NCBI RefSeq assembly: GCF_002854065.1
Contig: NZ_CP024147.1
Length of the DNA: 64,000 nt
Source: Escherichia coli
Lineage (GTDB): Bacteria; Pseudomonadota; Gammaproteobacteria; Enterobacterales; Enterobacteriaceae
Reading direction: 5' to 3' (one strand)
The translations under genes were made by a program, and so were the position numbers. Below the pieces are notes generated by a model. That model was not told where the DNA came from, ran no database searches, and saw nothing but the letters and a program-made list of their open reading frames with translations. This document shows, one piece after another, positions 1-64,000 of the stretch. How positions within the stretch are numbered: the stretch's first letter is position 1; each line of letters opens with the position of its first letter.

Positions 1-446
1 CTGAGCGTACCTGCGCCCCGGCAATCACCGCGCCGTAAATATGAATCGGGTAGCTTGGATTAGGCACCAGCACCGTGTCGCCGTGGTCCAGCGTCGCCAG
101 CATCAGATGCGCCAGCCCCTCTTTCGAGCCAATGGTGACGATGGCTTCTGATTCCGGGTCGATTTCAACGTCGTAGCGATCCTGATACCAACGGGAAATG
201 GCGCGACGTAGCCGCGGAATGCCGCGTGAAGTGGAGTAACCATGCGTGTCCGGGCGCTGGGCCACAGTACATAATTTTTCGACGATATGCGGCGGAGTCG
301 CACCGTCCGGGTTACCCATACTGAAATCGATAATATCTTCGCCGCGCCGACGCGCAGCCATTTTCAGTTCAGCGGTAATGTTAAAAACATAGGGCGGGAG
401 ACGATCAATGCGCGTAAAGCGACGTTCAGGGCGAGTGTCAGCCATA
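1..446 (-). CDS. alaC: Glutamate-pyruvate aminotransferase AlaC, N-terminal part; gene continues past window start
   Basis: Reverse-strand translation from ATG at 444-446 gives [48 protein letters not shown], recognised as AlaC/YfdZ N-terminus; SD-like GAGGAA upstream. Not in ORF track because truncated. Confidence 0.8.
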
Positions 447-821
447 ATTTCCTCAGATTAACGTTAGCGCCCGGACCGTCCGAGCGACGCTGCCACGATG
501 GTGGCTGTTTTGAAAATAGCCTGATTAATTTCTGTCTGTCCAGCGTTTTAGAACATTTTTATTAATGACGTTAAATGAGGAACTCTGCTTTAAAAACAGG
601 AAATTTATCTGCGCTAACAAGAAAATTACCACTCATTTTATTAACATAATAATTTCAATAAATTTACTAACCAGAAGTGCATTATCAAGAGATGCATTGC
701 TAATACACTACTTATCTATCAATCCCCTTTTAAAATTGTGGTTTTTCCTCAAAAACGGCCTGCTGGTCATCAGCCTTCAGGTTACCTATCATAGAGGTTT
801 AATCCTTATTCAGAGTCACCC

Positions 822-2519
822 GTGCACGAAATATTCAACATGCTGCTGGCGGTCTTCGATCGGGCAGCGTTAATGCTTATCTGCCTGTTCTTTCTCATCC
901 GTATCCGCCTGTTTCGCGAACTGTTGCACAAGTCGGCACACTCACCGAAAGAGTTGCTCGCCGTTACCGCCATTTTCTCGCTGTTCGCCCTGTTCAGCAC
1001 CTGGTCCGGCGTTCCCGTAGAAGGCTCGCTGGTGAACGTACGTATTATCGCGGTGATGTCAGGCGGGATTCTGTTTGGCCCGTGGGTGGGCATCATTACC
1101 GGCGTGATTGCGGGTATTCATCGTTATTTAATTGATATCGGCGGCGTGACGGCGATCCCCTGCTTTATCACCAGCATTCTGGCGGGTTGTATATCGGGCT
1201 GGATCAACCTGAAAATCCCCAAAGCACAGCGCTGGCGCGTCGGTATTCTCGGCGGCATGTTGTGTGAAACGTTGACCATGATTCTGGTGATTGTCTGGGC
1301 ACCAACTACCGCGTTGGGGATCGATATCGTCTCTAAAATCGGGATTCCAATGATCCTCGGCAGCGTCTGTATCGGCTTTATTGTGCTTCTGGTGCAAAGC
1401 GTTGAGGGCGAAAAAGAGGCCAGCGCCGCGCGGCAGGCCAAGTTGGCGCTGGATATCGCCAACAAAACGCTACCTCTGTTTCGCCATGTCAATAGCGAGT
1501 CATTACGCAAAGTTTGTGAAATTATTCGCGATGACATTCACGCCGATGCGGTGGCGATTACCAATACCGATCATGTGCTGGCCTATGTTGGCGTGGGTGA
1601 ACATAACTATCAGAATGGCGATGACTTCATTAGCCCGACTACCCGTCAGGCGATGAATTACGGAAAAATCATCATTAAAAACAATGATGAAGCCCACCGC
1701 ACACCAGAGATTCATTCCATGCTGGTGATCCCATTGTGGGAGAAAGGCGTTGTGACCGGAACGCTGAAAATTTACTACTGCCACGCGCATCAGATAACCT
1801 CGTCATTACAGGAAATGGCGGTTGGTCTGTCGCAAATCATCTCCACGCAACTGGAGGTTTCACGCGCCGAGCAGCTACGTGAAATGGCAAATAAGGCAGA
1901 GCTTCGCGCCCTGCAAAGCAAAATTAATCCCCATTTCCTGTTTAACGCTTTGAACGCTATTTCATCGTCAATCCGTCTGAATCCTGATACTGCTCGACAG
2001 CTGATCTTTAATCTGTCGCGTTATCTGCGCTATAACATTGAATTAAAAGACGATGAGCAAATCGATATCAAAAAAGAGCTGTATCAAATTAAAGACTATA
2101 TTGCCATTGAGCAGGCCCGCTTTGGCGACAAGCTCACGGTTATCTATGATATTGATGAAGAGGTGAATTGCTGCATTCCCAGCCTGCTGATCCAGCCGTT
2201 GGTGGAGAATGCCATTGTCCACGGTATCCAGCCTTGCAAAGGTAAAGGCGTTGTCACCATCAGCGTTGCAGAGTGCGGCAATCGGGTACGCATTGCGGTG
2301 CGGGATACCGGGCACGGCATCGATCCAAAGGTGATTGAGCGGGTCGAAGCGAATGAAATGCCGGGCAATAAAATTGGCCTGCTGAATGTTCATCATCGCG
2401 TGAAGTTATTGTATGGCGAGGGGCTGCATATCCGCCGCCTGGAACCAGGAACGGAAATTGCGTTTTACATTCCTAACCAACGCACCCCAGTCGCCTCACA
2501 GGCTACGTTATTGCTTTGA
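822..2519 (+). CDS. ypdA: LytS-type sensor histidine kinase YpdA
   Basis: 565-aa ORF with N-terminal multi-TM 5TM-LytS region, GAF-like middle, His-kinase HATPase C-terminus; matches K-12 YpdA length and position. Confidence 0.9.
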
Positions 2520-2533
2520 GCCGGAGTGATATT

Positions 2534-3268
2534 GTGAAAGTCATCATTGTTGAAGACGAATTCCTGGCACAACAGGAACTGAGCTGGCTAATTAAAGAGC
2601 ACAGCCAGATGGAGATTGTCGGCACCTTTGACGACGGTCTGGACGTGTTGAAGTTTTTGCAGCATAACCGCGTCGACGCCATTTTTCTGGATATCAATAT
2701 TCCGTCGCTGGATGGTGTGTTGCTGGCACAAAACATCAGCCAGTTCGCCCATAAACCGTTTATTGTGTTCATCACCGCGTGGAAAGAACATGCGGTAGAA
2801 GCGTTTGAACTGGAGGCGTTTGACTACATTCTCAAACCGTATCAGGAGTCTCGCATTACCGGGATGCTGCAAAAACTGGAAGCGGCCTGGCAGCAACAGC
2901 AGACCAGCAGTACGCCTGCCGCGACGGTAACGCGTGAGAATGACACCATTAATCTGGTGAAAGATGAGCGAATAATCGTCACCCCCATTAACGATATCTA
3001 TTACGCCGAAGCGCACGAGAAAATGACCTTTGTCTATACGCGGCGTGAATCCTACGTAATGCCGATGAACATTACCGAATTTTGCAGCAAACTGCCGCCG
3101 TCGCATTTTTTCCGCTGCCATCGCTCATTTTGTGTCAATCTGAACAAAATCCGCGAAATCGAACCGTGGTTTAATAACACCTATATTCTGCGGCTGAAAG
3201 ATCTGGATTTTGAAGTGCCAGTCAGCCGCAGCAAAGTAAAAGAATTTCGCCAGTTAATGCATCTTTAA
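2534..3268 (+). CDS. ypdB: LytTR-family response regulator YpdB
   Basis: GTG start at 2534 (VKVIIVEDE receiver start) gives 244 aa; ORF track opens at an upstream TTG; overlaps ypdA stop; LytTR C-terminal domain. Confidence 0.85.
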   Translation: MKVIIVEDEFLAQQELSWLIKEHSQMEIVGTFDDGLDVLKFLQHNRVDAIFLDINIPSLDGVLLAQNISQFAHKPFIVFITAWKEHAVEAFELEAFDYILKPYQESRITGMLQKLEAAWQQQQTSSTPAATVTRENDTINLVKDERIIVTPINDIYYAEAHEKMTFVYTRRESYVMPMNITEFCSKLPPSHFFRCHRSFCVNLNKIREIEPWFNNTYILRLKDLDFEVPVSRSKVKEFRQLMHL

Positions 3269-3280
3269 TCGGGAACTTTC

Positions 3281-4138
3281 ATGAAAGCACCAGGCTTGCC
3301 CGCCGATCAACAATTTTTCGCCGATCTGTTCAGCGGCCTGGTGCTTAACCCGCAACTACTGGGGCGCGTCTGGTTTGCCAGCCAGCCTGCCTCGTTGCCG
3401 GTGGGCAGTTTATGTATTGATTTTCCCCGTCTGGATATCGTGCTGCGCGGCGAATACGGCAATCTGCTGGAAGCAAAGCAGCAACGTTTGGTGGAAGGAG
3501 AAATGCTGTTTATTCCGGCGCGCGCGGCTAATTTACCGGTCAACAACAAACCGGTGATGCTGTTAAGCCTGGTGTTCGCTCCGACCTGGCTTGGGTTATC
3601 GTTTTACGATAGCCGCACCACGTCGTTGTTGCATCCTGCTCGCCAGATCCAGCTTCCCAGCCTGCAACGCGGTGAAGGTGAAGCGATGCTTACCGCCCTC
3701 ACCCATCTTAGCCGTTCGCCGCTGGAGCAAAATATCATTCAGCCGCTGGTGTTAAGTTTGCTGCATCTTTGCCGTAACGTGGTGAATATGCCGCCGGGCA
3801 ATTCGCAGCCGCGCGGCGATTTTCTCTATCACAGCATTTGTAACTGGGTTCAGGATAATTATGCCCAGCCGCTCACCCGCGAGAGCGTGGCGCAGTTTTT
3901 TAATATCACGCCCAATCATCTGTCAAAACTGTTTGCTCAGCATGGAACGATGCGTTTTATCGAGTATGTGCGTTGGGTGCGAATGGCGAAGGCGAGGATG
4001 ATTTTGCAGAAATATCATCTGTCAATTCATGAAGTGGCACAGAGTTGCGGTTTTCCGGATAGCGACTATTTTTGTCGCGTTTTCCGGCGTCAGTTTGGTC
4101 TGACGCCGGGAGAGTACAGCGCCCGTTTTCAGGGCTAA
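3281..4138 (+). CDS. ypdC: AraC-family transcriptional regulator YpdC
   Basis: 285 aa with C-terminal AraC HTH signature (HLSKLF...FPDSDYFCRVFRRQFGLTPGEY). Confidence 0.85.
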   Translation: MKAPGLPADQQFFADLFSGLVLNPQLLGRVWFASQPASLPVGSLCIDFPRLDIVLRGEYGNLLEAKQQRLVEGEMLFIPARAANLPVNNKPVMLLSLVFAPTWLGLSFYDSRTTSLLHPARQIQLPSLQRGEGEAMLTALTHLSRSPLEQNIIQPLVLSLLHLCRNVVNMPPGNSQPRGDFLYHSICNWVQDNYAQPLTRESVAQFFNITPNHLSKLFAQHGTMRFIEYVRWVRMAKARMILQKYHLSIHEVAQSCGFPDSDYFCRVFRRQFGLTPGEYSARFQG

Positions 4139-4140
4139 CG

Positions 4141-6636
4141 TCAGAAGGTTAATTCTGTTTCCAGCAGCGTCAGGATACTTTGTGCATCTTGCGCGGCAAA
4201 CAATGACTGGCGGAAGTTTTTATTCACCAGTTTACGCGCCAGCTGCGAGAAGACTTTCACATGATTCATCCCTTCGTTAGCACCCAGCGTCAGCATGATC
4301 ACCAGTTCGACTTCGCCCATTTCTGACTGCCAGTCAACCGGTTTCGCCAGCCGGGCAATGCTGATACTGGAATGACGGATCCACTGAGATTTGGTGTGCG
4401 GGATCGCCACGCCAAAACCAACGCCAGTGGTGACAATCTCTTCCCGCTGCCAGACATCCTCTTCCAGCTCGAACGGATGTTCAGTGCGCCCGTTAACGCC
4501 GAGGTTACCGCACAGGAACTGGATCGCCTGCTCTTTATTGCTAAAGGCCTGATCAACGAAGATATTCTCCAGCGCCAGCAGCGGGCGAACGTCTTCTTCC
4601 GGCGTAAAGGCGGTGAGTAACGCTTCAATTTCCTGCGCGCTGCGGCATTCACACGCCTGACGTGCCAGTTCCCGACACGCCTCGCTATCCAATTGACGAA
4701 GCTGGCTTTTCACCGCCGGAATGCGCGGGCTACTCATACTCAGCTCATCCAGGCCCAGCCCAAGCAGTAGCGGCAGATAACGGCTTTCACCGCCCAGTTC
4801 ACCGCAAATGCCTACCCATTTGCCCCGCTGATGCGCAGTGGTAACTATTTGCTGCAACATGCGCAGGAACGATGGCGTAATCGGGTTATATAGCGGCGAT
4901 ACGCGCGGGTTATTACGATCGACCGCATACAGATACTGGGTCATATCGTTGGAGCCGATACTGAAGAAATCGACCTCATCGCAGAAGTGATCGATGATGT
5001 AGCACACCGACGGCACTTCCACCATGATACCCAGCGTAATCGTCTCTGCATGACGCAGGCCATCGCGCTTAAGCTCAACGATCGCTTTTTGGATCTCGCC
5101 CTTCACCCATAAGATCTGATCGAGGCTGTGGACCATCGGGATCATCAACTGGGCGTTGCCGAAACTGGCGGCGCGCAAAATGGCCCGCAGTTGAGTGCGG
5201 AACAGGCCAGCAAATTCCGGGTAAATACGTACCGCGCGATAGCCGAGGAACGGGTTCTCTTCCTGGGGAATATTCAGATAAGGAATGCTTTTATCGCCTC
5301 CGATGTCCATTGTGCGGAAGATAATCGGCTTGTCGCCCGCTGCCAGTAGCACCTGCTGGTAGGCTTCAAATTGCTCCTGCTCGTCCGGCGCGCTGTCGCG
5401 ATCCATATAGAGCATTTCGGTACGGAACAGCCCGACGCCTTCCGCGCCGTTGGCAAACGCGCCAGGCGCTTCCAGAGCGGTGCCAATATTCGCCGCGATA
5501 TCAATACGCTTGTTATCACGGGAATAAGCCAGCTGCGCGGCAGCCTGCGCCTGTTGTTTTTGGCGTTTATCCGCCAGCGTCTGCGCGACCTGATAATAAC
5601 CGCTCACCGCGTCATTCGGGTTAATCGCCAGCACGCCGCACTGGGCGTCAAGCACTGCAGGTTGCCCGGCATAACGGGCAATCGCATCCAGCGGCAGGCC
5701 GCTCAGTACCGGGATCGCCGAGGCGCGGGCCAGAATCAGGGTATGCGAGGTGCGCCCGGTTTTCTCCAGAATCATACCCGCAAGATTTTTTAAATCCAGG
5801 CTTAAAAACTGGCTTGGGGTTAAATCCTCGGCCACCAGAATAGTCGGTTTTTCCAGCACCAGATTGTTGCGCGGCTTCAGTTCCGGCCAGGTAATATGCA
5901 GCAACTGTTCGCTAATATCGCGAATGTCGCTAACACGTTCGCGCAGATAATCGCTGGCAGAAGCAGAAAGTTTGGCGCAAACCTGCTCCATATTGCTGAT
6001 GATCGCCGCCCCCAGCCCCTGATGCTGTTCTGTCATCAGGCGACGGATATTGCCTGCAAATTCATCATCCTGAATCAGCGACAAATGGGCGCTGAGGATA
6101 GTTTTGCTTTCGCCGTCACGCTCACGCAATTGCTGGTTCAGTTGCTCGGCAAGCGTTGCCAGGCTGTGCTCCAGCCGGGTGGAATCTTGCGCACTGGCGG
6201 GGATTGCCCGATAACTGTCGAGGCTGTCGCTTTGTAACAGGGTCAGCGTACCCACGCCGACGCCGCTTGCCAGCACATTGCCGTACAGTAAATCCGGGTT
6301 AAGGCGGCTTAATGAACGCGGCAGCGGATGCGCCGTCAGTTCTGCCTGCGTAGGCTGAACGCTGTCGCTGTCGATAAAGCGCACCTGGATGTACTCTTCC
6401 AGCACGCGCCGCGCCTGCTCTTCATCGCTGCCGCTAATGTTCAGGCTGCAACTGTCATTAAATAGGGTGCCGGTGCCAATCAGCGCCAGCGAGCTTTTGG
6501 CATCGGCCTTTGCGTTCTGGCGATGGTTAATAAAAGTGATTTCGCTTTGCCACTGGCTGCACTGTTCTTTAAGTTCCCACGCCGGACGAGCATGTAGACC
6601 GTTAGGCAAAGGACAGAGAAATTGAATCGTTAACAT
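4141..6636 (-). CDS. fryA: PTS multiphosphoryl transfer protein FryA (HPr - enzyme I - IIA fusion)
   Basis: 831-aa ORF with N-terminal HPr-like domain (GLHARPA), enzyme I PEP-utilising core and C-terminal fructose-type IIA domain. Confidence 0.9.
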   Translation of the reverse strand: MLTIQFLCPLPNGLHARPAWELKEQCSQWQSEITFINHRQNAKADAKSSLALIGTGTLFNDSCSLNISGSDEEQARRVLEEYIQVRFIDSDSVQPTQAELTAHPLPRSLSRLNPDLLYGNVLASGVGVGTLTLLQSDSLDSYRAIPASAQDSTRLEHSLATLAEQLNQQLRERDGESKTILSAHLSLIQDDEFAGNIRRLMTEQHQGLGAAIISNMEQVCAKLSASASDYLRERVSDIRDISEQLLHITWPELKPRNNLVLEKPTILVAEDLTPSQFLSLDLKNLAGMILEKTGRTSHTLILARASAIPVLSGLPLDAIARYAGQPAVLDAQCGVLAINPNDAVSGYYQVAQTLADKRQKQQAQAAAQLAYSRDNKRIDIAANIGTALEAPGAFANGAEGVGLFRTEMLYMDRDSAPDEQEQFEAYQQVLLAAGDKPIIFRTMDIGGDKSIPYLNIPQEENPFLGYRAVRIYPEFAGLFRTQLRAILRAASFGNAQLMIPMVHSLDQILWVKGEIQKAIVELKRDGLRHAETITLGIMVEVPSVCYIIDHFCDEVDFFSIGSNDMTQYLYAVDRNNPRVSPLYNPITPSFLRMLQQIVTTAHQRGKWVGICGELGGESRYLPLLLGLGLDELSMSSPRIPAVKSQLRQLDSEACRELARQACECRSAQEIEALLTAFTPEEDVRPLLALENIFVDQAFSNKEQAIQFLCGNLGVNGRTEHPFELEEDVWQREEIVTTGVGFGVAIPHTKSQWIRHSSISIARLAKPVDWQSEMGEVELVIMLTLGANEGMNHVKVFSQLARKLVNKNFRQSLFAAQDAQSILTLLETELTF

Positions 6637-6660
6637 AACCGCTCCGGGTTAATCAGGAGA

Positions 6661-7698
6661 TCATCTGAAATCCGTCAGTTGAACAACCGTCTCACGCGTA
6701 AGACGTTGAATAAGGGCAGATAAAAGTTGCTCCATCTGCAAAATGTCGCGGCAATCGGCAATCGACGCGGCGCAATGTCCGTGGCGGGTGGCAGGCCCCA
6801 TCACCACTGTGGGTACGCCGGTACCGGTTAAGTGCACCGCTCCACCGTCCGTGCCGCCGTTACTGAACATATCCGCCTGTAACGGCACGCCAATTTCTGC
6901 CGCCACGGTTTCAATCCAGGCGGTGAGTTTTGGCGGCGCAATCAGTGACTTGTCGCTTAACACCAGCATCGGGCCGTTACCAATCTGGCGATGGTTAGCC
7001 GCGCCATAATCAAAGTTTTTCGCCCAGCAGGCGGTATCAAGGACAATGGCGACGTCCGGCGACACCGCGCGGGTGGCAGTTTGCCCGCCGCGTAACCCCA
7101 CCTCTTCGCTGGAACTGGCCACCAGCCACACTTCCGCAGGCAGTTCGGCGTCGTGCAGCTCACGTAGTAACGTCACCAGCAGATAGCAACCGAGGCGGTC
7201 ATCAAAGGCTTTCCCCATCACTCGCTGGTGGGGGAGAACCTGAAAAGTGGTATCGAACGTGACGCGATCGCCTGGACGAATTCCCGCCTGCATCACTTCG
7301 TCATACGAGCGCGCGCCAATATCCACGCGCATGGCGCTGACGTCATTCCCCTGCCGGTCGCCGTCAAGCAGGCCGGGAATTTTGCACTCTTCACGGGTGG
7401 TGATGCGCACCGGCTGCAGCTGGCGGGCAGCCATGCGTACGTTGCCAACCGGCAGTACATCAATCGCCCCTTCGCGGGAGATGCTGCGCACCATAAATCC
7501 CACTTCATCCATATGCGCACAGATCATCACCTTCGGACCTGTCGATTCATTGAGGCGGATCAGCACCGATCCCAGACCATCAAATCGCACTTCTTTTTGC
7601 AGGCGATCCGCTTCTTCCAGCAGGATCTGCCGTACTTCCTGTTCCGAGGAGGCGATCGCATCTGCCTCGCTCAACGCTTTTAATAGCGATAAATCCAT
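6661..7698 (-). CDS. ypdE: M42-family aminopeptidase YpdE
   Basis: 345 aa, position and length match K-12 ypdE inside fry operon. Confidence 0.85.
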
Positions 7699-8783
7699 TA
7701 TGCCTCTCCCGTGAGCAACACTGTTTTCGGCATGGCGTAGAGCACTTCTGCGCCTTGCGGGGTGACCAGCACAACATCTTCGATGCGCACGCCCCCTTGC
7801 CCTGGCAAATAAATCCCCGGCTCCACGGTCAGTAACATGCCTGGCTGTAGCGTCGTGGTGTCCCGCGGTGAAAAACGCGGATCTTCATGAACTTCAATGC
7901 CGATAGCATGACCGGTGTTATGACCGAAATAGTGGCTAAAACCTGCCTCGGTAATCACCCGACGCGCGGCTTCGTCAACCTGCTGGCAGCGCACGCCGGG
8001 GCGAATTGCAGAGATTGCTGCGAGCTGTGCCTGCAAAACAATCTGATAGACGTTAAACAGCGGGTGAGATTCGGCGCTCACCCCTTCGCCATTCACCAGC
8101 AAGGTGCGCGTCATATCAGAGCAGTAGCCCTGATAGAGCGCACCGAAATCGAGAGTGACAAACTCGCCCGCTGCAACAATCTTGTCGCTGGCTTTGCCGT
8201 GCGGCAGCGCCCCACGCCAGCCACTGGCGACAATGGTGTCAAAAGAGGTTTTTTCTGCGCCCTGCTGGCGCATAAACCACTCCAGTTCAGCGGCTATCTC
8301 GCGCTCGCTCATCCCCGCCTGAATAAAGCGGCGAATATGCTCTGCACCGCGATCGGCAATCCCACAGGCAAGGCGGATTTTCTCCACCTCCTCTGGCGTT
8401 TTGATTTGCCGCAGCACATCCGGCGTGGCGCTAACCAGTTTCGCATTGAGTTCAGACTGCCAGCGGTGCGCGGTTTCCCAACTCACCTGCTGGCCTTCAA
8501 AACCGAGCGTTTGCAACTGCTCATCGGCAATGATTTGCCTGGCGATGGTTGTAAGCGTGTGCGTCGCGTCAAGCAAATGCAGCTGGTAACCTTGCGTGCG
8601 GGCTTCTACATCCGCGTAATAGCGCGAGTCCACCAGAATGTGCGCACTTTCACGGCTAATCAGCACATAGCCTGATCCGGTGGAGATCCCCAGATGCGGC
8701 TGTTTGTTCTGCCGTGAGGAGAGAAGCACCGCATCCAGTTGTTGCGCCTTAAGCCAGTCACGCAGCGAAGCGAGTAATGTCAT
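7698..8783 (-). CDS. ypdF: Xaa-Pro aminopeptidase (M24) YpdF
   Basis: 361 aa with M24 pita-bread metal-binding motifs ([17 protein letters not shown]); start overlaps ypdE stop. Confidence 0.85.
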
Positions 8784-8797
8784 CTGGATTATCCTTC

Positions 8798-10045
8798 TTA
8801 CAGGCTATCGATTAACAATTTGCCTTTACGGAACATCATCAGACGCAGGAACACCACCATCAGCGCAGTAATGACTGCCCCCAGCGCGATCCCCGCCATG
8901 TAGACGCCGAGGTTAGTGACCAGTGGCCATGCCCAGATAGCGGACTCCGGGAACCATTGCACTGCGCCCAGCCAGACAGCTGCGGTTGAGCCGACAATCG
9001 CGCCAACCATATAGGACGGAATGGCGGTGATGGGGCTTTCCAGTGCAAACGGAATCGCACCCTCACTAATCCCCATAAACGCCAGGAACATAGCGGTTTT
9101 ACCCTGCGGATAAAGCTGAGCACTGAACAGACGTTTGCCGGTTAAACGGCGGTCGATAATGGTCGCCAGACCCAGACCAATCGGCGGAATAACAATAGCG
9201 ATAGAACGAGCGGTGACCGGTAATACGTGGTCAGTGGTAAAGCTGAAGGCAACGAAACCTGCGGCTTTGTTGATCGGGCCACCAAGGTCGATTGCTGTCG
9301 CCGCGGCGATCCCCATTGCGTACATCAGCGCGCCCTTCTCACCTGCGGCAGTCAGCACAGTACGGATACCGCCGTTGATCCAGCCCCCAAAGGGGGTGAT
9401 GACGTAGTACATCGCCAGCATGACAAAAATAGCGGAAAGAATCGGTAGCAAAAATGTGGTTTTGAACGCTAACAGGAAATCCGGTAACTGGATTTTCTGG
9501 TTCATCCATTTCACAAGGTAACCAGCAACGATAGATATAATCAGCGCACCAATGAAGGTGGACGGCACCGGCGAAGAGGTCGCCCATTGCATAGTGCTGG
9601 GATCGAAGTTCAGCAGTTGCGTCGGCTGGGTAGACATCAAGCCGCCGATAAAACCAGCCGGAAACGCCAGTTTGCCACCGATAGAGTTCGCAACAAAAGC
9701 AGCAAACATCGGAATGGCAAAACCAAACAACACGCCGCCGAAGGACTGCGACAACCAGGCAAATTTCAGTAAGGAGAGGTCGAAACCGGAGAATTTCCCG
9801 CTATTAAGAGCATCCATGATGCCGATCTCAGCAGGAATTTTAAGCCAGCTATAAGCAATCAGCTGGCTGAAAGCGAGGATCACACCGCCCATAATTAAGG
9901 TCGGCACCATGCGTGAAATCCCTGACATCACATGCTGCGGGAGTTCACCCCAGAAGCTGCTTTTAGAGGCCTGCGGATTCTTAACTGCCGCTGCCGCACC
10001 GGATGCGCCAGGCACAACGGTTGCACTGCGTTTTTTAATGGCCAT
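8798..10045 (-). CDS. fryC: PTS fructose-like IIC permease FryC
   Basis: 415-aa polytopic membrane protein, position in fry operon. Confidence 0.85.
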
Positions 10046-10066
10046 AACAATTATCCCTGTCGAATA

Positions 10067-10393
10067 TTACTGTTGTTCAGAGGCAATCATCTCTTCGATT
10101 TCTTTGATGATGCCCGCAGCGTTTTTAATTGCGTCCTGCAAAGTGATTTCATAAACGTCGCGTGATTCGAAACGTTCGTTATCTTCCGGGGTAACTGCCA
10201 CGGAATGGATGATGATGGTCGCTTCGGCGATATCCTGCGCCGTCAGGCGATTCTGGATACCGTCCGCGCCCTGGGTTTCAATTTTCACTTCATAACCGGC
10301 TTCTACCGCTGCTTCTTCCAGCGCCTGAGCGGCCATAAAGGTGTGAGCCAGGCCCATCGGGCAGGCACATAAGGCAATCAGTTTCTTACTCAT
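10067..10393 (-). CDS. fryB: PTS fructose-like IIB component FryB
   Basis: 108 aa from ATG at 10393 (MSKKLIALCACPMGLAHTFMAA, active-site Cys motif) preceded by GAGGAA SD; ORF track opens at an upstream in-frame Met. Confidence 0.85.
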   Translation of the reverse strand: MSKKLIALCACPMGLAHTFMAAQALEEAAVEAGYEVKIETQGADGIQNRLTAQDIAEATIIIHSVAVTPEDNERFESRDVYEITLQDAIKNAAGIIKEIEEMIASEQQ

Positions 10394-10611
10394 CGTTAAT
10401 TCCTCGTTCAGTGATAGTTGACGAGTGAAATTATGAACGTGCAAAACAAATCGCCGTTACCAGACAAATAATGCATTTACTGGAGAATTAATCCCGCTGT
10501 ACGGAAGTGTGACGCAGGTCGGCCTTGTGAGGGGACACAAAGAAAAATTGAATTAACTGTATGATTTAAAAGATTATCGGGAGAGTTACCTCCCGATATA
10601 ACAGGAAGGAT

Positions 10612-11577
10612 TTACAGAATGTGACCTAAGGTCTGGCGTAAATGTGCACCGGAACCGAGAAGACCTGGATTGTCATGGACGATGAGATACACCGGAATAT
10701 CATGGACATATTCTTTAAAGCGCCCTTTATCTTCAAATGCGGCACGGAAACCAGAGGCTTTGAAGAACTCAAGGAAGCGCGGCACGATACCGCCCGCAAT
10801 AAACACGCCGCCAAATGTCCCGAGATTGAGCGCCAGATTGCCGCCAAAACGGCCCATAATGACGCAAAACAGCGACAACGCACGGCGGCAATCGGTGCAG
10901 CTGTCAGCCAGCGCGCGTTCGGTAATATCTTTTGGCTTGAGATTTTCTGGCAGGCGGTTGTCGGCTTTCACAATTGCGCGATACAAATTCACCAGCCCAG
11001 GGCCAGAAAGCACACGTTCCGCCGAAACATGACCAATTTCCGCACGCAATATTTCGAGGATAATGGCCTCTTCTTCACTATTCGGCGCAAAATCAACGTG
11101 ACCGCCTTCGCCTGGCAAGCTTACCCAACGCTTATCGACATGGACCAGATGCGCAACCCCAAGCCCCGTTCCGGCACCGTAAACCGCAATAGGCTTACCT
11201 TCTACCGGTTCTGCGCCACCAAACTGAATCAGATGCTCTTTTTTCAGCATCGGGATCGCCATCGATACAGCGGTAAAATCGTTAATAATTTCCAGATGGC
11301 TAAAACCGAGATTCTTTTTCATTTCGGCAATTGAGAACGCCCAGGTATGGTTGGTCATTGCCACCCAGTCACCGGTAATTGGGCAAGCGATGGCAATACA
11401 GCCGTCTTTCACCTCGACCTTATGTTCTTCAAGATAAACGCGAATGACCGCTTCGAGGCTGGGGTAATCAAGCCCTGAATAGGTCTTAGCCTGCGAGATT
11501 TCACCACTGGCAATATCACACAGAGCAAGACGTGCGTTGGTGCCGCCCACATCACCGACTAATGCATACTTTGTCAT
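10612..11577 (-). CDS. glk: Glucokinase
   Basis: 321 aa, [24 protein letters not shown]-like ATP-binding N-terminus, recognised as E. coli Glk. Confidence 0.95.
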
Positions 11578-11780
11578 TCTTCAACTGCTCCGCTAAAGTC
11601 AAAATAATTCTTTCTCACACTGTAAATACCTGGGGGCATAACAACAACGCCGGAAAGGCAGGCTCCCTGTAAATATCGATCTGGGTCACACAATTACTTT
11701 ATCGTTTCAGCACCAATTGCAGCGATGCCTTTTTGCAAGCTGGGCAAACTAAGTATCTGACCCCGCATAAGGAATAGAAC

Positions 11781-13037
11781 ATGCTCCATCCGCGAGCCAG
11801 AACCATGTTGTTATTATCGCTCCCCGCCGTGGCAATTGGGATTGCGTCCAGTCTTATTCTGATTGTGGTGATGAAAATCGCCTCGGTATTACAGAATTTG
11901 CTCTGGCAACGACTGCCGGGAACTCTGGGGATAGCCCAGGATTCACCTTTCTGGATCATCGGTGTATTAACGCTAACGGGTATTGCGGTGGGGTTGGTTA
12001 TCCGTTTCAGCCAGGGTCATGCCGGACCAGACCCCGCCTGTGAACCGCTGATCGGCGCACCGGTTCCGCCCTTTGCGCTACCTGGACTTATCGTAGCATT
12101 AATTCTCGGTCTTGCTGGCGGCGTCAGCCTGGGGCCGGAACATCCGATCATGACCGTCAATATCGCCCTTGCGGTTGCCATTGGCGCTCGTCTGTTACCG
12201 CGCGTCAACCGAATGGAGTGGACTATTTTAGCCTCTGCCGGAACCATCGGCGCGCTGTTTGGTACACCTGTTGCGGCGGCGTTGATATTTTCGCAAACCT
12301 TAAATGGCAGTAGTGAAGTTCCGCTATGGGATCGTCTTTTTGCGCCGTTAATGGCGGCAGCAGCTGGTGCACTTACTACCGGATTATTTTTCCATCCCCA
12401 TTTTTCACTGCCCATTGCGCATTACGGACAGATGGAAATGACCGATATTCTCAGCGGTGCAATTGTCGCGGCGATTGCCATCGCAGCAGGGATGGTCGCC
12501 GTATGGTGCTTACCACGGTTGCACGCGATGATGCATCAAATGAAAAATCCGGTGCTCGTGCTGGGTATTGGCGGATTTATTCTCGGTATTCTGGGGGTTA
12601 TTGGTGGACCAGTTTCGCTGTTTAAAGGGCTGGATGAGATGCAGCAGATGGTGGCAAATCAGGCTTTCAGCACCAGCGATTACTTTTTGCTGGCGGTAAT
12701 TAAACTTGCCGCCCTGGTCGTTGCTGCCGCCAGTGGCTTTCGCGGTGGACGAATCTTCCCGGCAGTGTTTGTCGCCGTGGCATTAGGGTTGATGCTGCAT
12801 GAGCACGTTCCCGCCGTACCAGCGGCAATAACCGTTTCCTGCGCTATTCTCGGCATCGTGCTGGTGGTAACACGCGATGGCTGGTTAAGTCTTTTTATGG
12901 CGGCAGTCGTTGTACCCAATACCACATTGCTACCGCTGCTCTGTATCGTCATGCTTCCGGCATGGCTGTTATTAGCAGGTAAGCCGATGATGATGGTCAA
13001 TCGTCCGAAGCAACAGCCACCCCACGATAACGTTTAG
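11781..13037 (+). CDS. yfeO: Putative ion channel/transporter YfeO
   Basis: 418-aa polytopic membrane protein, position matches K-12 yfeO. Confidence 0.85.
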
Positions 13038-13151
13038 CAAAAAATGCTCTCCTTTATGATTTAAGAGTTATGGCGATGATACGGGGCTTTACCTCCCCGT
13101 AATATTGCGTTAACAGGCCGCTGACGGCTTCGATCGTGAAGGAGAATAACA

Positions 13152-13478
13152 ATGTTCAGGTCACTGTTTCTGGCGGCCGCCCTGATGGCATTTACCCCGC
13201 TTGCAGCAAACGCAGGCGAAATCACCCTACTGCCATCAATCAAATTACAAATTGGCGATCGCGATCATTACGGTAATTACTGGGACGGTGGTCACTGGCG
13301 CGACCGTGACTACTGGCATCGCAATTATGAATGGCGTAAAAACCGCTGGTGGCGTCATGATAATGGCTACCACCGTGGCTGGGATAAGCGTAAAGCGTAT
13401 GAGCGTGGCTATCGTGAAGGCTGGCGCGATCGTGACGATCATCGCGGAAAAGGCCGCGGACATGGACACCGCCATTAA
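13152..13478 (+). CDS. ypeC: Secreted repeat protein YpeC (DUF2502)
   Basis: 108 aa with signal peptide and W/R/D/H-rich repeats ([61 protein letters not shown]). Confidence 0.85.
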
Positions 13479-13500
13479 ACACATTCGCCAATGGAGCACA

Positions 13501-13595
<95 letters not shown>

Positions 13596-13618
13596 TGCCA
13601 GATGCGACGCTCATTCAA

Positions 13619-14866
<1,248 letters not shown>

Positions 14867-14869
14867 CTA

Positions 14870-14891
14870 AAACATAGCCTTTGCTATGTTT
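14870..14891. promoter_or_regulatory. MntR operator (perfect inverted repeat) in mntH leader
   Basis: AAACATAGC-CTTT-GCTATGTTT palindrome 13 bp upstream of the mntH start codon. Confidence 0.65.
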
Positions 14892-14906
14892 CATGCTATT
14901 CCAAAC

Positions 14907-14925
14907 GAGAATGATTATCAAATTC
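14907..14925. promoter_or_regulatory. Candidate Fur box upstream of mntH
   Basis: GAGAATGATTATCAAATTC, about 14/19 match to the Fur consensus GATAATGATAATCATTATC by eye. Confidence 0.45.
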
Positions 14926-15192
14926 ATTTAAATGGGTTGTGGTGATTTCTCTGATAGACCAGGATTATGACTACGAAAAGATTGATGACTTGAATGTTAT
15001 GGTTATGTTTAATGTTAGCACATTTACATAACTTTCAGCTTCCATACACAACATAGCAGAAATGTATGACAGCTCACTATTTTTGAAGCTTGTCACAGGA
15101 CGTCATTATAGTGTGTGTCAGATCTCGTTTTCCTTAACCATGTTACATAGAATGTGCACGGAAATTTAACCTGCCTCATATTTGGAGCAAAT

Positions 15193-16395
15193 ATGGACCG
15201 CGTCCTTCATTTTGTACTGGCACTTGCCGTTGTTGCGATTCTCGCACTGCTGGTAAGCAGCGACCGCAAAAAAATTCGTATCCGTTATGTTATTCAACTG
15301 CTTGTTATCGAAGTGTTACTGGCGTGGTTCTTCCTGAACTCCGACGTTGGTTTAGGCTTCGTGAAAGGCTTCTCCGAAATGTTCGAAAAACTGCTCGGAT
15401 TTGCCAACGAAGGGACTAACTTCGTCTTTGGTAGCATGAATGATCAAGGCCTGGCATTCTTCTTCCTGAAAGTGCTGTGCCCAATCGTCTTTATCTCTGC
15501 ACTGATCGGTATTCTCCAGCACATTCGCGTGTTGCCGGTGATTATCCGCGCAATTGGTTTCCTGCTCTCCAAAGTCAACGGCATGGGCAAACTGGAATCC
15601 TTTAACGCCGTCAGCTCCCTGATTCTGGGTCAGTCTGAAAACTTTATTGCCTATAAAGATATCCTCGGCAAAATCTCCCGTAATCGTATGTACACCATGG
15701 CTGCCACGGCAATGTCCACCGTGTCGATGTCCATCGTTGGTGCATACATGACCATGCTGGAACCAAAATACGTCGTTGCAGCGCTGGTACTGAACATGTT
15801 CAGCACCTTTATCGTGCTGTCGCTGATCAACCCTTACCGTGTTGATGCCAGTGAAGAAAACATTCAGATGTCCAACCTGCACGAAGGTCAGAGCTTCTTC
15901 GAAATGCTGGGTGAATACATTCTGGCAGGTTTCAAAGTTGCCATTATCGTTGCCGCGATGCTGATCGGCTTTATCGCCCTGATCGCCGCGCTGAACGCAC
16001 TGTTTGCCACCGTGACTGGCTGGTTTGGCTACAGCATCTCCTTCCAGGGCATCCTGGGCTACATCTTCTATCCGATTGCATGGGTGATGGGTGTTCCTTC
16101 CAGTGAAGCACTGCAAGTGGGCAGTATCATGGCGACCAAACTGGTTTCCAACGAGTTCGTTGCGATGATGGATCTGCAGAAAATTGCCTCTACACTCTCT
16201 CCGCGTGCTGAAGGCATCATCTCTGTGTTCCTGGTTTCCTTCGCTAACTTCTCTTCAATCGGAATTATTGCAGGTGCAGTTAAGGGCCTGAATGAAGAGC
16301 AAGGTAACGTGGTTTCTCGCTTCGGTCTGAAACTGGTTTACGGCTCTACCCTGGTGAGTGTGCTGTCTGCGTCAATCGCAGCACTGGTGCTGTAA
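15193..16395 (+). CDS. nupC: Nucleoside:H+ symporter NupC
   Basis: 400 aa from ATG 15193 ([17 protein letters not shown]); ORF track opens at an upstream in-frame Met. Confidence 0.9.
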
Positions 16396-16405
16396 GACCA
16401 TACAT

Positions 16406-16437
16406 AAAAAAGCCGGGGATAATTCCCCGGCTTTTTT
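16406..16437. terminator. Bidirectional rho-independent terminator between nupC and pdeA
   Basis: A-run, AGCCGGGG-ATAATT-CCCCGGCT hairpin, T-run. Confidence 0.8.
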
Positions 16438-16444
16438 ACGCCTG

Positions 16445-18634
16445 TTAATCAGCTAATGGCTGCGGGCGACCAATCAAATACCCTTGCAGATATTGCACCC
16501 CGAGCTTATGCAATAGCGCCTGCTGCTGTTGCGTCTCAACAAACTCCGCAACCACACTCAATGACTTCGCTTTCGCCAGATCGGTAATTGATCTCACAAT
16601 CATCGCATCCAGCGTATTCGTGACGATATCTTTCACAAAGACGCCATCAATTTTGATGATATCAGCCTGCAAACGCTTTAACCGTTCGTAGTTGGCATAT
16701 CCGGTGCCAAAGTCATCAATCGCAATCCGGAAACCAAACTTATGCAGCTGCTCGATGTTGTACATGCTGCTTTCTGCGTTCGAAAACGCCTGCTCCTCGG
16801 TGATCTCAAGAATGACCGCCTGCGGGGAGATGTGATAACGCTTAAATAGACGAATAATCCGCCCGGCAATATTCTTTTGCAGCAGCGTGAGCGGCATTAA
16901 ATTAACTGAAAAGCGCGGGCCTTTTTTGTCGCAAGGGTGTGTTGCCAGCCACTTCAACAAGGATTCCAGCACTTGCAAATCAAAACGCGCGCTAAGGTTA
17001 AACTGAGCAATAAGGGGCAGAAACTTATCCGGGGTCATAATGCCGCCGTCATATTTCAGTCGCGCGAGGATCTCATCATAACCTTCACCCTCTTTGTTGC
17101 GAATTGGCTGGGCGTAGAGCAGCAAATCCCCCTGATCTAACGCCGTGCGAATGGTATTCAGCAATAGCACTTGTTTAGTGGTCTGCCCGGAAACCATCTC
17201 CTCTCGGCTATCCAGCGCCAGCACATGATGATGTGCGCAGGATTGCTCCGCCAGCCAGCTTAACTGCCCCAACAAGGGTTGCAGGGTTTCCTGATTTCCA
17301 TCAAAACGCCCCCAGGCAGCACCATAGCCCATATCCAGCCCGGTATTGTTCCAGTGAATTTGCCGACTATTCAGGATGTTAACCATATGCTGGAGTCGCC
17401 CTTCCGTTTCCGGCCCGCTCAGCACTAACAGCAGTTCACTACCCGGCAATTGATATAACTTTTCGTTTTCCTGCATCAACGGCAGCAGCGTACGGTAGAT
17501 TGAGCGGATACAGTGAACGCGCATCATTAAGCCGTAATGACGACTCATAAACTCAAGATTATCAATGCGCAGGCAGCAAAAACTCTTGCCCGCCTCTTGC
17601 TCCGGCGCTTGTTCCAACGCACGAAAATTGGGTAGGAGCGTTAACGGATCGGTCAGCGCCTGCAAATGCCAGCGGCGATTAAGCCATTCACTGCGATGAT
17701 AAATGCGCACCATATAGAGCAGGCAAACGCTAAAGGAAATCAGCACCGCGAGAATAAATGCCAGCGAATATTCGGTTTCCACCCCTTGCAAAAAGTTCTG
17801 GTTGTAATTCAGCAGGCAAAGCGTTGAAACAGCCCAAGTGAGATTTAAAAACGGATAGCGAAGCTTACCGACCCCGAGGGTAAAGATGATGAAGAAAACG
17901 GGTACCAGGTAACCGGCAATAAAGTCGTTTTCATAAGGTGTGCACAACAGAAGTAGCAGCACGCTTAACGCTGCCAGCCAGCTTAAGGTAAATGCGCGTT
18001 TCTCTTTGCCCAACGACGGAGCGATATCCCTGCGCCACAATATCTGCGCAAAGTGGGGACTTACAATCATGCGAGTGAGATAGTAGAAAAGCATGTTGTA
18101 AATCAGAACAGCGGTGAAAAGGCTTAGCAAATCAACGACCGTGAAAATGGCATCCGCATCGCCGAAAAAGGTGGATATCTTTAGCGGGAAATCAAAGAAG
18201 CTCCCCACAAGATACATGCTGCATTTGATGCCGATCGGCGTCACCAAACCAAGCCAGAACAGACGTTGCCAGACATATCGGCTGGTCAATCCATAACGCC
18301 AACGCGTCCCCAGCTGCCAGCGTAATATTGCGCAGGCACACAACACGACAAACGTCTGGCTGCCGAGCATGACCGCAGTCTGTAAAAAAGAGAGATGAAA
18401 GTTCCACAGATTGGTGCAAAACATCCCGCATAAAACGGGAACGACACCGCGCCAGCCAAAGATAAACAAGATTGACAGCATTACGCACAGTGGCATCCAC
18501 GCCAGAAAGATATAACTGGAATGGATAATGGCAAGTGGCGAAATAAAACGGGATAGCTGAATAAGTACCACGGTGAGCGTAAACGCTAGTGTGAATATCT
18601 TGATATTTTTTATCAGGTTATGCTCCACAAACAT
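16445..18634 (-). CDS. pdeA: c-di-GMP phosphodiesterase PdeA (YfeA); membrane MASE-like N-terminus plus degenerate GGDEF and EAL domains
   Basis: 729 aa from ATG 18634 (MFVEHNLIKNIKIF); EAL motifs near C-terminus. Confidence 0.85.
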   Translation of the reverse strand: MFVEHNLIKNIKIFTLAFTLTVVLIQLSRFISPLAIIHSSYIFLAWMPLCVMLSILFIFGWRGVVPVLCGMFCTNLWNFHLSFLQTAVMLGSQTFVVLCACAILRWQLGTRWRYGLTSRYVWQRLFWLGLVTPIGIKCSMYLVGSFFDFPLKISTFFGDADAIFTVVDLLSLFTAVLIYNMLFYYLTRMIVSPHFAQILWRRDIAPSLGKEKRAFTLSWLAALSVLLLLLCTPYENDFIAGYLVPVFFIIFTLGVGKLRYPFLNLTWAVSTLCLLNYNQNFLQGVETEYSLAFILAVLISFSVCLLYMVRIYHRSEWLNRRWHLQALTDPLTLLPNFRALEQAPEQEAGKSFCCLRIDNLEFMSRHYGLMMRVHCIRSIYRTLLPLMQENEKLYQLPGSELLLVLSGPETEGRLQHMVNILNSRQIHWNNTGLDMGYGAAWGRFDGNQETLQPLLGQLSWLAEQSCAHHHVLALDSREEMVSGQTTKQVLLLNTIRTALDQGDLLLYAQPIRNKEGEGYDEILARLKYDGGIMTPDKFLPLIAQFNLSARFDLQVLESLLKWLATHPCDKKGPRFSVNLMPLTLLQKNIAGRIIRLFKRYHISPQAVILEITEEQAFSNAESSMYNIEQLHKFGFRIAIDDFGTGYANYERLKRLQADIIKIDGVFVKDIVTNTLDAMIVRSITDLAKAKSLSVVAEFVETQQQQALLHKLGVQYLQGYLIGRPQPLAD

Positions 18635-18841
18635 GAGTACACTACTCTCACTGATCGGGGTTTTCAGGCACACAAATAATAAGTTTATTCGCATCGCGAA
18701 GCAAACAGGGGCCAGCCTGTTGCCGATTTTTCATCCAATGATGCTTTCACCAGGCGGCGCTAACCCGGACGTAGACTGTATTACAAAAGCGGCAAAAAGC
18801 AGAGACAAAAAACCCCCGCTTTGCAGCGAGGGTTGGAAATT

Positions 18842-18917
<76 letters not shown>

Positions 18918-18956
18918 ACGATGCGTTTACGTACCAAATTTGCTGGGTGCAAAATT

Positions 18957-19032
<76 letters not shown>

Positions 19033-19267
19033 GTCACGTAAAGCTTGTCGAGTTGACGGGCGGCATCATATGAATTCCGCCCGAATGTGTCAACGGCAAA
19101 TTGCAGCGTGTAGTTTCAATCGCTGAAAAATCAGGCAAATGAACAATTTTGGAAAACCGCTCGCATTCAGTAGTTATTCATGTCACGGTTTCCTGTAAAG
19201 TGGTGTTATAAAATGAACTACTAATAGACCCACATACATTCAGGGAATTGTTATGTTCAAGGAGAGG

Positions 19268-19612
19268 ATGACGCCAGATGAACTTGCCAGACTGACCGGC
19301 TATAGCCGCCAGACCATTAATAAATGGGTACGCAAGGAAGGCTGGACGACGTCACCAAAACCAGGCGTCCAGGGTGGCAAAGCCCGACTGGTTCACGTCA
19401 ATGAACAGGTTCGTGAATATATTCGTAATGCTGAACGTCCAGAAGGTCAGGGAGAAGCGCCTGCCCTTTCTGGTGATGCGCCGCTTGAAGTATTGCTGGT
19501 GACACTGGTGAAAGAGATGACGCCAGTTGAACAAAAACAGTTTACATCCTTGCTTCTGCGGGAAGGGATTATCGGATTGTTACAACGCTTAGGGATTCGC
19601 GATAGCAAATAA
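19268..19612 (+). CDS. yfeC: YfeC, small HTH DNA-binding protein
   Basis: 114 aa from ATG 19268 (MTPDELARLTGYSRQTINKWVRKEGW); paralogous to adjacent yfeD. Confidence 0.85.
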   Translation: MTPDELARLTGYSRQTINKWVRKEGWTTSPKPGVQGGKARLVHVNEQVREYIRNAERPEGQGEAPALSGDAPLEVLLVTLVKEMTPVEQKQFTSLLLREGIIGLLQRLGIRDSK

Positions 19613-19613
19613 T

Positions 19614-20006
19614 ATGAAAAGATTACGCAATAAAATGACCACCGAAGAACTGGCTGAATGCCTCGGTGTGGCTAAACAAACTGTTAACCGTTGGATCAGA
19701 GAAAAAGGCTGGAAAACGGAAAAATTTCCCGGCGTGAAAGGCGGTCGTGCCAGACTTATTCTGGTCGATACGCAAGTTTGCGAGTTTATTCAGAACACGC
19801 CAGCCTTCCATAACACACCGATGCTTCTGGAAGCCGAAGAACCCCTTGCCGAATACGCACCGGGGATTCGCACTCCTGCTTATCGGCAAATCATAAGCGC
19901 AATAGACAACATGACTCACAGTGAGCAGGAAAAAGTTGCGCAATTTTTGTCACGCGAAGGAATTCGTAATTTCCTTGCTCGTCTCGACATAGATGAATCA
20001 GCTTGA
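19614..20006 (+). CDS. yfeD: YfeD, small HTH DNA-binding protein
   Basis: 130 aa (ELAECLGVAKQTVNRWIREKGW), tandem paralog of yfeC. Confidence 0.85.
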   Translation: MKRLRNKMTTEELAECLGVAKQTVNRWIREKGWKTEKFPGVKGGRARLILVDTQVCEFIQNTPAFHNTPMLLEAEEPLAEYAPGIRTPAYRQIISAIDNMTHSEQEKVAQFLSREGIRNFLARLDIDESA

Positions 20007-21754
20007 CATCCTCCACGCCCTGAATGACGAGGATCCCTGCTACGTTCAGGCTGTCGCCTGAATCATTTCGGTGGGTTCCTGCTTCAACGAGTGGCCTGAC
20101 TGCACCATCTCTCCACAGGCAAGAACGGCGTGCCCCGCCGCTAAAATGTTACGAGCGCCGTTTACATCGGCGTTCGCTGTATATCCACATACCTGGCATC
20201 TGAATTTACTTTGTGACAGGCGATTTTCTTTCGCTGTATGACCACAGCACGCGCAACGCTGGCTTGTGTACGCTGGCGGAACAGCAAGCACCTGACCGCC
20301 TCGCCAGAGCTGCTTGTACTCAAGCTGGCGGCGCATTTCATACCAGCCCTGATCCAGTATCGAACGGTTTAAACCTGATTTTGCCCGGACATTGCGCCCC
20401 GGCTGGCTGACCGTACCCGCTGCTGACTTTGACATGTTGCTGACCTTCAAATCCTCAATGACTATCATTGCGTGGTTTTTGCTGACGGTCGTTGTGACTT
20501 TGTGAAGGTAGTCTCTGCGGATATTTGCGGTACAGGAATGCAGTCGCTGTATTTTGCGTTTCTGCTTCTGCCAGTTATTGCTGAATTTGACCTTGCGGCT
20601 TAACTGTCGCTGAAGTCTCGCCAGCTTCTTCTGGTTTTTCTGAAAACTGTTTACAGGCTCAAAGACTGTGCCATCTGACAGCGTGGCGAGTTTAGCCACG
20701 CCAGCATCCAGTCCGACCATTGATGCTGAAGGGTGAACCGGAGTTGATACTTCACTTTCTGTCTGAATACTGATGTACCACTTACCGCAGGACTGGCTGA
20801 CAGTGACATTTTTCACAACACCCGTGACCTGACGGCTGTTCCGGTAGCGCATCCAGCCAAGTTTCGGCAGAAAAATACGGCTGTTTTCCTGATCGAGCTT
20901 AACGCCCTGCGGGTAGCGGAATGCATCATTCTGTCCCCGCTTTTTGAATCGGGGAAAAGCAGCCCGCTTCCGGAAGAAGTTTTTGTAAGCCCGCTCAAGG
21001 TCTTTCAGTGACTGTTGCAATGGCTGTGAGGGCGAATCTTTAAGCCATTGCGTTTCAGTGGCATTTTTCCACTCAACCAGCCAGGAAGCCATTTTCCCGT
21101 AAGGGATGTATTTATTACCGGCCTCATGATTCTCATTCTGACGTGCCAGAGCACGATTGAAAACGAAACGACATGCGCCTGCGAAGCGCCTCATTTCACG
21201 CTCCTGTTGACCAGCGGGTCTTAACTGGAATTTAAATGCCTGTAGTCGTTTCACAGGCCAAATGATACTTTGGTCTATGAATAAAGAAACCGATATCCGA
21301 CGGGGAAGGCATTGTGTTTTCCTGATGCATGTTCATCTGGTCTTTGTCACCAGATACCGACGTCAGATTTTTGACTATGACGCGACAGAAAAACTACGCA
21401 CTTACTTTTCAAATGTATGTGCTGATTTTGAAGCTGAACTGGTTGAAATGGATGGCGAACCAGATCACGTCCATTTGTTAATTAACTATCCTCCCAAACT
21501 GGCGATATCCAGTCTGGTAAACAGCCTCAAAGGCGTATCGGGTAGGTTACTGCGACGAGATCGACCAGATATTGCAGTCAGGTATTACTACAAAGGCGTT
21601 TTGTGGAGTCCTGGCTATTTTGCCAGTAGCTGCGGAGGTGCGCCAATATCCGTCATCCGCCAATACATTGAACAACAGCAAACACCTGGTCAGGTGGAAA
21701 ACCGCGCCTTATATCCCCGCCCTGAAGGACGGGGTTTTACGGCGCACCGGATAA
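20007..21754 (-). mobile_element. IS200/IS605-family insertion sequence (IS605-type divergent tnpA/tnpB; possibly IS609-like); boundaries approximate
   Basis: Divergent Y1/HUH tnpA and tnpB fill the yfeD-gltX gap; an 18-nt related motif (CGCCCTGAA-T/G-GACG-A/G-GG) occurs in the same orientation at both ends, as expected for IS200/IS605 subterminal hairpins; gltX terminator lies immediately outside. Confidence 0.7.
20046..21254 (-). CDS. tnpB: TnpB (OrfB) RuvC-like RNA-guided endonuclease family protein
   Basis: 402 aa, GTG start; RuvC-I GLDAGV, Ruv[11 protein letters not shown], zinc finger CACCGH...CQVCG, Ruv[14 protein letters not shown] all present. Confidence 0.85.
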
Positions 21755-21804
21755 ATAAAAAACGGCAGGGGTATCTCTCCTGCCGTTTATCTTTTATGCG
21801 CTAA
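21277..21804 (+). CDS. tnpA: IS200/IS605 TnpA (Y1 HUH transposase), C-terminally extended into flanking DNA
   Basis: HVHLVFVTRYRR (HUH motif) and catalytic-Tyr region VIRQYIEQQ; the ORF has no stop inside the element and reads through the gltX terminator to 21804. Confidence 0.7.
   Translation: MNKETDIRRGRHCVFLMHVHLVFVTRYRRQIFDYDATEKLRTYFSNVCADFEAELVEMDGEPDHVHLLINYPPKLAISSLVNSLKGVSGRLLRRDRPDIAVRYYYKGVLWSPGYFASSCGGAPISVIRQYIEQQQTPGQVENRALYPRPEGRGFTAHRINKKRQGYLSCRLSFMR
21755..21787 (-). terminator. gltX rho-independent terminator
   Basis: On minus strand AAACGGCAGG-AGAGATACC-CCTGCCGTTTTTT just downstream of the gltX stop. Confidence 0.7.
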
Positions 21805-23220
21805 TTACTGCTGATTTTCGCGTTCCGCAATAAAAGCCAGCGCTTTGTTGATACGCTCGATACTGCGGGTCTTACCGATTGCGTGAACGGTAACATCCAG
21901 TGCTGGAGACTGCCCCGCACCGGTTACGGCGACACGCAGCGGCATACCAACTTTACCCATACCCACTTCCAGCTCATCCGCCGTCGCCTGAATAGCGTGA
22001 TGAACGTTTTCAGCGGTCCAGTCAGTAATCGCGGCCAGTTTGTCACGAACCACTTCCAGCGGCTGACGCGCTACCGGACGCAGATGTTTTTTCGCCGCAT
22101 CGGCATCGAACTCAGCAAAATCTTCGTAGAAATAACGGCAGCTCTGTGCCATCTCTTTCAGCGTCTTGCAGCGTTCGCCCAGCAGTTTCACCAGATCAGC
22201 CAGCTGCGGGCCGTTACGGGTATCGATATTTTCCTGCTCAATGTGCCACTGTAAGTGAGTAGCAACATACTCCGGCGGCAGCGCGTTAATGTAGTGATGG
22301 TTCAGCCACAGCAGCTTGTCGGTGTTGAACGCACTGGCAGATTTGCTGACGGCATTCAAAGTGAAGTATTTGATCATCTCTTCACGAGTGAAGATTTCCT
22401 GATCGCCGTGGGACCAGCCCAGACGCACCAGATAGTTCAGCAGTGCTTCTGGCAAATAACCGTCATCACGATACTGCATTACGCTGACTGCCCCGTGACG
22501 TTTGGACAGTTTTTTGCCGTCATCGCCGTTGATCATAGAAACGTGCGCGTAAACCGGTACCGGCGCTTTCAGGGCTTTAAGAATATTGATCTGGCGTGGC
22601 GTGTTGTTGATATGGTCTTCGCCACGGATAACGTGGGTGATTTCCATATCCCAGTCATCGACAACCACACAGAAGTTATAGGTTGGGGAACCATCGGTAC
22701 GGCGGATAATAAGATCGTCCAGTTCCTGGTTGCTGAACTCGATCGGACCACGGATCTGATCGTCAAAAACAACAGAACCTTCCTGCGGGTTAGCAAAACG
22801 TACGACACACGGCTCATCATCAGCGTGATGCTCATGACTGTGGCGGCAGCGACCGTCATAACGCGGCTTCTCACCTTTCGCCATTTGCTCTTCGCGCAGC
22901 GCTTCCAGGCGCTCTTTAGAGCAATAGCATTTATAAGCAGTGCCCTCTTCCAGCATCTGATCGATCACCGCGTTGTAGCGATCAAAACGTTTGGTCTGGA
23001 AGTACGGACCTTCATCCCACTCCAGGCTCAGCCAGTTCATGCCATCCATAATGGCTTCGATAGCTTCCGGCGTGGAACGCTCAAGATCGGTGTCTTCAAT
23101 ACGCAGCACGAACTCACCGCCGTGATTACGTGCAAAAAGCCAGGAGTAAAGAGCAGTACGCGCGCCGCCAACGTGCAGATAGCCTGTTGGGCTTGGCGCG
23201 AAGCGAGTTTTGATTTTCAT
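21805..23220 (-). CDS. gltX: Glutamyl-tRNA synthetase
   Basis: 471 aa, [27 protein letters not shown] (HIGH-type motif) and KLSKR (KMSKS motif). Confidence 0.95.
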
Positions 23221-23478
23221 GAAATGGCCTTACGTTTAGAAAGATGCCGACAACCGGCAAATCCTGGAAAAATTGAGTGGGCGATATTCTATCACTCCCG
23301 CCTGATTCCTCAATGTAGTTCGGGTTGCAACCTTACGCATTATTGTTTTCGTTGACAAATTGCGCAACACGGTCTGTTTTGCGATCATCTTGCTTAAATT
23401 TACGACGAACGAACAATTTCTTTAGAAAATGCGTTGACTCATTTTGAACTCTCCCTATAATGCGACTCCACACAGCGG

Positions 23479-23554
23479 GGGTGATTAGCTCAGCTGGGAG
23501 AGCACCTCCCTTACAAGGAGGGGGTCGGCGGTTCGATCCCGTCATCACCCACCA
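23479..23554 (+). tRNA. valU: tRNA-Val (UAC)
   Basis: GGGTGATTAGCTCAGCTGGGAGAGCACCTCCCTTACAAGGAGGGGGTCGGCGGTTCGATCCCGTCATCACCCACCA. Confidence 0.95.
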
Positions 23555-23598
23555 ACTGCTTTATGTAGTCTCCGCCGTGTAGCAAGAAATTGAGAAGT

Positions 23599-23674
23599 GG
23601 GTGATTAGCTCAGCTGGGAGAGCACCTCCCTTACAAGGAGGGGGTCGGCGGTTCGATCCCGTCATCACCCACCA
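23599..23674 (+). tRNA. valX: tRNA-Val (UAC)
   Basis: Identical copy of valU. Confidence 0.95.
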
Positions 23675-23720
23675 CTTTCTCACCAGCTAAATTTCTTGTA
23701 AAAATGTGAAGTACCGAAGT

Positions 23721-23796
23721 GGGTGATTAGCTCAGCTGGGAGAGCACCTCCCTTACAAGGAGGGGGTCGGCGGTTCGATCCCGTCATCACCCACCA
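23721..23796 (+). tRNA. valY: tRNA-Val (UAC)
   Basis: Identical copy of valU. Confidence 0.95.
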
Positions 23797-23800
23797 CTTC

Positions 23801-23876
23801 GGGTCGTTAGCTCAGTTGGTAGAGCAGTTGACTTTTAATCAATTGGTCGCAGGTTCGAATCCTGCACGACCCACCA
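23801..23876 (+). tRNA. lysV: tRNA-Lys (UUU)
   Basis: GGGTCGTTAGCTCAGTTGGTAGAGCAGTTGACTTTTAATCAATTGGTCGCAGGTTCGAATCCTGCACGACCCACCA, 4 nt after valY. Confidence 0.95.
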
Positions 23877-23881
23877 ATGTA

Positions 23882-23907
23882 AAAAAGCGCCCTAAAGGCG
23901 CTTTTTT
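23882..23907 (+). terminator. Terminator of the val-lys tRNA operon
   Basis: GCGCC-CTAAA-GGCGC hairpin followed by TTTTTT. Confidence 0.8.
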
Positions 23908-23940
23908 GCTATCTGCGATTTGTATGATTGATTTTTCTTC

Positions 23941-23967
23941 TCAAGTTCCTTGTTCTTCTACCGATAT
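23941..23967 (+). promoter_or_regulatory. Candidate sigma28 (FliA) promoter for the FlxA-like gene
   Basis: TCAAGTTC-N11-ACCGATAT versus consensus TAAAGTTT-N11-GCCGATAA (6/8 and 6/8, correct spacing), 29 bp upstream of the ATG. Confidence 0.45.
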
Positions 23968-23995
23968 TACCTCGTACAGTGACGAGGACTGAACA

Positions 23996-24337
23996 ATGGC
24001 CACTATCTCTTCAACTTCAATTCCTTCCATACAAACACAGAGTAGTAACAGGGCATCACAAGGTAGCGATGTTGCTTCACAAATCGCGCGGATAAGTCAG
24101 CAAATCATCAAACTCACTCAACAAATTAAAGAGATTGTAGATACTAGCGGCAGTGCTGAAGACAAGCAAAAACAGGCCGAATTGATTCAACAGCAAATCA
24201 CCCTACTGGAAACACAACTGGCGCAGTTGCAGAGACAGCAGGCAGAAAAGGCGCAGGAGAAAGAGCAGCGTTTGTCTCTGAATGTATCCCTTCTAAATCC
24301 TGTTGAAAATACGACTCATATCGATATCTATATCTGA
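23996..24337 (+). CDS. FlxA-like coiled-coil protein
   Basis: 113 aa, Q-rich coiled coil, C-terminal THIDIYI resembling the FlxA family tail, N-terminal Ser/Thr-rich segment; convergent 10-nt overlap with yfeR. Confidence 0.6.
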
Positions 24338-25254
24338 TACAACGGATCCCCTTCCCGACCAGCCATTAGCGCATTGCCCTGGTCTCGTACCACGTCCCAT
24401 AACGCTTCAGCGGCGGTGGAAAGTGAACGGTTCTTCCTGCGCACCAGCATCAACTGGCGTTCAACAACCGGCGTAATGCGCTTTACCACCAGCGGGCTAC
24501 CTTCAGGCAATGGTAGCGCCAGTGCGGGAAGAATACTGATGCCGATGCCTGCGGCTACCATCGGGAACAGCGTCGCCGGATGTCCAATCTCCTGCACAAT
24601 ATTCGCCTGAATACCATTGCGCGCCAGCGCTGCGTCAATCAGCGGTCGGCTGCCTGACGCGTAATCCTGCAACACCAATTTCGCTCCCTGTAATGCCTGC
24701 CAGGGTACATAATCTTCCACGGTCAAAGCGCTATCGCGATGGCAAAGCAGAAAGAAAGGCTCGGAAAGAATCGCTTCACATTGCAGATCGCCCACTGGGC
24801 CTGGATCGATGACGATGCCAAAGTCGACATCTCCCTGGCGAATACTTTCCATCACCCACTGCTGCGGACGATCGTGCAGGACAAACTGAATATCTGGATA
24901 GCGGCGATGGCTTTCAGCAATGCATTGCGGAATAAGATGCGCGGAAATGGTCTGGCTGGCAGCGACCCGAACTTTTCCGCTCAGTTGTTGCCCCATACGC
25001 CCGGTATCGCGCAACGTGCTGTTAAGTTCATCCAGCAGTCGCTCAAGACGCAAAGCCAACTGCTGCCCTGCATCTGTAAGCACCACTTCACGCGTGGTTC
25101 TGTCCAGCAGGCGAACACCAGTATGATTTTCCAGCTCCTTCACACTGTGACTTACTGCCGACTGGCTCAGGCCGATACGCTCTCCTGCACGACTAAAACT
25201 TTTCTCCTGCGCTACTGTGACGAAAACCTTTAATTGTTTTAAAGAATAATTCAT
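24328..25254 (-). CDS. yfeR: LysR-family transcriptional regulator YfeR
   Basis: 308 aa, N-terminal LysR HTH ([23 protein letters not shown]). Confidence 0.85.
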
Positions 25255-25343
25255 CTGTTTTCTTCATGAATGGATGCAATAAATCAATTTTATTTCTCAA
25301 ACTGGAAGAAGCACAATAGAACCATCGATCATCTGGAGTCTTT

Positions 25344-26342
25344 ATGAAACTTTTTCGTATCCTCGATCCTTTCACCTTAACCCTGATCACGGTGGTGTTG
25401 CTGGCCTCTTTCTTTCCGGCCAGAGGCGATTTCGTCCCCTTCTTTGAAAATCTGACCACCGCAGCTATTGCCCTGCTGTTCTTTATGCACGGCGCGAAGT
25501 TGTCGCGTGAGGCGATTATTGCTGGCGGTGGTCACTGGCGACTGCATTTGTGGGTAATGTGCAGCACCTTCGTGCTGTTTCCGATTCTGGGTGTACTGTT
25601 TGCCTGGTGGAAACCGGTAAATGTCGACCCGATGCTCTACTCCGGTTTTCTCTACTTGTGCATTCTCCCGGCTACCGTGCAGTCTGCAATCGCCTTCACG
25701 TCAATGGCGGGCGGTAACGTCGCGGCGGCGGTTTGTTCTGCGTCAGCATCCAGCCTGCTGGGGATTTTCCTTTCACCATTGCTGGTTGGTCTGGTGATGA
25801 ATGTTCACGGTGCAGGGGGCAGCCTTGAGCAAGTCGGTAAAATTATGCTGCAACTGCTGCTGCCGTTTGTGTTGGGGCATCTTTCCCGGCCGTGGATTGG
25901 TGACTGGGTGTCGCGCAATAAAAAATGGATTGCGAAAACTGACCAGACGTCCATTCTGTTAGTGGTTTATACAGCGTTCAGCGAAGCCGTCGTTAATGGT
26001 ATCTGGCATAAAGTTGGCTGGGGATCATTGCTGTTTATCGTGGTGGTCAGCTGCGTTCTTCTGGCTATCGTGATTGTAGTTAACGTCTTTATGGCACGCC
26101 GACTGGGCTTCAATAAAGCAGATGAAATTACTATCGTCTTTTGTGGTTCGAAAAAGAGTCTGGCAAATGGCATCCCGATGGCAAACATTCTGTTCCCCAC
26201 ATCGGTGATCGGTATGATGGTGCTGCCCCTGATGATTTTCCATCAGATCCAATTGATGGTCTGTGCGGTGCTGGCGCGTCGATACAAACGCCAGACCGAA
26301 CAGTTACAGGCGCAGCAGGAAAGCAGCACCGATAAAGCTTAA
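25344..26342 (+). CDS. yfeH: Bile acid:sodium symporter family membrane protein YfeH
   Basis: 332-aa polytopic membrane protein, position matches K-12. Confidence 0.85.
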   Translation: MKLFRILDPFTLTLITVVLLASFFPARGDFVPFFENLTTAAIALLFFMHGAKLSREAIIAGGGHWRLHLWVMCSTFVLFPILGVLFAWWKPVNVDPMLYSGFLYLCILPATVQSAIAFTSMAGGNVAAAVCSASASSLLGIFLSPLLVGLVMNVHGAGGSLEQVGKIMLQLLLPFVLGHLSRPWIGDWVSRNKKWIAKTDQTSILLVVYTAFSEAVVNGIWHKVGWGSLLFIVVVSCVLLAIVIVVNVFMARRLGFNKADEITIVFCGSKKSLANGIPMANILFPTSVIGMMVLPLMIFHQIQLMVCAVLARRYKRQTEQLQAQQESSTDKA

Positions 26343-26557
26343 AGCGGACGCTTCAGGGGCTGGACCAGTTGCGTCAGCCCCTCGGTTTTAATCAGCAGCG
26401 TGATTTGCATTAGCTCACCGAGCTTCCCTGCCGGGAACTCATCTTTGCGGGCAAACCACAGCAGATACTCCTCCGGCAGGTCGATTAAGCGACGCCCTTT
26501 GTATTTGCCAAACGGCATTATCGTATTGGCTATTTCAATCAGCTGCTCTTTTTCCAT
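26339..26557 (-). CDS. ypeB: Small protein YpeB (DUF3820)
   Basis: 72 aa from ATG 26557 (MEKEQLIEIANTIMPFGKYKGRRLIDLPEEYLLWF); ORF track opens at an upstream Met overlapping ligA. Confidence 0.75.
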   Translation of the reverse strand: MEKEQLIEIANTIMPFGKYKGRRLIDLPEEYLLWFARKDEFPAGKLGELMQITLLIKTEGLTQLVQPLKRPL

Positions 26558-26558
26558 C

Positions 26559-28583
<2,025 letters not shown>

Positions 28584-28644
28584 TCAATGCTAAAAACCCC
28601 CGACAAGCGGGGGTTCGAAGAGGAGTTAATTTGCCTTAAGTGTA

Positions 28645-29643
28645 TCAGGCGTTGGCGTCTTTGACTTCGCGGATGATGTCCTGGTACTCACGCAATTTCT
28701 GCGGAGTCATCATACGGCGCTGATCGTCAAGCACGACACCGCCCACTTCATCGGCAATATGCTGCGCAGATTGCAGCATCAGCTTGAAGTTCTGCAGCTC
28801 GTCACCGTAAGACGGTACCTGCATAAAGATAGTGACACCCGGAGTAGTGAAATCCTTCATTTCAGGATCAAAGGTTCCCGGTTTCACCATATTCGCCAGG
28901 CTGAATAACGCCGGGCCGCTGCCATCCGGGCTAAGATGACGATGGTAAATATTCATATCGCCAAAAATGAAGCCCGCTTGTTGAATGCTGTTAAGAAGCA
29001 GTTCACCGTTTAGCTCGCTACCGTGATGCGCCGCGACGTTCATGATAATCACCGCTTCTTTGCGCTTCGGTTTATCCATAACTGGAGCCGGTTCCGCTAC
29101 AGGCTCAGGCTGTGGTGCCGCTACGGGTTCTGCAGGCTGGAAAGCCTGTTGTGCCGGTTGCGGTGCTGAATGCACTGGCTGCGGCGCTGGCGCGACCTGT
29201 GGCGAAACTGGCTGCTGCAACGGCTGTTCAGGCTGCGGCTGATAGGCAGGCTGCTGCACGGGTTGCTGCACCGGCTGCGCTGGACGCGGAGCATGTTGCG
29301 GCGGTACCTGCGCTTCAGGCGGCTGCTGGACCGGTTGACGCGGCTGCGCAGACGCATAAGGCGGTTGGTACTGGTGTTGCGGCGACGGACGAGCAGCCTC
29401 ATGCTCCTGGGCGTTAGCCGGGGCATGATTCACGCGGTGAACACGAACCTCACCAACGCCCTCATCATCTTCGACATCCTCGTCATAAGAATCGTCGTCA
29501 CGTTTTGACTTCATTCGTTTTAATGGCCGATCGCGGAACATAGAAGATCGTTCTTTACGGCTGGTCCAGAAACCATGTACCAGTAAAGCGATTATGGCGA
29601 TCGCGCCAACAATGATTAATATCAGACGCAAATCCTGCATCAT
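28645..29643 (-). CDS. zipA: Cell division protein ZipA
   Basis: 332 aa from [26 protein letters not shown]; N-terminal TM anchor, long P/Q-rich linker, C-terminal FtsZ-binding domain. Confidence 0.9.
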
Positions 29644-29872
29644 TATATTCTCTGTTGTTCTAACACCTTGCCACCACGGCAAACATTTACTCACTAAGAG
29701 TATTTGCCGATTACCTCAAGTGCAAGTGCACTATTAACTTTCACAGCACAAAGATAGATGAAATCGTGCTTTTTGCTGTTTTTTCGAACATATCCTAACT
29801 GTCCATTGCGCAATTACCCGGTAAAATACGCACAATTTTCCTGGGATTGGTCAAAAGGAGCTCATCCTGATT

Positions 29873-30634
29873 ATGGTTTCATCATTCACATCTGCCCCAC
29901 GCAGCGGTTTTTACTATTTTGCGCAAGGCTGGAAGCTCGTCTCGCAACCTGGGATTCGGCGTTTCGTTATTTTACCGCTGCTGGTCAATATTTTGTTGAT
30001 GGGGGGCGCATTCTGGTGGCTCTTTACGCAACTCGATGTCTGGATCCCGACTCTCATGAGTTATGTTCCGGACTGGTTACAATGGCTGAGCTATCTGTTG
30101 TGGCCTCTGGCTGTCATCTCTGTGCTGTTAGTGTTTGGCTATTTCTTCTCCACGATTGCTAACTGGATTGCCGCTCCGTTTAACGGTTTATTGGCTGAAC
30201 AACTGGAAGCACGATTGACTGGCGCTACACCGCCAGATACCGGGATTTTCGGTATCATGAAAGATGTGCCGCGAATCATGAAACGCGAATGGCAAAAATT
30301 TGCCTGGTATCTGCCGCGCGCAATTGTATTACTAATTCTTTACTTCATCCCTGGTATTGGGCAAACCGTCGCGCCGGTACTGTGGTTCCTGTTTAGCGCC
30401 TGGATGTTAGCCATCCAGTATTGCGATTACCCCTTCGATAACCACAAAGTGCCGTTTAAAGAGATGCGCACCGCCCTGCGCACACGCAAAATCACCAATA
30501 TGCAGTTTGGTGCTTTAACCAGCCTGTTTACGATGATCCCGCTGCTTAATCTGTTCATCATGCCCGTTGCCGTTTGTGGCGCGACGGCGATGTGGGTCGA
30601 TTGCTATCGCGATAAACACGCAATGTGGCGGTAA
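29873..30634 (+). CDS. cysZ: Sulfate transporter CysZ
   Basis: 253-aa membrane protein, position upstream of cysK. Confidence 0.9.
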
Positions 30635-30818
30635 CAATCTACCGGTTATTTTGTAAACCGTTTGTGTGAAACAGGGGTGGCTTATGCCGCCCCTTATTCC
30701 ATCTTGCATGTCATTATTTCCCTTCTGCATATAGATATGCTAAATCCTTACTTCCGCATATTCTCTGAGCGGGTATGCTACCTGTTGTATCCCAATTTCA
30801 TACAGTTAAGGACAGGCC

Positions 30819-31790
30819 ATGAGTAAGATTTTTGAAGATAACTCGCTGACTATCGGTCACACGCCGCTGGTTCGCCTGAATCGCATCGGTAACGGACGCA
30901 TTCTGGCAAAGGTGGAATCTCGTAACCCCAGCTTCAGCGTTAAGTGCCGTATCGGTGCCAACATGATTTGGGATGCCGAAAAGCGCGGCGTGCTGAAACC
31001 AGGCGTTGAACTGGTTGAACCGACCAGCGGTAATACCGGGATTGCACTGGCCTATGTCGCTGCCGCTCGCGGTTACAAACTCACCCTGACCATGCCAGAA
31101 ACCATGAGTATTGAACGCCGCAAGCTGCTGAAAGCGTTAGGTGCAAACCTGGTGCTGACCGAAGGTGCTAAAGGCATGAAAGGCGCAATCCAAAAAGCAG
31201 AAGAAATTGTCGCCAGCAATCCAGAGAAATACCTGCTGCTGCAACAATTCAGCAATCCGGCAAACCCTGAAATTCACGAAAAAACCACCGGTCCGGAGAT
31301 CTGGGAAGATACCGACGGTCAGGTTGATGTATTTATTGCTGGCGTTGGGACTGGCGGTACGCTGACTGGCGTCAGCCGCTACATTAAAGGCACCAAAGGC
31401 AAGACCGATCTTATCTCTGTCGCCGTTGAGCCAACCGATTCTCCAGTTATCGCCCAGGCGCTGGCAGGTGAAGAGATTAAACCTGGCCCGCATAAAATTC
31501 AGGGTATTGGCGCTGGTTTTATCCCGGCTAACCTCGATCTCAAGCTGGTCGATAAAGTCATTGGCATCACCAATGAAGAAGCCATTTCTACCGCCCGTCG
31601 TCTAATGGAAGAAGAAGGTATTCTTGCAGGTATCTCTTCTGGAGCAGCTGTTGCCGGGGCGTTGAAACTACAAGAAGATGAAATCTTTACCAACAAGAAT
31701 ATTGTGGTTATTCTACCATCATCGGGTGAGCGTTATTTAAGCACCGCATTGTTTGCCGATCTCTTCACTGAGAAAGAATTGCAACAGTAA
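30819..31790 (+). CDS. cysK: Cysteine synthase A (O-acetylserine sulfhydrylase A)
   Basis: 323 aa, PLP-binding SVKCRIG motif, [10 protein letters not shown]. Confidence 0.95.
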
Positions 31791-31812
31791 TGCCAGCTTG
31801 TTAAAAATGCGT

Positions 31813-31840
31813 AAAAAAGCACCTTTTCAGGTGCTTTTTT
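31813..31840 (+). terminator. cysK terminator
   Basis: GCACC-TTTTCA-GGTGC hairpin followed by TTTTTT. Confidence 0.75.
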
Positions 31841-32173
31841 GTGGCCTGCTTCAAACTTTCGCCCCTCCTGGCATTGATTCAGCCTGTCGGAACTGGTATT
31901 TAACCAGACTAATTATTTTGATGCGCGAAATTAATCGTTACAGGAAAAGCCAAAGCTGAATCGATTTTATGATTTGGTTCAATTCTTCCTTTAGCGGCAT
32001 AATGTTTAATGACGTACGAAACGTCAGCGGTCAACACCCGCCAGCAATGGACTGTATTGCGCTCTTCGTGCGTCGCGTCTGTTAAAAACTGGCGCTAACA
32101 ATACAGGCTAAAGTCGAACCGCCAGGCTAGACTTTAGTTCCACAACACTAAACCTATAAGTTGGGGAAATACA

Positions 32174-32431
32174 ATGTTCCAGCAAGAAGTTACCATTACC
32201 GCTCCGAACGGTCTGCACACCCGCCCTGCTGCCCAGTTTGTAAAAGAAGCTAAGGGCTTCACTTCTGAAATTACTGTGACTTCCAACGGCAAAAGCGCCA
32301 GCGCGAAAAGCCTGTTTAAACTGCAGACTCTGGGCCTGACTCAAGGTACCGTTGTGACTATCTCCGCAGAAGGCGAAGACGAGCAGAAAGCGGTTGAACA
32401 TCTGGTTAAACTGATGGCGGAACTCGAGTAA
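32174..32431 (+). CDS. ptsH: PTS phosphocarrier protein HPr
   Basis: 85 aa, [29 protein letters not shown] with active-site His15. Confidence 0.97.
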
Positions 32432-32475
32432 TTTCCCGGGTTCTTTTAAAAATCAGTCACAAGTAAGGTAGGGTT

Positions 32476-34203
32476 ATGATTTCAGGCATTTTAGCATCCC
32501 CGGGTATCGCTTTCGGTAAAGCTCTGCTTCTGAAAGAAGACGAAATTGTCATTGACCGGAAAAAAATTTCTGCCGACCAGGTTGATCAGGAAGTTGAACG
32601 TTTTCTGAGCGGTCGTGCCAAGGCATCAGCCCAGCTGGAAACGATCAAAACGAAAGCTGGTGAAACGTTCGGTGAAGAAAAAGAAGCCATCTTTGAAGGG
32701 CATATTATGCTGCTCGAAGATGAGGAGCTGGAGCAGGAAATCATAGCCCTGATTAAAGATAAACACATGACAGCTGACGCAGCTGCTCATGAAGTTATCG
32801 AAGGTCAGGCTTCTGCCCTGGAAGAGCTGGATGATGAATACCTGAAAGAACGTGCGGCTGACGTACGTGATATCGGTAAGCGCCTGCTGCGCAACATCCT
32901 GGGCCTGAAGATTATCGACCTGAGCGCCATTCAGGATGAAGTCATTCTGGTTGCCGCTGACCTGACGCCGTCCGAAACCGCACAGCTGAACCTGAAGAAG
33001 GTGCTGGGTTTCATCACCGACGCGGGTGGCCGTACTTCCCACACCTCTATCATGGCGCGTTCTCTGGAACTGCCTGCTATCGTGGGTACCGGTAGCGTCA
33101 CCTCTCAGGTGAAAAATGACGACTATCTGATTCTGGATGCCGTAAATAATCAGGTTTACGTCAATCCAACCAACGAAGTTATTGATAAAATGCGCGCTGT
33201 TCAGGAGCAAGTGGCTTCTGAAAAAGCAGAGCTTGCTAAACTGAAAGATCTGCCAGCTATTACGCTGGACGGTCACCAGGTAGAAGTGTGCGCTAACATT
33301 GGTACGGTTCGTGACGTTGAAGGTGCAGAGCGTAACGGCGCTGAAGGCGTTGGTCTGTATCGTACTGAGTTCCTGTTCATGGACCGCGACGCGCTGCCCA
33401 CTGAAGAAGAACAGTTTGCTGCTTACAAAGCAGTGGCTGAAGCGTGTGGCTCGCAGGCGGTTATCGTTCGTACCATGGACATCGGCGGCGACAAAGAGCT
33501 GCCATACATGAACTTCCCGAAAGAAGAGAACCCGTTCCTCGGCTGGCGCGCTATCCGTATCGCGATGGATCGTAAAGAGATCCTGCGCGATCAGCTCCGC
33601 GCTATCCTGCGTGCCTCGGCTTTCGGTAAATTGCGCATTATGTTCCCGATGATCATCTCTGTTGAAGAAGTGCGTGCACTGCGCAAAGAGATCGAAATTT
33701 ACAAACAGGAACTGCGCGACGAAGGTAAAGCGTTTGACGAGTCAATTGAAATCGGCGTAATGGTGGAAACACCGGCTGCCGCAACAATTGCACGTCATTT
33801 AGCCAAAGAAGTTGATTTCTTTAGTATCGGCACCAATGATTTAACGCAGTACACTCTGGCAGTTGACCGTGGTAATGATATGATTTCACACCTTTACCAG
33901 CCAATGTCACCGTCCGTGCTGAACTTGATCAAGCAAGTTATTGATGCTTCTCATGCTGAAGGCAAATGGACTGGCATGTGTGGTGAGCTTGCTGGCGATG
34001 AACGTGCTACACTTCTGTTGCTGGGGATGGGTCTGGACGAATTCTCTATGAGCGCCATTTCTATCCCGCGCATTAAGAAGATTATCCGTAACACGAACTT
34101 CGAAGATGCGAAGGTGTTAGCAGAGCAGGCTCTTGCTCAACCGACAACGGACGAGTTAATGACGCTGGTTAACAAGTTCATTGAAGAAAAAACAATCTGC
34201 TAA
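32476..34203 (+). CDS. ptsI: PTS enzyme I
   Basis: 575 aa, [40 protein letters not shown] phosphohistidine region. Confidence 0.97.
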
Positions 34204-34243
34204 TCCACGAGATGCGGCCCAATTTACTGCTTAGGAGAAGATC

Positions 34244-34753
34244 ATGGGTTTGTTCGATAAACTGAAATCTCTGGTTTCCGACGACAAGAAGGATACCGGA
34301 ACTATTGAGATCATTGCTCCGCTCTCTGGCGAGATCGTCAATATCGAAGACGTGCCGGATGTCGTTTTTGCGGAAAAAATCGTTGGTGATGGTATTGCTA
34401 TCAAACCAACGGGTAACAAAATGGTCGCGCCTGTAGACGGCACCATTGGTAAAATCTTTGAAACCAACCACGCATTCTCTATCGAATCTGATAGCGGCGT
34501 TGAACTGTTCGTCCACTTCGGTATCGACACCGTTGAACTGAAAGGCGAAGGCTTCAAGCGTATTGCTGAAGAAGGTCAGCGCGTGAAAGTTGGCGATACT
34601 GTCATTGAATTTGATCTGCCGCTGCTGGAAGAGAAAGCCAAGTCTACCCTGACTCCGGTTGTTATCTCCAACATGGACGAAATCAAAGAACTGATCAAAC
34701 TGTCCGGTAGCGTGACTGTGGGTGAAACCCCGGTTATCCGCATCAAGAAGTAA
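34244..34753 (+). CDS. crr: Glucose-specific PTS enzyme IIA (Crr)
   Basis: 169 aa, [50 protein letters not shown]. Confidence 0.97.
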
Positions 34754-34772
34754 TTCTTGCCGCAGTGAAAAA

Positions 34773-34797
34773 TGGCGCCCATCGGCGCCATTTTTTT
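34773..34797. terminator. Bidirectional terminator shared by crr and pdxK
   Basis: TGGCGCC-CATC-GGCGCCA hairpin, T7 run overlapping the pdxK stop codon. Confidence 0.8.
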
Positions 34798-35647
34798 ATG
34801 CTTCCGCCAGCGGCGGCAAAATCAATTCATCGCTCTCATGCTGCTGGGTGTAGCGCATCACTTCCAGTACGCGCAACCCCGCGCGGTGCACCGCATCGTT
34901 TAATGCCTTCCCTTTCAGCAAACCACTGATAAGCTGAGCACAAAACAGGTCGCCAGTCCCTTTCAGGTCGGTTTTTACCCGTGAATGGGAAATGACATTC
35001 ACGCTGTCGGCAGTGACCACCACAACCTGCATCTCCTGATTTTCTTCATTACCGGAGGCGCTGGTAATCACCACCCATTTTAATGTGTCTGAAAGCAGAC
35101 TTTTTGCGGCAGCAATGGCACTGTCGAGATCGCGGCAATTTTTACCGGTCAGGATTTCCAACTCAAAGATATTGGGGGTAATTCCCTGCGCCAGCGGCAG
35201 TAAATATTGTCGATACGCTTCGGGAAGGTCAGGTTTGACATAAATTCCGCTGTCAATATCGCCAATCACCGGATCGACCATGATCAATAGGTCAGGATGG
35301 TCTTTGCGTAGCGCAGTCAGCCACTCGGCAAGGATTTTGATTTGCGATGCCGTTCCCATATAGCCCGTGGTTACAGCACGAAGTTGGCGCAGCGCATCAC
35401 GCTCCTGAAGCGCACGCAAATAGCCGCTAAACCATTCGTCCGGAATCGCACCACCGTAGAAAGTGTCATAATGCGGCGTATTGCTCAGCAATACCGTCGG
35501 CACGGCAAAGACATTCAGGCCGTTCTGTTTGATAGCAGGCACGGCAATGCTGTTGCCTACGCTGCCGTACACTACCTGCGACTGCACGGCGACGATATCC
35601 GCCTGCAGTGCCCTGCTCTTATCGTTAAACAACAACAAACTACTCAT
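34796..35647 (-). CDS. pdxK: Pyridoxal/pyridoxine/pyridoxamine kinase PdxK
   Basis: 283 aa, ribokinase-like fold motifs (DPVIGD, GTGDLF). Confidence 0.9.
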
Positions 35648-35660
35648 TTAATTTTTTCTC

Positions 35661-36120
<460 letters not shown>

Positions 36121-36122
36121 TC

Positions 36123-37034
36123 TTAAATCCCCGCCCCCTGACTAAAATGCTCTTCCCCAAACACCCCGGTGGAAAGGTAGCGATCGCCACGATCGCAGAT
36201 GATCGCTACCACCACCGCACCAGGGTTAGCTTTTGCCACCCGCAGTGCTCCGGCAACCGCGCCGCCGGAGCTGACGCCACAGAATATTCCTTCCCGCACC
36301 GCCAGTTCGCGCATGGTGTTTTCCGCATCGCGCTGATGAATATCCAGCACCTCATCCACCAGAGAAGCGTTGAAAATCCCCGGCAGATATTCCGCAGGCC
36401 AGCGGCGAATGCCGGGAATGCTACTGCCCTCTTCCGGCTGCAGGCCAACAATGGTCACCGGTTTGGATTGTTCGCGCATAAAGCGTGAAACGCCGGTGAT
36501 AGTGCCGGTTGTTCCCATGCTGGAGACAAAATGGGTAATGCGCCCGCCAGTCTGCTGCCAGATTTCCGGCCCGGTAGTGGTGTAATGGGCGTAAGGGTTA
36601 TCGGGATTGTTGAACTGATCGAGCAGCTTTCCTTCACCACGATTCGCCATCTCCAGCGCCAGATCGCGCGCACCTTCCATGCCCTGCTCTTTGGTGACAA
36701 GAATCAGTTCCGCACCATAAGCACGCATCGCCGCACGGCGTTCCTGACTCATGTTGTCGGGCATCAGCAATTTCATGCGATAGCCTTTAAGCGCGGCAAT
36801 CATTGCCAGCGCAATGCCGGTGTTACCACTGGTGGCTTCGATTAACACATCACCCGGTTTAATTTCCCCGCGCTTTTCCGCCTCGACGATCATCCAAAGC
36901 GCAGCACGATCTTTCACCGAACCTGCCGGGTTATTGCCTTCCAGTTTTAACCACACTTCACTGCCGTTATTCGGCCCCATTCGCTGCAACTTCACCAGAG
37001 GCGTATTGCCTATTGTTTGTTCTAATGTACTCAC
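36123..37034 (-). CDS. cysM: Cysteine synthase B (O-acetylserine sulfhydrylase B)
   Basis: 303 aa from GTG 37034 (VSTLEQTIGNTPLVKLQRMG); ORF track opens at an upstream Met. Confidence 0.9.
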   Translation of the reverse strand: MSTLEQTIGNTPLVKLQRMGPNNGSEVWLKLEGNNPAGSVKDRAALWMIVEAEKRGEIKPGDVLIEATSGNTGIALAMIAALKGYRMKLLMPDNMSQERRAAMRAYGAELILVTKEQGMEGARDLALEMANRGEGKLLDQFNNPDNPYAHYTTTGPEIWQQTGGRITHFVSSMGTTGTITGVSRFMREQSKPVTIVGLQPEEGSSIPGIRRWPAEYLPGIFNASLVDEVLDIHQRDAENTMRELAVREGIFCGVSSGGAVAGALRVAKANPGAVVVAIICDRGDRYLSTGVFGEEHFSQGAGI

Positions 37035-37057
37035 GATCTCTGTCCATACGTGGTGTC

Positions 37058-37093
37058 GCCTGATGCGACGCTTGCGCGTCTTATCAGGCCTAC
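37058..37093. repeat. REP element between cysM and cysA
   Basis: GCCTGATGCGACGCTTGCGCGTCTTATCAGGCCTAC. Confidence 0.8.
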
Positions 37094-37167
37094 AGGTTAC
37101 AAACCTTGCCATTAAAAAACCCGGATCGCGGGAAGCGCCTCCGGGCGTTTAACATTCACTCAACCTA

Positions 37168-38265
37168 TCAGGCGCTTTGTGCGAGAGCAAGTTCCTCATC
37201 TCGGGTTTCGATACGCTCGTCGCCGTTATACAGCCGCGCATGTTGCAGACCAACGAATAAACGCTCGCCACGCTGCGGGGCATCGTCGCCATGCATCACG
37301 ACCGTCAGCGGTTCGTTGTACCACCCCAGCGGCTGCACCACTAATTGGGTGTAGTGACCTTTCGGGCTGGCTTCCAGTACCTGTACCGGCAGCGGCGAAT
37401 CGAGGCTGGTACGGCGGCTGATATCCACTTCCCACGGGCGCAGGAAGAGATCCACCGGCCCCTGATACGCAGGTGTGTAGCCCAGCGGCCAGCGATGTGC
37501 GCCAACATGGAACTGCCCGCCGCGAATGGTTCCCTGCAGGCGGTTCACTTCGCCCATAAATTCGAGCACAAAACGGGTCGCCGGTTCGCGCCATACCTGA
37601 TCCGGCGCGTCAGCCTGTTCAATATTGCCCTGGCTCATCACAACTACACGATCAGCTACTTCGGTCGCTTCTTCCTGATCGTGGGTCACAAAAACGCTGG
37701 TGAATTTTAGTTCTTCATGGAGTTGACGCAGCCAGCGACGCAGCTCTTTACGCACCTGCGCATCCAACGCGCCAAACGGTTCATCAAGCAGCAGAATTTG
37801 CGGTTCTACAGCAAGCGCACGCGCCAGCGCTACACGCTGTTTCTGGCCGCCGGAAAGCTGCGCCGGATAACGATCCGCCAGATGGGCAAGCTGGACCATT
37901 TCCAGCAATTTTGTCACTTTCGCTTTGATCGCCGCGGCATTCGGGCGCTCGCGACGCGGCAGCACCGTCAGGCCAAAAGCGATATTGTCGAATACCGTCA
38001 TATGGCGGAACAGCGCGTAATGCTGGAACACGAAACCGACTTTACGGTCGCGCGCATGCAGGCGGCTGACGTCGGTACCGTGGAAACGGATATGCCCGCT
38101 GGTTTGATGCTCCAGCCCGGCGATAATCCGCAGCAGCGTGGTTTTCCCGGAGCCGGAGGGCCCCAGCAACGCGACCATCTGACCAGAAGGAATATCCAGT
38201 GAGATATCGTTCAGCACCTGGGTGCGACCAAAAGACTTCTTAATATTGGCAATCTCAATGCTCAT
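37168..38265 (-). CDS. cysA: Sulfate/thiosulfate ABC transporter ATPase CysA
   Basis: 365 aa, Walker [13 protein letters not shown] signature [15 protein letters not shown]. Confidence 0.95.
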
Positions 38266-39130
38266 GATGCTCCTCCTGCTGCGCGCGTTTTTCCTGATTC
38301 TCCAGACGCCACTGCAACATACTCTTTAAAAACAGGGTGATAATCGCCATCAGCGTCAACAGCGCGGCGGCGGTAAAGGAGCCGACGGTGTTGTAGTCCT
38401 GCTCCAGCAATTCAATCTGTAACGGCAGCGAAAGTGTTTCGCCACGAATCGAGCCGGAAACCACCGACACCGCGCCAAACTCGCCAATCGCGCGGGCGTT
38501 GGTCAGCACCACGCCGTAAAGCAGCGCCCAGCGAATATTCGGTAATGTAACGCGACGGAACATCTGCCAGCCAGACGCGCCAAGCAAAATCGCCGCTTCG
38601 TCTTCCTGGCTGCCCTGGCTTAACATCACCGGCACCAGCTCGCGCACCACAAACGGACACGTCACAAAGATGGTGACCAGCACCATTCCCGGCCAGGAGA
38701 ACATGATTTGCAGATTATGTTCATCCAGCCAGCCGCCCAGCGGGCCGTTAGAGCCGTAGAACAGCAGATACACCAGACCGGCAACCACCGGCGATACGGC
38801 AAACGGAATGTCCAGTAGCGTCAGCAGTAACTGGCGTCCGGGGAAGTTAAAGCGCGTCACCAGCCAGGCCAGCAGAATGCCGAACACCAGGTTCACCGGT
38901 ACGGCAATCAGCGCAATCATCACCGTCAGCCAAATCGCGTGCAACATGTCCGGATCGGCCAGATTCTGTAAAACCGGCATCAGCCCCTTGCTGAATGCCT
39001 GCACGAAGATGTAAATCATCGGCACCAGCAGGATGAACGCCGAAACCAGCATCCCGATGCCAATCAGAAACCATTTGCCCCAGTTAATCGGGCGCGCGTC
39101 ATAACGCTTCAATTGGGTAACTTCCGCCAT
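38255..39130 (-). CDS. cysW: Sulfate/thiosulfate ABC transporter permease CysW
   Basis: 291-aa permease, overlaps cysA start. Confidence 0.9.
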
Positions 39131-39963
39131 TAATGACCTACCACACGCCGACCAAAGCGACTTTGCAGAGTGTTAATTGAGAACAGCAGCAGCAGAGATG
39201 CCGCGAGGATCACCGAAGCAATCGCGCTCGCCGCCGGGTAATCAAACTCCTGCAAGCGCACAAAAATCATCAGCGACGTCACTTCCGTCTTCCAGGCGAT
39301 GTTCCCGGCGATAAATATCACCGCGCCAAACTCACCAAGACTACGGGTAAACGACAGCGCCACGCCCGCCACCAGCGCCGGAGAAAGCTCCGGCAGCACC
39401 ACTTTGCAGAAACTTTGCCAGCGCGTTGCGCCAAGCGTTTCTGCCGCTTCTTCATATTCCGGGCCCAACTCTTCCAGCACCGGCTGCACGGTACGCACCA
39501 CAAACGGGATGCTGGTAAAGGCCATCGCCACCGCGATCCCAAGCCAGGTGTAGGTGACTTTGATATCAAACTTCGCCAGCCATTCACCGTAAAAACCGTT
39601 CACGGAAAAGAGCGAGGCCAGCGTTAAACCGGCGACTGCCGTTGGCAGCGCAAAGGGTAAATCCATCAGCGCATCAAGCAGCGTGCGGCCCGGAAAGCGA
39701 TAGCGGGTTAAGATCCACGCCATCAGCAGACCGAAAACGCCGTTAAAAATTGATGCCACAAACGCCGACAGCAGCGTCACTTTGTAGGCCGCGACCACCT
39801 GCGGGTTGGTGATCACCTCCCAGTACTGCGCCCAGCTCATCTCAGAGAGTTGCATAACCAGCGCAGAGAGCGGTAGCAGCAAAATCAGGCACACAAACAG
39901 CAGACTGGTGCCGAGGCTTAAGGTAAAGCCCGGCAGCACGCGTCTTGATGAAACTGCAAACAT
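39130..39963 (-). CDS. cysU: Sulfate/thiosulfate ABC transporter permease CysU (CysT)
   Basis: 277-aa permease, overlaps cysW. Confidence 0.9.
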   Translation of the reverse strand: MFAVSSRRVLPGFTLSLGTSLLFVCLILLLPLSALVMQLSEMSWAQYWEVITNPQVVAAYKVTLLSAFVASIFNGVFGLLMAWILTRYRFPGRTLLDALMDLPFALPTAVAGLTLASLFSVNGFYGEWLAKFDIKVTYTWLGIAVAMAFTSIPFVVRTVQPVLEELGPEYEEAAETLGATRWQSFCKVVLPELSPALVAGVALSFTRSLGEFGAVIFIAGNIAWKTEVTSLMIFVRLQEFDYPAASAIASVILAASLLLLFSINTLQSRFGRRVVGH

Positions 39964-40979
39964 TACTTACGCCCCGCCGCTAACAGCTTGTCTAACTCGC
40001 CGCCGCTGGTGAAATGGGTTTTCATCACTTCCAGCCAGGAGCCAAATTTGTCTTCCACGCGGAACAGCTCGGTCTGCGGGAATTTGTCTTTCAGTTTGTC
40101 CATGACTTCCGGGTTATTTACGCGGTAGTAATAGTCGGTGATGATGGTCTGCGCCTGCGGGCTGTAGAGCCAATTCAGATAGGCAATTGCTGCTTTTTCC
40201 GTACCGTTGTCCTGCACGTTTTTATCGACCCACGCCACCGGGAATTCCGCCAGAATGTTGGTTTTCGGAATCACCACTTCAAAGCCCTGCGCTTCATACT
40301 GTTTGCGGATGTTGTTCACTTCCGACTCGAAGCTGATCAGCACATCGCCCAGGCCGCGCTCGGCAAAAGTGGTGGTCGCGCCACGACCGCCAGTATCGAA
40401 CACTTCAACGTTTTTCAGGAACTGGGTCATAAACTGTTCGGTTTTGGCTTTATCGCCACCGTCAGCTTTGTCCGCTGCGCCCCATGCCGCCAGATAGGTG
40501 TAACGCGCGTTACCGGAGGTTTTTGGGTTCGGAAAAATTAGCTTCACATCGGAGCGCACCAGGTCGTTCCAGTCGTGGATATTTTTCGGGTTGCCCTTAC
40601 GCACCAGGAAGCCCATGGTGGAGTAGAACGGCGAGCTATTATTCGGCAGGCGCGACTGCCAGTCCGCCGGGATAAGCTTGCCTTTATCGTGCAGAATTTG
40701 TACGTCGGTCACCTGGTTATAAGTGACAACGTCGGCTTTTAAGCCCTGCAAAATTGCCAGCGCCTGTTTTGATGACCCGGCATGAGATTGTTTTATCGTC
40801 AGTTTGTCGCCGCCGTTATCTTTGGCCCATTGTTGCTCAAACGGCGGGTTCAGGGCGGCAAACAGCTCGCGGGAGACGTCATAAGAACTGTTCAGCAGTT
40901 CCGTTGCCTGTACATGGCCCGCCAGCAGCAGAGAAGCGACCAGCGCGAGTGAGTTCTTTTTCAGTAAGTTAACGGCCAT
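39963..40979 (-). CDS. cysP: Thiosulfate-binding periplasmic protein CysP
   Basis: 338 aa with signal peptide; first gene of the cysPUWAM operon. Confidence 0.9.
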
Positions 40980-41136
40980 TGCGCACCCTTATAAATTTAA
41001 TGACTTTCTAATAGCCATCATATTTATAACGGACGTGAAAGGAGTAACGGTTTTATATACCGTTTGGTGATTTGGAAGTTGAAAAGGGAATAAGACGAAA
41101 TCCTCCCCACACATGCAGGGAGGAAACAGAGGTGAA

Positions 41137-41928
41137 TCAGATACCGACGCTGACCGTCTCCGGCAGTGTGCTGCCGCCATCAATCACATTCTGTGTACCG
41201 GTTAAATAGCTGGATTCATCCGATGCAAGGAAGGCCGCCAGTTCGCCGACTTCCAGCGGATCGGCGAGGCGACGCAGCGGGATTGCTTTTGCCATATCAG
41301 TCAGCACCGACTCTGGATCTTCCGGGTTCGACTGGCGGGCAATGCTTTCCGCCATTGGCGTGCGGACGTATCCCGGGCAGATGGCGTTAACGCGAATACC
41401 GGATTGCGCGTACTCCACCGCCAGCGATTTTGTCAGGCCAACAATCGCCGCTTTCGTTAAGGCGTACGCCGTTTCACCCGGATCGGCCACCATATCACCA
41501 GTGACTGAAGACATCATCACAATGCGACCATCTTTGCGGGCAATCATCTCCGGCAGCACCGCCTTCGTGACGTTCCATACGCCTTTAATATTGATGTCAA
41601 TATGGAAATCGCGATCGTCATCGCTCATATCGAGGAAACTGCCCAGACGACAAACGCCTGCGTTATTCACCAGGATATCAATGCGCCCTTCTTTTTCCTT
41701 CGCGCGTTTGATAGCTGCGGCTACCGACGCCGGGTCACGCACATCGGCGACAACCGCCGTACAGCGATGACCACGACCACACAGTTCGTCCGCCAGCTTT
41801 TCGATCTCAGGGGAGATATCCAGCAAGATTAGGTTTGCGCCATGACGCGCAAAAGTTCTGGCAATTCCTTCGCCAATTCCCTGCAATGCGCCCGTAATCA
41901 GTGCTGTCTTGCCCGTGAGTTTACCCAT
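41137..41928 (-). CDS. ucpA: Short-chain dehydrogenase/reductase UcpA
   Basis: 263 aa from ATG 41928 (MGKLTGKTALITGALQGIGEGIA Rossmann motif); ORF track opens at an upstream Met. Confidence 0.85.
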   Translation of the reverse strand: MGKLTGKTALITGALQGIGEGIARTFARHGANLILLDISPEIEKLADELCGRGHRCTAVVADVRDPASVAAAIKRAKEKEGRIDILVNNAGVCRLGSFLDMSDDDRDFHIDINIKGVWNVTKAVLPEMIARKDGRIVMMSSVTGDMVADPGETAYALTKAAIVGLTKSLAVEYAQSGIRVNAICPGYVRTPMAESIARQSNPEDPESVLTDMAKAIPLRRLADPLEVGELAAFLASDESSYLTGTQNVIDGGSTLPETVSVGI

Positions 41929-42056
41929 TTTAATGCTCTCCTTGTTAATACAGAGCGTTACACTCCATTCCCTCTGAAAATACAGGATAAACAAAATATT
42001 GCTGCGGATCAGCTCACTAATTCAGGAAAATCTCAATCCAGTCGCTGCTTTATGCA

Positions 42057-42914
42057 TCATTTCAGGCGTTGTGTTAGCTCACTGCTGCGCTGAATCATTT
42101 TCAATGACTCCACATCATTGAGTTGCACAAGACCAACAAACAGTAAATCGGTAACAGAATTTTGCGCCGTGCGGGTAGACATCGACGAGCTACGCCATTC
42201 GGTTTCACCGGAAACGGTATCGAGCGTGAAATGCGCCAGCCGCCGCAGCGGAGAGTCAGCCAGAGAAGTAATGGCAATCACCGTTGCCCCCTGCTTTCGT
42301 GCCGCTTCTGCGCACAAGACAATCTCTTTTTTACTGCCGCTGTAAGAGATAGCGATTTGTACATCGCCTTTTTTCAACGCCTGGGAAACGGTAGCTTGTA
42401 CGTGCGTGTCGGCTTCGCAGGCCACGCGATAGCCAATTTTCATCAGTTTGAACGACAGATCGCGCCCCACCAGCGCCGATCCGCCCAGGCCCGTTATCTG
42501 GATAAACGGTGCTTTACTGATGACCTCAATGATTTTTTGCAGCCGCGCGTAGTCGAACAACGCGCAGGTTTGCTCCAGCGCCAGCTCTTTTTCGCGATTC
42601 AGTTTGCGGGCAATCACTTCCAGCGAATCATCACTGGTAATCGAACTGTGCAGGTGCAGCGCCGTGGCATTCGTTTTCTCCCGGCTGGCACAGTATTCGC
42701 CTATTAACGCCATACGCAATTCAGTAAATCCTTGTGCGCCGAGCTTCTGGGCAAACTTCACAATACTCGACTGGCTGATGCCGAGCTGTTTCGCCATCTT
42801 GCGCGAAGAGACGGATTTCAGCTCACTCACGTTGGCCCGCAGAAAGTCAGCAATTTTTTGCTCGTTCTCGGTAAATTCACTTTCCGCATTGCGTATTTTC
42901 GTCAGGTACAACAT
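42057..42914 (-). CDS. murR: RpiR/SIS-family repressor MurR
   Basis: 285 aa from ATG 42914 ([14 protein letters not shown]); HTH plus SIS domain; divergent from murQ. Confidence 0.85.
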
Positions 42915-43077
42915 CTTCCACTCTCCTGGGCTGGCAGCAAAAATTCCGCTTAAGTTCTTATGACGCTCTTCACACTCTGCGAGTGTAGACTCAATGATTC
43001 CTTTATGTCTGTCAATTCGGGATATATGATTCCATACATCTGCAATTATTTGATCGTAAATAGTAAGGTCACCACCG

Positions 43078-43974
43078 ATGCAACTTGAAAAGATGATTAC
43101 CGAAGGCTCGAACGCCGCCTCGGCTGAAATTGACCGCGTATCAACGCTGGAAATGTGCCGGATTGTCAACGATGAAGATAAAACCGTACCGCTTGCCGTT
43201 GAGCGCGTACTGCCGGATATCGCCGCGGCGATCGATGTTATCCACGCCCAGGTAAGCGGCGGCGGTCGTCTGATTTATCTCGGTGCGGGAACATCCGGTC
43301 GTCTGGGGATTCTGGATGCCAGCGAATGTCCGCCCACCTACGGCGTGAAACCGGGTTTGGTGGTTGGTTTGATTGCTGGAGGCGAATATGCCATTCAGCA
43401 CGCGGTGGAAGGCGCTGAAGATAGCCGGGAAGGTGGTGTTAACGATCTGAAAAATATTAATTTAACGGCACAGGATGTGGTGGTTGGTATTGCGGCCAGT
43501 GGTCGCACGCCGTATGTAATTGCCGGACTGGAATACGCACGCCAGCTCGGCTGCCGTACAGTGGGAATTTCCTGTAATCCGGGGAGTGCCGTTTCAACCA
43601 CCGCCGAGTTTGCCATTACACCGATTGTAGGTGCCGAAGTGGTTACCGGTTCTTCGCGAATGAAAGCAGGCACAGCGCAGAAACTGGTGCTCAATATGCT
43701 CTCCACCGGGCTGATGATTAAATCCGGCAAAGTGTTCGGCAACCTGATGGTCGATGTGGTCGCCACCAACGAAAAACTGCATGTGCGCCAGGTCAATATC
43801 GTTAAAAACGCTACCGGATGTAGCGCAGAGCAAGCGGAAGCGGCGTTAATTGCCTGCGAGCGCAACTGTAAAACGGCCATTGTGATGTTGCTGAAAAATC
43901 TCGATGCCGCAGAGGCTAAAAAACGCCTGGATCAACACGGCGGCTTTATTCGTCAGGTTTTAGACAAGGAATAA
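43078..43974 (+). CDS. murQ: N-acetylmuramic acid 6-phosphate etherase MurQ
   Basis: 298 aa, SIS domain. Confidence 0.9.
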
Positions 43975-43977
43975 CCC

Positions 43978-45402
<1,425 letters not shown>

Positions 45403-45406
45403 TATT

Positions 45407-46711
45407 ATGAAACGGACAATGCTCTATCTTTCTCTGCTGGCTGTCAGCTATAGCGTCAGCGCCGCAAAATACCCTGTTCTGACAGAAAGTTCGCCAGAGA
45501 AAGCAGGGTTCAACGTCGAACGGCTTAACCAGATGGATCGCTGGATTAGCCAGCAAGTGGACGCCGGTTATCCCGGCGTAAACCTGCTGATTATAAAAGA
45601 TAATCAGATTGTGTATCGCAAAGCCTGGGGAGCGGCGAAAAAGTACGATGGCAGCGTATTGATGGAACAGCCTGTCAAAGCCACCACCGGGACGCTGTAT
45701 GACCTGGCTTCCAATACCAAGATGTACGCCACTAACTTTGCTCTGCAAAAGCTAATGAGCGAAGGCAAGCTGCATCCTGACGATCGGATTGCGAAATATA
45801 TTCCGGGATTTGCCGATAGTCCAAATGACACCATCAAAGGCAAAAACACGCTGCGGATTTCTGACCTGCTGCATCACAGCGGCGGTTTCCCGGCGGACCC
45901 ACAATATCCGAATAAAGCGGTCGCGGGCGCGTTATATTCCCAGGATAAAGGCCAAACGCTGGAGATGATCAAGCGCACGCCGCTAGAGTATCAGCCCGGC
46001 AGCAAGCATATTTACAGTGATGTCGATTATATGCTGCTTGGATTTATCGTCGAGTCGGTCACCGGTCAGCCGCTTGACCGCTATGTTGAAGAGTCGATTT
46101 ATCGCCCGCTCGGCCTGAAACATACGGTATTTAACCCGTTGCTGAAAGGCTTTAAACCGCAGCAAATTGCCGCCACGGAATTGAACGGCAATACCCGCGA
46201 TGGAGTGATCCACTTCCCGAATATCCGCACCTCCACTCTCTGGGGTCAGGTGCACGATGAAAAAGCCTTTTATTCGATGGGCGGCGTTTCCGGGCACGCA
46301 GGTTTGTTTTCCAATACCGGCGATATTGCGGTGTTAATGCAAACGATGCTGAACGGCGGGGGCTATGGCGATGTGCAGCTGTTCAGTGCGGAAACGGTGA
46401 AGATGTTCACCACCAGCTCTAAGGAAGATGCCACTTTTGGCCTCGGCTGGCGCGTGAATGGTAATGCCACCATGACGCCGACGTTTGGCACGCTGGCAAG
46501 CCCGCAAACCTACGGTCACACTGGCTGGACCGGAACGGTGACCGTTATCGATCCGGTGAATCATATGGCGATTGTGATGTTAAGCAACAAGCCACATTCG
46601 CCAGTTGCCGATCCGCAAAAGAATCCCAATATGTTCGAAAGCGGTCAGTTACCGATTGCAACTTATGGTTGGGTGGTTGATCAGGTATATGCGGCGTTAA
46701 AGCAGAAATAA
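45407..46711 (+). CDS. yfeW: Penicillin-binding protein 4B-like serine hydrolase YfeW
   Basis: 434 aa from ATG 45407 with signal peptide; beta-lactamase-fold SxxK motif (SNTK). Confidence 0.85.
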   Translation: MKRTMLYLSLLAVSYSVSAAKYPVLTESSPEKAGFNVERLNQMDRWISQQVDAGYPGVNLLIIKDNQIVYRKAWGAAKKYDGSVLMEQPVKATTGTLYDLASNTKMYATNFALQKLMSEGKLHPDDRIAKYIPGFADSPNDTIKGKNTLRISDLLHHSGGFPADPQYPNKAVAGALYSQDKGQTLEMIKRTPLEYQPGSKHIYSDVDYMLLGFIVESVTGQPLDRYVEESIYRPLGLKHTVFNPLLKGFKPQQIAATELNGNTRDGVIHFPNIRTSTLWGQVHDEKAFYSMGGVSGHAGLFSNTGDIAVLMQTMLNGGGYGDVQLFSAETVKMFTTSSKEDATFGLGWRVNGNATMTPTFGTLASPQTYGHTGWTGTVTVIDPVNHMAIVMLSNKPHSPVADPQKNPNMFESGQLPIATYGWVVDQVYAALKQK

Positions 46712-46768
46712 TAAAAAGGCCAGTCAGTTGTGTTACTGGCTGGCCTTGAATCATCGAATCAGAAACGC

Positions 46769-47752
<984 letters not shown>

Positions 47753-47763
47753 TCAGACGCAAA

Positions 47764-48339
47764 TTAACGCCGCCAGATAATTTTACTGACTTTCCAGTTT
47801 TTCAGGGTATCGTCCGAAGGCATTAACCCTTCAGGACCACTCCATTCCCCGCTGAACTGGTAGCTAATATGTTGACTGCCTTCGGCTTTACATTCGACGG
47901 CACGATTATCATCACCATCAGCTTTTTGGCAATTGCCAAATGCTTTGCTGTAAAGGTCGCTAAACGGTGTACCGATTTTAACACCGGTGTCAGCAGGAAT
48001 ATCGCTATCCAGCACGTCAATGCGACTGATCGTGCCTTGATCGCCGTTAATCACCATCGCCACGTTGTCGCCCTTCATCACTTCAAAAAAGCGCACCACG
48101 TTGCCGTTCGCGGTTTTCATTCCGCTGCGCAGGCGATAATCGCCATCAAGCGCATCGGCAATGGCTTGTTCTTGCAGTGGTGTGGACGCCGTTAATTCAC
48201 CAACGCCCTGCTCGCTCACTTTGGTGGACGACCCAAACCAGTTCCACGGGTTAGCGGCAGACCAGTTAACTGACGACATCGTGGAACAGCCGGTCAGCAT
48301 CAATGGCATAGCGCATAACATTAAACGCAGCGATTTCAT
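47764..48339 (-). CDS. yfeY: Lipoprotein YfeY
   Basis: 191 aa with lipobox LTGCST. Confidence 0.8.
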   Translation of the reverse strand: MKSLRLMLCAMPLMLTGCSTMSSVNWSAANPWNWFGSSTKVSEQGVGELTASTPLQEQAIADALDGDYRLRSGMKTANGNVVRFFEVMKGDNVAMVINGDQGTISRIDVLDSDIPADTGVKIGTPFSDLYSKAFGNCQKADGDDNRAVECKAEGSQHISYQFSGEWSGPEGLMPSDDTLKNWKVSKIIWRR

Positions 48340-48399
48340 GTCACTTCCTTTGGTTATTCAATAACGTTGCTTGGAGTGCAAATTCACCAAAAAGTGCCG

Positions 48400-48849
48400 T
48401 TATTCTTTTACTTCATTAAAACAAGCGCGTAAACGTCGATTGGTCAGCAGCCAGATTAACGCCACAATATCCGCCACTACCAGCGCCAGACCGAAACCGC
48501 TAACGGATTCACCGTTCAGCCACAGCCACGGTTGCCAGCAAAGTAAAACCACCTGCGCCAACAGCAACAGAAAATAGAGTACACGCCAGGTGCGAGGAAA
48601 CGTAGCCCGCCGACCGCTCAACAAAAACGCCAGCACCGCCGGAATGCCAGGAATCAGCCCCAGCCAGAAATTATCGTGATCGGGATAAAACAGATTTAGC
48701 AGCGCAGTACCCTGCTCGCGCGACGCACCGGCAATGACAAACAGCACCCAGGTTCGCGCCTGAAGCAATAGCACAAGCCAGAAGAGCAAGGGTAAACGCA
48801 GGCGACCGTGCGCATCATAATGGACAGGATGAAACTCAGTACTCTTCAT
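48400..48849 (-). CDS. yfeZ: Inner membrane protein YfeZ
   Basis: About 149-aa hydrophobic protein; start chosen at the second Met. Confidence 0.75.
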
Positions 48850-49261
48850 CTTCAATCAAACGCTTACCCAGACTCAGCACGTCGGCGTGTTCATATCCCA
48901 GGCGTTCATACATTCCGAGCACCATGTCGTTATCTTCCGGCACGTTGATCTGAATTTTCGGGCAGCCGCGAGCAATCAGCTTTTTCTCCAGCCGGTTAAG
49001 CAACGCATTGGCAATCCCACGCCCACGAAACTCTGGATGCACGCCAAGATAATAAGCAGACCCGCGATGCCCGTCATAACCGCCCATCACCGTTCCGACC
49101 ACTTCACCGTTCACCTCAGCGACCAGAAACAAACTGACGTCATGGTTCATCTTACGCTCGATGTCCATTTCCGGATCGTTCCACGGACGCAGCAAGTCGC
49201 AACGCTCCCAAAGGGTGATGACCTCTTCGAAATCTTCCTGGCGAAATACGCGTATCTCCAT
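48836..49261 (-). CDS. ypeA: GNAT acetyltransferase YpeA
   Basis: 141 aa from [14 protein letters not shown]; GNAT motif [10 protein letters not shown]. Confidence 0.85.
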
Positions 49262-49474
49262 GGTATTCGTTACCTTTTTGCGGGTTAAAAGGCTGATTAT
49301 GGCGTGAACGGTCGAATTAGCCAATATCTGACGAAAATCGGTTGAAAAAGTGGCATAATGGGGAGTTGTCAACTATTGAAATGAAAAGTAAAACAATTCT
49401 CAACAGCAAACGGTCGTAACGGATTACGCGATACGATATAACATCTGGAACTTTATTATTACAACTCAGGCCGT

Positions 49475-50344
49475 ATGAGCACTTTTAAACCACTAAAAAC
49501 ACTCACTTCGCGCCGCCAGGTGCTGAAAGCCGGTTTGGCTGCCCTGACGTTGTCAGGAATGTCGCAAGCCATCGCCAAAGACGAACCTTTAAAAACCAGC
49601 AATGGACACAGCAAGCCGAAAGCTAAAAAATCTGGCGGCAAACGTGTCGTTGTTCTCGATCCAGGCCACGGCGGGATTGATACCGGAGCGATCGGGCGCA
49701 ACGGTTCGAAAGAAAAACATGTGGTGCTGGCGATTGCTAAAAACGTCCGTTCCATTTTGCGTAATCATGGGATTGATGCGCGTTTAACGCGTTCTGGCGA
49801 TACGTTTATCCCACTTTACGATCGCGTTGAAATCGCCCATAAACATGGCGCAGATCTGTTTATGTCAATTCATGCCGATGGCTTTACCAACCCGAAAGCT
49901 GCCGGTGCTTCGGTATTTGCCCTCTCTAACCGTGGGGCAAGTAGCGCAATGGCGAAATACCTGTCTGAACGCGAAAACCGCGCCGATGAAGTTGCCGGTA
50001 AAAAGGCGACTGACAAGGATCACCTATTGCAGCAAGTGCTGTTTGATCTGGTGCAAACCGATACTATTAAAAACAGCCTGACGCTTGGCTCGCATATTCT
50101 GAAAAAGATTAAGCCGGTGCATAAACTGCACAGCCGCAACACCGAACAAGCCGCGTTTGTGGTGTTGAAATCGCCGTCGGTTCCTTCGGTGCTGGTGGAA
50201 ACCTCGTTTATCACCAACCCGGAAGAAGAGCGGCTGTTAGGCACGGCGGCGTTTCGTCAGAAAATCGCCACAGCGATTGCTGAAGGCGTGATCAGTTATT
50301 TCCACTGGTTCGACAACCAGAAAGCACATTCGAAAAAGCGATAA
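49475..50344 (+). CDS. amiA: N-acetylmuramoyl-L-alanine amidase AmiA
   Basis: 289 aa, Tat signal (RRQVLKAGLAALTL), amidase_3 domain. Confidence 0.9.
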   Translation: MSTFKPLKTLTSRRQVLKAGLAALTLSGMSQAIAKDEPLKTSNGHSKPKAKKSGGKRVVVLDPGHGGIDTGAIGRNGSKEKHVVLAIAKNVRSILRNHGIDARLTRSGDTFIPLYDRVEIAHKHGADLFMSIHADGFTNPKAAGASVFALSNRGASSAMAKYLSERENRADEVAGKKATDKDHLLQQVLFDLVQTDTIKNSLTLGSHILKKIKPVHKLHSRNTEQAAFVVLKSPSVPSVLVETSFITNPEEERLLGTAAFRQKIATAIAEGVISYFHWFDNQKAHSKKR

Positions 50345-51247
<903 letters not shown>

Positions 51248-51252
51248 CTCCC

Positions 51253-52305
51253 TCACCCCCATTCCCGCATCCGCTGATGCAACGTCAACGACGGCTTCTC
51301 GGCAAACAGCTGCTGGTAATCCGTGGCAAATTGCCCCAGATGCCAGAATCCCCACTGCATGGCGGCGTCTTTTACCGTTGTGCTTTGCGACCACGGGCTT
51401 ATCAGTTCGCGGCGCACGGCGTTCAGGCGAATGCGTTTCAGCCACGCGTTTGGGCCAATGCCTAAAATAGCGTGAAACGCGTTTTGTAGCGTGCGGCGGC
51501 TGACATGCAGTTGATTACACAAATCCAGCACCGTCACCGGTTCGGACATGTTTTCCAGCACATATTCACGGGCGCGGGAAAGTAATCTACGGTAACTCTG
51601 ATGACTGATGCTTTCCGCCGTCACCATTGGCTGTGCTTCTTCCAGCATCGCCCCCATCGCCATTAGCAAATTATCCCCCAGCACTTTTCGCACTGCAGGC
51701 TGATGGAGATTTTCCGGGTTCTCGCAAAACGTCGCCAGCGCCTGTTGGACAAAGCCCCACAGCGCGGCTTTATGCTGCTCTTTCACTTCCAGCGCCGACT
51801 GGCTACGCAGCATATGTAATACCCGATCCGGATTATGCAAAAAGTTAGCCTGACGGGTGATGACATCTTCAGAAAGCACTACGCCCAGGATCGTGTAATC
51901 GTCCGGCGTACTTAATTCAAACTCGGTTCCACCGGGGCGCGTCGCTATTTCTGCGCTTCCCAGACATTGCGAACCGATAAATCCCTGCTCACCGCGCGTC
52001 GCCGGAATGCCAAACCAGAACGAGTTCGGCCAGACCAGGCACGACTGACGCAGCGCCAGACCGGTGTATTCACGAAAAACCTGAATATCATCGAGTAGAA
52101 TTTCCGTAAATTCACCATGAAACTTGCCCGGATGCAGCTGATCGTAAATCTGCTGCCAGGCGGTAATCGTTAAAGCATGTTCATAGACATCCGTTGTCTG
52201 TCGTTGATGAACATTATCCACTTCGACCTTCGGCGTGAGCTTCAGGTTTTCGGGTAAGGGTTCATGATAAAGATGGTGCAAATTGGCTGTACGGGTCTTT
52301 TTCAT
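51253..52305 (-). CDS. eutR: AraC-family activator of the eut operon EutR
   Basis: 350 aa, C-terminal AraC HTH. Confidence 0.9.
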
Positions 52306-52350
52306 GATGTTAATGCCGGGTGTTGTAGGACACCCGGCACCTCCGACAGG

Positions 52351-52854
52351 TTAATGGGGCTTGAGACGATAACGACTACTGCGTTTACGTAACGTCCCGG
52401 CAGAAAAGAGCTGTTCGAGCGCATTTCTGGCTTTTTCCAGCGGCCAGCCAAAGTGGGCAGCCACTTCTCCTGCCGTCATTCCCTGACGTACTGATGTTAA
52501 CAGCGCCAACAACTCGTCAGCAGATTCCGCGACGATAACTGGCGCGTCGGGTTCCTTTACGGGTTGCTTCGGCTGGCGGTTAAAGCCAGTAACCAGCCAC
52601 TGGGTGTCATCGTCTGGCCGACCGATCTCCTTACGGCTGATGACACGCCCGGTACGCATCGCGGCAGCACAACCTGCGTCCAGCGCAGCACGACACGCCG
52701 CCAGATCGCCTTCCACCACCAGCGTTAAGCGACCAGGGTCAAGCACTTCGTGACTGAGCAGACAAACGTTAGCTGCTTTGAGCATGGCCGCTGCATCTAT
52801 CGCAGCGGCCATGCCGTCCACTTCCAGCAATCCCAGTGCATTGATCATCGGCAA
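52351..52854 (-). CDS. eutK: Ethanolamine microcompartment shell protein EutK
   Basis: 167 aa, BMC domain N-terminus plus C-terminal helix-turn-helix-like extension. Confidence 0.85.
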   Translation of the reverse strand: MPMINALGLLEVDGMAAAIDAAAMLKAANVCLLSHEVLDPGRLTLVVEGDLAACRAALDAGCAAAMRTGRVISRKEIGRPDDDTQWLVTGFNRQPKQPVKEPDAPVIVAESADELLALLTSVRQGMTAGEVAAHFGWPLEKARNALEQLFSAGTLRKRSSRYRLKPH

Positions 52855-52860
52855 CCTCCA

Positions 52861-53520
52861 TTACGCACGCTGGATTGGATTACGCGCGATTTCCAGCACT
52901 GCATCGGTAAAGGCGTTACAGGCCGCTTTACACGCTGCCTGGCTACCGGTTAAAAATGCTGCCGAGTAGTTAGTTTCAGACGGTGGCGGGACATAGGTCA
53001 CCAGCTGTACGTCGGCAGATTTCAACGCTGCATCAATGCCGTAGGTCGCTTCCAGCGGCGGTGCCACCAGATACGCCATCGGATCGCCAAGCGTGATCCC
53101 GGCGGTTGATGAGAGATAAGAACCGGTACGCGAAACTACATGTGCCAGGAATGCCGTATCTTGCGCATCATTAGCCCACTGGAAAGCAGCGCCATTTTCA
53201 ATATGCGCAACCATCGCATCCAGACCGGCACGCACTTCCGCCGGGTTTGGCCCACCAAGCATAATCAGTACTTCACCGGCAGTCGGTGACGGGCCGTGTG
53301 CAGCGCCCGCATACAGCGAGCGGCCATACACCACTTCTACCATCGCTTGTTTGGTCGCTTCGTCAGCCGCAATGTAGGTTACGTCATCGGAATCAGCAGA
53401 AATCAGCCCGAGGCTACGAATATGCGGCGGCAATTTCAGTTCACGCGCAAAATCGGCGTTAACGGAGGCAATCACCCGCATAGCGGTGACAGACGGTCGA
53501 ATAAAATCTAAAGCTGGCAT
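52861..53520 (-). CDS. eutL: Ethanolamine microcompartment shell protein EutL (tandem BMC)
   Basis: 219 aa. Confidence 0.9.
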
Positions 53521-53529
53521 GATGCCTCC

Positions 53530-54417
53530 TTATCGGGTCATGTTGATGCCGGATGCTTTCTGCTCCAGCATACGTTTCGCCAAATCCACAATGACGGCTG
53601 CGGCTTCAACCGGCGGCGTGCCGCCCTGGTGAATGTTAGAGATACAGGTGCGATCGGCCTCAACGGTGGTCGCCATACGCGGCGAGTAAACGGCGTAGCA
53701 GGAGAGGCTTTCTGACTGACCCAACCCCGGACGTTCGCCCACCAGCAGGATCACTACTTTCGCGCCGAGGATCTCACCGATCTGATCTTCAATCTTCACG
53801 CGACCATAACGAACAAAGAATGGTGTACCGACTTTCAGCCCGGCCTGTTTCAGCCCCGCCATCAGCGGTGGCAGGATCTCTTCGTAGTTCACGGTGATCG
53901 CATCAGTTGACAGGCCATCAGAAATAACGACCTGTACGTCCGGATTAGCAACACACTGTGCTTTCAGCGCTTCAACAGCTTCTGCACACAGGCGGCGGCC
54001 CATATCCGGGCGAGTCAGGTAGAGATTTTTGTCGCTAATTTCAGAGCGTACTTCCAGCAAGCCCTGCGCTTTCACCCACTCTTCCGGCACTTCTTTAAGT
54101 ACGGTATCTTTCGAACGAGAGTGATCGGCCAGGAAACGCAGCAACGCCTGGGTACGCGGACGCGGACCGGCACGACCGGTACAAACGCGGGCCACGGTGC
54201 TGCGACGCAGTTCTGTTAACACATCCGCACGATGTGGGTTTTCAACACCAATCCACGCTTTTGCTTCCGCAGAACCTAAATCCAGCGCACAGCTTTCCGA
54301 GGTCACCGGTGCCGCACAGGTGGTAGTGGCGCACTTTGCTTCTGACGGCGCGGGGGCCGTTTGTCCCATTGACGCCATCACGCTGCGTACAATTTCTTCA
54401 ATCTGTTTTTGATCCAT
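53530..54417 (-). CDS. eutC: Ethanolamine ammonia-lyase small subunit EutC
   Basis: 295 aa. Confidence 0.9.
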
Positions 54418-54437
54418 GATGTGTTATCTCCGCGTCA

Positions 54438-55799
54438 TCAGAAGAACAGTGACGGATCGCCCGCCCGTTTGATCAAGCGACCGTTTGCCATAATGCCCAT
54501 GCTTTCCAGCCAGCGTTCAAACTCCGGTGACGGGCGCAGGTTGAGTAACTGACGCACAGTGGCAGTGTCGTGGAAGGCGGTGGTCTGGTAGTTGAGCATG
54601 ATGTCATCGCCCAACGGCATCCCCATGATGTAATTGCAGCCTGCGGTGGCGAGCAGGATCATCAGGTTTTCGTTGAGGTTCTGGTCAGCGTCAGCGTGGT
54701 TGGTGTAACAGCAGTCACAGCCCATAGAGATGCCGCTCAGCTTGCCCATAAAGTGATCTTCTAAGCCCGCACGGATAATCTGGCGGTCGTTGTAGAGATA
54801 CTCCGGCCCAATAAAGCCGACCACGGTGTTGACGATAAACGGATCGTAATGACGCGCCAGCCCATAGTTACGTGCTTCCATCGTCACCTGGTCTGCGCCG
54901 AAGTTAGCGCCAGCGGATAGCGCTGAACCTTGTCCGGTTTCGAAGTAGAGGCAGTTTTCCCCGGCGATACGGTTGAACTCTGCACCCACTGCGCGCGCTT
55001 CGTCGAGCATCGCCAGTTCCACGCCAAACTCTTTCAGCCCTTTTTCACTGCCACAGATACTCTGGAAAATCAGCCCGCCTGGTGCGCCACGACGAATCGC
55101 TTCGATCTGGGTGGTGACGTGCGCCAGTACGCAGCCCTGAGTTGGGATGTTGAATTTGTCGATCACGCCATAGATGGTGTCCAGCACGCGGCTTAAGTTT
55201 TCCACGTCGTCAGTCACCGGGTTAACGCCGATCACCGCATCGCCCACCCCGAAGGAAAGCCCTTCGTAGATTTGCGCGGCGATACTTTGCACGTCGTCAC
55301 GGGTGTCATTTGGCTGCAAACGGGCGCTGAAGGTGCCCGGAATACCGATGGTGGTATTGGCCTTTTTGATTACCGGCATTTTCTTCGCGCCGTAGATCAG
55401 GTCCGCGTTGGAGCAAATCTTCGCTATCGCCGCGACCACTTCCGAGGTCAGCCCTTTGCGGGTAAAGGTAATGTCGTCCACGCTGGTTTCATCGCTCAGC
55501 ACATACTCACGCAGTTCGCTGATGCTCCAGTTTTTAATCTGGTTGTAGGCCGTTTCGTTAACATCGTCCTGAATCAGCCGCGTCACGCAGTCATCTTCAT
55601 AGGCAATCACCGGATTATTGCGGATGTCCGCTACGGTCATTTCCGACAACACCTGCTTTGCCGCCACGCGCTCCTGTGAACTTGCCGCTGCAACGCCTGC
55701 CAGCACATCCCCCGAACGCAGTTCGTTGGCTTTAGCCAGCACCTCTTTTACATCCTTAAACTGATATACATTGCCGAACAATGTGGTCTTTAGTTTCAT
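54438..55799 (-). CDS. eutB: Ethanolamine ammonia-lyase large subunit EutB
   Basis: 453 aa, MKLKTTLFGNVYQFKDVKEVLAKANELRSGD. Confidence 0.95.
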   Translation of the reverse strand: MKLKTTLFGNVYQFKDVKEVLAKANELRSGDVLAGVAAASSQERVAAKQVLSEMTVADIRNNPVIAYEDDCVTRLIQDDVNETAYNQIKNWSISELREYVLSDETSVDDITFTRKGLTSEVVAAIAKICSNADLIYGAKKMPVIKKANTTIGIPGTFSARLQPNDTRDDVQSIAAQIYEGLSFGVGDAVIGVNPVTDDVENLSRVLDTIYGVIDKFNIPTQGCVLAHVTTQIEAIRRGAPGGLIFQSICGSEKGLKEFGVELAMLDEARAVGAEFNRIAGENCLYFETGQGSALSAGANFGADQVTMEARNYGLARHYDPFIVNTVVGFIGPEYLYNDRQIIRAGLEDHFMGKLSGISMGCDCCYTNHADADQNLNENLMILLATAGCNYIMGMPLGDDIMLNYQTTAFHDTATVRQLLNLRPSPEFERWLESMGIMANGRLIKRAGDPSLFF

Positions 55800-55986
55800 A
55801 AGTCGTTCCCTCAGGAAGAAGTGATGAGTAACATTTCTTCCAGCATTCGAACAATTCTATTTCATCGTTAGCCCTTGTCCTGTAAGGTAATTGTCTTAAC
55901 ACGCCCGTTATTCATCATGCCGAACGCAACCGAACGCGCCGGATACATGATCGGGTTTATCCAGTCGTTATGTCGAGGTATCCGGT

Positions 55987-57192
55987 TTGAGCAAGACACC
56001 ACTCACAGCAAAGGCCATCGCAGCCGCGCAGCCAAAAGACAAGCCCTATAAACTCACCGATTCACTGACGCCAGGACTGTTTTTGCTGGTGCATCCCAAC
56101 GGCAGCAAATACTGGCGATTCAGGTATTGGTTGAATAAACGAGAGTTTTTGCAGGCCATTGGTGTTTACCCGCTAATCACACTCAAAGAAGCACGCAGAC
56201 GCGCCACAGAGAGCCGATCTCTGATTGCTAATGGAATTAATCCAGTGGAAGAAGCACGCAAGGAAAAAGCCATTGATGCGCTCAACATGGCGGCAGGTTT
56301 TAAGACGGTAGCGGAGGACTGGCTGGCTACCAGGGTCAGCGGGTGGTCAGAGTCCTACACGAAACAGGTTAGATCGGCACTGGAAAAAGATGTTTACCCC
56401 GTGCTGGGGAAGCGGTCAATTGTCGATATAACGGCCCGTGACGTGCTGGAATTGCTTCAGAAGAAAGAGCGTACCGCACCGGAACAAGCCAGGAAGCTAC
56501 GCCAGCGTATCGGGGAGATCTTCAAATTTGCCGTTATCACCGAACTGGTGGCAAGAAATCCGGTTGCAGATCTGAACACAGCACTAAAAGCCCGCCGTCC
56601 GGGCCACAACGCATGGCTGCAAATTAACGAAATTCAGGCGTTCTATGAAGCACTTGAGAGAGCCGGGAGCGTCCAGATTCAGACGGCAATACGTTTGCTC
56701 ATATTGAGCGCTCTAAGGACGGTGGAACTGCGTAAAATGCGCTGGGAATGGGTTAACCTGGAAGACGCGATCATCACCCTACCCGCTGAAGTCATGAAGG
56801 CCCGTCGCCCGCATGTGGTCCCGCTATCACGGCAGGCGGTAGAGCTATTGCAGGACCAGTTTACTCGCACCGGATACAGCGCTTTCGTCTTCCCTGGTCG
56901 ATTCATGGATAAGCCCTTGTCTGCCAGCGCGATACTGAAAGCCCTGGAGCGTATCGGATACAAGTCGATAGCCACAGCACACGGCTGGCGTACAACGTTC
57001 AGCACGACGCTTAACGAGTCCGGCAGGTACTCACCAGACTGGATTGAAATCCAATTGGCCCACGTCCCGAAGGGTGTACGCGGTGTATATAACCAGGCGG
57101 CCTATCTCAAACAGCGCCGTCAAATGCTTCAGGACTACGCCGACGCCATTGATTCAATACTGGCTGGTGAAGGTAATCCGCTGGAACCGTGA
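55987..57192 (+). CDS. intZ: P4-type tyrosine integrase (IntZ-like, CPZ-55-type prophage)
   Basis: 401 aa, apparent TTG start; catalytic R (LRTVELRKMRWEWV), HxxR (HGWRTTFST) and Tyr (GVYNQAAY) regions. Confidence 0.85.
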   Translation: MSKTPLTAKAIAAAQPKDKPYKLTDSLTPGLFLLVHPNGSKYWRFRYWLNKREFLQAIGVYPLITLKEARRRATESRSLIANGINPVEEARKEKAIDALNMAAGFKTVAEDWLATRVSGWSESYTKQVRSALEKDVYPVLGKRSIVDITARDVLELLQKKERTAPEQARKLRQRIGEIFKFAVITELVARNPVADLNTALKARRPGHNAWLQINEIQAFYEALERAGSVQIQTAIRLLILSALRTVELRKMRWEWVNLEDAIITLPAEVMKARRPHVVPLSRQAVELLQDQFTRTGYSAFVFPGRFMDKPLSASAILKALERIGYKSIATAHGWRTTFSTTLNESGRYSPDWIEIQLAHVPKGVRGVYNQAAYLKQRRQMLQDYADAIDSILAGEGNPLEP

Positions 57193-57198
57193 ACTATA

Positions 57199-57224
57199 AG
57201 GCCGGATTCGTCCGGCTTTTCTTT
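57199..57224 (+). terminator. Terminator after integrase
   Basis: GGCCGGA-TTCG-TCCGGC hairpin followed by TTTTCTTT. Confidence 0.7.
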
Positions 57225-57231
57225 CGCTAAT

Positions 57232-57259
57232 TATTCCACTATTCCAATTAAGTGGAATA
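57232..57259. promoter_or_regulatory. Inverted repeat (candidate operator) between int and the 255-aa gene
   Basis: TATTCCACT-ATTCCAATTA-AGTGGAATA, perfect 9-bp arms. Confidence 0.4.
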
Positions 57260-57418
57260 AATTATTCAATATCAAAAACTTACATCAATATTGCAACAAT
57301 AAAAACGGTGGCTTATGATCAGATCATGATTTTCGGTATGTGAACAGCAAAAACAAGAAGCCCGGAAAGGCGGCAACCAATCCGGGCGATATGGGAAAAG
57401 AGATTAGGAGGTTTCCCC

Positions 57419-58186
57419 ATGCGTAATAGTTTAGCAGTTCGCTTTAGCTTGCAGCAAGGCGAAGAATTATCACAGGAATATCAATTCATCAAATACGAAG
57501 AAGCGCCGGAACAGGTGCAAATAGCTTTTGATGATCAGCACTACGGCAACACTATCCGCTACGACGGTAAAAAATGGTTTCTCAATCCGGTAACAAATGC
57601 CATTCACGTATGTCAAATCATTACGCCAGTAAATAACAGCGCGGATAACGATTCGGCTATTGACGCTGAACTGGTGACAGAACCACTACCGCCACCGCCG
57701 CCAGTACAAGAAAGCGATGTAAAACCCGACGCCATCGATCTGACAGCAGAAGCCAGAGAGCGCAAACAACCGAAGCCGGAACAACCGCAAGCCAAGGATA
57801 ACAAACAGTGGCACGGTAACACGGCGTATCTGAATACGTTTGCTTGTCATCTTCATGAAGTGCTACCACAGGCCATCTATAGCACATGGTGCGACAAACA
57901 AACGGCGGCACACTTCCACCTGCTTTACGCGCTTTGCTACCTGGCAAGCTACGAAAACAAAGATGAAGGTATCGAGCTTGGCGAGGTGTTATATGGTGCT
58001 GAAAAGATCACAAAGGGCGGCGTAGTACCTGGTTTCCATATGGCCCGATCAACGTTCGATATCAAGATTAACGAGCTTGAACAGTGGGGATTAATCAAGG
58101 TAACACGAGGTAAGAAACGTAAGGACGGGCAAGGCAACTTGCCGAACAGTATCAAACTGAACTTTAAGCCGTACAGTTTAAAATAA
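57419..58186 (+). CDS. Prophage hypothetical protein with Pro-rich linker and possible C-terminal winged-helix DNA-binding domain
   Basis: 255 aa; AGGAGG SD 8 nt upstream; N-terminal domain, LPPPPPVQ...PKPEQPQ linker, C-terminal STFDIKINELEQWGLIKVTRGKKRK. Confidence 0.6.
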   Translation: MRNSLAVRFSLQQGEELSQEYQFIKYEEAPEQVQIAFDDQHYGNTIRYDGKKWFLNPVTNAIHVCQIITPVNNSADNDSAIDAELVTEPLPPPPPVQESDVKPDAIDLTAEARERKQPKPEQPQAKDNKQWHGNTAYLNTFACHLHEVLPQAIYSTWCDKQTAAHFHLLYALCYLASYENKDEGIELGEVLYGAEKITKGGVVPGFHMARSTFDIKINELEQWGLIKVTRGKKRKDGQGNLPNSIKLNFKPYSLK

Positions 58187-58194
58187 TCACACTA

Positions 58195-58220
58195 GGCGGG
58201 CAATGTTCCCGCCTTTTCTT
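58195..58220 (+). terminator. Terminator after the 255-aa gene
   Basis: GGCGGG-CAATGTT-CCCGCC followed by TTTTCTTT. Confidence 0.7.
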
Positions 58221-58243
58221 TGCCTCAATCCTATAAAATTCAC

Positions 58244-58282
58244 ATCCCGAAAATCGGTATCTGGGTATCCCGAAAATCGGTA
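58244..58282. repeat. Two tandem 16-bp direct repeats, each internally palindromic
   Basis: ATCCCGAAAATCGGTA at 58244-58259 and 58267-58282 (core CCGA-AAA-TCGG), 23-bp spacing. Confidence 0.7.
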
Positions 58283-58289
58283 AGTAATA

Positions 58290-59400
58290 ATAAGTATTAT
58301 CCTTAAAGGTAAAAACCATATAAGTAAGATCTATCTCTTCAAGAATGTATATATTCACTACGTTCATATATACATGAGAAGTTTCCCTTTCATGCAGTCA
58401 AAACTACATTCATCAGCATCGCTTTCTGCGCTCTCCTTCCCAGCAAGCTGGAAAGGCCCATTCACTCACGCACAACCTGCAAACCAGACCAACATACCAT
58501 CATGGCGATTCGTTCATGGGTAGCGCGGGTATATCTCAAAGGGTGATTTCTTCTTGGTGGACCTTCGGAAGACTTCGAGCAATCGCCAGCTCAAAAGACG
58601 GTCTGGCAGTGATGGTTATCATCGACAGCATTGAGCGCTACCGCGCCAACTTACAGCAGCAGGATAACTACCGAAGGAAAACCCACGCCGAAAGGGATTG
58701 ACTCACTGCAAAGCCAATGGGTTTTATCAGCGTATACAGACCAGACAGGAAACAGCAGCAAAGCAGCGTATAGCCAGGTGCAGACAGTACCATCACACAA
58801 CGCACAGCAGGCTGAGGTGAACACTCAAACAGGTTTATCCCCGCAGCCGACCAACGCAAACCATCCTGACCGTGCCAAATTCGAACGGAATGGTGCCTGT
58901 AACGCGATGAACACATATAACCGCTTACTTGCTTACCTGAAAACTTCACGTCGCCACAGAGCGATTTAGACGCATTATAATTGATGCGATTTCATTAAAT
59001 TTTCACCAGACACCGGAACAACGCCGATTAATCCAGGAATGGATTCATCGACATGCGCCGCTTTCCCCGCAGAACAGTCTCGCCTGAATAGTCTCACCAA
59101 CCAGATTTCAGATTGTCCAATCAGGCACGTCTCATTAAACGACAGAATGCGGCCTACAACGCCATCGCTGCCGATCTCGTTTGAGCAAGGTGCTGAGACT
59201 GAATGACGGACGCCCACTCCTCAGAGCTGAGGAATCGCCACACAGAACGCTGAGATCTGATATTACCGCCGCACCATTCCACGCCAGACGAATCAATCTA
59301 ATCACACCTGAGCAAATGCATTGCCAAAAATTAAGGCCGTCAGAATGCGTTATATTGCGTTTAAACGGCATCTAATTTTAATTAGTTTTGATGTGGTGAT
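58290..59400. other. ORF-poor prophage segment with only short overlapping ORFs; possible gene remnants or noncoding RNA
   Basis: No ORF over 112 aa on either strand across about 1.1 kb; the largest is S/T/Q-rich and of low complexity; contains an AT-rich 10-bp inverted repeat ATGTATATAT/ATATATACAT (58345-58375). Confidence 0.4.
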
Positions 59401-59668
59401 TGCAGGCAAAAAAAATCCCGCCGGAGAGAGCGGGGAAGTGAAATCAATCGTTGTAGTTATAGATCACATTTTGAGTAAGGGTTACCAGCCCTTGAGTAAT
59501 ATTATCCCTGTATTACGTGAGATGCGCAATTATTTTTTGCTAATTAAAAGTTTTGTAAACATTACAGAATATCCCCTTTCCCTATATGGTAAAAGATGTG
59601 AAACAGGGACATGAGGAATATAATATTAAGTATCAACAGTAATGTTGGTCTTTAATTTCATTCAGGGC

Positions 59669-59710
59669 GCGGTGAGGGTTTTCCCATATTTTTCCTCACC
59701 GCTACTTTTT
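59669..59710 (+). promoter_or_regulatory. Hairpin plus T-run directly upstream of the alpA-like gene ribosome-binding site
   Basis: GCGGTGAGG-16 nt loop-CCTCACCGC followed by TACTTTTT and then GAGGTGAGAACATG. Confidence 0.45.
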
Positions 59711-59721
59711 GAGGTGAGAAC

Positions 59722-59913
59722 ATGAATGATAGCGAATTAATGACGGTGAGCGAGGTAGCCGCTTTATTCGGCGTTACCCGACGCACTATATTCCGCTGGC
59801 TGAACAAGATTAAAGGTTGGCCCGTTCCGGTTACTCCGGTCGGTGCACGAATTAAGTTTATCCGATCTGAGATTTTGGAATTCTATAAAAACAAAGGCGC
59901 TCGCCACCAATGA
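59722..59913 (+). CDS. AlpA/Xis-family small HTH DNA-binding protein (prophage regulator or excisionase-like)
   Basis: 63 aa, LMTVSEVAALFGVTRRTIFRWL HTH; SD GAGGTGAG. Confidence 0.7.
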   Translation: MNDSELMTVSEVAALFGVTRRTIFRWLNKIKGWPVPVTPVGARIKFIRSEILEFYKNKGARHQ

Positions 59914-59989
59914 AAACAGCTACTGAGATTATCAAATAACCTATTGATTTAATAAGCTAGCTACCGCAATTTCTGAAGGAATAGGCAGC

Positions 59990-60316
59990 ATGAAAATCAA
60001 AGCAAACACAATTAAAGAAATAACATCAATCAAAGTAAAAGGAGCAGATGCCATGCATTCATTAGACAGTTATTTTCAGCGCACGACAGCCCCTAAATCA
60101 GCCGCCCAGGAACGCCGTGAGGAATTCCAGGAAAAAGTGATGCGTTCTGCTGATTATATTGCGGACAAGTTCGTGGAAACGGTTCGGCCACTTGTTGATG
60201 AAGTAGCTGATAAACTTCAGTCTGAAATGCCGGAAGACATGGAAGGCACTGCAAAGGCGCGACTCCTTTTTGAATTAAGTCGTCGTTTCGGCGTGTCAAT
60301 AAGCACTTTTAAATAA
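59990..60316 (+). CDS. Hypothetical prophage protein
   Basis: 108-aa ORF, AAGGA SD, co-directional tight spacing with neighbours. Confidence 0.5.
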   Translation: MKIKANTIKEITSIKVKGADAMHSLDSYFQRTTAPKSAAQERREEFQEKVMRSADYIADKFVETVRPLVDEVADKLQSEMPEDMEGTAKARLLFELSRRFGVSISTFK

Positions 60317-60333
60317 TCGGAGGAGAAAAGACA

Positions 60334-60876
60334 ATGGACGCATTTGATGTACTGACAAACAAAGGCGATGAACTGGTAGCACAGCGTGATAAAACCGCCA
60401 ACGAAGGGGAACGCGCACTGTTAAATAAGCAGATTAAAGCGATCCGTATGGCCCAGTTTAAATTAATCAGCAATGAAGTTATCGAAATAATTAAACCGCA
60501 GATCCCACAAATCGTTGCTGACGCTATTAAAGCCGCCGGACTGGAGAAACGCATTGCCGGGCTGAAAACGAACGCAGAGAAAATGGAGATGCACAAACAG
60601 AGCGGTGCTCCGACTCCGGATGAGTACTTCTCACCGGATGCTGAGTTTATGGCGCAGGTTGAGGAACGTCTGGGTAGCTGTCTCACCGAGGAACAGCGTC
60701 GCTATTTTGATGGAGTGGATAGTTCGGCAGGTATTGACCTGAACTCGTGTTTCGGTCGTGAAATTGAGCATTTTGATGCCGCCCCGTCTATGCCGGAGCC
60801 AGAACCAGAAATGGCCGCCGATCCTGAAGCTGAGCAACGGAAACGCGTATTCAATGCGATAGGGATTCGGTACTGA
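60334..60876 (+). CDS. Hypothetical prophage protein (acidic C-terminus)
   Basis: 180-aa ORF with strong GGAGG SD 8 nt upstream. Confidence 0.6.
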   Translation: MDAFDVLTNKGDELVAQRDKTANEGERALLNKQIKAIRMAQFKLISNEVIEIIKPQIPQIVADAIKAAGLEKRIAGLKTNAEKMEMHKQSGAPTPDEYFSPDAEFMAQVEERLGSCLTEEQRRYFDGVDSSAGIDLNSCFGREIEHFDAAPSMPEPEPEMAADPEAEQRKRVFNAIGIRY

Positions 60877-60927
60877 TCGGATAAAAGAAAGCCGGGAATT
60901 ACCCCGGCTGACTTAACAATGTGACCA

Positions 60928-61302
60928 ATGAACAAATCGGACAAGACAAACAGGATAAGCAGTCTCGAAACAATGTTCGGGAACTATATTAGCACAAGTC
61001 CGGAGAAAATCATCATGTTGGCACTACGCATCATGCAGGGCATCGCTAAGACCCTCGCAGAACATGTCTTAGACCTGAAACATTCGCCACTGAGCAAACA
61101 GGCCATGAAGCGCCAAACGCTTCGTCTGTGGGCTGAATATTCGCTTGGAACTATCAATAAAATCATCGACATGAAATCGGGGCCGAGCAACCAGAGCGCG
61201 GAGGAAATGGAGTTCATCAGGCGTTTAATTCTCATTCGCAGAGATATTCATAGCCAGTTACACAGCGTGGGAATCGATATTAATGATGGGACGGGCGATT
61301 AA
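60928..61302 (+). CDS. Hypothetical prophage protein
   Basis: 124-aa ORF; weak SD, start uncertain. Confidence 0.45.
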   Translation: MNKSDKTNRISSLETMFGNYISTSPEKIIMLALRIMQGIAKTLAEHVLDLKHSPLSKQAMKRQTLRLWAEYSLGTINKIIDMKSGPSNQSAEEMEFIRRLILIRRDIHSQLHSVGIDINDGTGD

Positions 61303-61340
61303 TTTTCGGACAAGTACAATGCGCGCGCGAGGAGCTGAAC

Positions 61341-61571
61341 ATGAAGCAAGATATTGCAGACAGGCTGGAGATACTCGAAGGCCAGCGGGCAGAAGCGAAA
61401 CAACTACGTAAGCAGGCCAGAAGAGCGCACAGGAACTACGAAGCAGAATCACTGACCGCTTTCATCAACTTCACAAACCGTTGCATCCAGGAGTGTTACA
61501 GGGAGGATGCAGAAAACTGGCTGGATTCATTGCCAGAACAGACTCTGCATGAACTGAACGGCGACCAGTAA
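61341..61571 (+). CDS. Hypothetical prophage protein
   Basis: 76-aa ORF with GAGGAG SD. Confidence 0.5.
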   Translation: MKQDIADRLEILEGQRAEAKQLRKQARRAHRNYEAESLTAFINFTNRCIQECYREDAENWLDSLPEQTLHELNGDQ

Positions 61572-61859
61572 ATAAATCCAGTACGTTTCCCGCAGTGCGC
61601 ATAACGTACATTATGTGAAAAACGATATGGATGTATATCAGTATTGATTTCATTGAGAAAACTGGGTTTTCAGTGGCACAGACAAAGAAGCATAGCTGAT
61701 ACAGCTTTATAAGCCATTGATTCTATTAAGTGATGTTTTTTGTGATTGGTTGAAGCAAACCAAAACACGATGCCACTGAAGCGTTAATAAACTGTTTCAA
61801 TGTGAAATTATTAGAGTAAAGAACAATTTGGAGGGTCCGCAAACGCGGATAACAATATC

Positions 61860-64000
61860 ATGAGTGGAAATCTCGGGACCATATACTACGAGGTCGATGC
61901 CCGCACTGGGAAACTTCTTATCGCGCAACAGCAGGCGGAAGAGGCGTTCGATCGCATTGAACGAGGAGCGCGGAAGGCTGATAGCGGCGTCAAAAAGTTA
62001 AATACGCAGATGACTAAAACATCAGCCGCAGTCAAAACCAACCTTTCCCCGGCAATCCGTAACGCATCATACCAGATCGCAGACCTTGCCACTCAATTGC
62101 AGATGGGCGGTAATGCGCTTCAGGCGTTCGCTGTGCAGGGTGCGCAGTTATTAGCTGGCTTTGGCACGATGGGCGCGGTAGCTGGCGCGGTGCTGGCTAT
62201 CGCTGGCGCTATGGGTGGAAGCCTGGCACAAGGCGCTGATAGTGCAGCCGGATCGGTTGAGTATCTGGACAAGGCGATCACCAAACTGAACGAGGTCATA
62301 GCTGTAAATGAACAGGGCGTGACGGTGATGAGTGATAGTTACGCCAGACTTTCTAAGGTTAACGCTGAAGTAGCGAAACAGATGCGGAACATGGCTGAAA
62401 TTCAGGCAATTGCAGCACTGCGTGACCTGAAAGAACAGGCAAGCCAGGCACAGGGGGAAATGTCGTCATTCTGGCGCAGCTTGCAGGGTGGTAAAGCTGA
62501 CGCAGCAGCAGCAGCACAGGCACTTGATGATCTTGGAATCACAACCAACGACTACAAAGAGGCGATAGCCATACTGAACGCCAATCAGCCGGATACACAG
62601 GCGCAAATGGCAACGCTAGCCAAATCCGTGATGTATGTTGGAGAGCAATATGATCTGACCAACCAGCAAGCATACGAATTTATACGCGCACTAAATAAGG
62701 CCGCGACAACGAAAACGCCGGAAGCCATGCAGGAGCTATCTGGCTTCATGCAGGTTTTGCTTCAGGATACCGAAAACGGTAACGAGGCATTCCGTGAACT
62801 GGCTATCAAATTCGTCGATGCACAAACCAAAGGCGCAATGTTGGAGGACCAACTAAACCGACTGAAAGGCGCTATTAGTGACGCAGCCACAGAAGCCAGA
62901 AACGCAAACTTTACCACTATGCTCAACACCGTCGCCGCACGCCTGGCAACCATTGAGCAAGGTTGGGAGGCAGGCGTTAGGATGCAGATGAAAGCCCAGG
63001 GCTACACTGAAGAGCAGATCGATGAATATGTGAACATGGAAACGGCGTACCGTGATGCAAAAGCCGCTTTGGACGAGAAGAACAAGGCCGACCGTGAAGC
63101 TATTGCGCTATCCAAACGCCAGGCCGCAGAAGCAGCCCGCAAGGCAAAACAGGAAGAAGCTGAAGCACAACGCAAGGCCAAACAGTTAGCCGCGCAGAAG
63201 GAGCAGGCAGGACGCTTTACGCAGCAAGTAATGACGGAATACCTGACGACCGTAGATCCGGCAACAGGCAAGGCGTTTAACCCTGCCGCACAAGTAGAAA
63301 TGCAGGAGCAGCAGAAGAAAGCGGCGCTGGATAAATACAGACAGTTGGGCGTCCTGGATGAACAGCAGTACCAGAACACGCTAACCGCCATCCAGAAAAC
63401 CGCGTCAATGCGCCGCCAGCAAATCATCAAAGACGAGGCCGACACGTTATTCAACAATCAGCAACAGTTGATCGGCACATTTGGCGATTTCTTCGGTGAA
63501 CTGTCTGGAGTCATAGCAGACGGTGCAGGTGAGCAAAACGCGGCATATCAAGCGCTATTTGCTGTGCAGAAGGGTTTTGTATTGGCATCAGCAGCTTTAA
63601 GCCTTCAGAAAGCGCTTGCTGAGGCAAACGCCTTGCCTTTCCCGGCTAATCTTCCGGCCTATGCGCAAGCTATGTCAGCAGGTACGCAGATCATTTCAGC
63701 TATTCGTGGAATAGCTTTCGGTGGCGGACGCTACAACGGCGGCGCGGTTGGTGCTGGCAACCTGTACCGCGTGGGTGAACACGGTAAGCCTGAGATATTC
63801 AAGGCGAACAATGGCAGCCAGTACATGATCCCAGGTGATAACGGTCGCGTGATAAGTAATCGTGACATTGGCGGCGGTGGCGGCGTAACAATCAACAGCC
63901 CGATCACCATTAACACTACGAATGGCTTCAGTGATGAAGACTCAAGGCGTCTTGAGGAAGCGATGAAGCGCGTAGCTATGGGCGTTTGCAGGCAGGAGTC
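61860..64000 (+). CDS. Phage tail tape measure protein, 5' part; ORF runs off window end
   Basis: Open frame from ATG 61860 to the window end (over 700 codons; absent from the ORF track because no stop); hydrophobic Gly/Ala-rich segment, long A/Q/K-rich coiled coils, GNLYRVGEHGKPEIF motif resembling lambda gpH. Confidence 0.65.
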   Translation, partial: MSGNLGTIYYEVDARTGKLLIAQQQAEEAFDRIERGARKADSGVKKLNTQMTKTSAAVKTNLSPAIRNASYQIADLATQLQMGGNALQAFAVQGAQLLAGFGTMGAVAGAVLAIAGAMGGSLAQGADSAAGSVEYLDKAITKLNEVIAVNEQGVTVMSDSYARLSKVNAEVAKQMRNMAEIQAIAALRDLKEQASQAQGEMSSFWRSLQGGKADAAAAAQALDDLGITTNDYKEAIAILNANQPDTQAQMATLAKSVMYVGEQYDLTNQQAYEFIRALNKAATTKTPEAMQELSGFMQVLLQDTENGNEAFRELAIKFVDAQTKGAMLEDQLNRLKGAISDAATEARNANFTTMLNTVAARLATIEQGWEAGVRMQMKAQGYTEEQIDEYVNMETAYRDAKAALDEKNKADREAIALSKRQAAEAARKAKQEEAEAQRKAKQLAAQKEQAGRFTQQVMTEYLTTVDPATGKAFNPAAQVEMQEQQKKAALDKYRQLGVLDEQQYQNTLTAIQKTASMRRQQIIKDEADTLFNNQQQLIGTFGDFFGELSGVIADGAGEQNAAYQALFAVQKGFVLASAALSLQKALAEANALPFPANLPAYAQAMSAGTQIISAIRGIAFGGGRYNGGAVGAGNLYRVGEHGKPEIFKANNGSQYMIPGDNGRVISNRDIGGGGGVTINSPITINTTNGFSDEDSRRLEEAMKRVAMGVCRQE

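What the first reader, a model, noticed from the sequence alone, without database searches (positions are those of the whole stretch)
23941..23995. Candidate sigma28 promoter and RBS-occluding hairpin in the FlxA-like leader
TCAAGTTC-N11-ACCGATAT matches the FliA consensus at 6/8 and 6/8 positions with correct spacing, consistent with the known FliA dependence of K-12 flxA. Just downstream, CCTCGT-ACAGTG-ACGAGG (23970-23987) forms a 6-bp stem whose 3' arm overlaps the GAGGA ribosome-binding site, hinting at translational control.
Basis: inference. Interest (0 to 1): 0.35.

Follow-up and report, generated by a model that had tools for sequence, protein, structure and literature searches.

The report
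Predicted FliA promoter of FlxA-like gene

Summary
The window is E. coli with a non-K-12 arrangement: gltX, valU-valX-valY-lysV, a 113-aa FlxA-like gene, yfeR. Both features are at the stated coordinates.

**Promoter.** A matrix built from 52 ChIP-seq FliA sites scores the site 16.4-19 bits, rank 1-2 of 127,946 positions. In 22 related syntenic loci (protein identity down to about 35%) the same site is the best hit in the locus, 54-65 nt before the ATG, and TCAAG and CCGATA stay nearly invariant while the flanks diverge. I conclude it is a sigma-28 promoter. This is not experimentally shown.

**Hairpin.** The stem is real (-8.6 kcal/mol) but common: 3-4% of positions have one. Mapped sigma-28 starts lie 6-9 nt after the -10 octamer. 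That predicts +1 at 23974-23976, inside or after the 5' arm (23970-23975). The sigma-28 mRNA would therefore lack the stem.

**Remaining role.** The stem could only silence RNA reading through the lysV terminator, as in phage T4 gene e. Lineage-specific complementarity (p about 0.004) gives this weak support.

**Verdict.** A new member of a known kind; modest interest.

The parts
23479..23876 (+). valU-valX-valY-lysV tRNA operon (3 tRNA-Val UAC, 1 tRNA-Lys UUU). It is co-directional with and immediately upstream of the FlxA-like gene. Its sigma-70-type promoter is at 23434-23461.
   Evidence: ARAGORN; Rfam tRNA hits; promoter TTGACT-16-TATAAT, 11 of 12 matches; RefSeq annotation of identical loci.
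23879..23909 (+). lysV intrinsic terminator: A-tract, GCGCC-CUAAA-GGCGC stem, then a U-tract.
   Evidence: Fold of 23877-23915 gives -19.1 kcal/mol with z = -7.0. It is conserved in the related loci. The simple terminator scan did not report it.
23941..23948 (+). Sigma-28 -35 element TCAAGTTC.
   Evidence: 6 of 8 matches to TAAAGTTT. T1, A3 are invariant and C2, A4, G5 nearly invariant across 19 ortholog site sequences. flgKL, modABC and fliL, all FliA-bound in K-12, also begin with TCAA.
23949..23959 (+). 11-nt spacer, pyrimidine-rich, variable between species.
23960..23967 (+). Sigma-28 -10 element ACCGATAT. The core CCGATA is invariant in all orthologs. The first base is A in this window and in the one B-strain derivative examined, and G in O157:H7 and in every other species sampled.
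   Evidence: ycgR and fliD, both FliA-bound in K-12, also have ACCGATAA.
23974..23976 (+). Predicted sigma-28 transcription start: G23974 (7th nt after the octamer) or A23976 (9th). This gives a 5' UTR of 22 or 20 nt.
   Evidence: Inference from mapped starts of known promoters. flgM is at the 8th nt, flgK the 9th and ycgR the 8th (EDL933 Cappable-seq). tar, motA, fliC, tsr and fliA are at the 7th to 9th. aer is at the 6th and P. aeruginosa fliC at the 8th. Not measured for this gene.
23970..23987 (+). Inverted repeat CCTCGT / ACAGTG / ACGAGG. The 5' arm is 23970-23975 and the 3' arm is 23982-23987.
   Evidence: -8.6 kcal/mol hairpin in RNA that spans it. Invariant in the E. coli genomes sampled. 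The 5' arm occupies nt 3-8 after the -10 octamer, which is upstream of or at the predicted +1.
23984..23988 (+). Shine-Dalgarno sequence GAGGA, 7 nt before the start codon.
   Evidence: The AGG core is invariant in the 10-sequence alignment.
23996..24337 (+). FlxA-like gene, 113 aa. It is ECs_3279 in O157:H7 Sakai and EDL933_RS17500 in EDL933. Its 3' end overlaps the convergent yfeR (24328-25254, minus strand) by 10 nt.
   Evidence: ORF list; Pfam PF14282 at E=7e-14; RefSeq annotation; 43% identity to K-12 FlxA over 74 aa.

Best explanation
**What it is.** 23941-23967 is a sigma-28 (FliA) class-3-type promoter that drives the FlxA-like gene at 23996-24337.

**How it works (inferred).**
- RNA polymerase carrying FliA recognises TCAAGTTC-N11-ACCGATAT.
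- It starts transcription at about G23974 or A23976.
- The resulting mRNA has a 20-22 nt, largely open leader with the GAGGA ribosome-binding site.
- The gene would then be expressed with the late flagellar regulon, as its K-12 paralogue flxA is.

**The inverted repeat.** The repeat at 23970-23987 straddles the start point. Its 5' arm is promoter DNA (about -6 to -1) and is not part of this mRNA. It therefore does not control translation of the FliA-dependent transcript.

**Status of each step.** Shown: the sequence, the matrix score and the conservation. Inferred: FliA dependence and the position of +1.
For: **Matrix score.** A matrix built from the 52 ChIP-seq FliA sites of K-12 (Table 2 of PMC4183435) scores the site 16.4-19.0 bits.
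- This is rank 1-2 of 127,946 window positions.
- It lies in the middle of the range of real sites: 11 of 25 strong sites score higher.
- About 0.06 sites of this score are expected per window in random sequence.

**Conservation.** In the window and in every one of 22 related syntenic loci, this site is the top hit on both strands.
- The loci come from E. coli Sakai, Pseudocitrobacter, Kluyvera, Pluralibacter and unnamed metagenome or assembly contigs, with protein identity down to about 35%.
- The site always lies 54-65 nt before the ATG and scores 12.0-20.6 bits.
- T1, A3, T19 and CCGATA are invariant in 19 ortholog sites, while the spacer and everything upstream of the -35 diverge.

**Precedents.**
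- An A at -10 position 1 also occurs in the strongly bound ycgR and fliD promoters.
- K-12 flxA is FliA-bound and falls from 280 to 2 in a fliA deletion.

**No competing promoter.** No sigma-70-like promoter was found between the lysV terminator and the ATG.

**Start-site geometry.**
Against: - No transcript, ChIP or reporter data for this gene could be retrieved. The stored supplements of the EDL933 Cappable-seq paper are cut before this locus.
- A high matrix score is not sufficient. The other top window hit (45793, inside pbp4B/yfeW) has identical -35 and -10 elements in K-12, yet it is not among the 52 in-vivo FliA sites.
- The window allele carries A instead of the consensus G at the first -10 position. 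About half of the E. coli carriers have 1-2 differences in this 58-nt stretch, and all three such genomes examined carry G at that position. The window allele may therefore be weaker.
- The +1 position is extrapolated from other promoters.
Confidence: 0.72

Rival explanations
1. **Promoter-selective translational gate (fold-back insulation).** RNA that reads through the lysV terminator from the strong tRNA operon carries both arms. It folds and hides the SD, so it is not translated. Sigma-28-initiated RNA starts inside or after the 5' arm and is open. The protein would then be made only when FliA is active. This accepts the promoter and assigns the hairpin a role on a different transcript.
For: **Geometry.** The 5' arm is nt 3-8 after the -10 octamer, and mapped sigma-28 starts are at nt 6-9.

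**Predicted accessibility.** The cost of opening the RBS is 9.4-10.0 kcal/mol in long RNA and 4.2-4.4 kcal/mol in RNA starting at nt 6-9.

**Context.** A co-directional tRNA operon sits directly upstream wherever the upstream flank was examined, and the later contigs with upstream sequence carry gltX upstream.

**Co-variation.**
- The first 9-11 nt after the octamer pair better with their own RBS segment than with those of other lineages. For 13 lineage representatives the mean is -4.72 against -3.20 kcal/mol, permutation p=0.004.
- The signal is confined to nt 1-9 (p=0.011). It is absent for nt 8 onward (p=0.62).
- The stems differ in sequence between lineages: CCTCGT/ACGAGG, CCTTAT/ATAAGG, CTGAG/CTCAG.

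**Known precedent.** The same architecture operates in T4 genes e, soc, 49 and I-TevI (PMC3014915).
Against: - The lysV terminator is strong (-19.1 kcal/mol, z = -7), so there may be little read-through to silence.
- The complementarity signal comes from only 4 of 13 lineages. In Kluyvera the stem is marginal (-3.2 kcal/mol) and is not the minimum-energy fold in the two identical Kluyvera leaders L005 and L006. In K. cryocrescens, Pluralibacter and others the structures differ or are absent.
- Stems of this kind are common by chance.
- Several window definitions were tried, so p about 0.004-0.02 is only suggestive.
Confidence: 0.2
2. **The first reader's model.** The hairpin lies in the 5' UTR of the FliA-dependent mRNA and occludes the RBS, giving translational control of that mRNA.
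For: The stem exists, it is stable in isolation (-8.6 kcal/mol), and its 3' arm covers 4 of the 5 bases of GAGGA.
Against: For both arms to be transcribed, +1 would have to be at or before the 3rd nt after the -10 octamer.
- All eleven mapped sigma-28 promoters examined start at the 6th to 9th nt.
- RNA starting there retains at most 3 nt of the 5' arm (2 nt or none at the two purines I favour as +1) and cannot form the stem. Its predicted fold is only -4.6 kcal/mol, with the SD in a loop.
- The K-12 flxA leader has no such stem.
Confidence: 0.04
3. **Chance match.** The motif does not function as a promoter, and the gene is silent or transcribed from elsewhere.
For: The 6/8 + 6/8 criterion is not above chance. 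A comparably scoring site in pbp4B is not FliA-bound in K-12.
Against: Chance cannot explain near-invariant -35 and -10 cores at a fixed distance from the ATG in 22 diverged loci whose flanks are otherwise unalignable.
Confidence: 0.06
4. **Operator.** The inverted repeat is a DNA operator for a dimeric regulator that overlaps the transcription start.
For: It is a perfect 6-N6-6 palindrome-like repeat centred near +1. A LysR-type regulator gene (yfeR) lies next door.
Against: Arm spacing and sequence change between genera (N6 in E. coli, N10 in Kluyvera). That fits a hairpin better than a fixed operator. No motif or binding data exist. yfeR is convergent, not divergent, and it is a pseudogene in O157:H7, where the repeat is intact.
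Confidence: 0.03

Closest known systems
[quoted passage not shown]
   Same: - It drives a PF14282 FlxA-family gene of about 110 aa.
- It has a sigma-28 -35/-10 pair with an 11-nt spacer and a short leader (-10 octamer to ATG: 23 nt there, 28 nt here).
- It is FliA-bound, and expression falls from 280 to 2 in a fliA deletion.
   Different: - The proteins are only 43% identical over 74 aa.
- The promoter sequence differs (TAAAGATT...GCCGATAG there).
- The location differs: a prophage there, the conserved chromosomal lysV-yfeR slot here.
- The K-12 leader has no inverted repeat.
- K-12 lacks the present gene entirely, so K-12 regulon maps could not have detected it.
modABC and flgKL FliA promoters of E. 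coli K-12
   Same: They share the TCAA-type -35 and the GATAT/GATAA -10. The modABC 28-mer TCAACTTCCTGCTTTTCCTGCCGATATT is identical to the window site at 22 of 28 positions (my count from the table). The flgKL site TCAAGTCC...GCCGATAA shares TCAAGT. Both are ChIP-bound, with FAT scores of 32 and 47.
   Different: They serve different genes. Their FliA dependence is only partial (modA 182 to 61, flgK 318 to 138), because other promoters contribute there.
Phage T4 genes e, soc, 49 and I-TevI: a late promoter embedded in the 5' strand of an RBS-sequestering structure
   Same: The architecture matches. An alternative-sigma promoter lies so that its transcripts lack the 5' strand of a stem that hides the SD or AUG, while longer upstream-initiated transcripts carry both strands and are poorly translated (PMC3014915).
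   Different: In T4 the effect is demonstrated, with about 100-fold less lysozyme from long transcripts. Here nothing has been measured, the stem is only 6 bp, a strong terminator already blocks most upstream transcription, and the sigma factor is host FliA rather than gp55.
IS10/IS50 fold-back inhibition, and the IS200 left end (terminator plus SD-sequestering stem-loop)
   Same: These elements protect a gene from impinging outside transcription. They combine a terminator with an inverted repeat that hides the RBS. IS200 is documented in PMC4513863. IS10 and IS50 are from my own knowledge (Davis, Simons and Kleckner 1985; Krebs and Reznikoff 1986) and were not checked here.
   Different: They are mobile elements, not a chromosomal regulon member. 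In IS200 the stem lies inside the native mRNA.

Membership tests
Sigma-28 (FliA) dependent promoter | -35 TAAAGTTT-like and -10 GCCGATAA-like octamers separated by 11 nt, scoring within the range of experimentally bound sites | tested here: met
   16.4-19.0 bits with matrices from ChIP-seq sites, rank 1-2 of 127,946 positions, mid-range of real sites.
Sigma-28 (FliA) dependent promoter | Intact CGA core of the -10 element, which is essential in aer, flgM and tar | tested here: met
   ACCGATAT contains CGA. CCGATA is invariant in 19 ortholog sites. The importance of the core is documented.
Sigma-28 (FliA) dependent promoter | Correct orientation and a short distance to a gene start, conserved in orthologs | tested here: met
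   The site starts 55 nt before the ATG here and 54-65 nt before it in 22 related syntenic loci. It is the top hit in each locus.
Sigma-28 (FliA) dependent promoter | FliA-dependent transcription or FliA binding in vivo or in vitro | not testable with these tools
   No data were retrievable. K-12 lacks the locus, and the EDL933 supplements are cut before it.
Sigma-28 (FliA) dependent promoter | Primary 5' end 6-9 nt downstream of the -10 octamer | not testable with these tools
   Predicted at 23974-23976 from eleven mapped promoters. Not measured for this gene.
RBS-sequestering 5' UTR hairpin (translational control of the sigma-28 mRNA) | Inverted repeat whose 3' arm covers the Shine-Dalgarno sequence | tested here: met
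   CCTCGT-N6-ACGAGG overlaps GAGGA; -8.6 kcal/mol.
RBS-sequestering 5' UTR hairpin (translational control of the sigma-28 mRNA) | Both arms lie within the regulated transcript | tested here: not met
   The 5' arm is nt 3-8 after the -10 octamer, and mapped sigma-28 starts are at nt 6-9. This rests on a predicted, not a measured, +1.
RBS-sequestering 5' UTR hairpin (translational control of the sigma-28 mRNA) | Structure more stable or more frequent than chance | tested here: not met
   The base rate is 2.9-4.3% of positions. The leader fold has z = -0.19.
RBS-sequestering 5' UTR hairpin (translational control of the sigma-28 mRNA) | Conservation or compensatory change of the stem in orthologs | tested here: inconclusive
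   The stem is kept in Pseudocitrobacter with G-U changes. Kluyvera has CCTTAT/ATAAGG, which is two compensatory pairs but only -3.2 kcal/mol. It is absent or different in other lineages. The cognate versus non-cognate pairing test gives p=0.004.
Promoter-inside-hairpin gate (T4 gene e type; IS10/IS50 fold-back type) | The gene's own promoter is placed so that native transcripts lack the 5' strand of the inhibitory stem | tested here: met
   Met by geometry and a predicted +1. The difference in RBS opening energy is about 5 kcal/mol.
Promoter-inside-hairpin gate (T4 gene e type; IS10/IS50 fold-back type) | Co-directional upstream transcription that reaches the gene | tested here: inconclusive
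   The tRNA operon is directly upstream, but a strong terminator lies between them. Read-through was not measured.
Promoter-inside-hairpin gate (T4 gene e type; IS10/IS50 fold-back type) | Long transcripts are translated less than short ones | not testable with these tools
   This needs reporter fusions.
FlxA family (Pfam PF14282), for the downstream ORF | Significant match to the family profile above the curated cut-off | tested here: met
   52.2 bits against a cut-off of 26.3, E=7e-14. RefSeq names it a FlxA-like family protein.

The most novel reading that the evidence does not exclude
The inverted repeat and the sigma-28 promoter may together form a promoter-selective translational gate on a chromosomal gene.
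- Transcripts leaking through the lysV terminator from the very active tRNA operon carry both arms and are translationally silent.
- FliA-initiated transcripts begin inside the 5' arm and are open.
- FlxA-like protein would then be made strictly with late flagellar genes.

This would be a host-chromosome, alternative-sigma counterpart of the T4 gene e / soc / I-TevI arrangement. Different stem sequences in several enterobacterial lineages would suggest it is maintained independently.
Probability: 0.2. Interest if true: 0.5.

Novelty: new member of a known kind. Interest (0 to 1): 0.3.

Why it matters
**A likely unmapped regulon member.** If the promoter is functional, the late flagellar (FliA) regulon of many non-K-12 E. 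coli contains a conserved chromosomal member that K-12-based regulon maps could not see.
- The gene was found in 1316 of 5426 complete E. coli genomes, including O157:H7, O145, B-strain and W-derived strains.
- K-12 carries xapR-xapB-xapA-yfeN in its place.
- Both known FlxA-family loci in E. coli would then be FliA-controlled, which points to a still unknown flagellum-linked role for this small protein family.

**A general caution.** When a hairpin is called next to a promoter, the transcript start decides whether the hairpin exists in the RNA at all.

**The speculative reading.** If confirmed, the gate model would be a tidy example of a cell using start-site position to restrict translation to one sigma factor's transcripts.

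Tried and rejected
**Literature.**
- Searches for 'FlxA-like' and ECs3279 found nothing relevant in the main text of any held paper. The Z-number terms returned only noise.
- The 'flxA' + O157 search gave nothing relevant.
- The paper on seven LysR-type regulators only lists K-12 flxA among flagellar co-regulated genes.

**EDL933 Cappable-seq paper (PMC10469882).**
- The stored supplementary tables are cut before 3.34 Mb. No entry was found for gene 17500 or for coordinates beginning 33368.
- The comparison sheet did supply start sites for known FliA promoters.
- The Sakai dRNA-seq paper has no stored supplements.

**Database searches.**
- The word-index protein search returned only 8 close relatives. 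The exhaustive search was needed.
- tblastn against the phage collection gave no match.
- Rfam has no family on the leader.

**Other checks.**
- The simple terminator scan missed the obvious lysV terminator, so I folded it directly.
- A sigma-70 promoter between terminator and ATG: none passed the scan. TATGAT at 23923-23928 has no usable -35 (by eye) and is TAAGAT in the other E. coli examined.
- An attenuator or terminator role for the hairpin was rejected because no U-tract follows it.
- An alternative CAGU/ACUG stem that would display the SD in a loop in the short transcript is not conserved in Pseudocitrobacter, so I gave it no weight.

Full report
**Context.** The window is E. coli.
- Around the finding lie gltX (minus strand, 21805-23220), the valU-valX-valY-lysV tRNA operon (23479-23876) and a strong terminator hairpin (23879-23909, -19.1 kcal/mol, z = -7).
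- Next comes a 113-aa ORF (23996-24337) that matches Pfam FlxA PF14282 (E=7e-14).
- It is followed by the convergent LysR-type gene yfeR and by yfeH.
- This arrangement occurs in 1316 of 5426 complete E. coli genomes, including O157:H7 (ECs_3279 in Sakai, EDL933_RS17500), O145, B-strain and W-derived strains.
- K-12 has no such gene. Homology with the window stops 46 nt after lysV, and xapR-xapB-xapA-yfeN fill the gap before yfeR.
- The gene is therefore a paralogue of K-12 flxA from prophage Qin (43% identity over 74 aa), not its orthologue.

**Observation check.**
- TCAAGTTC (23941-23948), an 11-nt spacer and ACCGATAT (23960-23967) each match the consensus at 6 of 8 positions.
- CCTCGT / ACAGTG / ACGAGG (23970-23987) has its 3' arm overlapping GAGGA, 7 nt before the ATG.
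There are 4 such N11 matches in the window, against 2.36 +/- 1.45 in shuffles.
- The hairpin is also unremarkable on its own. A perfect 6-bp stem with a 3-10 nt loop over an RBS zone is found at 2.9% of all positions, and at 4.3% of positions with an SD-like motif.
- The 117-nt leader folds no better than its shuffles (z = -0.19).

**The promoter holds up under better tests.**
- I built weight matrices from the 52 FliA ChIP-seq sites of K-12 (Table 2 of PMC4183435).
- The site scores 16.4-19.0 bits, ranks 1-2 of 127,946 window positions and sits mid-range among real sites.
- With the spacer columns neutralised it is rank 1. About 0.06 sites of this score are expected per window in random sequence.
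- Its unusual features have precedents among strongly bound promoters. The TCAA-type -35 occurs in flgKL, modABC and fliL, and an A at the first -10 position occurs in ycgR and fliD.

**Comparative evidence is stronger still.**
- I collected 22 related loci. Nine came from a genome scan. Eleven came from contigs encoding distant family members found by an exhaustive protein search. One came from a word-index hit, and one is O157:H7 Sakai.
- All share the local gene order. The loci with enough flank carry the tRNA operon or gltX upstream and yfeR or a LysR-type gene downstream. Protein identity falls as low as about 35%.
- In every one, the best matrix hit in the whole locus on either strand is the site 54-65 nt before the FlxA-like ATG, at 12.0-20.6 bits.
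- T1, A3, T19 and CCGATA are invariant in 19 ortholog sites. The spacer and all sequence upstream of the -35 are unalignable.
- The one non-syntenic family member examined (two contigs, L029 and L030) has no such site (4.1 bits).

**Variation within E. coli.**
- 602 of 1313 carrier genomes are identical to the window over 23941-23998.
- The other 711 differ at 1-2 positions.
- In the three such genomes examined, the differences are confined to the last spacer base and the first -10 base, giving the consensus G. The hairpin is invariant.

**Where the transcript starts.** Mapped starts of known sigma-28 promoters, counted from the last base of the -10 octamer, are as follows.

| Promoter | Start (nt after octamer) | Source |
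|---|---|---|
| aer | 6th | primer extension |
| tar | 8th | cryo-EM scaffold numbering |
| P. aeruginosa fliC | 8th | |
| flgM, flgK, ycgR | 8th, 9th, 8th | EDL933 Cappable-seq coordinates plus the EDL933 sequence |
| tar, motA/MotR, fliC, tsr, fliA | 7th in K-12; 8th-9th in EHEC (tsr 7th in both) | |
| fliD | 8th in EHEC | my arithmetic |

- Applied here, +1 falls at 23973-23976. The purines G23974 and A23976 are the likely starts, giving a 20-22 nt leader.
- The 5' arm of the hairpin (23970-23975) occupies nt 3-8 after the octamer. It is essentially promoter DNA.
- RNA beginning at 23974 cannot form the stem. Its predicted fold is only -4.6 kcal/mol, weaker than the shuffle mean (z = +1.05), with the SD in a loop.

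**Does the inverted repeat do anything?**
- In RNA that spans it, the stem is stable in E. coli (-8.6 kcal/mol) and in Pseudocitrobacter (-5.9 and -6.7 kcal/mol, with G-U substitutions).
- In four Kluyvera species the corresponding arms read CCTTAT / ATAAGG. That is two compensatory pairs, but the loop is 10 nt and the stem only -3.2 kcal/mol. It is not the minimum-energy fold in the two identical Kluyvera leaders L005 and L006.
- Other lineages show different structures or none.
- I ran a cross-lineage permutation test. It asked whether the first 11 nt after the octamer pair better with their own RBS segment than with those of other lineages.
  - It gave -4.72 against -3.20 kcal/mol, p=0.004, for 13 lineage representatives.
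  - The signal is confined to nt 1-9 (p=0.011) and absent from nt 8 onward (p=0.62).
  - It is carried by only 4 of the 13 lineages, and I tried several window definitions. I rate it as suggestive only.
- The only role compatible with the geometry is on longer RNA that reads through the lysV terminator.
  - The predicted cost of opening the RBS is 9.4-10.0 kcal/mol in such RNA, against 4.2-4.4 kcal/mol in sigma-28-initiated RNA.
  - This is the architecture documented for T4 genes e, soc, 49 and I-TevI. There, late promoters lie in the DNA encoding the 5' strand of an inhibitory stem, and long early transcripts are poorly translated (PMC3014915).
  - It also resembles transposon defences against impinging transcription. 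IS200 is documented. IS10 and IS50 are from my own knowledge.
  - Against it, the terminator is strong, so there may be little read-through to silence.

**Cautions.**
- No expression, ChIP or start-site data for this gene could be retrieved.
- Matrix score alone is fallible. The second-best window hit (45793, inside pbp4B/yfeW) has identical -35 and -10 elements in K-12, yet it is not among the in-vivo FliA sites.
- That site lacks both a good -35 and the cross-species conservation that supports the present one.

**Verdict.**
- The sigma-28 promoter is very probably real. It is a new member of a well-known class, placed in front of a second FlxA-family gene that K-12-based regulon maps could not include.
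- The hairpin is a real inverted repeat, but it is not a regulator of the FliA-dependent mRNA.
- A gate against read-through transcripts is possible (about 0.2) and would be moderately interesting.
- Overall interest is modest.

Noticed in passing
window 45793-45820 (+), inside the pbp4B/yfeW ORF (45320-46711 as listed): This is the second-best FliA matrix hit in the window (GAAATATATTCCGGGATTTGCCGATAGT, 16-18.5 bits). It lies intragenic and in the sense orientation. K-12 has the same site with one spacer mismatch, yet it is not among the 52 FliA ChIP-seq sites. This shows that a perfect -10 with a poor -35 is not sufficient.
   Followed up: partly
window ~23877-23922; locus L014 244-369; K-12 locus L032 2830-3031: Many E. 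coli, including K-12 and about half of the carriers, have an insertion of about 156 bp after lysV. RefSeq annotates it as an 'RtT sRNA'-like repeat. It duplicates the lysV 3' end and terminator, so those strains have two terminators before the FlxA-like promoter. The window has a single copy.
   Followed up: partly
window ~23922 (breakpoint) to 24337: The presence or absence polymorphism is sharp. K-12-type genomes replace the promoter and FlxA-like gene with xapR-xapB-xapA-yfeN. Homology ends 46 nt after lysV. In the related loci with enough flank, the gltX / tRNA / FlxA-like / yfeR / yfeH order holds, which suggests the FlxA-like arrangement is ancestral.
   Followed up: partly
window 21262-21804 (+) and upstream, between yfeD and gltX: An IS200/IS605-family element (IS609 in Sakai) lies here. 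It has a TnpA-like ORF and, in the identical loci, an InsQ/TnpB-family RNA-guided endonuclease gene. K-12 has no element at this position.
   Followed up: no
window 24328-24337: The FlxA-like gene and the convergent yfeR overlap by 10 nt at their 3' ends. No terminator is evident between them. yfeR is a pseudogene with an internal stop in O157:H7 Sakai and EDL933.
   Followed up: no
locus L015 (E. coli HH45) 971-2360: One genome has a degenerate, rearranged copy of the locus. It has extra repeats, a promoter and hairpin carrying indels, and a frameshifted FlxA-like pseudogene. This may be real decay or a low-quality assembly.
   Followed up: no
window 23948-23955 and 23991-23999: In long (read-through) RNA the predicted fold also pairs CCUUGUUC, from the -35/spacer region, with GAACAAUGG, which includes the start codon. 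This stacks outside the SD hairpin. It was not tested for conservation.
   Followed up: no
FlxA-like protein (window 23996-24334) and its relatives: The protein evolves fast: syntenic orthologs are only 35-58% identical. It has a Ser/Thr/Gln-rich N-terminus, a central helical Gln-rich segment and a conserved IDIY(I/V) C-terminus shared with K-12 FlxA. Its function is unknown. Only 80 cluster representatives were found among 1.84 billion proteins.
   Followed up: no

What the first reader, a model, noticed from the sequence alone, without database searches (positions are those of the whole stretch)
36118..36125. yfeK and cysM converge with a 2-bp gap; yfeS appears absent
The yfeK stop (36118-36120) and the cysM stop (36123-36125) are separated by 2 bp with no terminator between them, whereas from my memory of K-12 a further gene (yfeS) lies here. 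Either this strain never had the gene or it was lost cleanly, and the two convergent transcripts must overlap at their 3' ends.
Basis: partly seen in the sequence, partly recalled or inferred. Interest (0 to 1): 0.25.

Follow-up and report, generated by a model that had tools for sequence, protein, structure and literature searches.

The report
Ordinary yfeS-less yfeK–cysM junction
This strain has the common, probably original E. coli layout in which yfeK and cysM end 2 bp apart, and it is K-12 that carries an extra, foreign-looking gene (yfeS) there, so the finding is correct but ordinary.

Summary
yfeK (35752-36120, +) and cysM (36123-37034, -) converge with a 2-bp spacer (TC, 36121-36122), and no terminator-like site or Rfam RNA lies at the junction.

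The window shows the majority state. The contiguous junction is in 4035 of 5426 complete E. coli genomes; the yfeS segment is in 1381.

The empty site looks ancestral:
- Pseudocitrobacter faecalis has a near-identical 2-bp junction.
- Another Escherichia species, an unnamed Enterobacteriaceae genome, Citrobacter amalonaticus and a Superficieibacter have 39 bp or less between the stops, or overlap.

yfeS looks acquired:
- It is 39% GC.
- Its nearest relatives outside E. coli/Shigella and that MAG are at most 65% identical, the named ones from Firmicutes/Bacteroidota.
- It is 96% identical to a copy in a Pseudocitrobacter MAG whose flanks are only 80-90% identical.
- No genome carries the junction expected from deletion between the cassette's 8-bp repeats.

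3' transcript overlap follows from the geometry but is untested. Rho-dependent termination of yfeK read-through (C-rich, G-poor tract) is my inference. Already known; low interest.

The parts
35691..35718 (+). sigma-E-like promoter motif upstream of yfeK (GAAACTT, 16-nt spacer, TCAAA)
   Evidence: Read from the sequence. The motif is identical in K-12, BL21 and E. albertii. K-12 yfeK-yfeS is described as a sigma-E (sigma-24) operon in PMC11502571, as sigma-E regulon genes in PMC2685091, and yfeK is among the sigma-E promoters studied in PMC3326320. The consensus itself is recalled from memory, and promoter activity was not tested here.
35752..36120 (+). yfeK CDS: 122 aa, GTG start, DUF5329 domain, signal-peptide-like N-terminus, C-terminus ...VPAQ*
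   Evidence: ORF. Pfam PF17263, E = 1.8e-31. RefSeq annotates it as 'YfeK family protein' in the identical strain XJ34. K-12 YfeK is 124 aa and ends ...VPAEGN*.
36085..36118 (.). Palindromic hairpin over the last codons of yfeK (AUUGCGCAG...CUGCGCAAU). It can form on both strands.
   Evidence: On the + strand it folds at -13.7 kcal/mol (z = -1.95). On the - strand it forms an 11-bp stem beginning 7 nt after the cysM stop. It is not conserved: one stem pair is mismatched in the E. coli representative L003, the 3' arm differs in E1V33 L004 and E. albertii L005, and the K-12 allele does not fold into it. It is absent from the RNAalifold consensus, whose covariation term is about 0. Any function is speculative.
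36115..36122 (.). Empty site: 8 nt (CAATAATC) occupy the position where K-12 has 967 nt (L001 2216-3182), a net difference of 959 bp
   Evidence: BLAST and visual alignment of the window against K-12. In K-12 the segment is bounded by the 8-bp direct repeat ATTAATCC (L001 2223-2230 and 3175-3182, read).
36121..36122 (.). 2-bp spacer (TC) between the two stop codons
   Evidence: RefSeq annotation of XJ34.
36121..36198 (+). C-rich, G-poor tract on the yfeK read-through transcript (antisense to the cysM 3' end); candidate Rho-utilisation region
   Evidence: 29 C against 15 G, a C/G ratio of 1.93. This is above the 95th percentile (1.73) of 78-nt windows on both strands of this 64-kb window. Inference only.
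36123..37034 (-). cysM CDS (cysteine synthase B, 303 aa, GTG start), last gene of the cysP-T-W-A-M cluster
   Evidence: ORF. 98.7% amino-acid identity to K-12 CysM over all 303 aa. RefSeq annotation of XJ34.

Best explanation
The window shows the unoccupied and probably ancestral form of a small variable spot between two convergent conserved genes. These are yfeK, a sigma-E-controlled gene for an exported DUF5329 protein, and cysM, the last gene of the sulfate/thiosulfate cys cluster. The strain most likely never had yfeS.

In K-12 and about a quarter of complete E. coli genomes, a 959-bp AT-rich segment sits at this spot. It consists of yfeS plus a REP-containing spacer. It changes the end of YfeK from ...PAQ* to ...PAEGN* and places yfeS 32 bp downstream of yfeK on the same strand; the literature describes the two as one sigma-E-controlled operon.

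With only 2 bp between the stops and no intrinsic terminator, each transcript must end inside the other gene, so the two transcription units overlap at their 3' ends. That overlap is inferred. I further infer that yfeK read-through is stopped by Rho on the C-rich, G-poor antisense-cysM RNA. I also infer that cys-cluster transcripts run into structured antisense-yfeK RNA, where they end by Rho, by polymerase collision, or by 3' trimming.
For: Shown by tool results:
- The junction and the absence of yfeS are confirmed.
- K-12 has yfeS plus a REP-containing spacer at exactly this point, 959 bp extra.
- The contiguous empty junction is in 4035 of 5426 genomes; the yfeS segment is in 1381 of 5426.
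- The genes also abut or overlap outside E. coli. Pseudocitrobacter faecalis has a 2-bp gap with a near-identical junction, GCGCAATAAACTTAAATCC. Enterobacteriaceae UBA5654 has a 1-bp gap. Escherichia sp. E1V33 has a 12-nt overlap. Citrobacter amalonaticus and a Superficieibacter strain have 34- and 35-bp spacers between the stops.
- yfeS is 39% GC, against 52% for the window and 56% for cysM (profile).
- Apart from the Pseudocitrobacter MAG, YfeS relatives outside E. coli/Shigella are at most 65% identical. The named ones come from Paenibacillus, Dysgonomonas, Lysinibacillus and Clostridium.
- A Pseudocitrobacter MAG carries the same cassette with the same junctions. Its yfeS is 95.9% nt-identical to K-12, while its flanking yfeK is 80% and cysM 90% identical. 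This indicates recent lateral spread of the filled allele.
- The junction predicted from deletion between the ATTAATCC repeats occurs in no genome. The best full-length matches are 93-94% and are ordinary empty alleles.
- Other lineages hold unrelated cargo at the same spot.
- For termination: there is no terminator-like site at the junction, and the C/G ratio downstream of the yfeK stop is 1.93, above the 95th percentile.
Against: - The direction of the event is inferred by parsimony from 22 species-representative loci of which about a dozen are Enterobacteriaceae. Salmonella and E. fergusonii were not recovered.
- The 8-bp direct repeats flanking the K-12 segment could in principle mediate deletion.
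- Both the empty and the filled junction sequences occur in two genera, so recombination has moved alleles around. A simple vertical history cannot be assumed.
- K-12 and BL21 yfeS differ by 2.7%, about as much as their flanks, so the insertion is not very recent in E. coli.
- The Pseudocitrobacter carrier is a metagenome bin.
- No transcript data were examined, so the overlap and the Rho step are untested.
- The hairpin and the downstream structure have no covariation support.
Confidence: 0.85

Rival explanations
1. The window's lineage descends from a yfeS-bearing ancestor and lost the 959-bp segment by a clean deletion, for example slippage or illegitimate recombination between the short direct repeats at its ends.
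For: K-12 has the 8-bp direct repeat ATTAATCC at both ends of the segment. K-12 and BL21 yfeS alleles are 2.7% diverged, so the gene has been in E. coli for some time.
Against: - The empty junction (CCTGCG-CAATAATC-TTAAATCC) is not the product expected from recombination between those repeats (CCTGCGGAAGGAAATTAATCC-TTAAATCC). That product is found in none of the 5426 genomes.
- Pseudocitrobacter faecalis has an almost identical empty junction on diverged flanks.
- More distant Enterobacteriaceae also lack yfeS.
- yfeS has a foreign composition and no close enterobacterial relatives outside this locus.
- 74% of genomes, including O157:H7, ST131 and O111 strains, share the empty state. That these belong to different phylogroups is from my own knowledge.
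Confidence: 0.08
2. The close abutment is itself functional. Overlapping 3' ends would couple sigma-E-driven yfeK transcription to cysM mRNA fate (antisense pairing, RNase III cleavage or polymerase collision). The palindrome at 36085-36118 would act as a collision-type bidirectional terminator embedded in coding sequence.
For: - Abutment or overlap is kept across several genera.
- A hairpin able to form on both strands sits at the boundary.
- The 126 nt downstream of the cysM stop fold better than all 200 shuffles, z = -3.8.
- The yfeK 3' end is 90-100% nt-identical between E. coli and Pseudocitrobacter, while its 5' end is 58-72% identical.
- Stem-loop-dependent polymerase collisions are reported to terminate convergent E. 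coli genes (bioRxiv 10.1101/2022.10.23.513370).
Against: - The RNAalifold covariation term is about 0, and the predicted pairs are invariant mainly because the region is coding.
- The boundary hairpin is broken in other Escherichia alleles and is absent from the consensus structure.
- A quarter of E. coli genomes separate the two genes by about 1 kb, and other species tolerate 0.5-3.8 kb inserts.
- The high identity of the 3' end can be explained by inter-genus recombination at this spot.
Confidence: 0.06
3. The junction is an assembly or sequencing artefact that dropped yfeS.
For: None found.
Against: The same contiguous junction is present in 4035 complete RefSeq genomes at 93.8-100% identity. 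Strain XJ34 is 100% identical over 1401 bp.
Confidence: 0.01

Closest known systems
E. coli K-12 yfeK-yfeS / cysM locus (b2419-b2421)
   Same: The flanking genes, their order and orientation are the same (ptsI, crr, pdxK, yfeK, cysM, cysA, cysW). Flank identity is 97%. The sigma-E-like motif upstream of yfeK is identical.
   Different: K-12 has 959 extra bp, made of yfeS (244 aa, WGR domain) and a 188-bp spacer with REP elements. Its YfeK ends ...PAEGN* rather than ...PAQ*. In K-12 the convergent pair is yfeS and cysM, separated by 188 bp of REP sequence rather than 2 bp.
yfeS-less arrangement annotated in most RefSeq E. coli genomes (e.g. XJ34, O157:H7 strains, ST131 strains)
   Same: The gene content and the 2-bp spacer are identical. 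XJ34 is 100% identical over 1401 bp.
   Different: Nothing of substance; the window is a member of this class.
Bidirectional, collision-assisted termination between convergent E. coli genes (Wang, Watters, Ju, Liu; bioRxiv 10.1101/2022.10.23.513370)
   Same: A convergent pair with a stem-loop at the boundary that can form in both transcripts.
   Different: Here the stem-loop lies inside the yfeK coding sequence, has no U-tracts and is not conserved among close relatives. Its function was not tested.
REP/BIME intergenic elements
   Same: In strain HYM1 it carries an IS1397 insertion.
   Different: The window has no REP at this junction.

Membership tests
Majority 'empty-site' yfeK-cysM allele of E. 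coli | Contiguous junction sequence spanning both stop codons | tested here: met
   An 80-bp junction query matches contiguously in 4035 of 5426 genomes at 93.8-100% identity.
Majority 'empty-site' yfeK-cysM allele of E. coli | Intact yfeK and cysM reading frames on either side | tested here: met
   YfeK is 122 aa with a DUF5329 domain. CysM is 303 aa, 98.7% identical to K-12 over its full length. RefSeq annotates both in the identical strain XJ34.
K-12-type yfeK-yfeS operon | A yfeS (WGR-domain) gene downstream of yfeK | tested here: not met
   The window lacks the 959-bp segment present in K-12, and no ORF lies between yfeK and cysM. The rest of the 64-kb window was not searched for a yfeS homolog.
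Intrinsic (Rho-independent) terminator | GC-rich stem-loop followed by a U-run at the 3' end of the gene | tested here: not met
   The scan finds none at the junction on either strand. The hairpin at 36085-36118 is followed by UCUUAAAUCCCC on the + strand and UUAGCGCAUGU on the - strand, and neither is a U-run.
Rho-dependent terminator | C-rich, G-poor, poorly structured untranslated RNA downstream of the stop codon | tested here: inconclusive
   The composition fits on the + strand: C/G is 1.93, above the 95th percentile of this window. Composition alone does not show Rho action. On the - strand C/G is only 1.0-1.3.
Rho-dependent terminator | 3' ends that shift or disappear when Rho is inhibited | not testable with these tools
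   This needs bicyclomycin Term-seq in a yfeS-less strain.
Horizontally acquired insertion (for K-12 yfeS) | Atypical composition, patchy distribution, absence from outgroups, and higher identity across taxa than the flanks show | tested here: met
   yfeS is 39% GC and is present in 25% of genomes. It is absent from all recovered outgroup loci except one Pseudocitrobacter MAG. It is 95.9% identical to that MAG's copy, whose flanks are 80-90% identical.
Transposable or site-specific mobile element (for the yfeS cassette) | Own recombinase or transposase, terminal inverted repeats, exact target-site duplication | tested here: not met
   The cassette encodes only yfeS. The flanking 8-bp repeat does not match the empty-site sequence exactly. 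In the enteric loci examined it sits at this site; one degraded copy lies on a plasmid.

The most novel reading that the evidence does not exclude
The 3'-to-3' abutment of yfeK and cysM could be a selected regulatory arrangement. Envelope-stress (sigma-E) transcription of yfeK would run antisense into the end of cysM, and cys-cluster transcription would run antisense into yfeK. This would link envelope stress to cysteine synthesis through RNA duplex formation or polymerase collision at the boundary palindrome. The yfeS-plus-REP insertion in K-12-type strains would uncouple the two genes.

A second reading is also not excluded: that the yfeS cassette inserts site-specifically, given identical junctions in two genera.
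Probability: 0.06. Interest if true: 0.4.

Novelty: already known. Interest (0 to 1): 0.08.

Why it matters
It matters little. It is a reminder that K-12 is not the reference state for every locus. yfeS is an accessory gene carried by about a quarter of complete E. coli genomes, and the compact yfeK/cysM junction is the common form.

Two minor points of use:
- In most E. coli, the sigma-E-controlled yfeK is monocistronic rather than part of a two-gene operon.
- yfeS-less and yfeS-bearing strains form a natural pair for testing how transcription ends when convergent genes are 2 bp apart, compared with about 1 kb plus REP elements.

Tried and rejected
- **Conserved RNA structure downstream of cysM (antisense to the yfeK 3' end).** A single-sequence fold looked significant (z = -3.8). 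An alignment of 13 loci gave a covariation term of about 0, with pairs invariant because the region is coding. Rejected as evidence of a selected structure.
- **Known RNA families.** There are no Rfam hits at the junction. The only weak hit, mir-23 at E = 0.097, is chance.
- **Defence-system role for YfeS or the E. albertii cargo.** There are no PADLOC matches. Pfam gives only the WGR domain for YfeS and a sub-threshold DKNYY hit for one E. albertii ORF.
- **Repeat-mediated deletion.** The predicted junction is absent from all 5426 genomes.
- **A remnant of yfeS in the 0.5-kb Superficieibacter electus insert.** blastn and tblastn found no similarity. The insert encodes an unrelated small ORF.
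- **A mobile source of yfeS.** The plasmid search found only one E. coli plasmid with a 70%-identical copy, and it lacks any ORF of 100 aa or more, so it is probably a pseudogene. Phages gave only distant partial Listeria hits. The next-closest metagenomic homolog (58% identical) sits beside a methyltransferase in unrelated contigs.
- **Literature.** Papers on yfeS and yfeK cover sigma-E regulation, boric-acid sensitivity and overexpression phenotypes. The papers I opened say nothing about the presence/absence polymorphism or 3' ends; the other hits were judged from titles and abstracts only.

Full report
**Observation.**
The sequence reads ...GTG CCT GCG CAA TAA TC TTA AAT CCC.... TAA at 36118-36120 ends a 122-codon ORF at 35752-36120 on the + strand. 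TTA at 36123-36125 is the complement of the stop codon of a - strand ORF.

Pfam identifies the first ORF as a DUF5329 (YfeK family) protein, E = 1.8e-31. The second is CysM, 98.7% identical to K-12 CysM over all 303 residues. Its real start corresponds to the GTG at 37034; the upstream in-frame ATG at 37112 in the ORF list is not the annotated start.

The 1401 bp around the junction are 100% identical to E. coli strain XJ34, where RefSeq annotates yfeK and cysM 2 bp apart. The neighbouring ORFs of the window correspond to the genes annotated at the same relative positions in XJ34: ptsI, crr, pdxK, yfeK, cysM, cysA and cysW, with cysT following by comparison with HYM1.

**What K-12 has.**
In a K-12 derivative (locus L001) the same interval holds three features:
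- yfeK (124 aa);
- yfeS (244 aa, + strand, 32 bp downstream of yfeK);
- a 188-bp spacer before the cysM stop.

The two sequences align up to window 36114 and again from window 36123. The window has 8 nt (CAATAATC) where K-12 has 967 nt, a net difference of 959 bp. This agrees with the 2360-bp against 1401-bp spans.

The insertion changes the YfeK C-terminus from ...VPAQ* to ...VPAEGN*. The K-12 segment is bounded by the 8-bp direct repeat ATTAATCC (L001 2223-2230 and 3175-3182). YfeS carries a WGR domain (PF05406, E = 6e-18).

yfeS is co-directional with yfeK, not with cysM.

**How common each state is.**
| State | Test | Genomes (of 5426 complete E. coli) |
|---|---|---|
| Empty junction | 80-bp query across the junction, contiguous match at 93.8-100% identity | 4035 (74%) |
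| yfeS segment | at least 80% of the 955-bp K-12 segment present | 1381 (25%) |

- Rows without yfeS include O157:H7, O111:H8, O145:H28, O25b:H4-ST131 and O83:H1 strains.
- Rows with yfeS include K-12 derivatives, BL21 and several animal isolates.
- From my own knowledge, these correspond to phylogroups E, B1 and B2 lacking it and phylogroup A carrying it.
- The window therefore shows the usual E. coli arrangement, and K-12 is the minority form.

**Direction of the event.**
A scan of one genome per species with YfeK returned 22 loci. I located yfeK, yfeS, cysM and pdxK in them by tblastn and read the junctions.

Loci where yfeK and cysM abut or overlap without yfeS:
- another E. coli representative (2-bp gap);
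- Pseudocitrobacter faecalis (2-bp gap, junction GCGCAATAAACTTAAATCC, one base different from the window);
- Enterobacteriaceae UBA5654 (1-bp gap);
- Escherichia sp. E1V33 (the two genes overlap by 12 nt);
- Citrobacter amalonaticus and Superficieibacter sp. (spacers of 34 and 35 bp between the stops);
- Entomohabitans teleogrylli has a somewhat longer spacer, 67 bp between the stops.

Loci with unrelated material at the same spot:
- E. albertii has 1.8 kb with two - strand ORFs, 34.5% GC.
- S. electus has a 0.5-kb insert with one small unrelated ORF.
- C. sedlakii has 3.8 kb with two + strand ORFs of 628 and 654 aa.

Evidence that yfeS is an acquired gene:
- yfeS is 39% GC, against 52% for the window and 56% for cysM.
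- Apart from the Pseudocitrobacter MAG, YfeS relatives outside E. coli/Shigella are at most 65% identical. The named ones come from Paenibacillus, Dysgonomonas, Lysinibacillus and Clostridium.
- One non-Escherichia locus, a Pseudocitrobacter MAG, carries yfeS with the same two junctions as K-12. Its yfeS is 95.9% nt-identical to K-12, while its yfeK is 80% and its cysM 90% identical. Those flanks are Pseudocitrobacter-like, about 91% identical to P. faecalis. The filled allele has therefore moved between genera far more recently than the genera diverged.

The junction that deletion between the two ATTAATCC repeats would leave does not occur in any of the 5426 genomes. The best full-length matches to a synthetic 116-nt version are 93-94% identical and are ordinary empty alleles.

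Taken together, the empty site is ancestral and yfeS is a derived insertion that spread by recombination. I put this at about 0.85.

Caveats:
- The outgroup sample is small, and Salmonella and E. fergusonii were not recovered.
- Alleles at this spot clearly recombine. The last 60 nt of P. faecalis yfeK are 100% identical to K-12, whereas the first 60 nt are 58% identical.
- K-12 and BL21 yfeS differ by 2.7%, about as much as their flanks, so the insertion is not recent.

**How the junction probably works.**
Upstream of yfeK the window has GAAACTT-N16-TCAAA at 35691-35718, identical in K-12, BL21 and E. albertii. The literature assigns K-12 yfeK-yfeS to the sigma-E regulon (PMC11502571, PMC2685091, PMC3326320). 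In the window yfeK would therefore be a monocistronic sigma-E-controlled gene.

No terminator-like site lies at the junction. With 2 bp between the stops, transcription of either gene to its stop codon must continue into the other gene, so the transcription units overlap. This is a geometric inference, not a measurement.

On the + strand, the first 78 nt after the yfeK stop have 29 C and 15 G. That C/G ratio of 1.93 is above the 95th percentile of such windows in this 64-kb sequence. This composition is typical of Rho-utilisation regions (established knowledge), so I infer Rho-dependent termination of yfeK read-through.

On the - strand, a hairpin with an 11-bp stem begins 7 nt after the cysM stop. 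The first 126 nt fold at -42 kcal/mol (z = -3.8, 0 of 200 shuffles). These structures could act as a 3' barrier, or as the stem-loop that positions polymerase collisions at convergent genes (bioRxiv 10.1101/2022.10.23.513370).

The support for this is weak. The boundary hairpin is broken in other Escherichia alleles and does not form in the K-12 allele. RNAalifold over 13 loci gives a covariation term of about 0, with pairs invariant because the region codes for conserved residues. I therefore treat a selected structure as unsupported.

**Comparison with what is known.**
The arrangement is the one annotated in thousands of RefSeq genomes. yfeS is simply an accessory gene that happens to be present in the laboratory reference strain. 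Nothing here departs from known kinds of features.

The papers I opened do not discuss the polymorphism, and the titles and abstracts of the other hits do not suggest that they do. It is nonetheless visible in any pan-genome comparison.

**Verdict.**
- Novelty: already known.
- Interest: about 0.08.

Noticed in passing
L007 4370-5316 (Pseudocitrobacter MAG contig CAJYVI010000176.1): This locus carries the same yfeS-plus-REP cassette with the same junctions as K-12. Its yfeS is 95.9% nt-identical to K-12, while the flanking yfeK is 80% and cysM 90% identical. This suggests recent transfer of the filled allele between genera, although a binning chimera cannot be excluded.
   Followed up: partly
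L006 4301-4363 compared with L001 2153-2215: The last 60 nt of P. faecalis yfeK are 100% identical to K-12, while the first 60 nt are 58% identical. This steep gradient suggests recombination between genera, or unusual constraint, at the yfeK 3' end.
   Followed up: partly
L004 1417-1428 (Escherichia sp. E1V33): yfeK and cysM overlap by 12 nt in this species. YfeK ends ...VPSNP*, and the cysM stop is TGA instead of TAA.
   Followed up: yes
L005 4376-6194 (E. albertii NBRC 107761): A 1.8-kb, 34.5% GC insert lies between yfeK and cysM. It has two - strand ORFs (280 and 175 aa) with no significant Pfam or PADLOC match, only a sub-threshold DKNYY hit.
   Followed up: partly
L011 4431-8142 (Citrobacter sedlakii) and L012 4489-4896 (Superficieibacter electus): Other unrelated cargo occupies the same spot. 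C. sedlakii has two + strand ORFs of 628 and 654 aa. S. electus has one small ORF whose stop codon overlaps the cysM stop. The yfeK/cysM junction appears to be a recurrent insertion spot.
   Followed up: partly
L026 10615-11964 (E. coli HYM1): A frameshifted IS1397-family element is inserted in the REP-containing spacer between yfeS and cysM. From my own knowledge, IS1397 is known to target REP/BIME sequences.
   Followed up: no
L031 4001-4702 (E. coli plasmid NZ_CP098226.1): A sequence 70% identical to YfeS over 96% of its length lies on a 50-kb plasmid. It is unannotated and has no ORF of 100 aa or more, so it is probably a pseudogene.
   Followed up: partly
window 35752 compared with L001 1853: The yfeK start codon is GTG in the window and in E. 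albertii, but ATG in K-12 and BL21.
   Followed up: no
window 37035-37112: The cysM reading frame stays open 26 codons upstream of the annotated GTG start, back to an ATG at 37112. E. albertii has the same extension. RefSeq annotates the shorter 303-aa form.
   Followed up: no
window 18845-19032 (-) and 23479-23873 (+): Two tRNA clusters are present: two identically scoring tRNAs on the - strand, and four tRNAs on the + strand of which three score identically.
   Followed up: no
L025 3068-3271 (BL21-AI): The BL21 yfeS-cysM spacer is 16 bp longer than in K-12 and only 87% identical to it, although yfeS itself is 97.3% identical. The REP region is the fastest-changing part of the cassette.
   Followed up: no

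What the first reader, a model, noticed from the sequence alone, without database searches (positions are those of the whole stretch)
55800..64000. Prophage-like island after eutB with unusual gene order
A P4-type integrase lies directly downstream of eutB, the position where K-12 carries the CPZ-55 remnant. It is followed by a 255-aa protein, about 1.1 kb with no convincing ORF, an AlpA-like regulator, four small unknown genes and then a tail tape measure gene, with no head, portal, terminase or major tail genes in between. The island is either a deletion-shuffled prophage or a non-canonical element, and the far attachment site lies beyond the window.
Basis: partly seen in the sequence, partly recalled or inferred. 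Interest (0 to 1): 0.5.

Follow-up and report, generated by a model that had tools for sequence, protein, structure and literature searches.

The report
Satellite-like island carrying a tape measure
The DNA inserted after eutB is not a broken prophage but one member of a family of small E. coli mobile elements (relatives of K-12's "cryptic prophage" CPZ-55) whose only virus-particle gene here is a well-preserved tail tape measure gene, which suggests they parasitise a helper phage.

Summary
A P4-type integrase (IntZ), a 255-aa orphan, an HTH gene, four small orphan genes and a genuine tape measure (TMP) gene lie between eutB and, beyond the window, eutA. This is the CPZ-55 site, with the published 8-bp TCAGGAAG duplication.

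It is not a deletion-shuffled prophage. In intact relatives the whole element is about 9–13 kb, and eutA follows the TMP within 0.4–3.2 kb.

The same gene order recurs in many diverged E. coli variants. It occurs at this site, at a second site (ychJ) with a different integrase, and on three roughly 10–11-kb contigs with the overlap signature of circles; an 8-kb plasmid lacking the TMP shares that backbone. No variant examined has capsid, portal, large terminase, major tail or tail-tip genes. Some add a small terminase and a neck/tail-completion protein.

The TMP is under strong purifying selection (dN/dS 0.06–0.15). All ten alleles are intact and nine are 726–732 aa, although their middles are almost unalignable. 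Both ends of the TMP, and the family's small terminase, find their closest E. coli-phage relatives in the mEp021 group.

Best reading: a phage-satellite-like element whose TMP plugs into helper tails, as shown for Vibrio PLEs. Helper dependence and packaging are inferred, not shown.

The parts
55811..55818 (.). attL core: 8-bp TCAGGAAG, the duplicated target overlapping the eutA stop codon. The element's own DNA starts at 55819.
   Evidence: Comparison with an empty site (L004) and with the right junctions of L002 and L003. The same 8-bp duplication is published for CPZ-55 (PMC6379469).
55987..57192 (+). intZ, a P4-type tyrosine integrase (401 aa)
   Evidence: phrog_1 E 9.8e-66 and NCBIfam PRK09692 E 7.5e-70, which is below the curated cut-off. 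It is 93% identical to K-12 IntZ. dN/dS is 0.07-0.13, with dS 0.38-0.93 between island variants for all but one closely related pair (L003/L019, dS 0.07).
57312..57344 (.). Left arm of the inverted repeats that bracket the 255-aa gene
   Evidence: the repeat finder I1/I2: 25-28 nt, 71-84% complementary to 58239-58294.
57419..58186 (+). 255-aa orphan protein in the variable cargo region. It has an N-terminal beta domain, a disordered Pro/Glu linker and a C-terminal winged-helix-like domain that is distantly related to K-12 YffL and to the HTH_36 proteins of sister islands.
   Evidence: No PHROG, NCBIfam, PADLOC or Pfam hit. Its C-terminus matches YffL at 28% identity, E 8.5e-10. The AF2 model has pLDDT 62, and Foldseek finds only generic winged-helix folds at E>=0.3. 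Only 15 close homologs were found; all those that carry an organism name are E. coli. The gene is absent from L002 and L003, so it is cargo rather than core.
58239..58294 (.). Right inverted-repeat arms, including a tandem 16-mer ATCCCGAAAATCGGTA x2 (58244-58259 and 58267-58282). A terminator-like hairpin lies just before them at 58194-58214.
58560..58995 (+). Pseudogene remnant: a frameshifted, 5'-truncated copy of a 209-aa gene that is intact in L006
   Evidence: tblastn finds 65-78% identity spread over three reading frames, covering residues 65-209 only.
59405..59530 (-). Candidate small RNA inside a DNA-level conserved non-coding block (about 59290-59530). It has two hairpins, a U8 terminator and a conserved single-stranded segment. 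It lies divergent from the HTH gene and antisense to the annotated 89-aa ORF (59345-59614), which is probably not a real gene.
   Evidence: The block is 76-100% conserved in the eut-site variants compared (all tape-measure-bearing; no match in K-12's copy), with indels that are not multiples of three. A terminator lies at 59434-59417 and a -35/-10-like site at 59559-59532 on the minus strand. Both hairpins are kept with different stem sequences in every variant. The thermodynamic z-scores are weak (-0.1 to -2.6), and the only Rfam hit is sub-threshold (GcvB, E 0.55).
59722..59913 (+). 63-aa HTH_17/excisionase-type DNA-binding protein. It is probably the excision and/or transcription switch.
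   Evidence: Pfam HTH_17 E 3.9e-8 with no Phage_AlpA hit. phrog_66 'excisionase and transcriptional regulator' E 1.5e-8. TIGR01764 E 1.1e-5, below the cut-off.
59990..60316 (+). 108-aa helical protein (family F2). It is present in every tape-measure-bearing variant examined and absent from K-12's copy, which lacks a tape measure.
   Evidence: Synteny table. 219 homologs were found, and all those with an organism name among the 120 listed are Escherichia. The AF2 model is a helical hairpin with pLDDT 80, and it has no structural match.
60334..60876 (+). 180-aa orphan protein (family F7)
   Evidence: No family hit. It is nearly identical in the window-type islands compared (win, L002, L003, L019, L021) and somewhat more diverged in L102 (96% DNA identity). 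Its N-terminal 78 residues are 41-44% identical to short ORFs in L006, L105 and L107.
61015..61302 (+). 95-aa YffM-like protein (family F1). The ORF could start at 60928, which would give 124 aa. It is found in every family member examined, both integrated and circular.
   Evidence: 35% identity to K-12 YffM, E 5.6e-12. Present in all 8 island variants and in L104-L107 and L022.
61341..61571 (+). 76-aa orphan protein (family F8). It occupies the position where sister variants carry the small terminase.
   Evidence: A 70%-identical copy is present in circular element L104.
61572..61859 (.). AT-rich 288-nt gap upstream of the tape measure gene, with no ORF. It is possibly the gene's own promoter region.
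   Evidence: Translation of all frames. NCTC9967 has an ISNCY element plus three genes inserted here, and its tape measure gene is still intact.
61860..64000 (+). Tail tape measure gene. The window holds 713 of its 726 codons. The protein has lambda-type N-terminal and C-terminal regions and a divergent central ruler.
   Evidence: phrog_1538 E 9.1e-103 and phrog_1107 E 1.7e-57. Pfam TMP_2. PDB 9occ_M. dN/dS 0.06-0.15. Both ends match the mEp021 tape measure. The window's last 49 nt continue the intact gene as in L002, unlike the IS1-truncated copy in CUWW06.

Best explanation
Window 55819-64000 is the left 8.2 kb of an element that, by its relatives, is about 9-11 kb long. It belongs to the CPZ-55 family and was integrated by IntZ at the TCAGGAAG core that overlaps the eutA stop codon.

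The family is a set of small (about 8-13 kb), mosaic mobile elements found in Escherichia. Its gene plan is fixed:

1. a recombinase;
2. variable cargo, often a winged-helix Rep-like protein or toxin/defence-type genes;
3. a small HTH_17 (excisionase-type) regulator or an HNH protein;
4. conserved orphan genes (F2, F1);
5. optionally a small terminase (TerS);
6. optionally a neck/tail-completion protein;
7. the tape measure protein (TMP);
8. right-end cargo.

I propose it is a phage satellite, or a satellite-like parasite, of temperate mEp021-type siphophages. On helper induction or infection the HTH_17 protein and IntZ would excise the element. Its TMP shares both docking ends with the helper's TMP but has its own ruler segment, so it would be built into helper tails in place of the helper's TMP. 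That would give chimeric tails, as demonstrated for Vibrio PLEs. It would favour transfer of the element, spoil helper tail assembly, or both. Variants that carry TerS would also redirect packaging. The window's subtype lacks TerS, so it would have to rely on the helper terminase or act mainly by interference.

Shown here: the boundaries, the family architecture, occurrence with two integrase/att types and on contigs with the overlap signature of circles (one backbone matching a deposited plasmid), purifying selection, conservation of TMP length, and homology of the TMP ends and of TerS to mEp021-group phages.

Inferred: helper dependence, excision on induction, packaging, and incorporation of the TMP into virions.
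For: 1. It is not a prophage remnant. In the intact relatives examined eutA follows the TMP within 0.4-3.2 kb, and the whole insert is about 9-13 kb.

2. Gene order is conserved across variants whose TMPs are only 26-49% identical. None of them has capsid, portal, large terminase, major tail or tail-tip genes.

3. The cargo module occurs on different backbones. One uses a different 388-aa integrase, about 30% identical, inserted in ychJ (L022). Three 10.3-11.3-kb contigs have exact 77- or 127-nt terminal overlaps, which indicates circles of about 10.1-11.1 kb. They have no eut flank and no tyrosine integrase, and two of them carry a resolvase. An 8-kb non-mobilizable plasmid shares that backbone.

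4. Selection is clear. TMP dN/dS is 0.06-0.15 with dS up to 0.74. Integrase dN/dS is 0.07-0.13. The flanking eutB has dS of only 0.01-0.12, so the island alleles are much older than the host backbone.

5. All ten TMP alleles are intact. Nine are 726-732 aa and one is 787 aa. The ends recombine independently and the middle is 10-28% identical.

6. Sister variants carry TerS (phrog_1482, E 4e-11 to 5.5e-13), a tail-completion/Neck1 protein (phrog_5, E 4e-8) and replication-initiator-O-like winged-helix proteins (E 8e-7).

7. The island TMP matches the mEp021 TMP at about the first 50 residues (within an 83-residue alignment at 51% identity) and at the last 107 residues (65% identity, 85% positives), and nowhere in between. 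Among phages named Escherichia or Enterobacteria, 7 of 54 records have a homolog of the family's TerS. The one listed is mEp554 (33%, E 3e-6), and five of the 54 are recorded with E. coli K-12 as host, as the mEp phages are.

8. There is precedent. PLE satellites encode a TMP that replaces the helper's in chimeric tails (PMC11838301). The 11-kb EPIP satellites encode TerS, head-tail adaptors and a TMP.

9. CPZ-55 excises at low frequency in K-12 (PMC3105296).
Against: - There is no direct evidence of a helper, of induction, of packaging or of transfer.
- The element is absent from IMG/VR viral contigs, and no phage record holds its small genes.
- The window's own subtype has no TerS. No lambda or P2/P4 cos site was found, so its packaging route is unknown.
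- No primase/helicase or other recognisable replicase is present in the window. The Rep-like assignment of the 255-aa/YffL-type proteins rests on weak hits (E about 1e-3 for YffL), and the fold search was uninformative.
- No tail assembly chaperone was recognised.
- The mEp021 link is by homology only. Co-occurrence with such prophages was not tested.
- CPZ-55 showed no circular-DNA activity in a K-12 mobilome study.
- The circular contigs are inferred from assembly overlaps, not from finished molecules. The exception is the 8-kb plasmid, which PLSDB lists as linear.
Confidence: 0.58

Rival explanations
1. It is an anti-phage interference island. The element is an integrative or plasmid defence element, and its TMP homolog acts as a dominant-negative decoy. 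The decoy co-assembles with the tail parts of an incoming mEp021-type phage and yields defective tails. This protects the population, and the element is never itself packaged.
For: - The variable region next to the integrase carries defence or toxin-type cargo in sister islands: a YafO toxin system and an AIPR family protein.
- Satellite- and prophage-encoded tail-assembly inhibition is known, as in the Tai systems (PMC11364771) and PLE11 Rta.
- The TMP ends match a specific phage group.
- The window subtype has no TerS and no cos site.
- The element is absent from viral contig collections.
Against: - Sister variants keep a TerS and a neck/tail-completion protein. These genes make sense for packaging and virion completion rather than for a decoy.
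- TMP length is tightly conserved while the ruler sequence is free to vary. That suggests the protein really measures a tail.
- PADLOC finds no defence model in the core genes.
- Interference and hitch-hiking are not mutually exclusive. In PLEs both occur.
Confidence: 0.2
2. It is a decaying cryptic prophage, the classical view of CPZ-55. A full siphovirus once integrated at eutA/eutB, and deletions left the integrase, a few early genes and the tape measure gene. The gene order reflects random loss.
For: - CPZ-55 is annotated and discussed as a cryptic or 'grounded' prophage.
- The window contains one pseudogene remnant.
- Individual copies do decay: IS1 truncation in CUWW06, loss of the integrase in MDK9L1, and an ISNCY insertion in NCTC9967.
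Against: - No variant of the roughly 15 examined is larger than about 13 kb or has capsid, portal, large terminase, major tail or tail-tip genes.
- The same plan is kept across alleles with dS 0.4-0.9 and TMP identity down to 26%.
- Both the TMP and the integrase are under strong purifying selection.
- The module occurs with another integrase at another site, and on circular elements.
- Every E. coli genome match to this TMP lineage that was inspected in context (11 loci) lies in these islands, never in a full prophage.
Confidence: 0.07
3. It is a small plasmid or integrative element that has domesticated a tape-measure-like protein for a job unrelated to phage particles, for example a membrane-channel or DNA-entry function or a structural role in another apparatus.
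For: - Circular and plasmid forms exist with a resolvase and no mobilisation genes.
- Most core genes are orphans with no phage homologs.
- The TMP has the usual hydrophobic segment near its N-terminus.
Against: - The TMP keeps both phage-type termini at 51-65% identity to a real phage TMP.
- It co-occurs with a TerS and a Neck1 protein in the family.
- No other apparatus genes are present in 8-13 kb.
Confidence: 0.08

Closest known systems
CPZ-55 cryptic prophage of E. coli K-12 (intZ, yffL-yffS)
   Same: - The insertion point and the 8-bp TCAGGAAG duplication are the same.
- IntZ is 93% identical in protein.
- The YffL-type C-terminal domain, the YffM-type gene and, in sister islands such as L002, the yffQ/yffS right end are shared.
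- Prevalence is about 8-9% of E. coli genomes, matching the published 8%.
   Different: - K-12's 6.8-kb copy has no tape measure gene, no HTH_17 gene and no F2 gene. It has a TerS-like YffO and YffP instead.
- The middle of the two elements is unrelated at the DNA level, and the shared parts are only about 85% identical.
Vibrio cholerae PLE satellites (TMP-encoding, chimeric tails; PMC11838301)
   Same: - Both are small integrative elements that carry their own tape measure gene but no tail tube, tail tip or capsid genes.
- The PLE TMP is experimentally shown to replace the helper's in satellite virions, which is the mechanism proposed here.
   Different: - The sequences are unrelated, and the host and helper types differ: a myovirus (ICP1) for PLEs versus a presumed siphovirus here.
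- PLEs also encode a tail assembly chaperone, sometimes a baseplate hub, and a replication module. None of these was recognised here.
- Here the TMP termini are far closer to the putative helper's (51-65% identity) than in PLEs (about 20%).
EPIP satellites of Mycolicibacterium (bioRxiv 10.64898/2025.12.02.691453)
   Same: - They are about 11 kb.
- They encode an integrase, an HTH protein, TerS, head-to-tail adaptor/stopper proteins and a tape measure protein. The same virion-gene subset is seen across this family.
   Different: - EPIPs use a serine integrase and also encode capsid and scaffold proteins.
- They were isolated as particles.
- There is no sequence relationship, and the host phylum differs.
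Gram-negative PICIs (e.g. EcCICFT073) and P4-like satellites
   Same: - The size, a P4-type tyrosine integrase at one end and a small Xis/AlpA-type HTH regulator heading a rightward operon are shared.
- There is a hot spot of variable toxin/defence-type cargo.
- TerS-based packaging redirection is present in some members.
- Both integrated and plasmid states exist, as for P4.
   Different: - There is no Phage_AlpA-family AlpA, no primase/replicase, no Rpp/Ppi, no cos site, and none of the P4 Psu, Delta, Sid or alpha genes.
- It carries a tape measure gene. By the EPIP preprint's account TMPs are not otherwise a feature of described satellites apart from PLEs, although the PLE paper reports predicted tmp genes in some other putative satellites.
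Tape measure proteins of mEp021-group temperate coliphages
   Same: - The first ~50 residues and the last 107 residues are homologous (65% identity at the C-terminus).
- The overall coiled-coil ruler architecture is the same.
- The family's TerS also has homologs in this phage group.
   Different: - The central ~570 residues are unrelated.
- The island protein is 726 aa versus 781 aa in mEp021.
- The phage gene sits in a complete lambda-like tail module, whereas the island gene stands alone.

Membership tests
CPZ-55-family element (IntZ-mediated insertion at eutA/eutB) | Insertion between eutB and eutA with duplication of TCAGGAAG at the eutA stop codon | tested here: met
   attL lies at 55811-55818. 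The empty site and the right junctions in relatives were compared, and the result matches PMC6379469. attR itself lies outside the window.
CPZ-55-family element (IntZ-mediated insertion at eutA/eutB) | An IntZ ortholog adjacent to attL | tested here: met
   93% amino-acid identity to K-12 IntZ over 401 residues. RefSeq names the gene intZ in the identical locus.
CPZ-55-family element (IntZ-mediated insertion at eutA/eutB) | The yffL-yffS gene content of the K-12 element | tested here: inconclusive
   Only remote YffL-like (28%) and YffM-like (35%) matches were found. There is no YffN, YffO or YffP. yffQ and yffS are present in sister island L002, but the window ends before that region.
Tail tape measure protein | Profile-level homology to tape measure families along the whole length | tested here: met
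   phrog_1538 E 9e-103 over residues 1-455 and phrog_1107 E 1.7e-57 over 412-725. Pfam TMP_2 E 8.6e-4. PDB 9occ_M TMP E 3.5e-11. 3,762 homologs at E<=1e-3.
Tail tape measure protein | Location inside a tail gene cluster, with major tail and chaperone genes upstream and tail-tip genes downstream | tested here: not met
   No such genes are present in the window or in any relative. In real phages the homologs do sit in such clusters.
Intact or recently decayed tailed prophage | Capsid, portal, large terminase, major tail, tail tip and lysis genes, or their pseudogenes | tested here: not met
   None were found in the window or in about 15 related islands and circles of 8-13 kb total size.
PICI (Gram-negative type) | An integrase at one end and a size of about 10-15 kb | tested here: met
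PICI (Gram-negative type) | An AlpA (Phage_AlpA family) master regulator | tested here: not met
   The 63-aa protein is HTH_17. Phage_AlpA is not among its Pfam matches even at E<=10.
PICI (Gram-negative type) | A primase/replicase (pri-rep) module and an origin | tested here: not met
   No primase or helicase hit was found in any library. The only candidates are weak replication-initiator-like winged-helix proteins in the variable regions.
PICI (Gram-negative type) | A packaging hijack function (TerS, Rpp or helper cos site) | tested here: inconclusive
   TerS homologs are present in sister variants and in K-12 (YffO) but not in the window subtype. No lambda or P2 cos site was found.
PICI (Gram-negative type) | Helper-phage-induced excision, replication and high-frequency transfer | not testable with these tools
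   The only available data are a published low-level excision of K-12 CPZ-55 and the circular assemblies.
P4-like satellite | The core genes psu, delta, sid, alpha (primase), epsilon and cnr, plus a P2-type cos site | tested here: not met
   No PHROG or NCBIfam match to any of them. No P2/P4 cos site. Only the integrase type is shared.
TMP-encoding satellites (PLE-type tail remodelling) | The element encodes its own tape measure protein while lacking the other tail structural genes | tested here: met
TMP-encoding satellites (PLE-type tail remodelling) | The satellite TMP is incorporated into transducing particles made with helper parts | not testable with these tools
   The only support is indirect: homology of both TMP termini to the mEp021 TMP and strong purifying selection.

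The most novel reading that the evidence does not exclude
K-12's textbook 'cryptic prophage' CPZ-55 and its relatives may be an unrecognised class of Escherichia phage satellites. They exist either integrated (with at least two integrase/att types) or as plasmids of about 8-11 kb. They would parasitise mEp021-type temperate siphophages by supplying their own tape measure protein, and in some variants their own small terminase and neck protein. That would make them the first enterobacterial tail-remodelling satellites, in a genetically tractable host.
Probability: 0.45. Interest if true: 0.8.

Novelty: new variant of a known kind. Interest (0 to 1): 0.62.

Why it matters
If correct, this reclassifies a long-known E. 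coli "cryptic prophage" locus as a family of active, phage-parasitic elements.

It would also give an E. coli counterpart to a mechanism discovered only recently in Vibrio PLEs, where a satellite builds chimeric tails with its own tape measure protein. In E. coli that mechanism could be dissected genetically.

The analysis yields a concrete, testable helper hypothesis: the mEp021-group phages.

It shows that the family shuttles one cargo module between two chromosomal integration systems and a plasmid backbone.

Finally, it bears on ethanolamine utilisation. The element splits the eut operon between eutA and eutB and is transcribed against it. Three of the island-bearing strains examined show further eut decay.

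Tried and rejected
- **Rfam** on 55700-64000 at E<=1 gave only a sub-threshold GcvB-like hit. No tRNA or tmRNA is present.
- **Promoter and terminator scans** were at chance level overall.
- **PADLOC** gave only a mad1-like hit to the small HTH protein and no defence system in the core genes.
- **Pfam, PHROG and NCBIfam** gave nothing for the 255-, 180-, 124- and 76-aa proteins, only a marginal PHROG hit (E 0.009) for the 108-aa protein, which was not run against Pfam, and no PHROG or NCBIfam hit for the 89-aa ORF, also not run against Pfam.
- **AlphaFold2 models** of the 255-aa and 108-aa proteins gave no significant Foldseek match in the PDB (E>=0.3). I therefore could not confirm a replication-initiator or a tail-chaperone fold.
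- **DNA search of the small-gene block** against 50,697 phage records found no match.
- **An IMG/VR scan** found no close relative of the island.
- **A search for lambda, HK97 and P2/P4 cos sequences** found only chance 10-mers.
- **H92, H89, H124 and H117** were first suspected to be helper prophages because RefSeq calls them 'tape measure protein'. All turned out to be further island variants at the eut site.
- **The 255-aa gene of circular element L105** was suspected to be a homolog of the window's 255-aa protein. It is not. Only the adjacent terminator region matches.
- **RNAalifold** on the candidate small RNA gave weak support (-11.6 kcal/mol) because MAFFT misregisters one hairpin. Single-sequence folds agree on two hairpins, but with modest z-scores.
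- **A dN/dS estimate for the small-gene block** was not possible, because the alleles are nearly identical.

Full report
**What is in the window.** The eut genes eutR, eutK, eutL, eutC and eutB run on the minus strand up to 55799. After the 11-nt eutA-eutB spacer and the 8-bp TCAGGAAG at 55811-55818, foreign DNA begins, and all its genes lie on the plus strand. In order they are:

- a 401-aa integrase (55987-57192);
- a 255-aa ORF (57419-58186);
- about 1.5 kb without a convincing ORF;
- a 63-aa HTH gene (59722-59913);
- four small ORFs of 108, 180, 95 (or 124) and 76 aa (59990-61571);
- a 288-nt gap;
- a large ORF from 61860 that runs off the window.

GC content drops from about 0.56 in the eut genes to 0.39-0.53 in the insert. 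The large ORF is a genuine tape measure protein (TMP). It matches phrog_1538 at E 9e-103 and phrog_1107 at E 1.7e-57, Pfam TMP_2 at E 8.6e-4 and the solved TMP 9occ_M at E 3.5e-11.

**Where the window comes from and where the element ends.** The segment is 100% identical to E. coli CUWW06 up to 63951. There an IS1 and a deletion reaching maeB cut the TMP in that strain. The window's last 49 nt instead continue the intact gene, as in strain 13TMH22. In intact relatives the TMP is 726 aa and is followed within 0.4-3.2 kb by eutA. It is followed either directly (PE164, CV839-06) or after up to four small genes, including yffQ- and yffS-like genes (13TMH22). The whole insert is only about 9-13 kb.

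Comparison with an empty site shows that TCAGGAAG, which overlaps the eutA stop codon, is duplicated at both ends. The same has been published for CPZ-55 (PMC6379469). Of 5,426 complete E. coli genomes, 4,965 have the uninterrupted eutA-eutB junction and 482 match the island. That agrees with the published figure of about 8%.

**Relation to K-12 CPZ-55.** K-12's 6.8-kb element shares the integrase (93% amino-acid identity, about 85% DNA identity). It shares the yffQ and yffS right end with sister islands such as L002. It has only remote links to the window's 255-aa protein, whose C-terminus resembles YffL (28%, E 8.5e-10). It has a similar remote link to the 95-aa protein, which resembles YffM (35%, E 5.6e-12). 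K-12 has no TMP. K-12 YffO is a small-terminase homolog (phrog_1482, E 5.5e-13), and YffL weakly matches DnaD-like and replication-initiator families.

**A conserved family, not a one-off remnant.** TMP relatives at 49% and 47% identity (P0121, P0122) lie at the same eutB/eutA site in islands with the same plan. Those islands also carry an Sf6-type TerS and a YffP-like gene just upstream of the TMP. Further E. coli genome matches, including ones RefSeq labels 'tape measure protein', were inspected in context. Ten were eut-site islands (in addition) and one, L022, was the ychJ-site island. One carries an added 'HK97 gp10'/Neck1-type tail-completion protein (phrog_5, E 4e-8).

Clustering all the proteins gives this family plan:

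1. integrase;
2. HTH_36/YffL-type protein plus variable cargo (YafO toxin systems, an AIPR protein, HNH, IS elements);
3. HTH_17 or HNH;
4. F2;
5. variable small genes;
6. F1 (YffM-like);
7. TerS, or the 76-aa gene in the window subtype;
8. YffP-like or F17;
9. the TMP;
10. right-end cargo.

None of the roughly 15 members examined has capsid, portal, large terminase, major tail or tail-tip genes. In bona fide phages the homologous TMPs sit in complete lambda-like tail modules.

**Mobility across backbones.** In APEC E14033 the same cargo sits behind a different 388-aa integrase inserted in ychJ next to rssA. That cargo comprises an HTH gene, F2, F1, TerS, a Neck1 protein and a 726-aa TMP that is 86% identical in protein. 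The integrase is about 30% identical to IntZ.

Three contigs from E. coli isolate assemblies carry the window-type TMP at 91-93% amino-acid identity together with the family core genes. They are L104 (10,942 nt), L105 (11,256 nt) and L106 (10,266 nt). They have no eut flanks, no tyrosine integrase and no TCAGGAAG. They have exact terminal overlaps of 77, 127 and 127 nt, which is the k-mer signature of circular molecules. In L104 an ORF is continuous across the junction. Two of the three carry a 208-aa resolvase. Two finished 8,009-bp non-mobilizable E. coli plasmids share that resolvase/XRE backbone and the family core genes but have no TMP. The family therefore exists in integrated form, with at least two att systems, and in episomal form.

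**Selection and mosaicism.** Pairwise Nei-Gojobori estimates are:

| Gene | dN/dS | dS between alleles |
|---|---|---|
| TMP | 0.06-0.15 | up to 0.74 |
| Integrase | 0.07-0.13 | 0.07-0.93 (0.38-0.93 for all pairs but L003/L019) |
| eutB (host flank) | 0-0.04 | 0.01-0.12 |
| Small-gene block (108-76 aa) | not estimable | about 0 |

Both the integrase and the TMP are maintained by selection, and their alleles are far older than the host backbone. The small-gene block is almost identical (dS about 0) among islands whose TMPs differ at dS 0.4-0.6, so modules recombine.

All ten TMP alleles are intact. Nine are 726-732 aa and one is 787 aa. The N-terminal 130 and C-terminal 125 residues assort independently; for example, L008 is 92% identical to the window type at the N-terminus and 78% at the C-terminus. 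The middle is only 10-28% identical. L102 has the window's backbone with a different TMP allele. Conservation of length without conservation of sequence fits a working length ruler.

**Host range.** The top 120 TMP homologs in a 5.8-billion-protein collection are all 89-98% identical, and all those that carry an organism name are Escherichia. They are 718-729 aa long except for one 689-aa entry. F2 has 219 homologs, and all those with an organism name among the 120 listed are Escherichia.

**Candidate cognate phage.** Across 50,697 phage records the best full-length TMP matches are only 32-36% identical. The C-terminal 93 residues, however, are 63-72% identical to the TMPs of the E. coli temperate mEp021 group and of MagusPhagus. 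The group members matched are mEp013, mEp554, mEp515, mEp021, mEp010 and mEp044.

A full comparison with the 781-aa mEp021 TMP shows homology only at the two ends. The N-terminal alignment covers 83 residues at 51% identity, strongest over the first ~50. The C-terminal alignment covers the last 107 residues at 65% identity and 85% positives. There is nothing in between.

The family's TerS matches 54 phage records, mostly Pseudomonas and Ralstonia phages. The 7 named Escherichia or Enterobacteria include mEp554, at 33% identity and E 3e-6. This is the pattern expected for proteins that must dock into that phage's assembly machinery.

**Mechanism and precedent.** Vibrio PLE satellites encode their own TMP. 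It is selectively incorporated, gives chimeric and shorter tails, and lets the satellite escape its own anti-tail factor (PMC11838301). The 11-kb mycobacterial EPIP satellites encode TerS, head-tail adaptors and a TMP. Tai systems show that satellites also block helper tail assembly.

By analogy, I propose that this element is a satellite-like parasite of mEp021-type phages and that its TMP replaces or competes with the helper's. The family architecture, mobility, selection and end-homology are shown here. Induction, packaging and incorporation are inferred.

Several points weigh against the proposal:

- the window subtype lacks TerS, and no cos site was found;
- no replicase or tail chaperone was recognised, and the structure searches were uninformative;
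- the element is absent from IMG/VR;
- no helper has been demonstrated.

**Other features in the window.**

- The 255-aa gene belongs to the variable cargo, since it is absent from L002 and L003. It is bracketed by inverted repeats (57312-57344 and 58239-58294) with a tandem 16-mer. Its model shows a beta domain, a disordered linker and a winged-helix domain.
- Positions 58560-58995 are a frameshifted remnant of a 209-aa gene that is intact in L006.
- Positions 59290-59530 are conserved at the DNA level in all eut-site variants that carry the TMP and absent from K-12's copy, with indels that are not multiples of three. The annotated 89-aa ORF there is therefore unlikely to be real. The minus strand carries a promoter-like site, two hairpins whose stems differ in sequence but not in position between variants, and a U8 terminator. 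This is a candidate regulatory small RNA divergent from the HTH_17 gene, although the thermodynamic support is modest.

**Novelty.** The insertion site, the 8-bp duplication, the prevalence and the low-level excision of CPZ-55 are published. I found no paper in the searchable library that links intZ, eutB or CPZ-55 to satellites or to tape measure genes. TMP-encoding satellites were first reported only in 2025. I therefore rate this as a new variant of a known kind, a TMP-bearing satellite-like element. Interest is moderately high because it reinterprets a classical K-12 'cryptic prophage' family and offers a tractable model. It remains computational inference.

Noticed in passing
window 59405-59530 (minus strand): A candidate small RNA lies in an AT-rich block that is conserved at the DNA level upstream of the HTH_17 gene. 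It has two hairpins, kept with different stem sequences in every eut-site variant compared (all tape-measure-bearing), a conserved single-stranded stretch and a U8 terminator. The RefSeq 89-aa ORF antisense to it is probably spurious. The block is absent from K-12 CPZ-55 and from the ychJ-site island.
   Followed up: partly
window 57312-57344 and 58239-58294: Inverted repeats and a tandem 16-mer (ATCCCGAAAATCGGTA x2) bracket the 255-aa cargo gene. They may be operator or iteron sites, or cassette boundaries.
   Followed up: no
window 58560-58995: This is a frameshifted, 5'-truncated pseudogene of a 209-aa gene of unknown function that is intact in sister island L006 (5485-6114).
   Followed up: yes
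L001 28168-28865 (CUWW06); L020 4137-4265 and 9573-10973 (MDK9L1); L103 1-2499 and 22560-23261 (O157:H7 PV15-279): Three island-bearing strains show further damage to the eut operon. CUWW06 has an IS1 plus a deletion of eutA-eutS. MDK9L1 has lost intZ and most of eutB, and its eutA is partial. PV15-279 has IS1203 in eutB and an internal stop in eutQ. This is consistent with the insertion, which is transcribed against the operon, already having disabled ethanolamine utilisation.
   Followed up: no
L010 (8.6 kb), L011 and L012 (metagenome contigs): A 789-aa tape measure relative (35-38% identical) is flanked by small unknown genes, a DUF5681 protein and a DUF6932 protein, with no tail-tip genes downstream. 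It may be another tape-measure-bearing small element outside E. coli.
   Followed up: no
L013-L016 (prophage tail modules) and L108 (mEp021): In the phages whose tape measures are related to this one, the tape measure gene is separated from the major tail and chaperone genes by inserted morons. These include Arc-like repressors, P22-type antirepressors and reverse-strand genes. The tape measure gene may therefore form its own transcription unit in this phage group.
   Followed up: no
H59, NZ_CP026085.1 ('E. coli DH5alpha'): This record shows an uninterrupted eutA-eutB junction, although K-12 derivatives should carry CPZ-55. The strain may be mislabelled or cured.
   Followed up: no
L021 3836-6615 (NCTC9967): An ISNCY transposase plus three minus-strand genes, including an ECs_2282-family zinc-binding protein, are inserted in the gap between the 76-aa gene and the tape measure gene. 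The tape measure ORF is left intact.
   Followed up: no
L105 3384-3881: Circular element L105 carries a 165-aa peptidyl-prolyl isomerase (Pro_isomerase) gene just upstream of its TerS. [quoted passage not shown]
   Followed up: no
L107 (NZ_CP062859.1, 8,009 bp): This small plasmid, related to the family backbone, is recorded as linear in PLSDB and has no replicon type assigned. Its replicon appears to be uncharacterised.
   Followed up: no

What the first reader, a model, noticed from the sequence alone, without database searches (positions are those of the whole stretch)
57419..58186. 255-aa island protein with Pro-rich linker and putative winged-helix C-terminus
This is the first gene after int. 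It has an N-terminal domain, a PPPPP/PKPEQPQ linker and a basic C-terminal segment (STFDIKINELEQWGLIKVTRGKKRK) that looks like a DNA-binding winged helix. It is flanked by a perfect inverted repeat upstream (57232-57259) and tandem palindromic repeats downstream, so it may be a regulator or replication-initiator acting on those sites. I could not assign it to a known family.
Basis: inference. Interest (0 to 1): 0.4.

Follow-up and report, generated by a model that had tools for sequence, protein, structure and literature searches.

The report
Winged-helix protein with cognate repeat array
The first gene after the integrase of an E. coli island in the eut operon encodes a small protein with a predicted DNA-binding winged helix. 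It sits between matching DNA repeats that change together with it from strain to strain, so it is most likely the island's origin-binding (replication) protein or a self-regulating regulator; this is a plausible first function for the K-12 mystery gene yffL, but not a new principle.

Summary
ORF 57419-58186 (+) is a real 255-aa gene under purifying selection (dN/dS 0.11-0.19), annotated "hypothetical protein" in RefSeq. It lies in a CPZ-55-type island inserted between eutB and eutA.

AlphaFold predicts three parts:
- a low-confidence beta-rich N-domain
- a disordered Pro-rich linker

It matches no curated family. Its C-domain is homologous to that of K-12 YffL, which sits at the same position.

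Every island variant carries the same layout: promoter, gene, terminator, 2-6 tandem repeats about 22-23 bp apart, then an AT-rich stretch. The repeat sequence differs with each DNA-binding-domain type. In three types a copy also overlaps the gene's own promoter (here 57320-57344).

Best reading (about 0.5): an autoregulated, iteron-binding replication-initiator-like protein with an adjacent origin. Main rival (about 0.28): a purely transcriptional regulator. Nothing is shown biochemically. Interest is modest.

The parts
55811..55818 (.). TCAGGAAG, the 8-bp sequence reported as duplicated at the ends of CPZ-55. It marks the left end of the island, next to eutB.
   Evidence: Sequence read. The duplication is reported in PMC6379469.
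55987..57192 (+). intZ, a tyrosine integrase
   Evidence: Pfam Arm-DNA-bind_3, Phage_int_M and Phage_integrase. RefSeq annotates it as intZ.
57201..57225 (+). Hairpin GCCGGA-TTCG-TCCGGC followed by TTTTCTTT, probably the int terminator
   Evidence: Sequence. The scan flagged the same hairpin. It is conserved in all variants.
57231..57260 (.). It is not specific to this protein.
   Evidence: It is shared with K-12 CPZ-55 upstream of yffL and absent from islands L008, L009, L011 and L012.
57291..57319 (+). Predicted sigma-70 promoter of the gene (TTGCAA, 17 nt, TATGAT)
   Evidence: Both hexamers are conserved in the other alleles.
57320..57344 (-). Operator-like inverted copy of the downstream repeat (reverse complement TTCACATACCGAAAATCATGATCTG). 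It lies directly after the -10.
   Evidence: Its core changes together with the protein allele and the downstream repeats.
57360..57421 (+). 5' leader with two hairpins: GCCCGGA...TCCGGGC (57360-57387), and a second that pairs the Shine-Dalgarno sequence and the AUG
   Evidence: z = -2.8. The first stem is kept by compensatory changes in K-12 and L017.
57419..57622 (+). N-terminal domain, residues 1-68, predicted beta-rich at low confidence
   Evidence: It is homologous to the N-terminus of the 257-aa protein at the same position in island L010 (E = 5e-6).
57623..57817 (+). Pro/Glu/Lys-rich linker, residues 69-133, predicted disordered
   Evidence: pLDDT 28-45. It is the most variable part outside the helix-turn-helix.
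57818..58186 (+). C-terminal winged helix-turn-helix domain, residues 134-255 plus the stop codon. The recognition helix is residues 210-222 (58046-58084).
58194..58214 (+). Rho-independent terminator of the gene
   Evidence: It is identical in the ORF255-type and YffL-type variants.
58239..58282 (+). Array of two tandem repeats (TTCACATCCCGAAAATCGGTATCTG and GGTATCCCGAAAATCGGTA), 23 bp apart; the candidate iterons or operators
   Evidence: Other strains carry 3 copies. Each protein type has its own repeat sequence.
58283..58385 (.). AT-rich stretch (70-78% AT against 48% for the window), including the inverted repeat ATGTATATAT / ATATATACAT at 58345-58375; a candidate DNA-unwinding region

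Best explanation
ORF255 is the sequence-specific DNA-binding protein of a self-contained cassette: promoter and operator, gene, terminator, tandem repeats, AT-rich stretch. This cassette sits just after intZ in CPZ-55-type islands.

Most likely it works like an iteron-type replication initiator:
- Its C-terminal winged helix binds the 23-bp-spaced repeats at 58239-58282.
- The adjacent AT-rich DNA (58283-58385) would be the melting site.
- The inverted copy at 57320-57344, directly after the -10, lets the protein repress its own promoter.
- The island encodes no helicase or primase. The conserved N-terminal domain would therefore have to recruit the host's or a helper phage's replication machinery after excision.

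Shown (computationally only): the fold, the repeat layout, and the co-variation of protein and repeats.

Inferred: DNA binding itself, autoregulation, origin function and replisome recruitment.
For: 1. Fold.
- The AlphaFold model of residues 126-255 has pLDDT 79 and pTM 0.77, with helix-turn-helix plus beta-hairpin wing topology.

2. Weak but consistent sequence links to phage initiators.
- YffL matches PHROG 270 'replication initiation protein' (E = 5.4e-4) and PHROG 186 'DnaD-like helicase loader' (E = 9.6e-4).
- The positional homologue in L010 matches PHROG 8102 and 1032, 'replication initiation protein' (7.7e-4, 1.9e-3), and Pfam HTH_36 (3.3e-5).
- ORF255's own C-domain matches the same two PHROGs as YffL, but only at E = 0.11 and 0.17.

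3. Layout. All four protein types are followed by a terminator, then 2-6 direct repeats about 22-23 bp apart (some units are degenerate or further apart), then AT-rich DNA.

4. Co-variation.
- Each type has its own repeat: CCGAAAATCGG, GTAAAAATTAC, GGGTCAAAAGTTGCCG or GTGTGACATTTGGGA.
- Between the window allele and the GTAAAAATTAC alleles, 9-11 of 30 residues differ in the helix-turn-helix segment, against 2-5 of 61 in the domain core.
- Positions 211, 215, 219 and 222 differ; by their i, i+4, i+8, i+11 spacing they should lie on one face of the recognition helix (inference, from the alignment).
- The promoter-proximal copy changes in the same way while its flanks stay conserved.

5. The repeats track this gene and not other island proteins.
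- L003 and L010 have 98%-identical AlpA-like proteins and 96%-identical integrases but different first genes and repeats.
- L006, L007 and L008 share the same first gene and repeats but have different AlpA-like and small-terminase genes.

6. The motif occurs nowhere else in the islands.

7. Copy number differs between near-identical islands: 2 or 3 for the window type, and 2 to 5 for the YffL type. Tandem binding arrays tolerate this; fixed promoter architectures usually do not (inference).

8. No other island gene looks like a replication protein. Characterised PICIs place the origin, with iterons and an AT-rich region, directly 3' of rep (PMC6092414).
Against: - There is no biochemical or genetic evidence.
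- ORF255 itself does not reach significance against any replication family.
- The window-type and L008-type repeats are palindromic, and two or three palindromes 23 bp apart also look like phage operators.
- There is only one repeat set, whereas E. coli PICI origins are described with two sets flanking the AT-rich region.
- No DnaA box lies nearby.
- The gene is outside the alpA-led operon and has its own promoter, unlike PICI rep genes.
- K-12 mobilome sequencing saw no extrachromosomal CPZ-55.
- The co-variation rests on few independent events, and the sites are physically linked to the gene.
Confidence: 0.5

Rival explanations
1. ORF255 is purely a transcriptional regulator. It would be an autorepressor, possibly the island's immunity or master repressor. 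The downstream repeats would be operators of a rightward promoter that reads through the roughly 1.1-kb untranslated region into the alpA-like gene. The N-terminal domain would sense a helper-phage protein.
For: - The predicted fold is a winged helix, and CRP/FNR, CodY, MarR, PadR and Fur-type regulators are among the best structural matches.
- The window-type and L008-type repeats are palindromes spaced like lambda-type operators.
- A copy sits on the gene's own promoter.
- The gene occupies the position next to int where SaPIs carry Stl. A repressor for Gram-negative PICIs has not been identified (PMC6092414).
- Divergent specificities among close relatives also fit heteroimmunity.
- The alpA-like gene is preceded by a conserved terminator hairpin. 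This suggests transcription arrives from far upstream.
Against: - The scan found no promoter-like site next to or after the array on the + strand.
- The motif is absent from the alpA-proximal region.
- The YffL-type and L010-type repeats are direct 23-24-bp units without dyad symmetry.
- Copy number is polymorphic.
- The weak family matches are to replication initiators, not repressors.
- Complete islands already carry an XRE-type, repressor-like gene at the other end (PHROG 2328 and PHROG 8).
Confidence: 0.28
2. The protein binds the array for another DNA-handling purpose, for example as a centromere-like partition or anchoring site, a packaging accessory site, or an architectural factor for excision.
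For: Tandem direct repeats with variable copy number next to a small autoregulated DNA-binding gene also describe plasmid centromere modules (established knowledge, not tested here). The repeat layout is shown.
Against: - No partition ATPase or other partner gene is present.
- The array lies about 2.4 kb from the island end, too far for recombination arm sites.
- The array type does not track the small-terminase gene.
Confidence: 0.08
3. The repeats are bound by a different protein (the integrase arm-binding domain, the AlpA-like protein or the small terminase), and ORF255 has an unrelated function.
For: The integrase has an arm-type DNA-binding domain. The physical linkage of sites and gene could by itself produce apparent co-variation.
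Against: - L003 and L010 have near-identical integrase and AlpA-like proteins but entirely different repeats.
- L006, L007 and L008 have identical repeats with different AlpA-like and small-terminase genes.
- The amino-acid differences between alleles concentrate in the helix-turn-helix segment.
- In L013 the promoter copy switches with the protein allele even though its flanks are window-like.
Confidence: 0.07
4. The gene, bounded by the inverted copies at 57320-57344 and 58239-58263, is a small transposable cassette.
For: There is an inverted repeat of 25 nt at 84% complementarity, with arms 894 nt apart.
Against: - No transposase domain was found.
- In the YffL type the upstream copy is in direct, not inverted, orientation.
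- The cassette is always at the same place after intZ. tblastn found it in no phage record and in only one plasmid record, as part of a whole CPZ-55 copy.
Confidence: 0.03

Closest known systems
E. coli K-12 YffL (b2443), first gene after intZ in cryptic prophage CPZ-55
   Same: - Same position after intZ.
- The same terminator sequence follows the gene, then a tandem repeat array.
- The C-terminal domains are homologous: 28% identity over 134 residues, E = 9e-11.
   Different: - YffL lacks the beta-rich N-domain and the Pro-rich linker.
- Its repeat is GGTGGGTCAAAAGTTGCCGTTA x4 rather than CCGAAAATCGG x2.
- YffL has no assigned function. The literature found mentions it only as a NarL-associated hypothetical gene.
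Phage replication initiators with a winged helix that binds origin iterons (lambda O-like, DnaD-like; PHROG 270, 186, 391; Pfam HTH_36)
   Same: - A small protein with one winged helix, a flexible linker and a second domain.
- Iterons are followed by an AT-rich stretch.
- Specificity modules are exchanged between relatives.
- There are weak matches of YffL and the L010 homologue to these families.
   Different: - The winged helix is C-terminal here, not N-terminal.
- The repeats lie after the gene, not inside it as in lambda (established knowledge).
- ORF255 itself scores only E = 0.11-0.17.
- No partner helicase loader is encoded in the island.
PICI / SaPI replication module (Pri-Rep followed by an origin with iterons)
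   Same: - The origin-like repeat array and AT-rich region lie directly 3' of the gene.
- Repeat specificity differs between islands.
- The island context includes an integrase, an AlpA-like gene and a small terminase.
   Different: - There is no primase or helicase domain.
- There is one repeat set rather than two.
- The gene lies upstream of alpA with its own promoter.
- The islands carry a tape-measure gene, which is not among the PICI features described in PMC6092414.
Vibrio PLE RepA and staphylococcal plasmid RepA (RepA_N initiators)
   Same: - The satellite paper (PMC7145576) was retrieved by a PICI/iteron search, but only its abstract opening was read. That PLE RepA is a DNA-binding-only initiator binding iterons in a non-coding region and depending on the helper replisome is from my own knowledge.
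   Different: There is no detectable sequence relationship, and the domain order and host differ.
Iteron-plasmid Rep proteins (RepE, pi, RepA; Pfam Rep_3)
   Same: Iterons about 22 bp apart, plus an inverted partial copy at the rep promoter used for autorepression. This is established knowledge about these plasmids, and the layout seen here matches it.
   Different: Those proteins have two winged-helix domains. ORF255 has one and does not match Rep_3.

Membership tests
Winged helix-turn-helix DNA-binding fold | Three-helix core with a helix-turn-helix, followed by a beta-hairpin wing | tested here: met
YffL-like proteins of intZ (CPZ-55-type) islands | Homologous C-terminal domain | tested here: met
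   BLASTP E = 9e-11 over residues 124-255 against YffL 90-213. The conserved motif is W-x-GN-xx-YL-x-T...VLP...Y..W...ALCY.A...FKPY.
YffL-like proteins of intZ (CPZ-55-type) islands | First gene after intZ, followed by the conserved terminator and a tandem repeat array | tested here: met
Phage replication initiators (PHROG 270/186/391, Pfam HTH_36) | Significant match to the family profile | tested here: inconclusive
   ORF255 C-domain: E = 0.11 and 0.17. YffL: 5.4e-4 and 9.6e-4. L010 homologue: 7.7e-4, and HTH_36 at 24.0 bits against a cut-off of 25.
Phage replication initiators (PHROG 270/186/391, Pfam HTH_36) | Cognate iterons next to an AT-rich unwinding region | tested here: met
   Two to six direct repeats about 22-23 bp apart, then about 100 nt at 70-78% AT. 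This is sequence evidence only.
Phage replication initiators (PHROG 270/186/391, Pfam HTH_36) | Supports origin-dependent replication and recruits a helicase or loader | not testable with these tools
   Needs a plasmid maintenance or copy-number assay and interaction tests.
Iteron-plasmid Rep_3 initiators (RepE/pi/RepA) | Two tandem winged-helix domains and a match to Pfam Rep_3 | tested here: not met
   No Pfam match at E <= 1. Only one winged helix is predicted.
PICI Pri-Rep | Primase and/or helicase (NTPase) domain | tested here: not met
   No Pfam, NCBIfam or PHROG match of that kind. The protein is 255 aa, and half of it is predicted to be linker and a small beta-rich domain.
CI/Stl-type master repressors | XRE-type helix-turn-helix, and operators at the promoter of the lytic or induction operon | tested here: not met
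   No HTH_3 match. The motif is absent near the alpA-like gene. No promoter was predicted at the array. A regulatory role is not excluded by this.
Insertion sequence / transposase | Transposase catalytic domain, and copies at multiple sites | tested here: not met
   No domain was found. There is one place per genome, always at the eut site.

The most novel reading that the evidence does not exclude
The ORF255/YffL cassette would be the replication module of an unclassified family of E. coli phage satellites at the eutA-eutB site. Their gene order is integrase, origin-binding protein and origin, long untranslated leader, AlpA-like gene, Sf6-type small terminase, tape-measure protein.

In this reading a helicase-less initiator uses its exchangeable winged helix to mark the origin and its N-terminal domain to capture a helper phage's or the host's replisome. 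This would give K-12 yffL its first function and recast CPZ-55 as a decayed satellite rather than a prophage remnant.
Probability: 0.3. Interest if true: 0.55.

Novelty: new variant of a known kind. Interest (0 to 1): 0.35.

Why it matters
If correct, this gives a testable first function to yffL, a K-12 gene still listed as uncharacterised, and to its relatives.

It also identifies a compact, exchangeable protein-plus-site cassette. Its three or four natural specificities could serve as orthogonal DNA-binding or origin parts.

It suggests that the CPZ-55 'cryptic prophage' family consists of small satellites with their own replication module, rather than random prophage debris.

The mechanism itself, a winged-helix protein on tandem repeats with autoregulation, is textbook. 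The gain is annotation and context, not a new principle.

Tried and rejected
Searches that found nothing useful:
- Pfam, NCBIfam, PADLOC and PDB sequence searches of the full protein gave no hits. PHROGs gave one meaningless weak hit.
- The word-indexed search of 5.8 billion proteins found only E. coli alleles at 87% identity or more.
- Searching with YffL and with a C-domain profile added nothing beyond these two groups.
- The exhaustive phmmer search of 1.84 billion representatives found only the protein's own cluster and fragments. No deep alignment could therefore be built.
- tblastn against 50,697 phage records found no match. Against plasmids there was one match: a transposed CPZ-55 copy on a Klebsiella plasmid.
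- A profile search against PDB sequences gave only insignificant AsnC and winged-helix hits.

Structure comparisons that did not discriminate:
- Foldseek of the full-length model against the PDB had no hit at E <= 0.001, although the top hits were predominantly winged helices.
- Foldseek of the C-domain model against viral models was weak, E >= 3.8e-3.
- The AlphaFold database library was not available.
- hhalign of the ORF255/YffL C-domain profile against the L010 C-domain aligned only the helix-turn-helix (probability 17%). The two DNA-binding domains are therefore analogous, not demonstrably homologous.

Sequence features looked for and not found:
- Rfam found nothing above threshold in 55800-64000.
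- RNAalifold on the conserved non-coding block gave no convincing structure.
- No DnaA box lies near the array, and the only IHF consensus match is about 1 kb upstream at 57270.

Statistical caveat:
- The upstream-to-downstream repeat match in the window alone is only borderline against shuffles: 16 of 20, reached by 2 of 60 shuffles. The argument rests on co-variation across variants, not on this number.

Rejected explanations:
- Integrase arm sites, AlpA or terminase sites, and an insertion-sequence-like cassette were all rejected (see the rival explanations).

Full report
**Context.** The window is E. coli chromosome. eutC (53530-54417) and eutB (54438-55799) lie on the minus strand. They are followed by a tyrosine integrase on the plus strand (55987-57192), which RefSeq names intZ. 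In K-12 this is the site of the cryptic prophage CPZ-55, between eutB and eutA. The finding's ORF is the first gene after intZ. The DNA from 57150 to 58400 is present at 99% identity or more in 29 of 5,426 complete E. coli genomes, always on the chromosome. The gene is annotated there as 'hypothetical protein' WP_032281400.1.

**The observation.**
- the 255-aa ORF with a strong Shine-Dalgarno sequence
- the PPPPP and PKPEQPQ stretches
- the basic C-terminal segment
- the perfect 10 + 10 inverted repeat at 57231-57260
- two exact 16-nt copies of ATCCCGAAAATCGGTA at 58244 and 58267, each containing the palindrome CCGA-AAA-TCGG

The gene is real. Against three other alleles, dN/dS is 0.11-0.19.

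Two features were missed. A rho-independent terminator (58194-58214) separates the gene from the repeats. A third, inverted and partly degenerate copy of the repeat lies at 57320-57344, directly after the -10 of the only good promoter-like site upstream of the gene (TTGCAA, 17 nt, TATGAT, 57291-57319).

**Fold.**
- With only eight related sequences, the full-length AlphaFold model is poor overall (pLDDT 57). It still divides the protein into a beta-rich N-domain (residues 3-68, low confidence), a disordered linker (69-133) and a helical C-domain.
- Modelled alone, the C-domain reaches pLDDT 79 and pTM 0.77. It shows classic winged-helix topology, with recognition helix 210-222 and a wing formed by strands 226-230 and 242-247.
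- The fold cannot separate initiators from transcription factors.

**Relatives.**
- No curated library recognises the protein.
- The large protein searches find only E. coli alleles at 87% identity or more. An exhaustive scan of 1.84 billion representatives finds only its own cluster.
- A tblastn hit on a Klebsiella plasmid led to the key relative, K-12 YffL. YffL occupies the same position after intZ, and its C-domain is homologous (E = 9e-11).
- A third positional homologue is the 257-aa protein in island L010 (WP_001023816.1). It shares ORF255's N-domain (E = 5e-6). Its C-terminal helix-turn-helix is different and falls just under the Pfam HTH_36 cut-off.
- The family is therefore modular. 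Two kinds of N-terminus are combined with at least two kinds of winged helix.
- Against PHROGs, the significant or near-significant matches of YffL and the L010 protein are nearly all 'replication initiation protein', 'O-like' or 'DnaD-like helicase loader' families, alongside a few generic HTH DNA-binding families. ORF255's C-domain matches the same two families as YffL, but only at E = 0.11 and 0.17.

**The cassette and its co-variation.** Comparing islands from complete genomes, assemblies and metagenomes shows one constant layout:
1. int terminator
2. promoter
3. a leader with a conserved hairpin
4. the gene
5. a terminator
6. tandem direct repeats
7. an AT-rich stretch

The repeat sequence depends on the protein type:

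| Protein type | Repeat | Copies and spacing |
|---|---|---|
| Window type | TCCCGAAAATCGGTA | x2-3, 23 bp apart |
| 87-89% alleles | CACATCGTAAAAATTAC | x3-6, mostly about 22-23 bp apart |
| YffL type | GGTGGGTCAAAAGTTGCCGTTA | x2-5, 23 bp apart (TRF: 3.9 copies, 95% match in K-12) |
| L010 type | ACGTGTGACATTTGGGAYACAGGT | x4 |

Further points:
- The motif occurs nowhere else in each island except, in three of the four types, once in the gene's own promoter region. That copy is inverted and just after the -10 in the ORF255 types. In the YffL type it is direct and, on my reading of the sequence, overlaps the -35 (18-19 of 20 matches, reached by 0 of 60 shuffles).
- In the promoter alignment the flanks are nearly invariant. 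The 12-nt core switches between CATGATTTTCGG and CGTAAGTTTTAC together with the protein allele. This holds even in L013, whose flanks are window-like.
- On the protein side, the window allele differs from the others at 9-11 of 30 residues in segment 195-224, against 2-5 of 61 in the domain core.
- Within the recognition helix the changes fall at 211, 215, 219 and 222; by their i, i+4, i+8, i+11 spacing they should lie on one helical face (inference).
- The repeat type follows this gene and no other island protein. L003 and L010 have 98%-identical AlpA-like proteins and 96%-identical integrases but different first genes and repeats. L006, L007 and L008 share the gene and repeats but differ in the AlpA-like and small-terminase genes.
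It is replaced by other sequence in islands carrying close ORF255 alleles. It belongs to a different mosaic segment.

**Mechanism.**
- The layout is an autoregulated small winged-helix gene, a terminator, direct repeats about two helical turns apart with polymorphic copy number, and about 100 nt at 70-78% AT. This is the layout of iteron-type origins.
- Characterised PICIs place their origin directly 3' of rep (PMC6092414).
- Complete islands of this family are about 12 kb. In order they encode:
  - an integrase
  - this protein
  - a 1-2 kb stretch with few or no called genes
  - an HTH_17 AlpA-like protein
  - small ORFs
  - an Sf6-type small terminase
  - a roughly 725-aa tape-measure protein (PHROG 1538, E = 1.7e-101)
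  - an XRE-type regulator
- They have no recognisable primase, helicase or other initiator.
- I therefore favour an origin-binding, initiator-like role with autorepression (confidence 0.5).
- Because no helicase or loader is encoded, replication would have to depend on host or helper-phage proteins recruited through the N-domain. That step is pure inference.

**Main rival (0.28): a purely transcriptional regulator.**
- For: the window-type sites are palindromes spaced like phage operators. The gene sits where SaPIs carry Stl. CRP-type regulators are nearly as good structural matches as initiators.
- Against: no promoter is predicted at the array. The YffL and L010 repeat units lack dyad symmetry. 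Copy number varies between near-identical islands. The island already has an XRE-type repressor candidate.
- Minor rivals (another array-binding role, sites bound by another protein, an insertion-sequence-like cassette) are weakly supported or contradicted. See the rival explanations.

**Comparison with known systems, and novelty.**
- ORF255 is a member of the uncharacterised YffL-like group; the homology and synteny tests were met.
- It works like phage O-type or DnaD-type initiators, or PICI and plasmid Rep-plus-iteron modules, but membership in those families is not established. The profile match is inconclusive. Rep_3 and Pri-Rep membership were tested and not met.
- The winged helix is C-terminal rather than N-terminal. 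The repeats lie after the gene rather than inside it, and no helicase partner is encoded.
- I rate it a new variant of a known kind, of modest interest (0.35).
- The gain is a testable function for a K-12 y-gene and a clearer picture of CPZ-55-type islands as satellite-like elements. All functional statements are computational inferences.

Noticed in passing
window 58437-58625 (also L004 6200-6390 in K-12): A block of about 190 nt in the 'gene-free' gap is conserved in the ORF255- and YffL-type islands, including K-12; L010 keeps only its 3' part (window about 58558-58625). The variants differ by single-nucleotide indels, so it is unlikely to be coding. There is no Rfam hit, and RNAalifold gives only a weak consensus structure on either strand. 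Its function is unknown.
   Followed up: partly
window 59669-59710, just upstream of the HTH_17 (AlpA-like) gene at 59722-59913: A terminator-like hairpin (GCGGTGAGG...CCTCACCGC, then a U-run) sits immediately before the gene's ribosome-binding site (z = -3.8). Other variants keep the hairpin with a different stem sequence, GGCGGCTG...CAGCCGCC. This suggests attenuation or antitermination control of the alpA-led operon, with transcription arriving from the long upstream leader.
   Followed up: partly
window 59408-59617, minus strand: A strong minus-strand terminator (CCCGCTCTCTCCGGCGGG followed by T8, 59434-59417) is conserved with compensatory changes. A promoter-like site lies at 59559-59532. 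There is also a sub-threshold Rfam GcvB match (19.9 bits against a gathering score of 42). This may be a small leftward RNA. It overlaps the 89-aa ORF that RefSeq annotates at 59345-59614.
   Followed up: partly
window 61860-64000 (+), running off the window end: This large ORF is a phage tail tape-measure protein. Pfam TMP_2 is weak here, but the homologue in L008 matches PHROG 1538 at E = 1.7e-101. Complete relatives of this 12-kb island also carry an Sf6-type small terminase. An integrase + AlpA + small terminase + tape-measure element of this size looks like an unclassified phage satellite.
   Followed up: partly
window 57360-57421: The leader of ORF255 folds into two hairpins, and the second pairs the Shine-Dalgarno sequence and the start codon. 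The first stem is preserved by compensatory changes in K-12 and the metagenome variants. This may indicate translational or RNA-stability control.
   Followed up: partly
L004 5258-5899 (K-12 yffL): The annotated 213-aa YffL probably starts too far upstream. Its first 38 codons cover the conserved leader hairpin. An AGGAG ribosome-binding site precedes Met39 (MSDMLAV). In other strains the upstream frame is closed, giving 169-aa proteins. K-12 has also lost the promoter-proximal repeat copy that L011, L012, L026 and L027 retain.
   Followed up: partly
L001 22818-23515 and L002 23313-24010 (strains that match the query region at 100%): In the two strains identical to the window over 57150-58400, an IS1 truncates the island and abuts maeB. 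The whole eutA-to-eutS half of the eut operon is therefore deleted. In other strains the same left module is joined to a gadC / glutamate-racemase cargo.
   Followed up: no
L005 (Klebsiella pneumoniae plasmid pHK02-026, NZ_KY751926.1 86570-93044): A complete copy of K-12-type CPZ-55 (integrase to yffS) sits on a conjugative IncFIA/IncR resistance plasmid, between ISEc23 and mph(A).
   Followed up: no
window 57231-57260: The perfect inverted repeat contains TATTCCA twice in direct orientation plus one inverted copy. It is shared with K-12 but replaced by a different palindrome-rich segment (ACTAGTTTACTAG...CTACTAGT) in other islands. What binds it is unknown.
   Followed up: partly

What the first reader, a model, noticed from the sequence alone, without database searches (positions are those of the whole stretch)
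58244..58282. Tandem palindromic 16-bp repeats downstream of the 255-aa gene
ATCCCGAAAATCGGTA occurs twice with 23-bp periodicity, and each copy contains the palindrome CCGA-AAA-TCGG. Paired palindromic sites at about two helical turns are typical of dimeric repressor operators or iteron-like origin elements. They sit at the head of the ORF-poor region.
Basis: seen in the sequence. Interest (0 to 1): 0.4.

Follow-up and report, generated by a model that had tools for sequence, protein, structure and literature searches.

The report
Iteron-like repeats beside YffL-type gene
The two 16-bp repeats are real binding sites for the neighbouring YffL-like winged-helix protein of a CPZ-55-type E. coli island and most likely form a small iteron-type replication origin, a familiar kind of element that has not been annotated here.

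Summary
ATCCCGAAAATCGGTA occurs exactly twice, 23 bp apart (58244-58259 and 58267-58282). It is the only close tandem repeat of 12 bases or more in the window.

The window carries a CPZ-55-family island at the eutB/intZ site, and the 255-aa gene is a yffL homologue. In 24 related loci an array sits at the same place, about 24 bp after a conserved terminator, with a 23-24 bp period and 2-7 units. Its sequence falls into four types, each tied to one YffL type.

Between types A and B the differences cluster in three places: the array, a single inverted copy just downstream of the yffL promoter's -10 hexamer, and the codons of the predicted recognition helix. Both palindrome arms changed together (CCGA..TCGG to GTAA..TTAC).

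YffL relatives match phage replication-initiator families, although the window's own protein does not. The most AT-rich 80 bp of the window directly follows the array.

My best reading is an iteron-type origin plus an autoregulatory operator (confidence about 0.6). A transcriptional operator array is the main rival (about 0.25). Replication has not been tested, and the island encodes no recognisable helicase or primase. I rate it a new member of a known kind, of moderate interest.

The parts
57291..57319 (+). Sigma-70-like promoter of the yffL-like gene (TTGCAA, 17 nt, TATGAT)
   Evidence: Consensus scan. The site is conserved in the type B loci, where the -10 hexamer is TATAAT. This is a consensus match only and no transcription start has been mapped.
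57328..57344 (-). Single inverted copy of the first repeat unit with its flank (TTCACATACCGAAAATC), lying 9-25 bp downstream of the -10 hexamer; a putative autoregulatory operator
   Evidence: I1: 25-nt arms, 84% complementary; pattern found exactly twice, 0.06 expected. It changes with island type: ATGATTTTCGGTATGTGAA in type A against ATCGTAAGTTTTACTATGTGAA in type B. Type C loci L004, L024 and L025 carry a direct copy of their own unit at this position.
57419..58186 (+). 255-aa yffL homologue with a C-terminal winged helix-turn-helix (about residues 134-250), the candidate site-binding protein and initiator
58194..58224 (+). Intrinsic terminator of the yffL-like gene (GGCGGGCAATGTTCCCGCC followed by TTTTCTTTG)
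   Evidence: The 28-nt string is identical in all 25 loci of types A, B, B' and C.
58244..58259 (+). Repeat unit 1 (ATCCCGAAAATCGGTA; core CCGA-AAA-TCGG)
58267..58282 (+). Repeat unit 2, identical to unit 1 and 23 bp downstream
   Evidence: A third identical unit is present in L003 and L011, and L014 has three units, two of them a 1-nt variant.
58281..58362 (.). AT-rich stretch abutting the last unit, a candidate DNA-unwinding region
   Evidence: The 80 bp starting at 58281 is 22.5% GC. Only 0.02% of all 80-bp windows in the 64 kb are as low. It is largely conserved in types A and B'.
58345..58375 (.). Inverted repeat ATGTATATAT, 11 nt, ATATATACAT at the distal edge of the AT-rich stretch
   Evidence: I21: 10-nt arms, 100% complementary. 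The same sequence is present in type B loci. Its function is unknown.

Best explanation
The two repeats are the iteron array of a small replication origin belonging to a CPZ-55-family integrative island, a satellite-like element about 10 kb long inserted between eutB and eutA.

The module reads in this order: yffL promoter carrying one inverted iteron copy, the yffL-like gene, a terminator, the 23-bp-phased iterons, an AT-rich stretch and an inverted repeat.

Inferred mechanism:
- The C-terminal winged helix of the YffL-like protein recognises the short dyad core (CCGA-AAA-TCGG) of each unit, probably as a dimer.
- Units about 2.2 helical turns apart place the bound proteins on roughly one face of the DNA.
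- The resulting nucleoprotein complex helps open the adjacent 22.5%-GC stretch.
- The island encodes no recognisable helicase or primase, so the replisome would have to come from the host or from a helper phage, as for the PLE RepA/iteron system.
- The same protein binding the inverted copy just downstream of its promoter's -10 hexamer would repress its own synthesis.

What is shown: the sites, their phasing, their position, their type-specific co-variation with the protein's helix-turn-helix and wing, the AT-rich neighbour, and the homology of family members to phage initiators.

What is inferred: binding itself, dimer recognition, origin firing and autorepression.
For: 1. Position and phase are conserved while the sequence is swapped. 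In 24 related loci an array starts 24-26 bp after an identical terminator, with a 23-24 bp period and 2-7 units.

2. Four repeat types match four YffL types with no discordance.
- Type A: CCGAAAATCGG.
- Types B and B': GTAAAAATTAC.
- Type C (K-12): GTCAAAAGTTGCCG.

3. Between types A and B the DNA differences are concentrated in three places, while stretches between and beyond them are 39-40/40 identical.
- The promoter-proximal site, 57314-57353.
- The codons at 58034-58073.
- The array, 58236-58310.
The amino-acid differences cluster at residues 195-199, at 207-222 (the predicted recognition helix) and at S244R in the wing.

4. Both palindrome arms changed together (CCGA/TCGG to GTAA/TTAC), and the promoter-proximal copy changed in the same way.

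5. Family members match phage replication initiators through the winged-helix domain.
- P0021: phrog_270 at 2e-8, O-like phrog_678 at 2e-7 and phrog_391 at 5e-7, DnaD-like loader phrog_186 at 5.5e-6, and Pfam HTH_36 above its cut-off.
- K-12-type YffL: phrog_270 at 1.6e-4 to 5e-4.

6. The most AT-rich 80 bp of the whole window abuts the last unit.

7. No sigma-70-like promoter overlaps the array.

8. In the distant relative L005 the YffL-like gene lies downstream of the alpA-like gene, where PICIs carry their rep gene (PMC6092414).

9. Precedents exist. PICI origins are iterons with an AT-rich region immediately 3' of rep (PMC6092414). PLE uses a helicase-less winged-helix RepA with iterons in a non-coding region (PMC7145576).
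Against: - No replication data exist for any CPZ-55-type island. K-12 CPZ-55 excises in fewer than 1 in 100,000 cells and showed no extrachromosomal circular DNA activity in mobilome sequencing.
- The island has no recognisable helicase, primase or loader.
- There is no DnaA box (up to 1 mismatch) and no IHF consensus near the array.
- The window has only two units.
- The window's own protein gives no significant Pfam or PHROG hit, so the link to initiators is transitive through relatives with 26-30% identity.
- Dyad cores together with a promoter-proximal copy also fit a repressor.
- K-12 itself lacks the promoter-proximal copy.
- PICI origins have two iteron sets flanking the AT-rich region, whereas only one set is seen here.
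Confidence: 0.6

Rival explanations
1. The repeats are a transcriptional operator array. The YffL-like protein would be the island's regulator (a repressor or activator, playing the role of Stl/Rpr in PICIs or of the P2 C repressor, which binds direct repeats 22 bp apart). It would bind cooperatively to the phased sites to control rightward transcription into the alpA-like operon, and to the single site at its own promoter for autoregulation.
For: - Short dyad-symmetric cores are typical of dimeric regulators.
- A cognate copy lies just downstream of the -10 hexamer of the gene's own promoter-like site.
- The array lies between the int/yffL genes and the rightward genes that begin with an alpA-like HTH_17 gene at 59722-59913.
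- A 23-24 bp centre-to-centre spacing also occurs in lambdoid and P2-type operators (from my own knowledge, not tested here).
- Winged helices of CRP, Fur and PadR type are near the top of both structure searches.
Against: - No sigma-70-like promoter overlaps or adjoins the array on either strand.
- The number of units varies from 2 to 7 between near-identical islands, which would shift any fixed promoter geometry by up to about 115 bp.
- The array follows a terminator and precedes the most AT-rich spot of the window.
- Sequence-profile matches of family members go to replication initiators, and no transcription-regulator family appears among them.
- In L005 the homologue sits inside the alpA-led gene string rather than upstream of it.
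Confidence: 0.25
2. The repeats are another kind of protein-DNA assembly site bound by the YffL-like protein: a centromere-like partition site, a packaging (pac) recognition site, or a decoy or handcuffing site used to interfere with a helper phage.
For: - Tandem phased sites next to the gene of their binding protein also describe parC/ParR-type centromeres (from my own knowledge).
- K-12 CPZ-55 carries a small-terminase-like gene: YffO matches Sf6_terminase at E 2.6e-9.
- The type A island carries a tape-measure-domain gene (TMP_3, E 5e-53). Both point to dealings with a helper phage.
Against: - The island has no partition ATPase.
- The sites co-vary with YffL and not with a terminase. Islands L008, L009 and L010 share the same YffL and array but have different downstream genes.
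- No similarity to any phage DNA in the phage collection.
- The homology of family members points to initiators.
Confidence: 0.1
3. The repeat is a recent slippage duplication without function.
For: The two units are identical and the unit number varies between strains.
Against: - Arrays occur at the same position and phase in every island type, with different sequences.
- A matching inverted copy lies 900 bp away and changes in parallel.
- Palindrome arms changed on both sides together.
Confidence: 0.03

Closest known systems
Phage lambda ori with O protein (and O-like or DnaD-like phage initiators: PHROGs 270, 391, 678, 186)
   Same: - Several phased direct repeats, each with internal dyad symmetry, followed by an AT-rich stretch and then an inverted repeat (lambda architecture from my own knowledge).
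- A winged-helix origin-binding domain. YffL-family members match the N-terminal, origin-binding part of these profiles.
- No DnaA box.
   Different: - The winged helix is at the C-terminus rather than the N-terminus.
- There is no domain resembling the part of O that recruits the helicase loader, and no P-like loader gene.
- The array lies downstream of the gene, not inside it.
- The window has two units rather than four.
- The window protein itself is too diverged to hit these families.
PICI/SaPI replication module (pri-rep followed by ori)
   Same: An integrase-bearing, unidirectionally transcribed island with an alpA-like gene. The putative origin lies immediately 3' of the putative initiator gene and consists of iterons next to an AT-rich region. 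Iteron and initiator specificity differs between islands (PMC6092414).
   Different: - PICI Rep proteins carry helicase or primase functions, and YffL has neither.
- PICI origins have two iteron sets flanking the AT-rich region, and only one set is seen here.
- The yffL gene sits between int and alpA rather than downstream of alpA, except in L005.
Vibrio cholerae PLE RepA (RepA_N) with iterons in a non-coding region
   Different: No sequence similarity to RepA_N. The domain order differs, the host is different, and helper dependence here is only a conjecture.
Iteron plasmids (pSC101 RepA, F RepE, R6K pi, pPS10 RepA)
   Same: Direct repeats of about 22-23 bp, an adjacent AT-rich region, and an inverted partial iteron in the rep promoter used for autorepression (from my own knowledge). 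Here one inverted copy lies just downstream of the -10 hexamer.
   Different: - No Rep_3-type tandem winged-helix fold and no Pfam match.
- No DnaA box or IHF site.
- The iteron cores are dyad-symmetric.
- The element is integrative, not a plasmid.
Direct-repeat or tandem operators of temperate phages (P2 C repressor O1/O2; lambda OR1-3)
   Same: Repeated sites about two helical turns apart, bound by a small DNA-binding protein encoded nearby (from my own knowledge).
   Different: Those operators overlap promoters and have a fixed number of sites. Here no promoter-like site overlaps the array, and the unit number varies from 2 to 7.

Membership tests
Iteron-type replication origin (phage, plasmid or satellite) | Several direct repeats of about 17-23 bp phased at whole helical turns | tested here: met
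   Two exact units 23 bp apart in the window. Relatives have 3-7 units at 23-24 bp.
Iteron-type replication origin (phage, plasmid or satellite) | AT-rich unwinding region adjacent to the repeats | tested here: met
   The 80 bp at 58281 is 22.5% GC, within the lowest 0.02% of the window, and abuts unit 2. Actual unwinding was not tested.
Iteron-type replication origin (phage, plasmid or satellite) | Cognate initiator encoded next to the repeats and specific for them | tested here: inconclusive
   Protein type and repeat type match in all 24 loci. Divergence is localised to the HTH and wing codons, the array and the operator. This supports specific binding, but binding itself and initiator activity are untested.
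Iteron-type replication origin (phage, plasmid or satellite) | Initiator homologous to a known initiator family | tested here: inconclusive
Iteron-type replication origin (phage, plasmid or satellite) | Partial or inverted iteron in the initiator's promoter (autoregulation) | tested here: met
   The inverted copy at 57328-57344 lies 9-25 bp downstream of the -10 hexamer TATGAT at 57314-57319 and changes with island type. Autorepression was not tested.
Iteron-type replication origin (phage, plasmid or satellite) | DnaA boxes or IHF sites (present in many plasmid origins, not in lambda-type origins) | tested here: not met
   No TTWTNCACA with up to 1 mismatch and no WATCAANNNNTTR within 420 bp after the terminator in the window.
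Iteron-type replication origin (phage, plasmid or satellite) | Supports autonomous or helper-dependent replication | not testable with these tools
   This needs a plasmid-maintenance or copy-number assay. The literature gives only rare excision and no circular-DNA signal for K-12 CPZ-55.
PICI (phage-inducible chromosomal island) | int, alpA-type activator, pri-rep replication module with ori, unidirectional transcription, size about 10-15 kb | tested here: inconclusive
   The int gene, an HTH_17 alpA-like gene, unidirectional genes and a size of about 10 kb are present. No primase or helicase Rep was found. Induction by a helper phage was not tested.
Repressor operator array | Sites overlap or adjoin the regulated promoter | tested here: not met
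   No promoter-like site overlaps or adjoins the tandem array. Only the separate single copy adjoins one. The scan covers the sigma-70 consensus only.
Repressor operator array | Dyad-symmetric sites for a dimeric HTH protein | tested here: met
   The cores are CCGA-AAA-TCGG (type A), GTAA-AAA-TTAC (type B) and CAA-AAG-TTG (type C). L014 has CCGAA-A-TTCGG. The half-site spacing of about 7 bp is short for classical HTH dimers (inference).
Repressor operator array | Fixed number and geometry of sites | tested here: not met
   Closely related islands carry 2-7 units.

The most novel reading that the evidence does not exclude
CPZ-55-type islands, including the cryptic 'prophage' CPZ-55 of E. coli K-12, may be an unrecognised family of minimal phage satellites. 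Their replicon would be a helicase-less, O-like winged-helix initiator (YffL, until now a protein of unknown function) acting on an adjacent iteron origin. The family would have diversified into at least four initiator/iteron specificity groups through coupled changes in the recognition helix, the iterons and the autoregulatory operator. Replication would depend on a helper phage's or the host's replisome, as in PLE.
Probability: 0.35. Interest if true: 0.6.

Novelty: new member of a known kind. Interest (0 to 1): 0.42.

Why it matters
If correct, an E. coli K-12 gene of unknown function (yffL) gets a testable role as a replication initiator, and CPZ-55-type islands get a defined origin. These islands were detected in 438 of 5,426 complete E. 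coli genomes.

The locus also offers a compact natural series for studying how DNA-binding specificity changes. Four protein and site types share near-identical flanks, and the changes are confined to the recognition helix, the wing, the tandem sites and the promoter-proximal site.

It would also add a second example, after PLE, of a satellite-like element whose initiator lacks helicase and primase. The underlying principle (iterons next to their initiator gene) is well established, so this is a matter of annotation and mechanistic detail rather than a new kind of system.

Tried and rejected
- **Pfam and PHROGs on the window protein:** no hit. Matches to initiator families appeared only when relatives were scanned.
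- **PDB sequence-profile search:** nothing significant.
- **Exhaustive profile search of 1.84 billion representatives:** only 7 hits, so the family is very small.
- **Other collection scans:** the peptide-pattern scan and the terminator-string scan of species-representative genomes, and the terminator-string scan of viral contigs, all found nothing. The metagenome scan with the terminator string yielded 15 useful loci.
- **No DNA similarity** in the phage collection. The plasmid collection gave only two partial hits (15-17% of the query), one being yffL/yffM on a Klebsiella plasmid.
- **Phage tblastn:** one weak hit with P0021 and none with K-12 YffL.
- **Rfam on 57000-60000:** only sub-threshold chance-level hits.
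- **Integrase arm sites or Xis-binding sites:** rejected, because the array is about 2.4 kb from the island end next to int.
- **Partition site:** rejected, because no ATPase is present.
- **DnaA box and IHF site search:** negative.
- **L005 (distant homologue):** the contig ends 79 bp after the gene, so its downstream region could not be examined.
- **Literature searches** for yffL, CPZ-55, the other CPZ-55 genes and the repeat sequences found no functional description.

Full report
**Observation**

The 16-mer ATCCCGAAAATCGGTA occurs exactly at 58244-58259 and 58267-58282 on the + strand, 23 bp start to start. Each copy contains CCGA-AAA-TCGG. No other copy with up to 3 mismatches exists in the 64-kb window. 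This is the only close-range direct repeat of 12 bases or more (within 60 bp) in the whole window. None of 200 first-order Markov randomisations produced a 16-mer tandem.

[quoted passage not shown] It directly follows a terminator-like hairpin at 58194-58214 with a T-run.

**Context**

The window carries an integrative island at the eutB/intZ site of E. coli, the site occupied by the cryptic prophage CPZ-55 in K-12.

A complete type A island, seen in strain MMC-J-0105, is about 10 kb long. Its contents in order are:
- a tyrosine integrase;
- the 255-aa gene;
- the repeats, followed by about 1.1 kb without annotated genes;
- an alpA-like HTH_17 gene;
- four small genes;
- a 731-aa protein with a tape-measure domain (TMP_3, E 5e-53);
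- two small genes;
- an HTH_3 protein.

No helicase, primase or capsid gene is recognisable. The 255-aa protein is a homologue of K-12 YffL, with about 29% identity over the C-terminal 124 residues and tblastn E 1.8e-9.

**Comparative evidence**

The 28-nt terminator string of the gene is identical in every relative, so I used it to collect loci. In all 24 related loci an array of direct repeats starts 24-26 bp after the terminator, with a 23-24 bp period.

| Type | Core of the unit | Units | Loci |
|---|---|---|---|
| A | CCGAAAATCGG | 2 | window, L001, L017, L019 |
| A | CCGAAAATCGG | 3 | L003, L011, L014 |
| B | GTAAAAATTAC | 3 (one degenerate) | L008-L010, L015 |
| B' | GTAAAAATTAC | 3 to about 5 | L006, L007, L021 |
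| C | GTCAAAAGTTGCCG | 3-7 | K-12 and ten others |

Each repeat type goes with one type of YffL protein, and there are no exceptions. The gene and the array are only about 60 bp apart, so linkage alone would produce that association. Three further points carry the argument.

1. Divergence is localised. Type A and type B loci differ in three confined places.
   - The array itself.
   - A 40-bp stretch just after the gene's promoter-like site.
   - The codons at 58034-58073.
   Stretches between and beyond these places are 39-40/40 identical. The amino-acid differences cluster at residues 195-199, 207-222 and 244. In the AlphaFold models these are helix 2, the turn plus recognition helix, and the wing of a winged helix-turn-helix.

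2. Both arms of the palindrome changed together, from CCGA...TCGG to GTAA...TTAC. The A-rich centre stayed the same.

3. A third site exists and changes in parallel.
   - It is an inverted copy of the first unit with its flank (TTCACATACCGAAAATC) at 57328-57344 on the - strand.
   - It lies 9-25 bp downstream of the -10 hexamer of a promoter-like site (TTGCAA, 17 nt, TATGAT at 57291-57319).
   - It changes with island type in the same way as the array.
   - Three type C loci carry a copy of their own unit at this position, but K-12 itself does not.

I conclude that the repeats are real, type-specific binding sites of the YffL-like protein. This rests on sequence evidence, not on a binding assay.

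**What the protein is**

The family is very small. An exhaustive profile search of 1.84 billion cluster representatives found only seven. The window protein has no Pfam or PHROG match. Its relatives do.

- The distant member P0021 matches several phage initiator families through the winged-helix domain:
  - phrog_270, replication initiation protein, at 2e-8;
  - phrog_1032, replication initiation protein, at 1.8e-7;
  - the O-like families phrog_678 at 2.1e-7 and phrog_391 at 4.8e-7;
  - the DnaD-like helicase-loader family phrog_186 at 5.5e-6;
  - Pfam HTH_36, above its cut-off.
- K-12-type YffL matches phrog_270 at 1.6e-4 to 5e-4 and phrog_186 at 5e-4 to 1e-3.
- Type B proteins give the same families, but only at 0.06-0.09.

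All these matches align the YffL winged helix with roughly positions 10-120 of the initiator profiles, i.e. their N-terminal part. In lambda O that part is the origin-binding domain (established knowledge).

**What lies next to the array**

The 80 bp starting at 58281 is 22.5% GC. Only 0.02% of all 80-bp windows in the 64 kb are as AT-rich. At its far edge is a perfect 10-bp inverted repeat at 58345-58375. No sigma-70-like promoter overlaps the array. No DnaA box or IHF consensus is present.

**Interpretation**

The best reading is an iteron-type origin with its initiator gene: promoter with an inverted iteron copy, yffL-like gene, terminator, phased iterons, AT-rich stretch and inverted repeat.

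This is the layout of iteron plasmids. With dyad-symmetric iterons and no DnaA box, it also resembles lambda ori with O protein. PICI origins likewise sit immediately 3' of rep and combine iterons with an AT-rich region (PMC6092414). A helicase-less winged-helix initiator acting on iterons in a satellite has a precedent in PLE RepA (PMC7145576). In the distant relative L005 the YffL-like gene sits downstream of the alpA-like gene, where PICIs carry rep.

I put this reading at about 0.6. The weak points are:
- there are no replication data;
- CPZ-55 excision is very rare and no circular-DNA signal was seen;
- the island has no helicase, primase or loader;
- the window has only two units;
- the homology of the window protein to initiators is transitive;
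- only one iteron set is present, rather than the two seen in PICIs.

**Rivals**

An operator array for a YffL-like regulator (about 0.25) fits the dyad cores, the promoter-proximal copy and the position ahead of the rightward genes. It fits poorly with the absence of a promoter at the array, the 2-7 variation in unit number, the AT-rich neighbour and the initiator-type homology.

Other assembly sites such as partition, packaging or decoy sites get about 0.1. They lack supporting genes, or would not explain the co-variation with YffL. Islands L008-L010 share the same YffL and array but have different downstream genes. A functionless slippage duplication is contradicted by the comparative data.

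**Novelty**

yffL is listed as a gene of unknown function. The repeats are unannotated in RefSeq, including in K-12. No paper in the searchable library mentions them. The kind of element is well known, so I rate this as a new member of a known kind with moderate interest.

Noticed in passing
window 58437-58600 (K-12: L002 4314-4505, upstream of yffM): A non-coding block of about 170 bp is nearly invariant across island types A, B, B' and C, although the flanking yffL genes are only about 30% identical at the protein level between types A and C. It has no Rfam match and no phage match. RNAalifold finds a fold but almost no covariation, because the block hardly varies. It could be a promoter or 5' leader of the rightward genes, a small RNA, a packaging site or part of the origin.
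   Followed up: partly
window 61860 to beyond 64000 (+); L027 15772-17970: A gene of about 700-730 aa with a clear tape-measure domain (TMP_3, E 5e-53) sits in a 10-kb island that has no other recognisable virion gene. That is unusual for an island with a satellite-like layout. In the window the ORF runs off the end.
   Followed up: partly
L002 5237-5653 (K-12 yffO): K-12 YffO matches the Sf6-type small terminase subunit family (E 2.6e-9). This suggests CPZ-55 is a satellite-like element that redirects packaging, rather than the remnant of a full prophage.
   Followed up: no
L001 18768-19465 and L026 17263-17960; window 63951 onward: In strains CUWW06 and 100416 an IS1 truncates the island, and all eut genes from eutA to eutS are missing, with maeB next. 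The window is otherwise near-identical to CUWW06 (5 differences in 18.7 kb) but departs from it at 63951, where CUWW06 reaches its stop codon and IS1 while the window's tape-measure ORF stays open to the end.
   Followed up: partly
window 58194-58221 and all loci L002-L025: The 28-nt terminator string after yffL is identical in every island type, and the hairpin after int (CCGGATTCGTCCGGC, window 57202-57216) is present in all 18 loci that extend that far upstream. The genes between them have diverged to about 30% protein identity. This looks like a fixed module boundary for recombination.
   Followed up: no
L014 (units 1 and 2 of its array): Two of the three type A units read CCGAAATTCGG. A single change lengthens the palindrome arms from 4 to 5 bp.
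   Followed up: no
L006/L007 3771-3998 and L021: Type B' islands carry an extra 75-aa gene, overlapping the end of yffL, between yffL and the conserved terminator. It has no family match.
   Followed up: no
window 58600-59700: The 'ORF-poor' region is a mosaic of segments 76-93% identical to non-coding or differently annotated segments of other island types. RefSeq calls one 89-aa hypothetical gene at 59345-59614, which has no family match.
   Followed up: partly
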